DNA from: the human T2T-CHM13v2.0 reference genome, Homo sapiens | Assembly (NCBI RefSeq): GCF_009914755.1 | Contig: NC_060928.1 | Length of the DNA stretch: 64,000 nucleotides | Direction: 5' to 3' (one strand) | In this document: piece by piece, positions 1 to 64,000 of the stretch | Layout: each line of letters starts with the position of its first letter | How positions within the stretch are numbered: position 1 is the stretch's first letter | Notes under the pieces: model-generated | The model's database searches: none | What the model saw: only the letters and a program-made list of their open reading frames with translations | What the model was told of the DNA's origin: nothing | Made by a program: the position numbers and the translations under genes

Positions 1-246
1 AGCAGAGACACTGGGGACACATAGCACAGCTGTCCCCACAGCCAAGCCCAGGGGCCACAGATGGGCAGAGCCCAATGCTGGCCTATGGTGACCCCACTAC
101 CCTTGACCACAGAGTGACCCCAGACGGAGAGCCCACTCGCAGCTCTTGACAGCCCTGAGGGGGTGTTTGCAGACCCAGGTCCTGAGAGAGGTCACTAGCA
201 TGGGGTCTGGGATATGGGTGTGCCAGCCCCATCTCTGATCTCGGCC

Positions 247-541
<295 letters not shown>

Positions 542-842
542 TCAGCCCCCGCTGCACTGCCCACCCCCTCGGAGCCAGGTGCCACCTTGGGAAATGTTGA
601 CATCGGTGCTGTCCCTTGTGCCACCACCCTCCTGAAGGCAGCACGCAGCCTCGGTCATGGGCCCTATCAGCCGGCCCGGCCTGCACACAGCAGGTGCTCA
701 GAACCTGCTCGGCCCTTGCCAGAGCAGGCAGGTTCCCCACCTCCCCGAAAAGGGGCCTGGACCACATGGTGCAACCCCAGGGGTGTAGGGGTGGAGCAAG
801 GGGAGTATCTCTGGGGTTGCAGCAGGGGCAGATGGACACTCA

Positions 843-1046
<204 letters not shown>

Positions 1047-1194
1047 TCAGAACTGGACCTGGCTTCACGGGACATGGGACACGGGGCAGGAGAACCCATC
1101 CCACCCCGGGGCCACCCTGGCTGGCAGAGGCTGGGCATGAGACAGTCCAGACCTCTGTTCCAGCCAAGCCGCCAACCGCCCTCTCCGGGCCTCA

Positions 1195-1437
<243 letters not shown>

Positions 1438-2005
1438 TTATCCTAGGTGCATGCCGTCAGGGCAGGGGGCTCAGTGTAGGGCCGTGTGCTGTGCCCAAGG
1501 CCCAGGCATAGCAACACAGCTTCCAGACGCACCGCTGGCTGCCTGCGGGGTAGGGTTTCCTGCCTTGTGTTTCCCACCCCACCCCAGAGCAAAGCAATCG
1601 CTAAAGGGAAGAGCCTGTCTCCACAGAGGCCCCACAGGGCCGTGGTGCCTGTGGCCCTGGCAAAGGTGGAAACATGCCCCCAATCCTACACTGAGCACTG
1701 ATCCCAGAAGGCAGAGGGCAGAGGGCCAGCTCGGAGATATGCGAGCAGAGCAAGGCCCTCCCCGCTGCACGTCTGGATACCAGAAGGTGGCGCTGTCCTG
1801 CAGACCCACAGGGGCGGGGCCTTGCTGGGAAGGGGCACTGGGAGCCCTGGGGGCCCCACCTTCCCATCCACAGGGCACCGTCAGTCCCTCCGCTCCGTCC
1901 CACAGCTGCCCCACCCCACTGCAGCTGTGCCCACCACCTCCACTGCCTGTGGACATAATGTCACACAGGGCATCTCGGGAGGGCCCACAGCACAGAAGGG
2001 TGTCA

Positions 2006-2251
<246 letters not shown>

Positions 2252-2328
2252 TCAGCCCCGGAGCCCGGGGGCCCTTCCCAAACCCATCGCCTCCTCAGCC
2301 TCTTGCCCCCACCCCCAAATCCACCCTA

Positions 2329-2670
<342 letters not shown>

Positions 2671-2794
2671 TCATGGGGACCCCTGGCTGTCAACGCATCC
2701 CTCACCAGTGACACCCTCCTGGCTGATGTTAGCCCAGCACCCCCAGGCTCCAGACTTACATCTCACTGCCAGCTGCACAGCCCATGATAGGGCT

Positions 2795-3050
2795 CAACAC
2801 ACAGACACAGGTGGGTGCAGAGGCACACGTGCATACAGACTCACGCTCAGTACATACCCCCAAGCACAAACACACCACCCGCACCTGATACACATGCACG
2901 AGCACACACAGGTACACACCACACATGTGCACAGACACACAGACACATATGCACACATCACACAATACACATGGGCACAGGAACAGAGACACGCACCGCA
3001 CACACCACACACACTCAATACACACAGGCAGGCATAGAAACATCACACAC
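2795..3050. repeat. CA-rich low-complexity tract
   Basis: Degenerate (CA)n; continues at 3363-3440 after an Alu. Confidence 0.8.
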
Positions 3051-3051
3051 T

Positions 3052-3591
<540 letters not shown>

Positions 3592-3594
3592 TCA

Positions 3595-4333
<739 letters not shown>

Positions 4334-6494
4334 TCAGGCGGGAGTCAGCGCAGGGCCACAGACCCCGGACCTACCTGCTGTGGCCCCAGCCAGCCCGAGG
4401 GGGTCAGAGTGCCAGCAGCCCCGTGAGGCCGAGGGGACACAGCGAGCTGGACACGGGGCCTTCCTGCCCAAGGAGAGCGCCACCCTGCCTCCCCCGAGGG
4501 CGGGCACCCAGCGCAGGGTCAGAGAGCATGCCCTGACCGGGGACCAGCCTGGGGGGCAGACACTGAGGCCAAGGACCTGGCCAGAGCCCACAGGACCACG
4601 AGCCCTGCCCAGACCAGACCTGGCGCTCCAAGGCAGGGAAAGGTGGGCGTGACGGGGTCTCAGCTAGAACCTCTGGGACTGCAGGCCAGCCCCACCCAAG
4701 GCCAGCCTGACCTTCCCTCCTGCAGGGCCCAGGTGTTTGGGCAGAATGTTGCCAGAGCGGGCACCATTCCCCAGCCACAGGCATTATCAAGTACTAGAGC
4801 TCTTCACCCCACGGACGTCCAGCACACAGCACAAGTGCACGCTGCGGCCGAGGGGAAGGCCTCCTAGGAGAGGTGAGACTGGCTCATCCCTGAGGGAGGC
4901 CAAAGTGGAGCGGGTCACCGGGGCTCACTCCGGGAGGCAGGAGGCCGTGTCACTCAAGGTCAACTTCCATGAGTCGACTGAGCTCCAGGCCACACCCTCG
5001 GACACAGCAGCCAGACCCAGGCTCCGCCCGGACAAGGTCTGACTCAGCCCACGGGACAGGACAGGGAGCTTGGGCAACAGCCGCCCTGTCTTCCTTTTTC
5101 TGCAGGACGGGGCCAGGCACAGAACGAGCTCCCCAGGCCCAGCTGGTGCCTGCCTGGCCGAGCCCGGGAGAGAAAGCCCACCCTGCGGAGCCGAGCCCGC
5201 CGCTCCAGCCTCAGCCCTGTCCTGGTTCCTCGGGGGCCTGAGTGGGGCCCACAGCTGACTCACTGAGAAGAGATGCGTCTGAAGCGTGCGGGGCAACGTG
5301 GGAGGACGATCTGTCTGACTCCCTTCCTCATCTCCCAGCCTCGACCCTGCCTGCGCTCGCCCCCTTGGGTCCTTTGAGTCTCATCCAGAGCACTGGGCTG
5401 CCTTCCGGGGTGGGTGTTGACCCAAGCTCTGCTCCGCCTGGCCCTCATGCTGCTGGTTGGAACCCGGGATCCCTGGTCACTGGCTGCAGATGAGTAACCT
5501 CCAGCCTCAAGGGCACTTGGCTGGAGTGAACATGGTGCTTACGGCTCACTGTGGTGACCCAGGCAGAGACCATGACGACTCTTGGTGTCAGGGTGAGATT
5601 TCTGTGTGCTCCATGATGACTCGTGGATATTAATAAAACAGTGAAGAACTGCAGCAGGAGGCCCTTGACTGTCCAAGGAACGCCCCACACCTACGACACC
5701 CACTGACTCTTGGACCATGAAACCAGCCCTGCACCCTCAGACACTCCACCCAAAGCCAGTTATGGCTTCCCCAGTGCCTGGACATGGTGGGCCAGGACGC
5801 CAAGCCACAGCAGTGAGTTACGGCTCGTGCCAGCATTGTGGGCAGCAGGCAGCCCCTGGGCCCATCCAGCAGATCCCGGGCCTGTCTCGGCCAGAGGCTG
5901 GCCCTCCATACCCAGCCAGCAAAGGAGGAGGGGAGAGGCCCCGGGGTCCACCTGGAAGAGCCCTGACCCAGGCCTGAGAGTGACTCCTGCCCCTGCCCCC
6001 GAGCTTCCTGACCATCCCCGTGACCTGGCGCCTCCCTGAGCTGTGGGTCCTGCTGCCAACTCTAGCTGTTCATTGCACGTTGGCCAGATACTGCCTGACC
6101 AGTTCCTGAGGCTCCGGGGGATGGCTGATGAGGGCACACAGGGCGGGAAAGGCTGCAGCGTGCAACACCTGAAGGGGGTGGGGGCAGGACGGAACCCAGC
6201 CCAGCCCAGGAGCCGCCCCTCACTCAGAGTCAGGTGGAGGGGAGGGCGGCTCCAAGCGCGCCTCTGCTGTGTGCCTGCTGTCCTGGGGCTGGGAGGCGTG
6301 GAAGGAGAGAGGGCCAACGCAGGGCCACCTGTATGTGACTGGCTGGGGAAGAGGGACCCAGGCTGGAGCCACTGAAGGCTGGGAAGGGCTGGGACTCCGT
6401 GACTGGCAGATCCCCCGGGGCACCCAGCCCTGCTCTGTGCCCTGGGCCCAGCCACCTCCAGGACAGACAGTGCCCCCAGTGCCCGCAATCCCTA

Positions 6495-7130
<636 letters not shown>

Positions 7131-8262
7131 GGGGGCTGTGGACCCCAAGTTCCTGAGGTTCAAGCCAGCCACAGGGAGGGGCCAGAGGCCAGCCTGGAAG
7201 AAGAGGCTGGGCTGGCTTTGCGCAGAGCCTCAAATCAGACCAGTCCCTCTACAGCCCCTGCGGGAAGCAGGCATGGGGTAGGAGGGCGAGGGGCTGCAGG
7301 CCAAGGCTGGAGGGAAGGCCAGAAAGGCCTGTGGGCCCCACCCTGGGGTAGGCAGTCCGCCACACACGCACCGGATTGTTACCTGCATTTTACAATGGAG
7401 GACACGGCTCTCAGAGGAGTAGGCACAGGTTTCTGTTTGTTTAGGATGGAGAGGCCTGTGTGTTGGAAGGCAGAGGAGGGAGTTTCGGCTTAGTCTTTTC
7501 TGCAAGAACCTGCTGATCCCACAACTGTGCCTGGCCCACCCTGGGGGAACCCAAGAGGCTCCAGGCCCTGTTGCTGAGGCCAGTATAGGGGTGGGGTGGA
7601 GGCTGGCCTGGTCAGACGTGCAAACAGGATTTCCCCCAAACAGGGAGGCTCTCTTGACCCTTGAAACCATCCCCGTTTCCTGAACAGTATTATTCGTGGT
7701 TTTTGTCTTAAACATTCATCTCCTTTGCCAGGGCCTGTCCATTTTCCACACCTGAGTCTGAACAGGCTAATGATGAGGCCCCAGCTTTCACTGTGCAGTC
7801 TTCTGCAGGGATTGTGTGTGTGTCTCAGATAGAGCTCTCCACTTTGGGATTTTTTTTTTTTTGTAGAGTCTCATCCAGTAACAAAGAGAAAATGGAGCTC
7901 ACCCGGGGTGTCCTGAGATGGGTGGGCCCCAAGGGGGTTCCATTCTCTGAGACGTGTGATGGAGCCCTGTGGTCCTCACTCTCTTTATCTCCTCTGCCTT
8001 CCCCACCGTCTAGCCTCCCCCCTCATCTTTGTTCCCCATTCCCCCACCAGTTCCTTCTGTTCTCCTTCTCCTCACCTCTTGCTCGCCCTGCCCTGAGGAC
8101 CCAGCCCCCTCACAACCTTCCTCCATAGTCCAGTGCCAATGTTGGCCTAGGGCCTTCAACATCCCCTAACCCCACCTGGCAGAGGGGGAGTTGCAGTGCA
8201 GGCTTCCCTGTTGAGGGACCTCACTATTGTGGAGCACTGCCTCTGACAGGTGGTGTCTGAGC

Positions 8263-8413
8263 CTGTCACCATGAAATGGGGCAGCCACAGTAGCTACCTC
8301 CATCGTTCAGTCTCTGTTGAGCGTGCATTGTCGAGGGGTGTCACCATGAAACGGGGCAGCCACTGTAGCTACCTCCATTGTTCAGTCTCTGTTGAGCGTG
8401 CATTGTTGAGGGG
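8263..8413. repeat. ~76 bp tandem duplication (2 copies)
   Basis: tgtcaccatgaaa..ggggcagccac..gtagctacctccat..gttcagtctctgttgagcgtgcattg occurs twice. Confidence 0.9.
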
Positions 8414-8429
8414 CTCCTCCTCCCTACAT

Positions 8430-8638
8430 GTCGGAACTCTTGGGTTGAGCAGGTGAGCTCAGCAACATTGCAGAATGCAAGATCAGCACACAACAATCGC
8501 TTGCATTGATGTATACCAACAAGAAACATGAAAACCAAAGTTAAAGACATTCATAATTACTCCAAGGAAAATTAAATACTTTGGTATAAACTTAGCAAAC
8601 CATCTACAGAACTTGCATGCTAAAAATTACAAACCATG
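8430..8638 (+). mobile_element. Old L1 (L1M) ORF2 fragment
   Basis: Resembles L1 RT-region text (cagcaacattgcagaatgcaagatca...aaatactttggtataaactta...aattacaaac). Confidence 0.65.
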
Positions 8639-8935
8639 GGCCGGGTGCGGTGGCTCACGCCTGTAATCCCAGCACTTTGGGAGGCCAAGGCAGGTGGATC
8701 ACAAGGTCAGGAGTTCAAGACCAGCCTGGCCAACATGGTGAAACCCAGTCTCTAGTAAAAATACAAAAATTAGCCAGGTGTGGTGACATGCACCTGTAGT
8801 CCCAGCTATTTGGGAGGCTGAGGTAAGAGAATCTCGAACCCGGGAAGCAGAGGTTGCAGTGAGCTGAGATCATGCCACTGCACTCCAGCCTGGGCAACAG
8901 AGTGAGACTCTGTCTCAAAAAAAAAAAAAAAAAAA
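8639..8935 (+). mobile_element. Alu with TSD aaaaattacaaaccatg
   Basis: Full dimer, poly-A tail, TSD on both sides. Confidence 0.95.
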
Positions 8936-8946
8936 TTACAAACCAT

Positions 8947-9260
8947 GGCTGGGCGAGGTAGCTCACATCTATAATCCCAGCACTTTGGGAGGCCGAGGTG
9001 GGTGGATTACCTGAGGTCGGGAGTTCAAGACCAGCCTGGCCAATATGGTGAAACCGTCTTCACTAAAAATGCAACAGATTAGCTGGGCATGGTGGTGCAT
9101 GCCTGTAATCCCAGCTACTCAGGAGGCTATATAAGGTGGGAATTGATTAAACCCGGGAGGCAGAGGTTGCAGTGAGCTAAGATCGTGCCACTGCACTCCA
9201 ACCTGGGCAACAGAGGGAGACTCTGTCACAAAAAAAAAACAAAAATAAAACAAGGAAAAA
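8947..9260 (+). mobile_element. Alu (flanks do not match each other)
   Basis: Full dimer; its 3' flank is the MER4 3' half. Confidence 0.95.
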
Positions 9261-9668
<408 letters not shown>

Positions 9669-9919
9669 TTAAAAAATCGCATAGTATAAGTCCACTTATT
9701 TGGAAACAATGACTTTTTCCACTCTTGCATCTAATGAAACAGTTTTGTTTACATTTCTCCACAAGCACCTTCGGCACACTCACCTAAGCTGCCCGAGTTT
9801 TGGATCCGGGTACAGCACCATCCTGGGATCCTCACCCCAAGCCCAGAATTGCCTGTGTACGTTTACATGGTGACCTCCAGACAAAGGCACCCAGCGTCTT
9901 GCTTTCCAAAAGGATCTCT

Positions 9920-10291
<372 letters not shown>

Positions 10292-10977
10292 TCAATGCTG
10301 TTATCTCTCTTCTTTTAACCCAACATAGACTTCTGTCAGCATCCCAGACTAGCATTCGTTAATTGCGGGCTAATGTGTCTTTCCTAAACAGTATCTTGTT
10401 CAAAATCAAGCCACTGGAAACAGTTGCTCTGCCAAGGCTGAAGGAGGAGGCAGGCCGCCTTTTCCAGCCTGTCAGGGAGGAAACCTCACCTGCTGCGCTG
10501 AGACGGCCTGCCTGTCCTGCTGCTCCTCTGAGTGGTTTTTATCTGCTCCTCCCAGAGAACCTCAGCAATGTGAGGGCAGGAGCCGTCTGCCCACCCCGAA
10601 GCCCTGGGGGAAGGACTGCCCGGCACAGCTCCAGGGTAAAAACAGAAACCGTGGGACGCATGGCCTCTCTGCTGTGGGTCCCTCCACCGCCCCGGGCCTG
10701 CCAGACAGGTTCTTCCGCGGGGTGCCCACTTCCTGTGTGGAGCCTCCTTGACCCGTCTGGTTCCATGTGCCCCATCTCCACGCGCCTGCATGCCATCACT
10801 CCCACCCATCTCTGCGCCTCCCTCCAGGGCCCGGCTGCTGATAGCCCATGCGGGACAGCGCCCGTGGCCGGGACTGAGTCGGCACACCCAGACCCGGGTG
10901 CACAGGCTGCCCCAGAGTGACAACGTGAATGCATCCTCAAGCATGTGGAAGGCCCATCCTTTTACAGAGATGTGCAC

Positions 10978-11101
10978 GGGAACATGAGCCTGTCTATTTA
11001 CTTAGACAAGGGAGGGCCCTGGCCACGTCCAGGCCACAGAGGGAACATGAGCCTGTCTATTTACTTAGATGAGGGAGGGCTCTGGCCATGTCCAGGCCAC
11101 A
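10978..11101. repeat. ~63 bp tandem duplication
   Basis: gggaacatgagcctgtctatttacttaga..gggaggg..tggcca..tccaggccaca occurs twice. Confidence 0.9.
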
Positions 11102-11289
11102 TGCCACTCCAGTCGGACCTGCCAGAGAGGAGCCCTCCGTGTCCTCCTCCTCCCCTCCCCGTCCAGCGTGGAGGCTCCCGTGAGCCCCGAAGTCGGGGCC
11201 CCTTTAATCTGGAGTCTAGGGGGCCCCCTCTGTCTCTCCTTCACAGAGGATTTGGTATAAGCCGTGGAAGGACCTAGTGTTCTCATTTG

Positions 11290-12645
<1,356 letters not shown>

Positions 12646-12663
12646 AGGTGAAGAAGAATTTTT

Positions 12664-12762
12664 GTGTGTGTGTGTGTGTGTGTGTAGGGTTTAAATAGTT
12701 AACTAATATTTTGTACATTGTGTGATCAGGTACCTACTTTCTTATCTACATGGTGTGAAATG

Positions 12763-12797
<35 letters not shown>
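12664..12797. repeat. Two (TG)n microsatellites
   Basis: TG runs at 12664-12686 and 12767-12797. Confidence 0.95.
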
Positions 12798-12800
<3 letters not shown>

Positions 12801-12872
12801 AAAATGAACATGTGTTAAATCAGAGACTTGAAGTGCCTGAGACTTTGCTCTGCTCACAAGCTAACAAGCTAG

Positions 12873-13297
<425 letters not shown>

Positions 13298-13413
13298 TGA
13301 AACTCTTTTTTCCTTTATGTGGCTGCTGGGGGCCTCCTCATCCTCGCTTCCAGAGAGACAAACCTGGTCTCTTCTCTGGTGTGTAAGTAAGCCTTCTCCA
13401 GGGACAGAGGTAG

Positions 13414-13596
<183 letters not shown>

Positions 13597-13686
13597 TGAC
13601 TCTGAGGACCTGGACCGTGGAGAAACATGAGGTGTGGAAAATTGCCTCCCAATAGGGTCTAACCTGCTTTAAGACTGTGAGATGGA

Positions 13687-14270
13687 GGCTGGGCGCGGTG
13701 GCTCACGCCTATAATCCCAGCACTTTGGGAGGCCGAGGCGGGCGGATGGATCACGAGGTCAGGAGATCAAGACCATCTTAGCTAACACAGTGAAACCCCA
13801 TCTCTACTAAAAATACAAAAAATCAGCCGGGCGTGGTGGCAGGCACCTGTAATCCCAGCTACTCGGGAGGCTGAGGCAGGAGAATCGCTTGAACCTGGGA
13901 GGCGGAGGTTGCATGAGCCAAGATCGTGCCATTGCACTCCAGCCTGGGCAATAGAGCAAGACTCTGTCTCAAAAAAAAAAAAAAAAATGCCAGGCGTGGT
14001 GGCTCACGCCTGTAATCCCAGTACTTTGGGAGGCTGAGGCGGGCAGATGACGAGGTCAGGAGATCGAGGCCATCCTGACTAACACGGTGAAACCCCATCT
14101 CTACTAAAAATACAAAAAATTAGCCTGTAGTCCCAGCTACTCAGGAGGCTGAAGCAAGAGAATGGCGTGAACCTGGGAGGTGGAGCTTGCAGTGTGAGTG
14201 GAGATCGCACCACTGCACTCCAGCCTGGGCGACAGAGCGAGATTCCGTCTCAAAATAAAATTTAAAAAAA
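13687..14270 (+). mobile_element. Two tandem Alus (13687-13987, 13988-14270)
   Basis: Head-to-tail dimers; degenerate TSD act(g/t)tgagatgg flanks the pair. Confidence 0.93.
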
Positions 14271-14428
14271 AACTTTGAGATGGGTATTTAATGTTTTTGC
14301 CTGTCTTTTGGCAGGTAGGTATTGTGTGTGTGTGTGTGTGCGCGCGCACATGCCTGTGTGTAGTGTATGTGTCTAATTTCTCTGTGGGTATGACTGATAT
14401 CTAACATTTTGTGTATAGTGTGGCATAA

Positions 14429-15322
<894 letters not shown>

Positions 15323-15329
15323 ATTGGTT

Positions 15330-15623
<294 letters not shown>

Positions 15624-15812
15624 GTTGACATTCGATGTTTAACCTACACAGTTAACTGCACATTATTCCAAGATAGGCCAAGTCCATGCAGTGTCTCCAG
15701 GCTCTTCTGAGCAGGCCGGGGCTTTAGAGCGTGCTCCCTGCTCACCACACCACACGCAGCTTTCTGGTGGTCATTGCTGAGTTTTAGTTTTGTGTAAAAA
15801 CACGCACACACA

Positions 15813-16200
<388 letters not shown>

Positions 16201-16762
16201 AACGGCTGGAATTATTTCTCCGGCGATGGTTAAATGATACTTGGGTTCAGTTGTTGGTGATGTGCCAGCTGCTCAGGGTCTGGTTCTTCTGACTCTTTTG
16301 TGGGCGTCCTGCCTCCCCATATCCGGCATCCTACCAGGCGTCCGAGCATGTTCCTAGCACGGTGTTTGCGTCTCCACCTGCAGAGTCAGGTTAGTCCTCA
16401 AGTCTGAAGCTCCTCACGACTCTCTCTTCCTCTGCTCTTGTGAGATCATCACGTCTGCGATTTCAGCCCTGCCTGGCTCCCCTGCGCTTCCACTGCTTCC
16501 CTGCCTCCCTGTCCTCAGCAGCGTCACTTACAGCCACACCAAGCTCTTCAACTGGTTTGTGAATTACCTCATGGACTGGTTTTCGTGTGTGTCCAGGACT
16601 ATAAATTTTATTTCCAAGATTTCCACCTGGTTGATTGAAACAGGCATTCACTGATGCGTTCACCCAACAAACTCCCATGAGGCCTCCTCTGCAGGGCACC
16701 TGCGGGCACTTCCGGCTCCCAGAGGGGCCTGGCGTCTGGAGGGAGAAGTGGAAGGAGACTGA

Positions 16763-17115
<353 letters not shown>

Positions 17116-17400
17116 TGATTTTCAACATTACCAAATATCTAATCAGTGTCCCTCACCACGATTGTTGCGTAATGTGCTTCGTTTCGTTTTCAGTTTGCGT
17201 GACTCAGGATGCAAATCAAGCCATAGGTCTACACTCACTTCCTCTCGATTGTTTCTCTCATTGTATCTTCTTCAATCCCCTGCACAGCTGGTTGTGGAAG
17301 AAACAGTTCCTAGTCCTGAGAGTTTCTGCTGACATTCCAAGGCATCTCCCGCCTGTCCCCGAATTCTATAAATCAGTGTGAGACCCGGAGGCCTAATCAG

Positions 17401-17700
17401 TGTCTTAGTGTGGGTCCCCAAGAAGCAGAGCCTGAGCTAAGGGGCTTGGGGTGGGTTGGGCTGGGATCTTTCCTCGGGCGACCACCTTAGGGAGTCAGAA
17501 AGGGGCAGAGAGTGTGAAATGGGAAGAAACAGCAACGCTGAAGAAAAGGTGCATCCCAGGGCTGCCTGAGTCCCTGGGAGAGCTCCCCCTGCACCGTGGG
17601 CCCCAGCCAGAGAAGGCCTGGGACGAAGACCCACTGGGGGGCCTCCCACGGAGCAGCCAGAGGGGCGAGGCTGGGTGGGGGGACGGAGCACCTGCTGCAC
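17401..17700. mobile_element. Possible old ERVL-type LTR relic
   Basis: tgtcttagtgtgggtccccaagaagcagagcctgag resembles an ERVL LTR terminus. Confidence 0.4.
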
Positions 17701-18964
17701 CTGTATTCAGGGTGGATTTTTAAGCAAGATCTCGTTGTAGCCGTGTCGCTTTCCTACCAGGAGGCCCATGACATCCGGCTGTCTCTCTGGTAATGTTCAT
17801 ATCAATGACGGTTGTTACCTGTGTCATTATCTCACTGGGGCTGTGACGGGGGAGAGTTTATTCTATACTTTCTTCATTTACCAGCTGCAATGTTCCTAGA
17901 GAGAAGCCAGCACTCGCCAGATCTTTGGCCACCCCGAGGTGTCGTGTGCATAAGGGAAGATGAGAGGCTGGTTGACGCCCACCCTTCACCAGTTTTGTAA
18001 ATAACAAGCTGGCGCCCCAGAACCCATCCACAGCAGCTTTTTCAGTGGCATTATGCATTCGTGGTGCAAGCATCCTTACTGTGCTTCAATCAGTGGCTTC
18101 AGTCGTGGCCGGCGCACACTGATGGAGTTTCTTCCTCGTCGCGGGTCATATTTTCCTCTTTGCATGTCTGATGACTTTTGATTAGATGCAGGCGTTGTTC
18201 ACTTTCCCTGTTGAGTTCTGAGTATATTTGCATTCCTATTAAATATCCCTGTGTTTTGCTCTGGACACAAAGTCAAGTTACTTGGAGACACATTGGTCCT
18301 TCCAGCCTTCTGAGCTTTGGAGTCTGGACCAGCGCAGAGTTCGCTCCTGTCCCACAGCTGACCGCCCTGCCTGGTGCCCCTGGGACGACGAGGACATCCT
18401 GGGGCCGGAGGGGGTGCAAAGACTCCCAGCCCTGTTCCGCCAGCTTCTTTCCAGAGTCCCTCCCAGCTCCGGGCAGCTCCCACATGCCTGCCCCATCCTG
18501 GAGCTCTGGCTGTGGGCAGTCCCTCCTCTCCGTCCCTGCCCTGTGGACTCTGGTGTGTGGGCCTCCCTGACTCCCAGCTTTGCCTCCTCCGCCCAGCTCC
18601 TCTCCCTGAGTTGCAGCCAGGAGGCTTCCTTTAGGCCTCGCCCCATTTGCTCCTCTCTCAGGCACCATGTCCTGTGCTCCCTGATGCCCAGTGTCTGAAG
18701 ATCGTTGGATGTATTTTGTCCACTGTTTCAGCTGCTTCGGGAAAGAGGGTAAACTCACGCCCTGCACACACATGCCGATGGCACAGAGATTGAGGCTGTG
18801 AGCTTTGCCTCCCCCTGGTGTGAAAATACGTCATCTTCTGGCTTTGCAGTCAGTGCTGTGCACCTCAGTTTTGATCTGCCTTGTAGTTTTATGAGTCTCA
18901 TGAGGGAATTCGGGGAGATACAAAATTCTTGCTACTGCCACCATCTTCCCAGAATCCACAGGGA

Positions 18965-19781
<817 letters not shown>

Positions 19782-22544
19782 CCACAAAGCATTTTTAGGG
19801 CAGGCAAATGGGTAGAATGTTCAATGGTAAATGGGTAGAACTTCAATGGTCCCTGCTCCAGGTAAATGGCAGCAACTGTGAGCCCTTTTCTCATCTCGCA
19901 GGACAGCATATCCTGGATACCGGAGGTCACTCTGTAAGTAAGAGTGTGTGGTACCATCAGTCTCTTCTTTATCAGTCTTCTTTATCTTTATCTCTTCTTT
20001 ATTCACTATCCAAGGTGTGGAGGTTCAAGAGTGTATCCGATTAACCGTGTGGATGGCCATGTTTTCAATTTTTCTGTTATACATTATGCTGCAATTAATA
20101 GCCTTGGTCATCCATCTTTTTTATTCCTGCCATTTATCTCTGGAATAAAGTCCTATTTGGGGGCCACTGGGCTGAAGGATAAATGCCCGTGTACTTTGCT
20201 GGATACTGTCAAACGCTCCTCTGCTCCCACCACTCACGTCTGAGAGCCCTGTTTCCTGACAGCCTTGCCAACAAGGTGAGTGAGTGTCAGGGAGAGCTCT
20301 GGGTGGAGTGAGCTTGGGGAAACAGGCAGAGGTGGGAGCAGGGACCTCAGAGGACGTCCTTATCATCACGCGCTGGGTGGAGCGCTCCCACTTGGGTGTG
20401 ACGGGACCCGCTGGTTGGCTGCTCTGTTGAGGATTGACTGGGGGTGGGGGGCCCAAGGCTGTGGCACCAGTTCCAGCAGGACAGGGCGGGTTTGGGCCAG
20501 AGCAGCCTTGGAAAGCCATGGTTGGATGATGGGAAGTTTCCAAGACAGAGCTGGCAGGACTTTCTGATGAAAACAGAAGAGAGCAATTGGGAACAAGACC
20601 ACATGTCTGTACCCCAGCAACAGAAAGGGTGGTGACAAAGGCAGTTGGATTTACCCCACAAAGTCCTGGAGCATTTGGTTGAGACATGGGGGTAGGCGCA
20701 GATGCCTGATGTGCTTAAGAGAGAACTCGGGGAGGGAAATTGGAGAAAGAGTTCCTGAAGAGTGACGCTGTGAAGACAGCAGAGAAGCACAGGGTCCAGC
20801 GAGCTCTTTCTGTTCTGCTCCATCCTCAAGGATGGGCAGACCCTCTGCCAGTTTGTGAGTGACCAGAATGATCTGCCAGAGAGGCACCCAATGGCCCTAG
20901 GAGGCCCTAGTGACTGGGTGGGCAGGGAGGGCGGACCGGCACCCTGGGGAAGGTTGGGGCACCCTCTGGGGGGGACAGGGGCCTCCCCTCTACTCCAGTC
21001 TGCTTGTGCCATGATTCCTGCCTCCCTTCTTTACAGCTCTGCTAAGGAATACGTGCCTGTATGTAATATGTGCACACCCCGAACTCACACCAGGACAGCA
21101 CACACTGCCAACACCCTAGGCTTCTTTGGCCCCGATGCCTCCACCCTCGGGCCTTGGCTGAGTGAGGTCCCAGGAGGGTGCAGGTGGGAGACCTGGCTGG
21201 CTGCCGATGGGCCATGGATGGCCAGTTTGGGCATGAGAGGAAGAGGGTGCAGAGGACTCTGGGGTCTTGCCTCAGGACTGGCGGTGGGGGGTGGGGGGTC
21301 CTGGGGTACACAGCAGACTCAGGATGGCCTGGGGAAGCCATCCGGCCATGTGGCATTTAAGCTTCCTAATGACATTCAGCAGAAACAGAGCTGGACACAA
21401 GAGCCCAGGGCTCAGAGTCAAGGTCCGGGCACCGCTGGCACCCACCCAGGAGAGTAGTGGGAAGCCTAGGGGTAGGGTCTGCACCTCCTTGAGGAGGGGC
21501 CTGGGGCCTGGAGTGAGTTCTGAACTGCAGCTTACCACTCTGCCTCTTCCTGAGGCCACCACACTCAGCCCAGGACTGTTCCTGGCCTGCTGGCCACCCC
21601 CTGCCCCTTGCACCCCAGCACCAATACCTTGCCCCTGCCCTCCTTCTGGGATGATCCTCCAGTCCTCCCCTCCACATCTGGGGCCTGCCTCCACCAACTG
21701 AAAACTGCAGTCAGGGCTCTTGTGGAGGGCCAGCACCCCAGTACCCCAATCCCAGGCAGCCCTCTCCAGTGGGCCCCTCCCCTGCACTGGGCCACCCCAT
21801 GGCTCCACGGAGCCCTCCCTGCCTCCCCTCCCCCGGGGGCAGCAGTGGCCACATTTAGTCCCTCCCCTTCACAGCAGCATGCCTGGGAATGCTGTACACA
21901 TTCACATGTCTGCTGTCTGTCCTCCTCCCACCCGGATAACGTGTCCACCCAGTGCTGGAGATCTCAGCAGGCCCCCAGCCCTTCTCAGGCCCCTCTCAGC
22001 AGCGGACTCAAGCCGCTTCCCCACGTGCTGCACCATACCTGGGCCCGGGGCCCCCTGCCTGGTGGCTGCTCCCGGGGTCCAACTCTAGACTTCACGGGGA
22101 CAGTCGCAGGGTCACTCCCTCAGCCACCACCTCTCCAGACGGGACGAGCTAATGACTCCCGACTCCTGCTCCATGCCTGCACCGCACAGCCTCGCAGCGA
22201 GTGCCCCTGGGCCTACGGGGCCTCCCCTCTCGCCACCAAGCCTCCACACTGCGCGGTGCCCCGCCGCCCGGAACCACAGTGGTCTCGCTTCCCACCCAAG
22301 ACCCAACCTGCCCTCCCGTCCTGGGCCGCCAGCCCAGAACCCGCAAACCGGGAGACCCTAGGACCCCGCGTGCCTGCACGTCCGCCTCACCCCCGCACGC
22401 GCCCTCGGTCCTCGGATCCCGCCCTCTCAGGACAGTGCCAGTCCCACGAAGGCGCAAATGCCGCCCGTACTGCTCCACCCTGGCGGAGGGCACCCAGGTC
22501 GGAGAGTCCGCACGCGGGTGCCCTGTCCGTCCTGATGCTGAACA

Positions 22545-23050
22545 TAACCTAAATACAAGCCTAAACATGACCAGACCCGAACCCCTGACCCTGACCCCAC
22601 CCCTAATCCTGACCCTAACCCTAAACCCAACCCTAACCCTAAACCTAACCCCTAACTCTGACCCTACCCCTAATCCTGACCCTAACCGTAAAACCAACCC
22701 TAACCCTAACCCCTAATGCTGACCCTAACCCTAAATCCAGTCCTAACCCTGACTCTAACCCTAACCCTGACCCTAACCCTAAAACCCAACCCTAACCCTA
22801 ACCCTGACCCTAACCCTAAACCCAACCCTAACCCTAGACCAGACCCTAACCCCTGACCCTGACCCCACCCCTAATCCTGACCCTAACCATAAACCCAACC
22901 CTAACCCTAACCCCTAATGCTGACCCTAGCCCTAAACCCAGTCCTAACCCTGACTCTAACCCCTAACCCTGACCCTAAACCTAAACCCAACCCTAACCCT
23001 GACTCTGACCCCTAACCCGACCCCTGACCCTAACACCGACCCTTAACCCT
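22545..23050 (+). repeat. Degenerate interstitial telomere-like array (CCCTAA/CCCTGA/CCCAA variants)
   Basis: About 500 bp of ccctaa, ccctga and cctaaa units with an internal ~270 bp higher-order duplication. Confidence 0.95.
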
Positions 23051-23399
23051 GCCGGGAGGGCGCTCAGTCCCGGCTCCCACAAAGGACAGCAGCACCCGTA
23101 CTGGACGGCACCCCCGGAGGGACCCGGGCCTGAGGACTCTGCTGCTCCAGCGCCCCAGCTCACGATCGTCCAGGACCCGTCGGGTCCCTCAGCACAGCGC
23201 GGCCCTGTCGCTCTCCTGACCACGCCCCTCATGGCCCCGCCCTATGCCTCGCCCCTGGCCCTCGCGCCCCGCGGCTCCCTCCGCCGAGTCCAGGCCCGAC
23301 GCGCCTGCGCCCTCTGAACACGCCCCTCCCCGCCCCTATCCCCACCCCTTACCGCCTGGCCCCGCCCACGCCCCTTGCCGCGGGGTGGGAGCCCAGACG

Positions 23400-23596
23400 C
23401 ACACCGCGCATGCTCCGAGCGCGGCGCCCCCGACGCGGCGCTCGGCTCGGCTCGGGCATTTCCGCCTCTTTGTTTTAAACTCCGGACGGGCTTTTTTCTC
23501 CTCCTCTTGGGGGGGACCCAGAGGGAGCGGCGCCCCCTCCCCCCTCCGGCGCGGACCCCGCGTGCGCCTTGCTCGCCCGCAGCCCCGAGACCGCAG
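23400..23596 (+). other. PCGF3: PCGF3 non-coding exon 1 (start approximate)
   Basis: Donor CAG|GTCAGT at 23596 with an overlapping +4 donor TCA|GTGAGT; lies in the CpG island upstream of the PCGF3 CDS. Confidence 0.7.
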
Positions 23597-23744
23597 GTCA
23601 GTGAGTCCGCCCCGCCTGGCCTGGGCCCTCGGCGCCCGCTCCTCAGGCTGCGGCCTCGGCCCGTGTCCGGCCCGGAAGGCTCCGAACCCCGGGCCCGCGC
23701 TCCGTCGTCCCCGTCGGCCTGGCCCGGGAAGCCCTTGGCAGGCC

Positions 23745-24685
23745 CGGGAGGGCCGGCACCCCAGCCCAGTCAGGACTCCGGGAGGTCGAAGACCCCAGCC
23801 CAGGCAGGACTCCGGGAGGGCCAAGAGCCCAGCCCAGGCAGGACCCCGGGAGGGCTGGGACTCCAGCCTAGGCAGGACGCAGGGAGGGCAAGACCCCAGC
23901 CCAGGCAGGACTCCGGGAGGTCGAAGACCCCAGCCCAGGCAGGACCCAGGGAGGGCTGGGACAGCAGCCCAGGCAGGACGCAGGGAGGGCAAGACCCCAG
24001 TCCAGGCAGGACGCAGGGAGGGCAAGACCCCAGCCCAGGCAGGACTCCGGGAGGTCGAAGACCCCAGCCCAGGCAGGACCCAGGGAGGGCAAAGACCCCA
24101 GAACAGGGAGGGCCAAGACCCCAGACCAGGCAGGACCCCGGGAGGGCCAAGACCCCAGACCAGGCAGGACCCAGGGAGGGCGAAGACCCCAGCCCAGGCA
24201 GGACCGCGGGAGGGCAGGGACCCCAGACCAGGCAGGACCCCGGGAGGGCCAAGACCCCAGACCAGGCAGGACCCAGGGAGGGCGAAGACCCCAGCCCAGG
24301 CAGGACCGCGGGAGGGCAGGGACCCCAGACCAGGCAGGACCCTGGGAAGGTCGCGACCCCAGCCCAGGCAGGACCCAGGGAGGGCGAAGACCCCAGACCA
24401 GGCAGGACCCAGGTGAGGGCGAAGACCCCAGCCCAGGCAGGACCGCGGGAGGGCAGGGACCCCAGACCAGGCAGGACCCTGGGAAGGTCGCGACCCCAGC
24501 CCAGGCAGGACCCAGGGAGGGCGAAGACCCCAGACCAGGCAGGACCCAGGTGAGGGCAAAGACCCCAGCCCAGGCAGGACCGCGGGAGGGTAGGGACCCC
24601 AGCCCAGGCAGGACCCTGGGAAGGTCGCGACCCCAGCCCAGGCAGGACCCCGGGAGGGCTGGGTCTTCAGACCAGGCAGGACCTG
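23745..24685. repeat. 34-35 bp minisatellite, ~27 copies
   Basis: Unit gaccccag(c/a)ccaggcaggacc(c/g)(a/c)gggagggcgaa. Confidence 0.95.
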
Positions 24686-25048
24686 AAGAGAGTTGGGCTC
24701 TGGGATTGCACAGGACCCCCAGAGTGCTAGGACACAATGACACATCATCCAGGAGGGTCTGACCCTGGGACAGGTCACCGAGAAGGGCTGGGACCCCAAG
24801 ATGGGTCACCAAGGAGGGTCGGACCTGGCCACCTGGCAGGGCCCGGGGGGGCTAGGACCCTGGGAAGAATCACGGAGGAGGGCCAGACGTAGGGACCAGG
24901 CAGAATCCAAAGAATGCCAGGACCCCAGAATAGATCCCCCAGGAAGGTCCTGCCTTAAAGTGGGTCACAGACGAGGGCCAGGACCCCATGACCATAATTC
25001 AGGAGGACCTGACCCTGGAGCAGTCTTGTGAGTCCTGTGAGCACTGCT

Positions 25049-25772
25049 GGGACCCTGAGACTGCCCCGTCTCCCCCGGGACCCTGAGACAGCCCTGTTTT
25101 CCCCTGGGGGCCGGGACCCTGGGACAGCCTGTTTTCACCCGGGGGCCGGGACCCTGGGACAGCCCTGTTTTCCCCTGGGGGTCGGGACCCTGGGACAGCT
25201 CTGTTTTCCCCTGGGGGTCGGGACCCTGGGACAGCTCTGTTTTCCCCTGGGGGTCGGGACCCTGGGACAGCCCTGTTTTCCCCTGGGGGTCGGGACCCTG
25301 GGACAGCTCTGTTTTCCCCTGGGGGCCGGGACCCTGAGACAGCTCTGTTTTCACCTGGGGGCCGGGACCCTGAGACAGCTCTGTTTTCACCTGGGGGCCG
25401 GGACCCTGGGACAGCTCTGTTTTCCCCTGGGGGCCGGGACCCTGGGACAGCCCTGTTTTCCCCTGGGGGTCGGGACCCTGGGACAGCCCTGTTTTCACCT
25501 GGGGGTCGGGACCCTGAGACAGCCCTGTTTTCCCCTGGGGGTCGGGACCCTGGGACAGCCCTGTTTTCCCCTGGGGGCCGGGACCCTGGGACAGCCCTGT
25601 TTTCCCCTGGGGGTCGGGACCCTGGGACAGCCCTGTTTTCCCCTGGGGGCCGGGACCCTGGGACAGCCCTGTTTTCACCTGGGGGCCGGGACCCTGGGAC
25701 AGCCCTGTTTTCACCTGGGGGCCGGGACCCTGAGACAGCCCTGTTTTCTCCCAGGGCCCGGCACCCTGAGAC
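25049..25772. repeat. 36 bp minisatellite, ~19 copies
   Basis: Unit gggaccctgggacagccctgttttcccctggggg(t/c)c. Confidence 0.97.
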
Positions 25773-26820
25773 TGGACAGTGAGAAGGGCTCATGACATGG
25801 ACAGGCTTCTAGATGACCAGGACCTCAAACGGGGTCACTTAGGGTCGGGACACTGGTGTGGACTGGGAAGAAGGCTAGGCTCTCAAAGAGGACCTGATGA
25901 GAGCTGGAACTTCCAGACAGGTCCTCAGAGGGCTGGGACTCCTGAACAAGTCACTGAGGAGCATGTAGGCCCCAAGACTGGACTGTAAGGAGTACTGGGA
26001 CCCTCGGGGGGGAATCCAGCAGTGTCCTGAATCTGCCCAGTCCACTCAGCTGGATGCACCTGCTGTGAAGGCCAGGCATCTGGCATCCTGGTACCCGAGG
26101 CCCTTTCCATGAGACCCTGGGCCAGCCCCACAGCCCCTGCACATGAACCGCCTAGGTGATACCTGGGGTAGGTATGAGGCAGGGGCCTCAGGGTTCCAGG
26201 AGCTCCCAGCCCACAGGCTCCACACCTCAGGCTGGCACTGCACCCTCCCACTCAGCCCCTCGTCCGGGGCTGCTGTCCTGTCCTTGCCTTGGCTGTGGTC
26301 CGTGTCCAGCACCTTCAACCCCTCCTGCCCCTCTCCCCATCTTCAAGGTCATGTGAGTGCCCCACTTCCTCAGTGTAGAGGCGTTTCCAGTGTCCGGGAG
26401 ACTTGGAGGAGGGGTGGGGTCTGAGCTGGGATGTGGACTCCTGGGCATATTTTGGGGACAGTTGGTCCAAGTCAGGAAAGTTGGAGCAGGCAAGGCTATT
26501 TCCCACTCCCTCTCTAGTAAGGGAAGGAATTAAAGGATCCTGGTGGTGATCGGGCTGGGGACGGGGGTTGGTTTATTTCTCTGAAACCTTTGAATCAGCC
26601 TTTTATCAAAAACTTGTGGGTGTTTTCCTTTAATTTGGAAGTGGTAATGAAAAAGTGGGGTGCATGAGGTATTCAGAAGCGAGCGGTCTATGCTGTCCTT
26701 TGACTAGGGAAGGGTTGTCTAGTGACATCTTGTCAGGGGTGTTTCCAGAGGGTGGTCATCCCAGGAACCCTGCTCCCAGAGGGTGCCGTGTGGCTGCTTG
26801 GTGTGCCGTACATTCCCCAA

Positions 26821-27212
26821 AAGAGTGAATGATGCATGAACGAATGAAAGGCAAGAGTGAATGATGCATGAACAAATGAATGAAAGGCAAGAGTGAATGA
26901 TGCATGAACAAATGAATGAAAGGCAAGAGTGAATGATGCATGAACAAATGAATGAAAGGCAAGAGTGAATGATGCATGAACAAATGAATGAAAGGCAAGA
27001 GTGAATGATGCATGAACACATGAATGAAAGGCAAGAGTGAATGATGCATGAACAAATGAATGAAAGGCAAGAGTGAATGATCCATGAGCAAATGAATGAA
27101 AGGCAAGCGTGAATGATCCATGAACAAATGAATGAAAGGCAAGAGTGAATGATGTATGAACAAATGAATGAAAGGCAAGAGTGAGTGATGCATGAACAAA
27201 TGAATGAAAGGC
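26821..27212. repeat. 36 bp AT-rich minisatellite, 11 copies
   Basis: Unit aagagtgaatgatgcatgaacaaatgaatgaaaggc. Confidence 0.97.
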
Positions 27213-27703
27213 AGGGCCGCTCTTCAGAGACATCCCCTCGGATTAGGCGTGCGGGCTTGCCTGGAAGTTGGGCAGTACAATGAGGTGTAACCCTAAAACT
27301 CTGAGCTATCTAGACTCCCAAGAGAGACACTGAATTGGATGGTTCGGGATTTCATCTTTGCCACAGCTTCACTTCTTGGTTACTTAGGAGAAAACCGTGT
27401 TAGGTTTTCAGCTTAACATTTCAGGGTACTCAGTGTCAGCCACGTCGTGTCCCTGCGTGGTCAGCCTGGACCTAGAAGCTCTTACTCGCCCAGTGTAACC
27501 GCCAGGGACCTTTTTACTCAACACTTCCTTCTGATTTGCTCTTTTGACATATCCTTTACTGTTTTTTAAACTTCATTTGCTTTGTGAAATTGTGGAAGAG
27601 GCTTGTGAAGCTGAGTGTTCAGGTTTGTTTGGCTCTGTACTGTCTGGTTCCCAGGCTTTTAGAGGTGTGTTTTAGAGGTGTTTTTAGGCCGTGCTGAGTG
27701 GTT

Positions 27704-28120
27704 GTATTATTTATATATTGCTGTGTGGCAGATTACCCCAGAACCCCTGCCTTAAACCAACAGTCCGATGATAACTTACTGTTTCTGTGGGTTGGGAGAC
27801 CAGGTGGGCTCTGGCTCAGGGACCTCCCATCTGGGGTTGTGTCTCCTCTGAAGGCTGGACTGGGGAGGGTCCGCAGCCAGGCTGTGTCACGTGACTGTGG
27901 GCTGGAGACCTCAGTTCCTTTCTCTATAGGGCAGCTCCGAGGGAGCCCATGCCTAGCCAGAGAGGGACAGGAAGGACGTCCCAGTGTTTGTGGAGTGACA
28001 TTCTACCACTTTTGCCAAGAGTCATTCGGCCCCTACACACTTGAGGGGAGGGGACTCCAAAACGGTGAGCATACGATGGGCAGGTGGGGTCACTGGAACA
28101 CTTAAAGCCTGCCCAGCACA
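27704..28120 (-). mobile_element. MLT1-type MaLR LTR relic
   Basis: tgtattatttatatattgctgtgtggcagattacccca...ctgaaggctggactgggg...cagcaca. Confidence 0.6.
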
Positions 28121-29070
28121 GCGGTGCTGTGAGCCTGGCACCTCTCAGGGCACTGGAGAGACATCCCGTAAGTAAATCAGCGATTGCGTGTGGAGTGACG
28201 TGTTAAGATGAGGATGTGACTGTTCAGCTGTCTCTTTAATTGGTGTGGGTTTCTCCGATGTCACCGTCATGATTGAGATATTTGTGATACGTAAAAGAAG
28301 ATAAATTACAGATAGAAAAGATTCTTAGGAATTAACTTGCAATTTGGCATACCAGTAGCAAGCCAAAAGACCCCCCCACAAATTAAATTACAAGGTGTGT
28401 GTCACTGATGTCAAATCCTTCCCAACAGCTTCAAGTGCAAGGATTTTTGCTGTTCCCAGAGTCCCCTCATTTTCTTCCTGCCAGTGATTTTGCTCCAGAA
28501 ATTATCAACCGACTTCTGTTAAGTTTTCCTAAACCATTTTAAATATATGGGGGAAATGTTTTTACCAGTTACAGTAGACCTTGCGCTTGCAGTTATTTGT
28601 GACTTCATAAAAATGCCGTAGGAGACGTGAGACCTTGACCACACTGGACATTTGACCGGTGTGAGGACTTAGCTCCAGGGTCCAGGCACTACTGTGAGCC
28701 AGAGCCTCTGCTCCTAGCCCACACCCTCCACTGCACAGGGAGCCGGACCCCATGCCTCCTTCCGGTTCTGGGCTGGAGCTAGGGCCGGGAAGGGGGCCTG
28801 TTCTGGACTCTGGAGACCTCAGCCGCCCCTCCCACCATGCCGCACTCTCTAGACTACAGCGGCTCTGTGGCAAAATCGAGGAGCTGCAGGGTGCGGCAGG
28901 GGCCCTTTGCCGTGGGCTAGAATTCTTTACTTGGGTTTTTTTATTTGGATTATAAAGTGAGTCTTGTTTTGGTGTATGCTGTTACTCTTTATTAAATGGC
29001 AGGATTTATTTTGTTTGCAGCCTTATTTTTGGTTAATGGTTAGAATTGAAGTTGAAAATGTAATTTTTCT

Positions 29071-29382
<312 letters not shown>

Positions 29383-29429
29383 GAAAATGTAATTTTTCTA
29401 CAGAATTAGGCAGGCGTGTGTAATTTTTC

Positions 29430-29609
29430 AACAAAAATTAGCCAGGCATGGTGGTGGGCACCTGTAATCCCAGCTACTTGGGAGGCTGAGGCAGGAGAAT
29501 TGCTTGAACCCGGGAAGCGGAGTTTGCAGTGATCTGAGATTGCACTCCAGACTGGGCGAAGAGTGAGACTCTGTCTGAAAAAAAAATAAAAAGTAAAAAA
29601 AAAAGAAAA
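29430..29609 (+). mobile_element. 5'-truncated Alu (right arm)
   Basis: acaaaaattagccaggcatgg...A tail, followed by a third gaaaatgtaatttttct. Confidence 0.9.
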
Positions 29610-30044
29610 GAAAATGTAATTTTTCTTTTACCATTGAAATATAGTGAGGTTTAGGGACAGTTTCCTATTGTTTATCTATTTTTTATTATGATACTTGCTG
29701 TTAATATAGCAAAAATATGGTACAATTCATTGTGCTTCAAAAATTGAAATTATTTTTAATTTCATACATTGATAGTTTATCACTGAATTTTAAAAATGTG
29801 AGGCCTTAAGAAAAACAAAACAAAACTATCTTTCCAGATCTGCCACGTTTCTCCCGACAGAACTGAATTATGCAAATGCCAAAATGACAAAGAACAATAG
29901 TGAATGTTGCCTAGGTGCATTTTTGTAGAATTATCCACTGAGTTAAGCAAAACTCCCATTGACAGGAACTCACACTCTAGAAAATATAGTCCTTCAACCT
30001 ATTGTTATATTGACTTGCTTTTTTTTAAGATAAACTCTAATATT

Positions 30045-30370
30045 CGTGTTTGTTTGTTTGTTTTTGTTTTTTGTTTGTTTGTTTGTTTTGAGATGGAGTT
30101 TTGCTCTTGTAGCCCAGGCTGGAGTGCAGTGGCGCGATCTCGGCTCACTGCAACCTCCGCCTCCTGGTTCAAGTGATTCTCCTGCCTCAGCTCCCTAAGT
30201 AGCTGGGATTACAGGCGCCTGCCACCATGCCCGGCTAAGTTTTTGTATTTTTAGTAGAGATGGGGTTTTGCCATGTTGGCCAGGCTGGTCTCAAACTCCT
30301 GACCTCATGACCCGCCCGCCTTGGCCTCCCAAAGTGCTGGGATTACAGGCGTGAGCCACCGCGCCCGGCC
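30045..30370 (-). mobile_element. Alu with TSD ataaactctaatatt
   Basis: Reverse-complement dimer with (TTTG)n tail. Confidence 0.95.
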
Positions 30371-30559
30371 AATAAACTCTAATATTTAGGTGCATTTAGA
30401 GAGTGGATTTGTTGGCTTGGTTTCTTTTTTCTTTTTTTCAAATTCATTGATATTTGCTGGGCTTTGCTACATTAACAGCAAATTCCAGATGTTTAATGAG
30501 AAATAGATGCAAAGAGGGGAAATCTGTCTGCAGACTTCCTTGAAACTCCCTCTAATCAG

Positions 30560-31220
30560 TGGGTCCCGTTGGCCTTGTGGGTCTTATGGGGGCTGTGAGC
30601 CTCGTGGGAGCTGTGGGCCTCATGGGGGCTGTATGGCCTTGTTGGGGGCCTGTGGGGCCTGTGGGCCCTGTGGGGGGCTGTGTACCTCCTGGGGGCTGTG
30701 GCCAAGTGGGTCCTATGTTCTTCGTGGGTCCTGTGTGGTCTGGTGGGGGCTGTGGCCTCGTGGGAGCTGTGGCTTTGTGAGTCCTGTGTGGCGTCATGGG
30801 GGCTGTGGCCTTGTGGGTCCTGTGTGGCCTGGTGGGGGCTGTGGCCTTGTGGGTCCTGTGTGGCCTGGTGGGGGCTGTGGCTTCATGGGTCCTGTGTGGT
30901 CTGGTGGGGGCTGTGGCCTCATGGGGGCTGTAGCCTTGTGGGTCCTGTGTGGCCTGGTGGGGGCTGTGGCTTTGTGGGTCCTGTGTGTCTCATGGGAGCC
31001 GTGGCCTTGTGGGTCCTGTGTGGCCTTGTGGGGGCTGTGGCCTCGTGGGGGCTGTGGCCTCATGGGTCTTGTGTGCCTTGTGGGGGCTATGGCCTCATGG
31101 GTCCTGTGTGGCCTGGTGGGGGCTGTGGCCTTGTGGGTCCTGTGTGGCCTCATGGGTCCTGTGTGGCCTCGTCAGGGCTGTGGCCTCATGGATCCTGTGT
31201 GGCCTCGTGGGGGGCTATGA
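30560..31220. repeat. ~36 bp G/T-rich degenerate minisatellite
   Basis: Unit gggggctgtggccttgtgggtcctgtgtggcctggt, built from ~18 bp subunits. Confidence 0.93.
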
Positions 31221-31616
31221 CTTTGTGCCTGTGTCTCCTGTCTGGGTCTTGTGAGCTGTCACATTTCCAGGTTCTTGATCAGGGCGTGGCCCGTATTAGA
31301 TGCTCAATAAACAGTAACCGGAAGCTGATCCTCATGGATGCTGTGTGGAGCTGTTCTGAGGCGGCATGAGTATGAACTTGTTGGATTCCTGATGCCGCCC
31401 AGGAATCAGACCGTAAAAGCTGTGCTTATTTCGCAGTGTGAGCCTGGCACAGCAGAGGGCGCACAGGGCAGGCATCATTGGAATGTGGGGGCCACGAGGG
31501 CTCACCTTAAAATTTTTTAAATGTTAAGTGATTTTAATTTACTTTTTTACCCAAGTTTTTGTTAAGAAAAAAAATCGCAATACAGAAAAATGGAGAAAAT
31601 TATACAGTGAGCACTT

Positions 31617-31914
31617 GCTGTGGTCCGAACGTCTGTGTCCCCCAGAATCCATGGGGGACCCTAACCCCCAAGGTGTCAGTGTCAGGCGTGGGGCCCTCGG
31701 AAGGCTCTGCCCTGATGACAGGACCAGCGCCCTTTCTGTCATTTGAGGACACGAGAGAAGGCACTGCCTGTGAGGACTCTGACCCCACCAGCCCCCAAAT
31801 CTGCGAGCGCCTTGATTCTGGACTCCCAGCCTGCAGAACTGAGAGGTGCGTTCTGTGGTTTGTCAGCTGCTCGGCCTAAGGTGCTTCGGTCGCAGCCGCC
31901 TGAACAGACCAGGA
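31617..31914 (+). mobile_element. MLT1A-type MaLR solo LTR
   Basis: tgctgtggtccgaacgtctgtgtccccc...cctaacccccaagg...gccttgattctggactcccagcct..agaactgaga. Confidence 0.75.
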
Positions 31915-32517
31915 CGGCACCCTCTACTGCCCAGACCCACTCGTGGCCGTTCGGCCGCATTTGCTTCCTCTCCTTCTCTCAGTACATCCTGGACTCACCT
32001 GTGAGCGGCTCCGGACAGGAGCCTTGCTGGGAAGGTGAGTCCCACCTGAGAGCAAGAACTAGGGGAGGCCCCCACACCGCTACAACCCCACTGTGACCCT
32101 AGGACGGTGGCACCTACTTCACGGCGTTACCTGATTTTCAGGCCGCCTTACCTCTTCCCAGCTGTCTTGAGAATGTCTCCATGTTTTCCTGAACCAGAGT
32201 CAGCCAGGGCCTGTCCTTGCCCTGGAGGTCCTGGCCCTTCTGACCATGCCAGGTGAGACCCCCTGGCGTTGGAGGTCTTGTCTCCCTGTCCGTGGACCGG
32301 GCTCGCATCCTTCCCACCCCACTGCCTTCTGCCAGGCCAGCGGAGACATAGGCCCTGACGTCCTCTTCAGTCTCAGCTGGAGAAAGCTGCCCTGGAGGGA
32401 CTCTTCTCACTAGGTCACGCAAACCTGGGCACTCCCGATTTTGAGGTAGCTTATTTGGGACCTTAATTACAGCTTCAAAAGTCCCTTTACAGCAGTCCAT
32501 GGGTCAGTATGTCAGTA

Positions 32518-35315
32518 ACAGAACTGGGCGTCGGTTCTGGGACCCTGTAGACACTGAGGGTGAGAACTGGGTGTCGGTGCTGGGACGCTGTAGACGCTGT
32601 GAGTGTGAGAACTGGGTGTCGGTGCTGGGACCCTGTAGACACTGAGTGTGAGAACTGGGCGTCGGTGCTGGGACCCTGTAGACACTGAGTGTGAGAACTG
32701 GGCGTCGGTGCTGGGACCCTGTAGACTCTGTGAGTGTGAGAACTGGGTGTCGGTGCTGGGACCCTGTAGACACTGAGTGTGAGAACTGGGCGTCGGTGCT
32801 GGGACCCTGTAGACACTGCGAGTGTGAGAACTGGGTGTTGGTGCTGGGACCCTGTAGACACTGAGTGTGAGAACTGGGTGTCGGTGCTGGGACCCTGTAG
32901 ACACTCAATGTGAGAACTGGGAGTCGGTGCTGGGACCCTGTAGACACTGAGTGTGAGAACTGGGCGTCGGTGCTGGGACCTTGTAGACACTGTGAGTGTG
33001 AGAACCGGGCATCGGTGCTGGGACCCTGTAGACACTGAGTGTGAGCACTGGGCGTCGGTGCTGGGACCCTGTAGACACTGTGAGTGTGAGAACTGGGCGT
33101 CTGTGCTGGGACCCTATAGACACTGAGTGGGAGAACTGGGCGTCGGTGCTGGGACCCTGTAGACACTGAGTGTGAGAACTGGGTGTCGGTGCTGGGACCC
33201 TGTGGACACTGTGAGTGTGAGAACTGGGTGTCGGTGCTGGGACCCTGTAGACACTTAGTGTGAGAACTGGGCGTGGGTGCTGGGACCCTCTAGACACTGT
33301 GAGTGTGAGAACTGGGCGTCGGTGCTGGGACCCTGTAGACACTGAGTGTGAGAACTGGGTGTCGGTGCTGGGACCCTGTGGACACTGTGAGTGTGAGAAC
33401 TGGGTGTCGGTGCTGGGACCCTGTAGACACTTAGTGTGAGAACTGGGCGTGGGTGCTGGGACCCTCTAGACACTGTGAGTGTGAGAACTGGGTGTCGGTG
33501 CTGGGACCCTGTGGACACTGAGGGTGAGAACTGGGCGTCGGTGCTGGGACCCTGTAGACACTGAGGGTGAGAACTGGGCGTCGGTGCTGGGACCCTGAAG
33601 ACACTGAGTGTGAGAACTGGGCGTCGGTGCTGGGACCCTGTAGACACTGAGTGTGAGAACTGGGCGTCGGTGCTGGAACCCTGTAGACACTGTGAGTGTG
33701 AGAACCGGGCATCGGTGCTGGGACCCTGTAGACACTGAGGGTGAGAACTGGGTGTCAGTGCTGGGACCCTGTAGACACTGAGTGTGAGAACTGGGCGTCG
33801 GTGCTGGAACCCTGTAGACACTTAGTGTGAGAACTGGGCGTGGGTGCTGGGACCCTCTAGACACTGTGAGTGTGAGAACTGGGCGTCGGTGCTGGGACCC
33901 TGTAGACACTGAGTGTGAGAACTGGGCGTCGGTGCTGGGACCCTGTGGACACTGCGAGTGTGAGAACTGGGCGTCGGTGCTGGGACCCTGTGGACACTGT
34001 GAGTGTGAGAACTGGGCGTCGGTGCTGGGACCCTGTAGACACTGAGTGTGAGAACTGGGCGTCGGTGCTGGGACCCTGTGGACACTGCGAGTGTGAGAAC
34101 TGGGTGTCGGTGCTGGGACCCTGTGGACACTGCGAGTGTGAGAACTGGGTGTCGGTGCTGGGACCCTGTGGACACTGCGAGTGTGAGAACTGGGCGTCGG
34201 TGCTGGGACCCTGTAGACACTGAGTGTGAGAACTGGGTGTCGGTGCTGGGACCCTGTGGACACTGAGTGTGAGAACTGGGTGTCGGTGCTGGGACCCTGT
34301 AGACACTGTGTGAGAACTGGGCGTCGGTGCTGGGACCCTGAAGACACTGAGTGTGAGAACTGGGCGTCGGTGCTGGGACCCTGTAGATACTGTGAGTGTG
34401 AGAACTGGGCGTCGGTGCTGGGACCCTGTAGATACTGTGAGTGTGAGAACTGGGCGTCGGTGCTGGGACCCTCTAGACACTGTGAGTGTGAGAACTGGGC
34501 GTCGGTGCTGGGCCCCTGTGGACACTGCGAGTGTGAGAACTGGGCGTGGGTGCTGGGACCCTGTAGACACTGTGAGTGTGAGAACTGGGCGTCGGTGCTG
34601 GGACCCTGTAGACACTGAGGGTGAGAACTGGGCGTCTGTGCTGGGACCCTGTAGACACTGAGGGTGAGAACTGGGCGTCGGTGCTGGGACCCTGTAGACA
34701 CTGAGTGTGAGAACTGGGCGTCGGTGCTGGGACCCTGTAGACACTGTGTGAGAACTGGGCGTCGGTGCTGGGACCCTGAAGACACTGAGTGTGAGAACTG
34801 GGCGTCGGTGCTGGGACCCTGTAGATACTGTGAGTGTGAGAACTGGGCGTGGGTGCTGGGACCCTGTAGACACTGTGAGTGTGAGAACTGGGCGTCGGTG
34901 CTGGGACCCTGTAGACACTGAGGGTGAGAACTGGGCGTCTGTGCTGGGACCCTGTAGACACTGAGGGTGAGAACTGGGCGTCGGTGCTGGGACCCTGTAG
35001 ACACTGAGTGTGAGAACTGAGCGTCGGTGCTGGGACCCTGTAGACACTGAATGTGAGAACTGAGCGTCGGTGCTGGGACCCTGTAGACACTGAATGTGAG
35101 AACTGGGCGTCGGTGCTGGGACCCTGTAGACACTGAGTGTGAGAACTGAGCGTCGGTGCTGGGACCCTGTAGACACTGAATGTGAGAACTGAGCGTCGGT
35201 GCTGGGACCCTGTAGACACTGAATGTGAGAACTGGGCGTCGGTGCTGGGACCCTGTAGACACTGAGTGTGAGAACTGGGTGTCAGTGCTGGGACCCTGTG
35301 GACACTGTGAGTGTG
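32518..35315. repeat. Large 43/45 bp VNTR, ~2.8 kb (~64 copies)
   Basis: Unit gagtgtgagaactgggcgtcggtgctgggaccctgtagacact(gt). Confidence 0.98.
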
Positions 35316-35325
35316 TGCTTACTTT

Positions 35326-35604
35326 TTTTTTCAGTCTTGCTTTGTCACTCAGACTGGAGTGCAGTGGCAGGGTCTCGGCTCACTGTAACCTCCACTTCCT
35401 GAGTTCAAGGGATTCTCCCGTCTCAGCCTCCTGAGTAGCTGGGACTGCAGGTGCTTCCCACCACACCCAGCTAATTTTTGTATTTATATTAGCGACGGGG
35501 TTTCACTGTATTGGCCAAGCTGCTCTCAAGCCCCTGACCTCGTGATCTGCCCACCTTGGCCTTGCAAAGTGCTGGGATTACAAGTGTGAGCCACCGCGCC
35601 CGGC
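35326..35604 (-). mobile_element. Alu at the VNTR end, TSD gtgtgtgcttacttt
   Basis: TSD copies at 35311-35325 and 35606-35620. Confidence 0.93.
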
Positions 35605-36864
35605 TGTGTGTGCTTACTTTCAAACAAGGTAGTCTCTGCAGCATACTGAGATGACATTGAGAAGAGGCTTGATAAGGTGCAGGAGGGCGTGTTCTGGGCA
35701 CAGGGCGCCCTGAGCGAGAGGGCCGAGAATGTCCTGCGGTGATTGAGGAGTCCACGCGGCAGGGGCAGAGGGAGAGGCAAAGGCAGAGGGAGGTGTGGGC
35801 TGTTGGCAGGGCCAGGGCCTGACCTCGATGGCCCTGAGGAGCCTCTGCGTCCACTCAGGCTTGTGTGTTCGGGAATCCCGTGGGTGCTGCGTTGAGGTCA
35901 GTGGGGCCTGGTGTGGCAGAGGCGAGGGTGCTGTGTGGGTGCCGCGTGTCCTTCAAGGCACAGCAGATTGGTTTCTAGGGGGGCCCAGTGTGAGGGAGGC
36001 GCAGGTGGCTCAGAGGTGTCTGGGGCTCCCTGGGGTGCAAGGCTGTCAGAGGAGGTCAGGGCAGGGAAGTCCTGATGGACGTGCCGGCCGCCCACTGACG
36101 TGCAGCCGTCAGACGTCTGGATGGGAGTTCAAAGCAGGGTTGGGCCAGAGGTGCCTGGAGAGGAAACGTGGAGTCGGGGGGTCTGTAGGGTAGCCCCGGG
36201 GGCGGCGCTGGGGGCCGGACTGCTGAAGCGCCCCCGAGCTCCCTGGGTATAACCTGCCTGGGCCTCCTGGACAGCTGCAGGCCTGCGGGGCCTGGGTTGA
36301 GGGGGATGTCACTGAGCTACACTCTGAGGCTGGTAGTGACTCTCATCTGGGGTCCCACCTTAGTGAATGTACCTTAGGTCTTTGTATGAACGCAAATATT
36401 TGTATAAACACTTAATTTAAAAAATGAGAGCTGATGTGCGCCTGTAATCCCAGCTACTGAGAAATGTCAGCCCAGCAGTGAGGCCTGTCCAGTCTCAGCC
36501 CTGTCCGTGTGAGTGCTGTGCTCTGTGTGTGGCCCCCACAGTGCCACGGTCCACGGAGGTGGGGTCGGCTGGCTCTGGCTGGGAGTTGGGGGCCCAGTTG
36601 CTCTAATGCAGGCAACACCCTGAGTGGGGCTGGGAGTCAAGGACCAGGCTGGGGGCTCGATGTCACAGGTGTGGGCAGGAGCCCATGGCCCTCTGAGAGC
36701 TTTGTGGCCACGGTAGGGGCTGGGCCATGGGGGAGGCAACTTTACTGCCTGGGGTCAGTTCCTGCCTGGCCAGAGATGGAGCAGGGATGCTTACTGTCTT
36801 TCGAGTCATGGACCCTTTTGAGAATTAAATTCAAAGCGCTGTCATGTTGTAGCATTGTTTTTCA

Positions 36865-37180
36865 TTTTCTTTTTTTTCTTTTTTCTTTTTTTAATTTTTT
36901 GAGTTAGAGTCTTGTGCTGTCACCCAGACTGGAGTGTAATGGCACTATCTTGGCTCATTGCAACCTCTGCTATACAGGTTCAAGCATTTCTCCTGCCTCA
37001 GGCTCCTGAGTAGCTGGGACTACAGGCACGTGCCACCATGCCCGGCTATTTTTTGTATTTTTAGTAGAGACGGTGTTTCACCATGTTGGTCAGGCTGGTG
37101 TCGAACTCCTGACCTTGTGATCTGCCTGCCTGGGCCTCCCAGAGTGCTGGGATTACAGGTGTGAGCCACCTCACCCGGCT
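36865..37180 (-). mobile_element. Alu
   Basis: Reverse-complement dimer. Confidence 0.95.
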
Positions 37181-38154
37181 GTTTTTCATTTTCTTAAAAA
37201 AACTTTTAGGGTGACATAGCTGTGCAGAGAACCATGTAAAGTTCCGTTTTCCTCCTAACCTGGTCGTCTCCAGCGGGAAGGAACAGAGAGTGCTTGGTGT
37301 GGTTCTGTGTGTCCGCACGAGGTTGATGAGAACCCTCGGTGCCTGGACTGTCTTCTCACCAGGCGCAGCTCAGGAACATGGTGGTGCCGGAGAGTGGTTT
37401 GTGTCTGTTCCTCCCTGGCTGCTGTGAGCCGCCCCCCCAGGTCCTGTGTCCTCCGCGCGGGTTGGCGAGGGAGCTGTGTGTGTCTGTGGTGCAGCTGCAA
37501 TGCGGGGTCCCGTCAGGGAACAGGAGCGAGGCGTTTACGCCATAAGGAGGTGGAGAAGGGATGGTGTGTGAGTTTGGCAGGTGCTGAGGGCTACAGTGGA
37601 GCTGGAGGGGCAGGACGGTGCAGGGCGGTGCAGGCAGGGTGTTTGGGGTCAGGCCAGCTGTGGAAAGGCCACAGGTGAACCAGGTGCGGAGACAAAGAGC
37701 TGGAGGCATCCGGTGGTCTGGCTGGGCCTCATCCGTGTCCTGCCGCTGCTGCAGTGATGCCAGGGGCATGGAAGGGACCCTAGCCCAGCTCCTCCCTTGG
37801 CAGTCGGAGCGTCGGGGCCGCATTATAGAGGGAGGGACTCTCCGGACGATGGGAACGAGAGTCCATTGGGATCGTAGCTGTGGTGCGGTTCACAGCGTTG
37901 TGAACAGCTAATGTTGGGCTGGGGGCATCTGTGGGGCCAGTTGCAGCAGTTTGGTCATTTTTGTGTGAAAATAAATGAAAACAGGTTTTGCAGAGCCCGT
38001 TGGTGAAGGCAGGGGTGCCTCTGGCATCGACTGGATGGCCTTTCCCTCCTGAGTGACAGCCCTGGACGTGCTGTCGCCTCATGAGGACGCCGATGTGGCC
38101 CTGCTGCCGGAGTATGCCAAGCACGAGGGGCCAGGTGGCACACAGCACCTGTGT

Positions 38155-38302
38155 GCCGCTGGGGAGGGTGACCGCGGGAGGAGCGCCCGTGCATCGCTGC
38201 AGAGGGTGACTGCGGGAGGAGTGCCCGCCCATGCATCGCTGGGGAGGGTGACTGCGGGAGGAGCGCCTGTGCATCGCTGTGGAGGGTGACTGTGCAGGAG
38301 GA
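38155..38302. repeat. ~38-42 bp repeat, ~3.5 copies
   Basis: gagggtgactgcgggaggagcgcc(c/t)gtgcatcgctg. Confidence 0.85.
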
Positions 38303-38474
38303 CAGAGTGCCACAAGGGAGAGCAGCAGAGTGGTTTCAGCTCCGGGAGGTGGGGCTGCCCGTCCAGAGAGGTGCAGGGTCTCTTGTCAGGTGGACAGGGG
38401 CTGGCCCACCCGTGAGTGGGTAGGGCCTCCTGCCAGGGAGCCTTGTGCATGGCTGGGAGGACGGCAAGGCTGAT

Positions 38475-38702
38475 GTGGACGCAGCCCCGACGTGAACAGG
38501 ACCCCACGTGGACGGGCAGTGACGTGCGTGTGGACCCGGGGTGGACGGGCGGTGACGTGCGTGTGGACCCGGGGTGGACGGGCGGTGACGTGCGTGTGGA
38601 CCCGGGGTGGACGGGCGGTGACGTGCGTGTGGACCCGGCGTGGACGGGCGGTGACGTGCGTGTGGACCCGGCGTGGACGCAGCCCCGACGTGAATGGATG
38701 TG
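38475..38702 (-). repeat. 33 bp CpG-rich minisatellite, ~5 copies (left arm of an inverted pair)
   Basis: Unit gtggacgggcggtgacgtgcgtgtggacccgg(g/c). Confidence 0.95.
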
Positions 38703-39597
38703 GTTCCGACGTGACTGCGCTGGCATGGGAAGCAGAGGGTGAGGCTCGGCTCTGCTGTCAGGAGGACATGTCAGACTTCTGTCTCTAAGATACTGCTCAG
38801 ACTTGTGTGGAGGGTGAATTAGTGCGAGGGCGGCTTGGAGAAGCCTGTCCTGGGCGGGTTTCACCACTTGGACGGGAGCTCTGGCATGGTCCAGGGAGTG
38901 GCCGAGGACAGCAAGGAGGAGATGACCCCATGGGCAAGCAGGAGCTCAGATGGGAGGCATGGAGCAGACGGGACTCCACGTGGCACCACCCCTCCCACCT
39001 GGGCTGGGCACCCATGAGGCTGAGGACCCTGGGGAGGGAACGCTGCTTGTCGGGCGGTGGTGACGATTTCATGGATGTTTGTGAAACCAACCTCACTGCC
39101 CCATTACAACAGTGCGGGCCCTGATTCTCATGGTTCCCCAGTGAGGCTGTTCCACGGTGGCACAGGACACGCCTGCAGCTTTGTGCCTGTGAATCTCAGG
39201 AGCTGTTTTCTGGAAAGTTCCATAACTCAGCAAAACTGACTCACAAACAACAGAAACTTCAAGGCTGTCCTAAGATATGGGTGGCAGAAGAAAATGTGCC
39301 CCAGGCATGGGCTTGTGATGCCGGCTCTTCCTCCTGGCAGAGCTCCCCAGAGGAAGGCTGGGCTGGGCAGTCAGCCAGACGGGAAAGGGGGCTGAGGCGT
39401 CCAGGCTGCAGAGGGTGCCGGGGTGGAGAGCGGAAGAGAGAGGGAGTCGGTGCCTTAGGAGGCTGCGGGCGAGGCGAGGGCAGAGTGCACTCGCTGGGGG
39501 TCACCCTGCCCCCCAGGACTCCTTTCACAGGACAGAGAAGCTCCTGGTGAGCGGGGCTGCTGAACGCAGGCCCCAGGGCCTGTAGGACCCTTAGGGA

Positions 39598-39942
39598 GAC
39601 GGGTGGCTCTGCGTGTGGGTGTGGAGAGAGGCCTGTGGGAGACGGATGGATGGGTGTCTCTGTGTATGGGCATGGGGAGGGGCCTGTGGGAGGTGGATGG
39701 GTTGGGTGGCTCTGTGTATGGGCATGGGGAGGGGCCTGTGGGAGGTGGGTGGATGGGTGTCTCTGCATGTGGGTGTGGAAAGAGGCCTGTGGGAGACTGG
39801 TGGATGGGTGGCTCTGCGTGTGGGCGTGGAGAGAGGCCTGTGGGAGGTGGGTGGACATGTGTCGCTGCATGTGGGTGTGGGGAGAGGCCTGTGGGAGGTG
39901 GATGGGTTGGGTGGCTCTGTGTGTGGGCGTGGAGAGGCCCGT
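39598..39942. repeat. ~50 bp G-rich minisatellite, ~7 copies
   Basis: gaggcctgtgggaggtgggtggatgggtggctctg(c/t)gtgtgggtgtgga. Confidence 0.92.
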
Positions 39943-40408
39943 GGCAGCTCCTTCGTTGCAGAAACCGCATCGGAGCACATCGCGTAGTGCAGGACACACG
40001 GGGCGTGGGACGGTGTCTGTGTGAGAGCAGCATCTGTGTGTATGCAGTGTTATCTAAGGACACACCCACAGACACGGACACGTCCTTACGCAGAGAACAG
40101 CCGCTGCCTCTTAGTGTTCAGGATGATACGTTTTTCCTTAATATCATCCTTCGCTTTGCACATCATACTGAATACGTGTGTATGTGACTTTTACTGCAAA
40201 ACAAAACAAAAAGCAGAAGCTACTGTGTTATCCAGACGGCTGTGTGCTGCAGGCGCGACTCAGAACAGCAGCTCCTCCCAGCATCCCGCAGCTAAATGAC
40301 AGGAGCTGGAGGCTGCCCCAGGCAGCGGCGTGGCTGGCGTGCGGAGTGTTTTGGGGGTGTCTGAGCTGGGTGGAGAGGAAGGCATATGTCACACTGAGGC
40401 ATCAGAGA

Positions 40409-41115
40409 CACATCCATTCACGTCGGGGCTGTGTCCGCGCCGGGTCCACACTCAGTCATCGCCCGTCCGCGCCGGGTCCACACTCAGTCATCGCCCGTCC
40501 GCGCCGGGTCCACACTCGCGTCATCGCCCGTCCGCGCCGGGTCCACACTCAGTCATCGCCGTCCGCGCCGGGTCCACACTCGCGTCATCACCTGTCTGCG
40601 CTGGGTCCACACTCGCGTCATCACCTGTCTGCGCTGGGTCCACACTCGCGTCATCGCCCACCCACGCCGGGTCCACACTCGCGACATCGCCATCCACGCC
40701 GGGTCCACACTCGCGTCATCGCCATCCACGCCGGGTCCACACTCGCGACATCGCCATCCACGCCGGGTCCACACTCGCGACATCGCCATCCACGCCGGGT
40801 CCACACTCGCGTCATCGCCATCCACGCCGGGTCCACACTCGCGTCATCGCCATCCACGCCGGGTCCACACTCGCGACATCGCCCGCCCGCGCCGGGTCCA
40901 CACTCAGTCATCGCCCGTCCGTGCCGGGTCCACATTCGCGTCATCGCCATCCACGCCGGGTCCACACTCACGTCATCGCCATCCACGCCGGGTCCACACT
41001 CGCGTCATCGCCCACCCGCGCCGGGTCCACACTCGCGTCATCGCCGTCCGTGCCGGGTCCACACTCAGTCATCGCCGTCCGCGCCGGGTCCACACTCGGT
41101 CATCGCCATCCGCGC
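40409..41115 (+). repeat. 31-33 bp CpG-rich minisatellite, ~21 copies (right arm of the inverted pair)
   Basis: Unit cgccgggtccacactc(gc/a)gtcatcgcc(cg/a)tcc(a/g). Confidence 0.95.
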
Positions 41116-42472
41116 GGGGATGTGTCTGAAAAGTGTGGTGAGAGCTGTGTTCCCTGCGCATTTCTGAAGGCTCCTAGCCGCTGCAGTTGCCGGGAGCCAT
41201 GGAGCCACGTGACCTTGAGGTCCACCGGGGAGAGGAGGGTGCATTTCGGAGGCTAGAAGTGGCACCTGGAGGGGCTGGCCCTGGGTGTGATCATTGAGAG
41301 GAGGGAGGTGGAAAAAGATCTGGAAGATGCCCTTGGGAAGCAGAAGAAGGTGGGTGACCAGAGTGGGGTGCCCAGAGGGTAGGGCAGGGCAGACCAGAGG
41401 AGGGGGTGGGCTTGGCACCCCCGGGAAGGAGGGATGGGGCTCTGTGAAAGTGAGAGCTGTGTGGACGTGGAGCTTGTGAGTCTGACCAGGAAAGACAGAG
41501 GGTTCCAGACGGTGCGGGGGCCCCTTCAGTCTGGTTGTGTGGGGCAGGGTCCTCACCCCCAGGTGAGGGGGCCTTGTAGGGCAGATTCCTGGAAGACCCT
41601 CAAGACGCAGGAGCGGAGGCTGCTGGCTGGATGGGGATGGAGCCGAGAGCTGAGCGGGCAGCCCAGGCCTGAAGGACAGCACAGGGGCCTCTGTGAGGCC
41701 AGGAGGGGCTGGAGTGCAACACCCCCTGTGACCCAGGTCTGGTGTGTGACGCGTCAGGCCCCACGGCACCGCAGGCTGGCTGGCTCCCCAGAAGGCCTGT
41801 GGTCTCCATGGCCGCAGCGCATTCCGGGGACAGGGCAGAGTGGAGTCAGCAGAGGGAGGAGGCGTGTGGGGCGTCCAGGGATCAAGGGGTCTCTGGGCCT
41901 TGCTCCCTTCCCCAGCAGCTGTGAGGATGGTGGGGGCTGCTGTCTGCCCAGGACTGCAAGCGTCAGGCACAGCAGCTGCTGTTAACAGTCAAGGAATGTT
42001 CGGGTCAGTTTGAGAACTTCAGGGCCCAATGGCAGAGCCCCGGCAGAAAGACTCAGGGCAGATGGTGGTTGTCAGCCGGGAGGGGGCACGGAGCCCTGGG
42101 GGTGGTCAGGCCCACGTGGCCTTGGGACGAGAGCGAAGAGGTGGGATCGGCTGCGGGAGACAGGGAAGTGGGTGACAAGGAGGCTCAGGGGCTACAGCAA
42201 AGGCCCCGGAGGCTTTTCCACACCCGAGTCCGTCCTCGGCCATGCCAGCCAGGTCAGGGGCTCAGTCCTGTGGGCCACCACAGCCGGCCGCACAGGCAGG
42301 GAAGGTGAAGCTCCACGGAGCACCCTGGTGGACAGCGGTGCTGTGGGGGCCATGGACCAGAAGGCGGAGCCCATGCTGTGGGCTGGGTGGGGTGGCAGCT
42401 GCCAGTTCAAAGTCTGTCTTTTGTTTATTTACTTCATAAAATACTCCAGGTGTTTTGTTAGAAATTATTCTT

Positions 42473-43068
<596 letters not shown>

Positions 43069-43429
43069 TCAGGTCACCAGAGCCTGCGCTTCTGTGGTTG
43101 GTTTTGATGAGGACTCGTATTTCAGCTCCTGTCTCTCCTTGTCAGAGGCCGTGTGAGGTGCGTATTGCGGACCGCCGGCCGCGCTGTGAGGGGTGTACAT
43201 GTGGAGCCGTGACAATCGTGGGAAGTTCTGTTTCCAGCTTTAAGCTTTCGTTTATATTTCTGCATATTAAGAAATGATAAATTAAGACCTAATGAGAAGT
43301 TGTGGACTAGACGTGGGGTGTGTAGGCTGCTGGGAGGAGGGGCAGCGGCCCTGAGGGGTTGTGGGGCCCATGGGACCATCTGACCCAGTGCATGGCGGAG
43401 CCGTGTCCACGTGAGGAGGGAGTAGGAAC

Positions 43430-43690
43430 GGGCTCTGCGCTGTGGCTCCGTGGGCTGCCGAGGGCTGCTGTGGGCTCTGCGCTGTGGCTCCGTGGGCTGC
43501 CGAAGGCTGCTGTGGGCTCTGCGCTGTGGCTGTGTGGGCTGCCGAGGGCTGCTGTGGGCTCTGCGCTGTGGCTGTGTGGGCTGCCGAGGGCTGCTGTGGG
43601 CTCTGCGCTGTGGCTGTGTGGGCTGCCGAGGGCTGCTGTGGGCTCTGTGCTGTGGCTGTGTGGGCTGCAGAGGGCTGCTGTGGGTTCTGC
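43430..43690. repeat. 42 bp minisatellite, ~6 copies
   Basis: gggctctgcgctgtggctgtgtgggctgccgagggctgctgt. Confidence 0.95.
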
Positions 43691-44430
43691 TCTTATTTGC
43701 CCAGGGGAAACCCGAGTCGCTGCCCCTCCTGTCCAGCCTCAGCGCTCGTCCCCGGGTCCCCCAGCAGGTGACCACAGATGATGACGGAGCCTCCTGGAAC
43801 CGCCTCAGTTTCCCCAGCTGGCCCCTCACTGGCCTCCCCATTTCAGGAGCCCCAGGGCCACTCTCCGCCAGGCTCTCTGTGTCTCCGATTAACCCTCAGG
43901 TCGTCCCAGCCTCTTCCGAGCCATGGTTAGGATCGGCCCCGTCCACCGTGTGTCCATGGAAGTGAAACAGGCCACCAGCAGTGGGCAGCCGCGGGCGGGA
44001 TGGGCTGTGGGGCAGAGGCTGGCGGGCAGGAATGGTCTCGTGGGTGCGCACCTGGCCTGTGTGGCGCTGCGGCCGTGGCTTCTGCATGCCAGGGTCAGCA
44101 GCCATCTTGTCGGGTTTTTAATGTGCATTTCCCAGTTCACTGATACAGTTGAGCATTTAAAACATGCTTGTTTGAAATTTCTCTTTTGTGAAGCTCTCTG
44201 TTGGCTAGAGTGGGGCTGGCAAACCCTGTGAGGGAGCAGATGGTGAATATCGTGCGGCCCCAGGCCTCCCTCCAACGAGCAGCGCTGTGTGCTGGGAGCA
44301 GGCCCTGCGGGGGCCAGCAAACCCGCTCACACAGCCCACGGGGCACAGCCGGGCCACGATGGCCAGGCCCTGGTCTAGGTTGTGGCCCTGGAGGCACTGC
44401 CGAAATTTCCCTCAGGCCTTGGCTTTTTTT

Positions 44431-44650
44431 CTCCATGGTGCTTTTGAATAACTCAGGGTGCTTATCTTTGACTTTGTCATTTCCTTCATGGTCAGTTTTG
44501 TTTTCTGTCTCGTAAATCTTCTCCTCATCCACGATCATGACGATACCCTCCTTAGCAACCTCCAAAGGTTCACGGTCGCCTTTTCCATTGTCCTCACCCA
44601 CCCGGCCCTGGTTATTTTTGGGGTGGGATGGTGCAATACAAGCTGACAGT
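44431..44650 (-). pseudogene. Candidate short retroposed coding fragment, source unknown
   Basis: Flanking direct repeat ttggc(T)nct; purine-rich open frame on the minus strand with coding-like codons. Confidence 0.45.
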
Positions 44651-45153
44651 TTGGCTTTTTTTTTTCTAATTTCACCACAGGAATGATGTTTATGGTGTAT
44701 GTTTTTAATTCTAAGATACACACTAAAATTCACCAGTTTTATTGTGCAGTTTGGGGACTTTTCACCCCCTGTCCAGTTTCATGGACTTGCCGGCAGTGCT
44801 GGCCCAGAGCTCGGTCCCCGCAGGCCTCCCTCAGGTCCCTCTGTGGCCAGTCCCTGCCTTGCCTGGACTGTGTGTGCCTGTGTCCTCCCACCAGACTTGC
44901 CGTTGTTCTGGAATTGAGTGGCGTGTGGGAACGTGTGTGCGCTCCTGCGTCTGCCCCTCTCCCCTGTGGGATCGTGGGCACCTGCGTTGCTCACTCTCAC
45001 TGCCGAGCCGCATCTGCGTGGGGAGGGGTTACGCTGTGTTTATCATCCGCCTTCTGATGGACTAACTAGGTGGTTGTTTCCAGTTTGGGGCTGTTAGGAA
45101 AAGGGCTGCTTTGAACATTGTTGTATAAGACTTTGAGAGGATGTGTGTGTTAG

Positions 45154-45466
<313 letters not shown>

Positions 45467-46097
45467 GAGTTTTGTTTTTTTTAAATCATGAATGGACAAT
45501 TATTTTGTCAAATGATTTTTATGCACCTGCTGGGAAGATCATGTGATTTTTCTCCTTGTATCTTTTGTCATAAATTGTATCTTTTTCCCATAGGCATTAA
45601 GCCCACGTTGTTTTCTAGGACTCTGAGTTTGTCAAGAATGATTATCTTTTTGTATATTGCTTAAAAAGGATGACTAACCGTTTTCTTTGGATTTTCACCT
45701 CTGTGTTTCCTGGTGAGGTTAACGTTGAGTTCTTTCCGTCTGCCATGGTCAGTGCCTGGTTTTGTCAGGCTCATAGTGTGAGTTGGAAAAAGGCTCCTTT
45801 TAGTTCTCTGAGAAGAGTATGAGACTGAATTATTTGTGCCCTGAGCGTCTGGTGAAACCACCTGCATCCCTCCGGGGCCTGATGCTGTCTTGGAAGGGAC
45901 TTTCTGACCATTGACCTGGCTCCCTGTAGGTTCTGGAACTTCCTGGGTTTTCTCTGCTAGTCTCAATGCTGGTGAATTACTGTTCTAGGAACTTAGCAGT
46001 TTCACGTAAACTTTCCATTTTATTAGGGTCAAGTTCATCATATCTTGTCCGTGCTCGGACGTCACCTGCTTTAGGTGCACCCGGTTTAATAGTGCAC

Positions 46098-46536
46098 GGC
46101 CAGCTCCCCCGAATCCATGGGTCCAGTCAACACAGATTGAAAATGTTTGGGAACCAAAACAATAACAAATAACAGTACAACAATAACAATAATGCACATC
46201 TTAAAAATACAGTAGAACAACCATTGACATAGTGTTTACAGCATGTTAAGTGTCGTAAGTAATCTGGGGATGGCGTAGAGTGCGTGGGGGGTGGCGTGCA
46301 CAGCGTGTTAAGTGTCGTAAGTAATCTGGGGATGGCGTAGAGTGCGTGGGGGGTGGCGTGCACAGCGTGTTAAGTGTCGTAAGTAATCTGGGGATGGCGT
46401 AGAGCGCGTTGGGGGGCAGCGTGCATAGCTTCTGTGCAGACTCGACACCACTTCATGTCCGGGACTTGAGCACCTGTGGATTTTGGTATCAGCGGCGTCC
46501 TGGAACTAGTCCCCCACGGATACCAAGGGATGGCTG
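46098..46536 (-). mobile_element. MER2 (Tigger-derived DNA element) with an internal ~63 bp x3 tandem amplification (46245-46425)
   Basis: gggacttgagcacctgtggattttggtatc...cctggaactagtcccccacggataccaagggatggctg matches the recalled MER2 end. Confidence 0.8.
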
Positions 46537-46719
46537 TGTGTCACCTTCTAACATAGTAAATAATTGACCTGTTTGTTAGTTATTGTCTGTCTTCCTTCAT
46601 TAGAATGCTGGCTCCAAGGTCTGTGTCTGTGTTTTCACTGAAGTCTGAGAACTCCTGTCAGGAGCCGCCAGCTGTACCAGCCAACACAGGAGCCACTGGC
46701 CACAGTTTAACTAAAATTA

Positions 46720-47370
<651 letters not shown>

Positions 47371-48557
47371 ATAATGAGATCCTTCAGTCCCACAAGCCAC
47401 AGTTCAGGTGCTCCACGCCATGTGTGGTCAGCAGCTGTGCTGTTGGGTAGTGGAGATGTGGAAGCCCCCAGTGTTGCAGAATATTCCGGAAGCCTGGCTT
47501 TGAGCCTGGCTTCATTCTCTTCATCTTGTTTCTCTTCTCCCTAACTCAAGTGCCTCAGACATGCCTGCTGATCTCCCCTTATATTTGCCTGGGAAGACTA
47601 ACTCTACTCTTTCCCTTCTTCCTCCCTTTTTATGTAAAAGTTAACTGAGCTTCAAAGATTAGTTAATAAAAAGTGCAGTTATGGGAAACCGGAAGAGTAG
47701 AAATGATACAAACGGGGTAGAAAATGAAGAGCATGAAAGTATTTAATCTCTGTCACTAAGCCACAGACACTGTACGTCATCCCAGGCCCCCACTTTCCCC
47801 AGTCTGACTCCAGCCACCTGTTTCCCCAACTCACACAGGAACGTGTGGGAGGCCACCGAGGTTCCCGGGGAAGCACTCCCAGCATGGCAGCCACCCTGAT
47901 GCCCCATCCCAGACGCAGGGTCCCTACGTGGTCCCCTGGTCCCGGGTGGGGACTGTGTCCCTCCCCTGCCCCTCCCTCCCTGTCTGAGGCCCCAGGTGCC
48001 CTCCCTGTCCTCATCCCCACTGAGCCCAACACCAGGCTCAGTGCCCACGCCGGGGCCCTTGGTGCACGTCTGGTAGGCGCAGGCAGGTCTGTGACTGGGA
48101 GAGAACATGGTGCCCTGTGCACAGCAGCAGAATTGCGGGCATCTCTTGGCTGCGTCGTGGAGCCAGCCGTCACTGCCTTGCCTCTGAGGTCTTGCATTTG
48201 CCCAGATCACCCCTGAAATTCACCCCTCCTCTGGGGGGCTCCACAGACTCACATCCTGCCTTCTTGGGCCCAAAACAGCATGATGGGGCCCCCAGCTGCC
48301 CCCCCACCCCCGTGGGCCACGTGCCCACTCCTGCTGTCTCCGATGCCTTGGGCCTGGGCTCAGAGACGCCCGACAGGCACCGAGACCAGCCCGTGTCTCC
48401 CGGGTAGAGCCTGTTCTTCACGGTCCCTGTGAAGAACTTTTGGTTATTTTAAGCAAGGAACAGAGCAGTGTAACCGAGCCAGGCTTGGCACCGCGGGTGG
48501 GGTGGGGGTCGTCCGCCTCCGGCCCACGGGTAACCCTGTTGTGCTTTTTCTCCGCAG

Positions 48558-48596
48558 GCGTCACAATGTAGCAGGGACCCCAGGCGTCGTGCTCAG
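48558..48596 (+). other. PCGF3: PCGF3 5'UTR exon (39 nt)
   Basis: Strong acceptor ctttttctccgcag| and consensus donor CAG|GTAAGT. Confidence 0.8.
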
Positions 48597-48897
48597 GTAA
48601 GTGCGCGTAGGCCGACTGCCCTCTTCTTTCCGCACCTGTGAACTGCCGGACTCCGCCGGGACCACGCTTTGTGCATGTGGTCGGCGTTCCTTGCAGTGCC
48701 TCTGAAACGCAGGCTCTGAGGACAGGCTGGAGCCATGCGTGGGTCCTTAGCTTTTCTCCCGGTCAGTACTTCTGATTGACCCCATTCCGCCCTTTGCTCG
48801 GTAGGGCTTGGTTGCAAGTTCCAGTAGGAATGGCGGAGTTGTGGCAGTCACACATCCATGACGCGAAGTGAACTAACAGGTGCCGTTTCTGTGCTAG

Positions 48898-49038
48898 AAA
48901 ATGGAAAAAGAGCCAGGGCCGGAAGGAGGGTGCAGAAGCGAGTCCGCGTGCGGAGCCAGGAGGCAGCGTCGCGTGGGAGTGCTGGCCTGAAGCCTCCATG
49001 CCCCGGCAGAGGGACGGACACGCGGACGTCTAGCGGAG
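48898..49038 (+). other. PCGF3: PCGF3 5'UTR exon (141 nt)
   Basis: Branch point actaac at 48872, acceptor tttctgtgctag|, donor GAG|GTGAGG. Confidence 0.75.
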
Positions 49039-49384
49039 GTGAGGCCCACGCCCCCCGACCCCGGGGGTCCTGCTGACTCCTTGCCCTGCCCTGTTGCTGG
49101 TTGTGGCGAGGGCCGGCGATCATTAGGAGCCAGCTGGTCAGGACACGATGCAGTGTTCACGGTTCACTGCCGAGTTTTCCTGGCCCCTCCTGTGAGAGTC
49201 CAAGGTCCAGCCAGCTGTGGGGGTCCCAGGCCTCGATGGCAGTGCGGGGTGCAGAGGGCTGGTCTCCTTCCGTCACTGGTTCACTTGGGTTCCCGGCGTG
49301 TCGCCGAGGAGCAGTGCTGCTTGGGGGCCGAGCCTGGGGCCTCAGCCCAGTGAGTTGTGAGGCGGTCGGCTAGCATCCTGCAGG

Positions 49385-50225
49385 GAGGTCCTCAGGGGCG
49401 CAGGGCAGGGCTATCTCTCCCCTCCCGGGTGCTCTGTCCCCTCGTGGGTGGGCGTGGCCCTCAGGGGTGTAGGGCGGGGCTCCCCCTCCCGTCGTGGGTG
49501 GGCGTGGTCCTCGGGCATAGGGCGGGGCTCCCCTCCCCTCGTGGGTGGGCGTGGTCCTCAGGGGCGTAGGGCGGGGCTCCCCCGCCCCTCGTGGGTGGGC
49601 GTGGTCCTCAGGGGCGTAGGGCGGGGCTCCCCCTCCCCTCGTGGGTGGGCGTGGTCCTCAGGGGCGTAGGGCGGGGCTCCCCTCCCCTCGTGGGTGGGCG
49701 TGGTCCTCAGGGGCGTAGGGCGGGGCTCCCCTCCCCTCGTGGGTGGGCGTGGTCCTCAGGGGCGTAGGGCGGGGCTCCCCTCCCCTCGTGGGTGGGCGTG
49801 GTCCTCAGGGGCGTAGGGCGGGGCTCCCCCTCCCCTCGTGGGTGGGCGTGGTCCTCAGGGGCGTAGGGCGGGGCTCCCCCTCCCCTCGTGGGTGGGCGTG
49901 GTCCTCAGGGGCGTAGGGCGGGGCTCCCCTCCCCTCGTGGGTGGGCGTGGTCCTCAGGGGCGTAGGGCGGGGCTCTCCTCCCCTCGTGGGTGGGCGTGGT
50001 CCTCAGGGGCGTAGGGCGGGGCTCCCCTCCCCTCGTGGGTGGGCGTGGTCCTCAGGGGGCGTAGGGCGGGGCTCCCCTCCCCTCGTGAGTGGGCGTGGTC
50101 CTCAGGTTGGTAAGGCGGGGCTCCCCTCCCCTCGTGGGTGGGCGTGGTCCTTAGGGGCGTAGGGTGGGGCTCCCCCTCCCCTCCCGAGTGGGCGTGGTCG
50201 TCAGGGCGCGGGGTGGGGCTCCCCC
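49385..50225. repeat. 49-50 bp GC-box minisatellite, ~16 copies, followed by a C/T tract to 50320
   Basis: Unit gtggtcctcaggggcgtagggcggggctcccctcccctcgtgggtgggc. Confidence 0.97.
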
Positions 50226-50328
50226 TCACCTCCCTTCCCTCCCTACCCTCCCCTCCCCTTCCCTCCTCCCCTCCCTTCCCTTCCCCTCCCCTCCCTTCTC
50301 CGTCCCCTCCCTCTCCCTTCCTGGGCAG

Positions 50329-50427
50329 GCTCCCGTGTCCTCAGTATGCATCAGGTCTCCCGAACCTCACAGCCCCGCAGGGAGGAGGAGAAGGGGAGGA
50401 TTTGACTTTGGAAGTCTCTGTGACCAG
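50329..50427 (+). other. Candidate alternative PCGF3 5'UTR exon (99 nt)
   Basis: About 100 nt pyrimidine tract then gggcag|; donor CAG|GTGAGG. Confidence 0.5.
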
Positions 50428-51609
50428 GTGAGGACCGCAAGCGTAAAGGTGGTGGCAGAGTGGTCGGGGACAGGCCTCACCCACAAACATGTGGCCCCTG
50501 GATGAGCCCAGCTCTCAGCTGCTTCGTGGGACTGCAGCTGGACGCCCAGGCCCGCGCCTGCAGCAGGCGATGTGGGGCTCAGCAGAGAGCTCCAGGCTGG
50601 GCCTCTTGGTGGCGGTGATGACGGAAGTGGTGTCACGCATGCAGCAGTTTGGGTCGCGGCTTTCCGTCCCCACTGAGGGAAACTCGTGCCTGCTGCTCCC
50701 CTGGTGAAAGGTGTGGGGAGCGAAGTCCCAGTAGTGGGGTGCACCTGGCCACCCTGAGTCCCCACCAGCCTCCGCACGCGGAGCGGCCCTGCTCTCTTGC
50801 CTCAAGCACAGAAGCAAATCACCAGGCTCTGCCTGCCGTCGTGCGGTGACATCGGGGGTCACCTCCCCGAAGGCGCAGGTCTGGTGGGCGAGCAGAGCGG
50901 CTGCGGCAGCTGTCAAGGCAGGGCCTCTGCCAGCCACTGTGGCCTGGCATTGTGCCCACCCTGTGAGGGTAGGGTGGGGCCCCTGCCGCGTGCTGCCTCC
51001 GCCCCTGCCCCGTGCTGCCTCCGCCCCTGCCCCGTGCTGCCTCAGGCTCTGGGAGACACAGCCTCAGGAGACACCGTGGAAGCCGCGCCGGCCCCACAAG
51101 TGAATGGGGAGGAAGGGGTGTGAGCATACAGCCCAGACTCTAAACTGGGCCCAAGGGTCGCGCTGTGAGCCGCAGAGGGTCCAGGTGCCCAGAGCCTGCC
51201 CATCCTCATCCCACCCGGCAGCTCTGCCTTCGCGGGCTCCTCCTGCTCCTTCCGCTTTCACAGAAGACAGACAGCTCGGGGATCCTGCCTCTCTGCAGCT
51301 TTATGGACCCTCCTCAGTCCTCACTGCAGGAGGAGAGGAGGGGGTGTTGGGCACAGAGAGAAGCCAGTGCGGGGGAGCCGGGGGCTTTTGAAAAGGTGGG
51401 CTTGTCCCAGTGCACGCAGACACTGGATTGCTGACCGTGCCCTGCACATGGGAGCCTGGGACCCCGTGAGCCCAAGAGGCTCCTGCCACCCAGGCCTCAG
51501 GGCCTGCACTGTCCTCCCTGGGGGCGGCTGTCAGAGCTCAGCCAAGGATGAAAGGCATGGAAGAGTTTCAGGTGTTAATTAATCGCGTTTTCTCTTGTAG
51601 AAGCCAAAG

Positions 51610-51718
51610 ATGTTGACCAGGAAGATCAAGCTGTGGGACATCAACGCCCACATCACCTGCCGCCTGTGCAGCGGGTACCTCATCGACGCCACCACGGTGA
51701 CCGAGTGTCTGCACACCT
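51610..51718 (+). CDS. PCGF3: PCGF3 first coding exon (exon begins 51601); RING N-half MLTRKIKLWDINAHITCRLCSGYLIDATTVTECLHT
   Basis: ttttctcttgtag| acceptor, CCT|GTACGT donor; PCGF/BMI1-type C3HC4 RING. Confidence 0.97.
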
Positions 51719-52859
51719 GTACGTGCCCTGCCCGCGCCACCCAGGGAGGGCGCGCCCTTCCCAGCTCTGTGCTCTTCAGAACCTTGGCTTTTGTGTTACC
51801 ACACGCTTTTAGCTCAAGCCCGACAAAAGCAGGAACCAGGACCAGGGGCAGAGACGATCTTGAAGATAAGTCAGAAAAGTCATTTCACGCTAAAGGTCCT
51901 GTGGGTGGTGTCAGAGCAGATGAGGCCTCGCTTAGGAGAGCGAAACACAGGAGAGACCCCACATTCCTCCCACGGAGCAGCAAGGCCAGTAGCCGCTGTG
52001 ACAGTGCTCACTGCTGGCAGTTTCCAAATCTCCAGAGGAGTTCCTTAGATCCTTCAAAGGGGAACCTTCCAGTGTGTTCTTCACACCTGATGTGCGTCCT
52101 CACACCTGATGAGTCTGTGCTTTGGTGTTAGAGGACTCACACCTGGGGCTGGACCTGAGTGTTTTTCTAAGTGTGGCTACCGCTGACGGGCAGGTGCCAT
52201 CCATCAGGCTGAGGCTCGGCTCTTATGCTAACCTGAGGCCCCATGGCTGGCGGCCCTGCTGGTGTGGACGACCGCTGTGTGCGTCTCTTGATGGCTGGGG
52301 AGCATTTTGTTTAAACAGGATCTTTAAAATGAAGTGTACGCTTATAATACAAGTGATGCTTGTGTATTTCTCACTTTAGGAAATAAAATATTTGCCAATT
52401 TGATAGAATTTTGACTTTAACGTTAATCGTATTTTTAGATATTGGTTAGCATATTTTATGTTAGGTTATTTTCATTTGATTTTATCTAGTTGTACGTAGA
52501 AGATACTGTCATCTTTTAGGACAAAGTATTGTAAAATTATCTGTTTTAGCCCATGTTCTGATGACCCACAGCTCTGTCACCTTTGAGCATCATCTCCCCA
52601 TTCTAAGTTTTTTTCCCACTTAATTCCTAACCCTGCCTCTTTGAGGAAGCCCATTGACGGGGCAATTAAAACCTTCTCATTGCTCCTGAGACCAGAACGG
52701 CAAGATGTTTCCTTTCAGAAGCTGAGAGCCACAAGGAGGACAGCAGTGAGCATCTGCACAGAAACGAGCTCAGAGACGCCCGTGTTCAGTGGAGCACGCC
52801 GATGGGGTGGGCGCCCTGGCTCTAGACGCTCTCCTAACACACCTGTGCTTTGATGACAG

Positions 52860-52956
52860 TCTGCAGGAGCTGCCTGGTGAAGTACCTGGAGGAGAACAAC
52901 ACCTGCCCCACCTGCAGGATTGTGATCCACCAGAGCCACCCCCTGCAGTACATCGG
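52860..52956 (+). CDS. PCGF3: PCGF3 coding exon (FCRSCLVKYLEENNTCPTCRIVIHQSHPLQYIG)
   Basis: gacag| acceptor, GG|GTGAGT donor, 97 nt; RING C-half. Confidence 0.97.
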
Positions 52957-53193
52957 GTGAGTGTGGGCCTTCCCAGGCCACAGTACGTGGGGTGAGTGCC
53001 CCTGGGCGTCTCTGTGTGTGGGCCTTCCCAGGCCATTAGCGCTGTACTCCCATCCTGCCTTGGCAGCAGCCTCTCCTGACCAAGGGCACCCCAGGAGCTG
53101 CACACGAAGAACCTGGGTCCAGCGCTCACCAGGCCATCCTGCCAGGCCTGCCCAGGCTGTGCCTGCACATACATTTCCATCAATACTTAGGTA

Positions 53194-53722
<529 letters not shown>

Positions 53723-53923
53723 TCACCCCTGGGCCAGCCACCATTTCTGGAGAAGGCAACTCTTGCCTGGACGTCAGCAGGAGGCCAAGGGGCCAGCCAG
53801 GTGGAGCGTGTGGTTCTCACACAGATTTGGGAGGTCGTTCAGATTTGGGGGGTTGCTCCAAAGGAAGGGAAATGCTCCCCGTACCATGAGGGTAGTAGAG
53901 ATAATTCTGAAGACACATTTTGA

Positions 53924-55080
<1,157 letters not shown>

Positions 55081-55343
55081 CAGACAGAAGCACGGGTTCC
55101 CAGAAGAGCCTTCTCTGTCATTATTTGAAATGTTTGAAGCAGCCAGAGCCCAAGTTAAATGACGCGTTAATTCAGCTCATACATGGCTTTTGGTGACACA
55201 TTTTTTCATGTGTAAACTAGAAGTAAAATTCCAACAAAGCTCCAGACTGGTGATTCTGAACTTTGATATTGTTAAATGGAAAGTGTACAAGAATTATAGA
55301 ATTAACATTTCCAGCTAACTCCACCTTTCTGTTCTTTTGCCAG

Positions 55344-55399
55344 TCATGACAGAACCATGCAAGATATTGTTTACAAATTGGTACCAGGCCTCCAAGAAG
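55344..55399 (+). CDS. PCGF3: PCGF3 coding exon (HDRTMQDIVYKLVPGLQE)
   Basis: ttcttttgccag| acceptor, G|GTGAGT donor; DRTMQDIVYKLVPGL PCGF signature. Confidence 0.97.
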
Positions 55400-56445
55400 G
55401 TGAGTGTCTGACTGTCTTGCTGATCCCTGAGGTCCCAGCCTGGCCTCTGCAGCCCCTGCTCTCCTGGAAGTTTGGTTCTCGGATGGGAGGCCCCTTTCCT
55501 TTTGGCCGAATCACCGTCTTCTCATCCCTGCTCTCAGCCCAACTTCATCTCCTTGGCTGGTCTCTTCTTTCGTCTAAGATGCGTAGACATCTTTTTACCC
55601 CTTATGTGTATTCATTCAGCAAGTATGGATCGCATGTTTAGCACATGGGACCCCCAGGGCTCAACGCAGCTCCTGCCCCTCCCAGGACCCTGCCTTCTTC
55701 CTGGGCCCCACCTCCTGTCCCAGGCCTGCCTCCCCTCATCCCACAGCGCCAGCTTCCCCACAACAGAGGAGCAGCACGTTGGCATAGCGGGTAGCTGGTG
55801 TTTCTAGAAAAACTTCACCATAAAGTCAAATTTCATTTAGAATTAAAAGAAATACCAAGTAGTACAAATACCCTGAAAGTGGAAATCGGTTGCTTGGGGA
55901 TCGCTCAGCTGAAAGCTCCCCAGCTCCCGACACTCTCACGGTGGTGGCCCTCCGCTGGCGACCGGCAAGGAGGCCAAGGAGGGGCCAGGTCAGCGCCAGG
56001 TGGGCTGTCCTGGTATTCTGCTCATCAGACCTTTCAAAGGCAGATAGAGAAGCTGAGAATTCACTTGGGCTGGTTCTCACTGTATCTCAGAAGAGGGTTG
56101 GAATTCAAAACACAGCTGAATATGCCAGATCCGTAGAAACCGTATCTCGCCTTTAATGCGTGACCCAGAGAATCATACTGTTAGAGGCTTCTTCCCTACT
56201 CACAGAGTTCATTCATGCAGGAAGAATTTAGATTTCCTGAGTAAACGTAGATAGAAACAATTAGTCTTTTAATATCTGAAAGTTTTTTAGTCCTGAGAAA
56301 AGGCAAAGGATACATTCGAGTTAAATGCTGACACCTTAAGAAACGTTTGCACCGAGTGTTTCAGACGCGTAGCAGTGGGCGGGATCGGGGCGGGACCCCA
56401 AGTTTTGTGACCCCCGCCAGTGCTGACACTTTAAGAAACGTTTGT

Positions 56446-56783
<338 letters not shown>

Positions 56784-57057
56784 TTAGCAGTGGGCGGGAT
56801 CGGGGCAGGAACCTCGAGTTTTGTGACCACCACCCCCCGCCAGCAGTTTCTAGGCGTGGCCGTCCTTGCTGCACCTGCTGCTCCCTCAGCCTCACCCCGT
56901 GGCCTTTGATCTGTAAAGGCTGCAGTACGTATCCCCAAAAGATAAGGGTTCTTCTTAAAGCTCATAACCACAATACCTTGATAATGTTTAGGAAAATAGT
57001 AGAGATTCCTTAATACCAAATAGCCACTCAGTGCTGACATTTCTAGTTGTCTCATAA

Positions 57058-57369
<312 letters not shown>

Positions 57370-58483
57370 GTTTTTGTTTATTCCAATCAGGATCCAGAGA
57401 ATACCACTGACTCACGGGCCTCTTTCTGGTTCCTGCCTCTGCCTTCCCATTGTCCTGGGTTGTCCTGCGGCAGTGGACCTGGGTGCGTTCCACCCGTGTT
57501 TTTGGGAAGCCCGCTTCTGGGCATCCATCAGGGCAGGTGTCGTCCATGTGCTGAGCCGGGTGGCACTGAGATCTGCATGCCACCTCCGTTCCATCGCTCG
57601 TCTCCACGTGTTAGTTGGAGTGTGCGTCCAGCCTGGAGCAGGTTGTATGTTCTCGTCCACCTCAGCACGCTCTTGTCCGGTGTGGACGCTGCCAACTCCA
57701 CTCTACGTTGAAGAAGTCGAGAGGCAAGAGGTTCCGGAGTGCTCCAGATTGACACCCCCAGGGCACGGTGGCCCCGAGCCGCCTCCCTGACCAGCTCCTG
57801 TCTCTGGCCACCATATTTTCCGTTGAGTCAATATTCTTTTTCTTGTTGTTTCTCAAGCTTTCAGTCATTTGTGGCTCTTTAGCAGGAGGATTCTAACTTT
57901 AAAACTATTAGCAGTGCACCTATTTTCTTGATGGAGGCTACTTGCAATTTGTTTAGTTTTATCTGTGGTGCAGACAATTGCAAACCTCATTTCTCCGACC
58001 AGAGGCCTCTTCCTGAAACGCGCGTTAGCTGCGAGGATGCAGTGGTGAGGCGAGGTGTCAGCCCTTGAGGGTCCAGGTGTCTGTTTTGGAGGAGACGCCA
58101 ACACGGTCCTGCCCCTCCCACCTGGACTCCGGGCAGGCCCTCAACGCTGTCCCCGCACCCCCACATGGTGGGGGCTTGCTGGAAGAGAGTTCCCTGCTAG
58201 ATCAGAGGTGGGGTTAGGTTTTTAGTGGTTTGTTGTTTCTTTTTGTTTTTATAAATTATTTTAGAAACCTGTCTTCGTAGAGGCAACATGTTTAAAACAT
58301 TTATCAAAGTGTCCATTCTCAGTCTCAGCCCACTCTGGGCTCTTTCACTCGGTGGGCGTGTCATGGTCTTTGGTGTGCCAGGCTCCTGTCCGTTCCTGGT
58401 GAGGGCTGTGGGGCTCACGCACTCACCAGTCCTCTTTCCGTGGATCCTGAACATGCCTGTCACCTCTTGCTTTAGAAACGTGG

Positions 58484-58550
58484 GGGCCGGACACAGTGTC
58501 TCATGCCTGTAACCCTAGCACTGTGGGAGGCCGAGGCAGGAGGATCCCAT
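58484..58550 (+). mobile_element. Alu head fragment
   Basis: ggccggacacagtgtctcatgcctgtaaccctagcac...ggaggatc. Confidence 0.8.
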
Positions 58551-59200
58551 GAGCTAAGAATGTTTCTTTACATTTTTAAATAGTTGGAAAAAATCAAAAG
58601 CAGCGTATTTTATGATGTGATAATTTAAGAATTGAAATTTCATGGTGCGTAGCCTGGTTGGAACCAGCCCCACTGGCTCAGCTGTGGTCGCTTTCACCCG
58701 TAAGCCCGTCCGTGGTGCAGCTGAGTGTGTGCCAGGAGTGTGCTGCCTGCCTGCCGGTGGCTTTGGGCAGCCCTCTGCACCGTGGCTGGAACTCATCGTC
58801 ACTGCATTGGGACGTTTTCATGACGACGTCAGAACGAGGAAAGGAGAAAAGGGGACTTTCAGGGCTGCACTTCGAAGCCGCAGTGAACTCTGGATTATTT
58901 TGTTGTTGAACTGTCATTGTTGATGGCAAAGCACCGACTTTCTCATCCGTCATACTGTAGCTATGCTGAGAGCAAACAGCCGACGATGGAGTCACTGACT
59001 CAACACCAGCAATATCCCCACTCACAGGAAAGCAGTATTTAGACACCAGCAATATTCCCTACTCACAGGAAAGCAGTGTTTACAAAATGCTGAAAATTTA
59101 AAATGGAATGTCTCATCACAGCAGAATTTCTTCTCAGAAGTGAAAATGAAGATATGGCTGTAGTCAGAATAAGCTTCCAATTGGCTGATTCGTTAGCGTT
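58551..59200 (+). mobile_element. hAT-Charlie (Charlie1/MER58-like) relic including decayed transposase 5' region
   Basis: gagctaagaatgtttcttacatttttaaatagttgg...; decayed peptides DYFVVE, DGKA, LTGKQ, ENLKWNVSSQQNFF resemble Charlie transposase. Confidence 0.65.
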
Positions 59201-59271
59201 ATGCCAACAGTGAGCTCCTCAGATCAGGCTGGACTGCCGCAGCTCAAGAGCAATGTCCAGAGACAGTGAGC

Positions 59272-59583
<312 letters not shown>

Positions 59584-59979
59584 CCAATAAATGTTTCAGT
59601 GCCTGTATACACCTGACACTGAGTGCTGCTATTTTTAATCCTTCTTTATTCTTACAGGTGAAAATTAAAGAAATGGGAACTAGAGCCAAGGGTCAGGGTC
59701 TGAAGCTGAGTTGCTTTCCACTGTGTCCGTGGGGCTCTCTCCTTTGCACGGACCTATGTGGCCTGTTGTTCCCGTCACGGCTCTTCTGCAGACTGATGGG
59801 AACAGCCTCCTGCTGTCAGCCCCTGTCTTGCAGGCCTCCATTCCAGCTGCTGGGATGTGATTATTTAAGGGAAACATTTTCTTTCAAGCTGCTCTCAGAT
59901 TCTCCAGGCTAATCTTTCAGCATTTCCCTTGTGAGGCTCCAGCACTCCATCCACCTGCGGCCGGCCCCACCTATCCCCT

Positions 59980-60165
59980 TGGCTCTCAGGGTCCCCTCCT
60001 CTCTCTGCCCAGGCTCTCGGGGTCCCCTCCTCTCTCTCTCCCCAGGCTCTCGGGGTCCCCTCCTCTCTCTGCCCAGGCTCTCAGGGTCCCCTCCTCTCTC
60101 CCCAGGCTCTCGGGGTCCCCTCCTCTCTCTGCCCAGGCTCACGGGGCATCCTCCTCTCTGTCCAA
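59980..60165. repeat. ~29-33 bp C-rich minisatellite, ~6 copies
   Basis: caggctctcggggtcccctcctctctctgcc. Confidence 0.92.
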
Positions 60166-61350
60166 GCTCGTTGCCTCACGCGGGCATTGGTCCCTGCACG
60201 GTTGGTGTTTGTGAGGCAGCTGTGTAGGTTGGGGTATGCCCAGAGCGTTTCCCTGGCCTGGCCGAGCTCATGGTATGTAGGGAGGAAATCGTGGATAAAA
60301 AGTTTGGTGAAGAATTCCTTGGTCACGTAGCACATACGTTACTTTTCAGAGTGATGTCTGGGTTGCGGTTTGAGCAGCTTTTTTCTAACCTTTCTTTGCT
60401 ACCTACTGTGTGTTCCCGAGCAGTGACCCACGTCGTCCACTGTGTCCCCTGGGTGTGAACTAAGGTCACCCTTAGGGGGCCTTTGCCGAGAGTCTGTTTG
60501 CTTTTCCCTGGAACCTGCGAGGTTCTGGCCAGCTCTTGCTGGCCATCCCTGGAGGGTCAGGCCTCCTCTGGTCCGGCCAGAGGTGACCCAATGGCAGGTG
60601 TGGGTGAGGATGCTGCGGCCCGTCTGCCGCCGGGCAGTCTCCTCCCTGGAATTTGTGCCTGTGGCTGTGGCCACAGACACCAGGGGGCGCTCTTAACCCA
60701 CTGCCAGGCAACGGTGTGCCAGAGCTCATAGCTGTGAGCAGCCCTCCCTGCAGGCTGTGGACTCAGGCGCCTGGGACACATGGTCCCCGGGGCTCTCGGG
60801 CCCTCGAGGGCTCTCTTGGGGTTCCTCAGTGGTGGCCTTGGGTACCTGTGAGCCGGCAGGATCTGCCACTGCGCAGGAGCGTGGGGGGAACCCAGTGGCA
60901 GGTTCATCTCTGAGCTGCGGGTGTCCAGGCAGTCCACTGGCTCAGCCGTGAGGTCAGCAATGATGTCTGGCATGGCACTGCTGTGGCCACAGTGTTTATC
61001 AACCCCTGGTGACGGGTGGTTCTGCGCCATTGGACACTCACAGGCAGTGGCTGAGGTGGGGATGACAGTCCCGCACCTGGGTTTCCCAGGCCCCGTGCCT
61101 GTCCTAGGCCTGGAGCAGCCGGTCTGCGACTCAACGTCCCACGTGGGTTGGTGGGGCGGGTGCCCGGGGGGTGCGCTTCCCGCTGTGCTGAGCCCCCAAA
61201 ACATCTCAGTCTTAATTTGCTGCTTTCTTATTAGTAGCCTTCAAACTTCATAATGCAAATCCCTAATTTTCTTTATGTGATGTTTATGAACAGAAGTTTA
61301 ATAGAATCCACTGCCTGTGAGATGAAAGACTGTGTGTTGATTTTCCGCAG

Positions 61351-61461
61351 CGGAAATGAGAAAGCAGAGGGAGTTCTATCACAAATTGGGCATGGAGGTG
61401 CCGGGAGACATCAAGGGGGAGACCTGCTCTGCAAAACAGCACTTAGATTCCCATCGGAATG
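61351..61461 (+). CDS. PCGF3: PCGF3 coding exon (AEMRKQREFYHKLGMEVPGDIKGETCSAKQHLDSHRN)
   Basis: ttttccgcag| acceptor, G|GTGAGT donor, 111 nt, phase 1-1. Confidence 0.96.
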
Positions 61462-62476
61462 GTGAGTGCCCTGCGTGCCCATCCAGAAGCCCCGGGAATC
61501 CCCTGCATGAGGCCTTTTCTTAAAGAGCTGGCGCTGTCTGCCGGCCCCTCCCACACGCACTCACGGGAGAACGTGGGGGAACCTGAGGGTGTGGGGCGGT
61601 TAGGGTTCAAGGCGTTCCTCCTCACTCCTGGTACCAGTGGGAACGTGGGCAGAGGGGAAAAGCCAGCAGGGGAGAGCAGGAGGGCCCCCCGAGAGTGTCT
61701 GGGGGGCAGAGGTCAGGGTTCAGAAGGCCTGTGGAAAGAGTAGTGGAAGGTGAACTTCCTGAGACTTCACTTGGCTTGCTTTACTGTAAAATGGCAAAAT
61801 AATGGTTTGGTTTCTGTGTAAAGGGAATGGTATGTTGAAATCTGAGGGTATCACAACAAACGTTCATGTCTTGAGGACATTTTATTTTCCTAATGGACCA
61901 CACCAACTCTTAGGAAATGTTTAGGCTCCTCCGGGCGTCTGTGACAGTTGGAGGGTGGGAGGGGCCTGGCTCTGTCACCCCCACGGCTTTGCGGGTCCCA
62001 GGAAGCACAGCCATGAGGCGTGGTTAGGAAGCGAGTCTGGGAACCAAGCAGTCCTGTCAGAACCCTTTTACCTGAGGGGAAGTTTTCATTTTAAAAGCGG
62101 TGTTGAAACAGTGGATTTTTAGGAGAAGGCTTTCAGATCGAGGGGCTGATGTGGTCAGCACTGAGCAGCTCCGGGCGGGCCTGGCCATGTGGCCAGTGCG
62201 GAGCGTGTCTGTGTCCCACGCCGGCTCCGGCTGCCCCGTCTCTGTCTCCTGTGCTCCCCACGCCTGCACCCCACAGGCCCACACGCCCGTTCTGCATCCT
62301 GGGGAGACCCCTGCAGACACTTTGCGGACGGCTTTCCTTTGACGCTTACTCCGCTCCGGGGGTCCAGAGTCTCTTAATGGAGTGAATTTTTGACGGCATT
62401 TGGAGTACAGTGTAGTTTTTTAAATGGCTTGACAGTTTGGATTTCATGGTGCGCTATGTTCTGTTTGTGCTAAAAG

Positions 62477-62565
62477 GTGAAACCAAAGCAGACGACAGTT
62501 CAAACAAAGAGGCCGCGGAGGAGAAGCCGGAGGAGGACAACGACTACCACCGCAGCGACGAGCAG
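62477..62565 (+). CDS. PCGF3: PCGF3 coding exon (GETKADDSSNKEAAEEKPEEDNDYHRSDEQ); CDS continues right of the window
   Basis: aaag| acceptor, CAG|GTGGGC donor; cumulative 462 nt = 154 codons. Confidence 0.95.
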
Positions 62566-63154
62566 GTGGGCGGGGCCCGGGGGTCGCTGCAGTGTTAGTG
62601 CTCGCCGTGGAGGCGTGAGCAGGTGGGCGGGGCCCCGGGGTCGCTGCAGTGTTAGTGCTCGCCGTGGAGGCGTGAGCAGGTGGGCGGGGCCCCGGGGGTC
62701 GCTGCAGTGTTAGTGTTCGCCGTGGAGGCGTGAGCAGGTGGGCGGGGCCCCGGGGTCGCTGCAGTGTTAGTGCTCGCCGTGGAGGCGTGAGCAGGTGGGC
62801 GGGGCCCGGGGGTCGCTGCAGTGTTAGTGCTCGCCGTGGAGGCGTGAGCAGGTGGGCGGGGCCCCGGGGTCGCTGCAGTGTTAGTGCTCGCCGTGGAGGC
62901 GTGAGCAGGTGGGCGGGGCCCCGGGGTCGCTGCAGTGTTAGTGCTCGCCGTGGAGGCGTGAGCAGGTGGGCGGGGCCCCGGGATCGCTGCAGTGTTAGTG
63001 CTCGCCGTGGAGGCGTGAGCAGGTGGGCGGGGCCCCGGGGGTCGCTGCAGTGTTAGTGCTCGCCGTGGAGGCGTGAGCAGGTGGGCGGGGCCCGGGGGTC
63101 GCTGCAGTGTTAGTGTTCGCCGTGGAGGCGTGAGCAGGTGGGCGGGGCCCCGGG
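62560..63154 (+). repeat. 57-58 bp VNTR (~10.4 copies) that starts inside the exon and repeats its 5' splice site
   Basis: gagcaggtgggcgggg at 62560, 62617, 62674, 62732, 62789, 62846, 62903, 62960, 63017, 63075 and 63132. Confidence 0.97.
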
Positions 63155-63607
63155 CCTCCGGGACACTCCTGTATTAGTGCTCCTGTAATAGTGCAGTCCT
63201 GGGAGCACCGAGGGAGGGCTCACACCAGAAACCTTCCCTGGGGATGAAGGGAAGCAGTGACAGCCAGCACCCAAGGGCTGCTGTTTTCTTCCTCCCGACT
63301 TCTTCCTTTTTCTTTTTTTTTTAATTACCAGAGGAACACGTGCTTAGGGTAAAGCATGGCAGATATAAAACATGGCAGGTCAGCGGCCGGCTCTGGCCTC
63401 AGCCCCATGGCCCACGTTTTGTGCCTTTTCCTCCGGGCGCGTCTCTGTGCTCCGTGAATGTTACGTGAAAGAAAGTAAAGCCTGGCAGTGTGTTGAAAGG
63501 AAAGTGAGAGTGAACGTCGAGGGCCTCTTCGTGTGTCATTTACTGTATTACCAGATGAAGACAGAAAAACTACACGGTCACAGAGATGCAGTAAAAGAAT
63601 TTGATGA

Positions 63608-63917
<310 letters not shown>

Positions 63918-64000
63918 TAACGGAACCTTAATTTTTTAGTTTACATTTACACGTTGTTTAAAACGTTCAGTGAGCATTACAGAAATAGACACGTGTGTCC

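What the first reader, a model, noticed from the sequence alone, without database searches (positions are those of the whole stretch)
62560..63154. Splice-donor VNTR: 11 identical 5' splice sites after a PCGF3 coding exon, all but the first behind an in-frame stop
Seen: the 57-58 bp unit begins with the last 6 exonic nt, so GAGCAG|GTGGGC is present 11 times. Read-through from the exon gives VGGARGSLQC-TAG (stop at 62596-62598). Each unit also has CAG and TAG upstream of its donor, so short pseudo-exons are conceivable. Known: a premature stop upstream of later junctions triggers NMD, and the PCGF RAWUL domain lies C-terminal. Inference: copy number could act as a rheostat for PCGF3 (PRC1.3) dose by competing for U1, or the G-runs (hnRNP H/F sites) may enforce use of the first, rather weak donor.
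Basis: partly seen in the sequence, partly recalled or inferred. Interest (0 to 1): 0.8.

Follow-up and report, generated by a model that had tools for sequence, protein, structure and literature searches.

The report
Repeated splice donors after PCGF3 exon
A highly variable 57-base minisatellite starts six bases inside a PCGF3 coding exon and so copies that exon's splice donor many times; the same layout is known from F7, CBS, IFI6 and ABCA7, where the extra donors mostly stay silent.

Summary
Window 62560-63154 holds a 57/58-bp tandem array of 10.4 copies. Its first unit begins 6 nt before the end of PCGF3 coding exon 8, so GAGCAG|GTGGGC occurs 11 times. Read-through gives VGGARGSLQC-TAG.

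The array is far from monomorphic. A 2026 preprint table lists this exact motif at a mean of about 26 copies (SD about 10) in humans and about 26 (SD about 7) in chimpanzees. That table labels the repeat "cds", which reflects only a 6-nt overlap with the exon.

The layout is a described class: a minisatellite whose first monomer spans an exon-intron border. Examples are F7 IVS7, CBS IVS13, IFI6, LMNB2, PDGF and ABCA7. In F7 minigenes only the most upstream donor was used. Changing the monomer number (1-6 and 8-12) or mutating the G triplets did not change that choice. In ABCA7, retention of one unit did not depend on array length.

My best reading is a fast-mutating GC-rich minisatellite whose later donors are silent pseudo-sites, with any leak going to NMD. 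A copy-number rheostat is unsupported here but untested for PCGF3. I file it as a new member of a known kind, of modest interest.

The parts
62457..62476 (+). T-rich tract and AG acceptor of PCGF3 exon 8
   Evidence: Read directly (tgttctgtttgtgctaaaag before 62477). The exon start comes from the hub annotation.
62477..62565 (+). PCGF3 coding exon 8 of NM_006315.7, 89 nt, ending in phase 0
   Evidence: Hub annotation. The translation is continuous with the upstream coding parts. The exon is 70% purine with 8 GAA/GAG triplets and no G-run of 3 or more.
62563..62571 (+). Annotated (most upstream) donor CAG|GTGGGC, cut after 62565
   Evidence: Hub annotation. U1 duplex energy -10.3 kcal/mol, tied 7th-8th of 25 donors in the window.
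62560..63154 (+). 57/58-bp minisatellite, 10 full units plus a 23-nt partial unit. The first unit holds the last 6 exonic nt and 51 intronic nt.
   Evidence: GC 0.738, 62 CpG (observed/expected 0.88) and 33 G-runs. In the own-genome search all 5 matches lie in this array (a lower-bound search). The motif is identical to row TR1334497 of the preprint table.
62596..62598 (+). First in-frame TAG on read-through; it recurs in every full unit
   Evidence: Frame 0 of the unit holds TAG, frame 2 holds TGA and frame 1 is open.
62617..63143 (+). Ten downstream copies of the donor (pseudo-sites), with 12-mers starting at 62617, 62674, 62732, 62789, 62846, 62903, 62960, 63017, 63075 and 63132
   Evidence: Each has 3 G-runs and 2 GAR triplets in the 57 nt upstream, against 0 and 7 for the first donor.
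63155..63200 (+). Degenerate end of the array: a diverged continuation of the last unit (…TGTATTAGTGCTC…) with a 7-nt insertion
   Evidence: Alignment A1. TRF also finds a 14-bp, 2.1-copy repeat at 63166-63194.

Best explanation
This is a hypervariable GC-rich minisatellite that grew out of the exon 8 / intron 8 border of PCGF3. Its unit includes the last 6 exonic bases, so every unit carries a copy of the 5' splice site. Only the copy that adjoins the real exon is used; the others are silent intronic pseudo-sites. The most likely mechanism is the one shown for F7 IVS7. There the splicing machinery, working from the defined exon, takes the most upstream functional donor, and the later identical sites do not compete, whatever their number. 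The purine-rich, G-run-free exon upstream of donor 1, against G-rich 'would-be exon' upstream of donors 2-11, may add to the bias. Any rare use of a later donor would add 57n nt with a TAG, and the transcript should go to nonsense-mediated decay. The large length variation reflects a high mutation rate and not tuning of PCGF3. Shown here: the anatomy, the stop codon and the downstream RAWUL exons. Taken from print: the polymorphism and the behaviour of the analogous arrays. Inferred: silence of the pseudo-sites in PCGF3, the mechanism of donor choice and the neutrality of the variation.
For: Anatomy. RefSeq lists no PCGF3 exon with an alternative end after 62565 among its 10 transcripts (hub table). 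Only exon 8's donor is reiterated: 11 copies within 1.5 kb either side, while each of the other 7 in-window PCGF3 donors occurs once. The neighbourhood is dense with minisatellites: 15 arrays cover 9524 of 40543 bases of the PCGF3 part of the window, so one array touching an exon is not surprising. Precedent, F7 (passages; whole sections): a 37-bp monomer spans the border, the donor is TGG/gtgggt, only the most upstream site is used, the pseudo-sites work once the upstream ones are mutated, 1-6 and 8-12 monomers give the same choice, G-triplet mutations have no effect, and no masking structure was found. ABCA7 (passages): a 25-bp VNTR includes the exon 18 donor, and the one-unit-retention isoform was not affected by VNTR size. 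Among the cases named, pseudo-sites are used in CBS (31 bp; size), ABCA7 (25 bp) and IFI6 (monomer size not given in what I read). They are not used in F7 (37 bp), PDGF (81 bp) or LMNB2 (100 bp). PCGF3's 57-bp unit falls on the silent side of that small sample. Human and chimpanzee means are nearly equal, 25.7 and 26.0 copies, with large variance in both.
Against: No RNA data were available, so silence of donors 2-11 in PCGF3 rests on annotation and analogy. NMD would also hide leak products from annotation. [quoted passage not shown] In IFI6 and CBS two pseudo-sites are used, and in ABCA7 one is. ABCA7 array length does change skipping of the next exon, so length can matter by other routes. 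The preprint authors read the same diversity as compatible with balancing selection.
Confidence: 0.68

Rival explanations
1. Dose rheostat: more donor copies divert more PCGF3 pre-mRNA into stop-containing, NMD-degraded products or sequester U1, so array length sets the PRC1.3 dose.
For: Every later donor leads to an in-frame TAG. RAWUL is encoded downstream. Alleles differ widely, with an SD of about 10 copies. The donor is of medium strength, so occupancy could be limiting.
Against: F7 minigenes with 1-12 monomers showed no change in donor choice. ABCA7 one-unit retention was independent of length. All observed alleles are already long (mean about 26 copies), and extended exons exceed 300 nt from the fifth donor on, so added distal copies lie outside the usual reach of exon definition (recalled principle). 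No extended exon appears in RefSeq (hub table).
Confidence: 0.08
2. Array length matters through routes other than donor choice, as reported for ABCA7: skipping of the next exon, intron retention, slower elongation, or DNA-level effects of a CpG-rich array with one GGGCGG per unit.
For: ABCA7 VNTR length raised exon 19 skipping. The array is 74% GC with CpG observed/expected 0.88 and 11 GGGCGG cores. Other PCGF3-region VNTRs are strong expression QTLs in published tables, so the gene does respond to nearby repeat variation.
Against: Nothing specific to this array was found. There is no CTCF-like match (0 of 131 window matches lie in the array). The only canonical G-quadruplex motif sits at the 3' edge, and there is no full GC box. 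This locus was not seen in the VNTR-eQTL tables I could search, and those searches were incomplete.
Confidence: 0.15
3. The first donor is enforced by sequence context and not by position: exonic purine-rich enhancers next to donor 1, and G-runs (hnRNP H/F sites) acting as intronic enhancers for donor 1 and as exonic silencers for donors 2-11.
For: The 57 nt upstream of donor 1 hold 7 GAR triplets and 0 G-runs. Upstream of each later donor there are 2 GAR triplets and 3 G-runs. The position-dependent action of G-runs is recalled knowledge.
Against: In F7, mutating the G triplets or deleting monomers did not alter the choice. When upstream sites were mutated, the next pseudo-site was used although its context is pure repeat.
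Confidence: 0.2
4. The diversity is kept by long-term balancing selection on PCGF3, as the preprint suggests.
For: The locus is classed 'low_both', meaning low divergence relative to diversity in both species.
Against: The authors themselves note that high mutation rate plus stabilizing selection gives the same pattern. Their 'coding' premise fails, because only 6 nt of the array are coding. The window is full of similar arrays.
Confidence: 0.07
5. The repeat is protein-coding, as labelled 'cds' in the preprint table.
For: The array overlaps the coding exon by 6 nt. One of the three unit frames is open.
Against: The exon's own frame meets TAG after 10 codons in every unit. The annotated exon ends at 62565 (hub table). 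Length alleles would truncate the protein before the RAWUL domain.
Confidence: 0.02

Closest known systems
F7 intron 7 minisatellite (37 bp, 5-9 copies; Borensztajn et al. 2006, PMC1557585)
   Same: The first monomer spans the exon-intron border (4 exonic nt there, 6 here). The donor copies are identical and have a similar intronic part (gtgggt there, gtgggc here). The array is polymorphic, and the later copies are annotated or observed as unused.
   Different: F7 has far fewer copies and a much narrower allele range. F7 was tested in 50 minigenes, whereas PCGF3 is untested. Some F7 pseudo-sites would keep the reading frame, while every PCGF3 one meets a TAG.
ABCA7 intron 18 VNTR (25 bp, about 12-427 copies; De Roeck et al. 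2018, PMC5954066)
   Same: A GC-rich, very polymorphic VNTR that includes the exon's donor. Use of the next copy gives a premature stop.
   Different: The ABCA7 unit starts at the GT and not inside the exon. One-unit retention and a length effect on exon 19 skipping and disease risk were measured there. Nothing comparable is known for PCGF3.
CBS exon 13 / intron 13 31-bp VNTR (c.1444_1467+7, 16-21 copies)
   Same: The unit spans the border (24 exonic plus 7 intronic nt) and the array is polymorphic.
   Different: Most of the CBS unit is exonic. Two pseudo-sites are reported as used (from the introduction of PMC1557585; I did not see the primary papers).
IFI6 (6-16) intron 2, LMNB2 and PDGF junction-reiterating minisatellites
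   Same: The exon-intron junction is reiterated in the intron (introduction of PMC1557585).
   Different: IFI6 constitutively uses two pseudo-sites. LMNB2 (100 bp) and PDGF (81 bp) use only the authentic site. I did not read the primary papers.

Membership tests
Junction-spanning minisatellite with reiterated 5' splice site (F7 / CBS / IFI6 / ABCA7 type) | A tandem array whose first monomer spans an annotated exon-intron border | tested here: met
   The array starts at 62560 and the exon ends at 62565 (hub annotation).
Junction-spanning minisatellite with reiterated 5' splice site (F7 / CBS / IFI6 / ABCA7 type) | The donor sequence is repeated unchanged in the following monomers | tested here: met
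   11 of 11 units carry GAGCAG|GTGGGC.
Junction-spanning minisatellite with reiterated 5' splice site (F7 / CBS / IFI6 / ABCA7 type) | Copy-number polymorphism in the population | tested here: met
   Not measurable from one assembly. It is met through print: row TR1334497 has the identical motif, with human mean 1467 bp (variance 340435) and chimpanzee mean 1484 bp (variance 157424).
Junction-spanning minisatellite with reiterated 5' splice site (F7 / CBS / IFI6 / ABCA7 type) | Physiological use of the most upstream donor only, or of it plus one or two next copies | not testable with these tools
   No RNA data. RefSeq lists no alternative end for this exon (hub table), which is weak evidence because NMD substrates are rarely annotated.
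Junction-spanning minisatellite with reiterated 5' splice site (F7 / CBS / IFI6 / ABCA7 type) | Pseudo-sites are functional when the upstream copies are inactivated | not testable with these tools
   This needs minigenes or patient variants.
NMD-coupled dose control by alternative 5' splice sites | Measurable use of the stop-introducing site, responsive to a regulator or to genotype | not testable with these tools
   Only the stop codon and the downstream exons could be checked.
CTCF-binding or G-quadruplex VNTR | A CTCF core or a G3+N1-7 x4 motif in each unit | tested here: not met
   0 of 131 CTCF-like matches (3 mismatches or fewer) fall in the array. One G-quadruplex motif is found, and only at 63140, the 3' edge. 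The motif definitions are recalled.

The most novel reading that the evidence does not exclude
Array length, which ranges over tens of copies in both humans and chimpanzees, quantitatively sets PCGF3 (PRC1.3) output. This could act through leak into stop-containing transcripts or through effects on intron 8 processing, with the variation kept by selection. PCGF3 would then be a Polycomb gene with a naturally tunable dose.
Probability: 0.08. Interest if true: 0.65.

Novelty: new member of a known kind. Interest (0 to 1): 0.3.

Why it matters
PCGF3 defines PRC1.3, so a common length polymorphism at its exon 8 donor would matter if it changed dose. The nearest tested analogues say it probably does not.

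Two practical points follow. First, the published 'coding' label for this repeat, and the balancing-selection reading built on it, should be corrected. The repeat is an intronic array that overlaps the exon by 6 nt. Second, with about 26 identical donors 57 nt apart and a uniform stop codon, this locus is a larger natural test of the upstream-first rule for 5' splice site choice than F7 (5-9 copies). It also stands against in-vitro work in which identical strong donors default to the downstream site.

Tried and rejected
1. RNA structure masking the later donors. Local unpaired probabilities for the 9-nt donor were 0.0046 for donor 1 against 5.5e-5 to 0.015 for donors 2-11 (window 150, span 100). 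They were 0.00027 against 7.8e-5 to 0.0015 (window 300, span 200). Donor 1 has no advantage, so this idea was rejected.

2. Motif scans; all motif definitions are recalled.
- CTCF-like motif: no match in the array.
- Jeffreys minisatellite core with up to 3 mismatches: 0 of 7 window matches lie in the array.
- PRDM9 13-mer: no exact match and only 2 one-mismatch matches in the array region. The list was cut before this region.
- Canonical G-quadruplex: only at the 3' edge, and no full GC box.

3. Pseudo-exons. The AGs within a unit have 45-55% pyrimidine upstream and would give 24-30 nt exons. I judged them unlikely.

4. Published QTL tables.
- The spl-TR supplements give one PCGF3 row, an AC repeat elsewhere (file 1 was not searched).
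- adVNTR gives one PCGF3 row, a 28-bp UTR repeat.
- danbing-tk 2021 shows PCGF3 eVNTR rows at hg38 chr4:789886. In the one stretch of the locus list that I saw, rows jump from 742102-742290 to 782024 (files cut when stored).
- The 2023 tables show PCGF3 rows at 789886 and 736451 (only the first passages per file are shown).
- My coordinate search of those 2023 files is void. A control with a coordinate known to be present also returned nothing, so tab-separated columns do not match such phrases. Whether this array was tested there stays open.

5. Literature searches for PCGF3 with VNTR, tandem repeat plus splicing, nonsense-mediated or minisatellite found no paper on splicing at this array.

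Full report
**What is there.** The sequence at 62300-63500 shows PCGF3 coding exon 8 (62477-62565, hub annotation). It is followed directly by a tandem array. Tandem Repeats Finder gives 62560-63154, period 57, 10.4 copies, 97% matches.
- The 12-mer GAGCAG|GTGGGC occurs 11 times in the window, all in the array. Shuffles expect 0.04, and 0 of 100 reach 11.
- Spacing is 57 nt, except for two 58-nt units.
- The first unit consists of the last 6 exonic bases and 51 intronic bases.
- The coding parts up to 62565 sum to 462 nt, so the exon ends in phase 0. Read-through gives VGGARGSLQC and then TAG at 62596-62598.
- The TAG recurs in all 10 full units. A second frame holds TGA and the third is open.
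- After the last partial unit the sequence continues as a diverged copy with a 7-nt insertion, as at the worn edge of a minisatellite.
- In a search of the window's own genome, all 5 matches to the unit lie inside this array. That tool scores only the best candidates, so this is a lower bound.

**Is the identity of the donors meaningful?** The units differ at only four positions: one C/G, one extra G, one G>A and one C>T. The chance that none of four variable sites falls in a 9-nt donor is about 0.5. Eleven identical donors therefore show homogeneity of a young or fast-turning array and not selection on the donors.

**Context.** The window is packed with GC-rich minisatellites. 19 arrays cover 10438 of 64000 bases, and 15 of them cover 9524 of 40543 bases in the PCGF3 part. 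The hub places the window at 0.68-0.75 Mb of chromosome 4. The clustering of hypervariable minisatellites near chromosome ends is recalled knowledge. Of the 8 PCGF3 donors in the window, only exon 8's is reiterated. It has 11 copies within 1.5 kb either side, and the other 7 occur once each.

**Polymorphism is in print.** A 2026 preprint (Adam, Rocha, Sudmant, Rohlfs; 10.64898/2026.01.20.700717 = PMC13308034) covers this locus. I saw its abstract, sections 7 and 27, and rows of its supplementary spreadsheet found by search.
- Supplementary Table S3 row TR1334497 carries a 57-nt motif identical to the TRF consensus. It has feature 'cds' and category 'low_both'.
- Human mean length is 1467.3 bp with variance 340435. 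Chimpanzee mean is 1483.9 bp with variance 157424.
- That converts to 25.7 copies (SD 10.2) in humans and 26.0 (SD 7.0) in chimpanzees.
- The CHM13 allele of 595 bp lies 1.5 SD below the human mean.
- The decimals fit 89 human alleles and 43 (or 86) chimpanzee alleles.

The array therefore predates the human-chimpanzee split and is hypervariable in both species. The 'cds' label comes from the 6-nt overlap. In the exon's frame every unit has a stop, so the repeat cannot be coding.

**The layout is a known kind.** Borensztajn et al. 2006 (PMC1557585; I saw the abstract, passages, and sections 10 and 12 in full) treat exactly this class: minisatellites whose first monomer spans an exon-intron border, so that the donor is reiterated in the intron.
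- Their introduction lists IFI6/6-16 (25 pseudo-sites, the two nearest used) and CBS intron 13 (15-20 repeats, two used).
- It also lists LMNB2 (100 bp x 10-15, authentic site only) and PDGF (81 bp x 16-18, authentic site only).
- Their own model is F7 intron 7 (37 bp x 5-9, TGG/gtgggt).
- In 50 minigenes only the most upstream functional donor was used.
- The pseudo-sites became active one after another as the upstream ones were mutated.
- Constructs with 1-6 or 8-12 monomers behaved alike.
- Mutating the G triplets changed nothing, and no masking structure was found.

De Roeck et al. 2018 (PMC5954066, passages) describe the ABCA7 intron 18 VNTR (25 bp, about 12-427 copies), which includes the exon 18 donor. 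Retention of one unit occurs and gives a premature stop, but it did not depend on VNTR length. Length did raise skipping of exon 19. The CBS 31-bp VNTR is written c.1444_1467+7(16_21) in PMC2630376 (passages).

**My own tests of mechanism.**
- Donor strength: pairing with the recalled U1 5' end gives -10.3 kcal/mol, tied 7th-8th of 25 annotated donors in the window. This is medium and not weak.
- Accessibility: donor 1 is not more open than donors 2-11.
- Context: the real exon is 70% purine with 8 GAA/GAG triplets and no G-run. The 57 nt upstream of each later donor hold 3 G-runs and 2 such triplets. That asymmetry fits a context model (recalled: exonic G-runs silence, intronic ones enhance), but the F7 experiments argue that such elements are not needed.
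- Extended exons would measure 146, 203, 261, 318 ... 661 nt in this allele.
- RAWUL-coding pieces lie at chr4:759123-759209 (model positions 1-30, 31.8 bits, just under the 33.5-bit cut-off for a lone exon). A second, weak piece lies at 762774-762851 (E 5.2). These sit about 14 kb downstream, so a protein truncated at the repeat would lack that domain, and further junctions lie beyond the stop. NMD is then expected by the recalled 50-55 nt rule.
- AG dinucleotides inside a unit have no pyrimidine tract (45-55% Y) and would give 24-30 nt exons, so pseudo-exons are unlikely.

**Counter-evidence kept in view.** Hodson et al. [quoted passage not shown] Upstream-first choice is therefore not a universal rule, and PCGF3 has not been tested. 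NMD would hide leak products from annotation. IFI6, CBS and ABCA7 do use one or two pseudo-sites.

**Verdict.**
- The stop codon, NMD and RAWUL reasoning is sound.
- The array is highly polymorphic.
- The proposed copy-number rheostat and the G-run enforcement have no support here and run against the closest tested analogues.
- The locus is a new member of a known kind, and its polymorphism is already in print under a misleading 'coding' label.
- In the library searches made no paper treats splicing at this PCGF3 array.
- Supplements I could not search properly, or that were cut or unsearched, may still hold QTL results for it.

Noticed in passing
window 30796-41256 (+), LOC124900172: The predicted protein-coding model LOC124900172 has 951 of its 1374 coding bases inside minisatellite arrays. 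Its exon 3 donor 9-mer occurs 44 times within 1.5 kb either side. It looks like a gene model assembled from VNTR sequence rather than a real protein gene.
   Followed up: partly
window 22575-23051: A degenerate interstitial telomere-like array, (CCCTAA)n, about 26 copies of an 18-bp period at 73% match. It ends about 400 bp upstream of the annotated PCGF3 start at 23458.
   Followed up: no
window 54382-55077: A 51-bp minisatellite in PCGF3 intron 5. By eye its consensus matches, with one mismatch, the motif of the hg38 chr4:736451-737199 VNTR. Lu et al. 2023 list that VNTR as a very strong PCGF3 expression-associated motif in whole blood (P 4.5e-61).
   Followed up: partly
window 23458-64000: Minisatellites cover 23% of the PCGF3 part of the window (15 arrays, 9524 of 40543 bases). 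One array starts 147 bp after the exon 1 donor and another lies 267 bp from exon 6.
   Followed up: partly
preprint 10.64898/2026.01.20.700717, Supplementary Table S3 row TR1334497: The row labels this repeat 'cds' and the text calls it coding. Only 6 nt overlap the exon, and the exon frame hits TAG in every unit. The locus is therefore a mislabelled intronic array in that catalogue.
   Followed up: yes
window 62560-63154: TRF also reports a higher-order period of 229 bp (four units, 2.6 copies, 98% match). The variant units (CCCG, CCCC or an extra G) recur in a loose four-unit pattern, which suggests expansion by multi-unit blocks.
   Followed up: no
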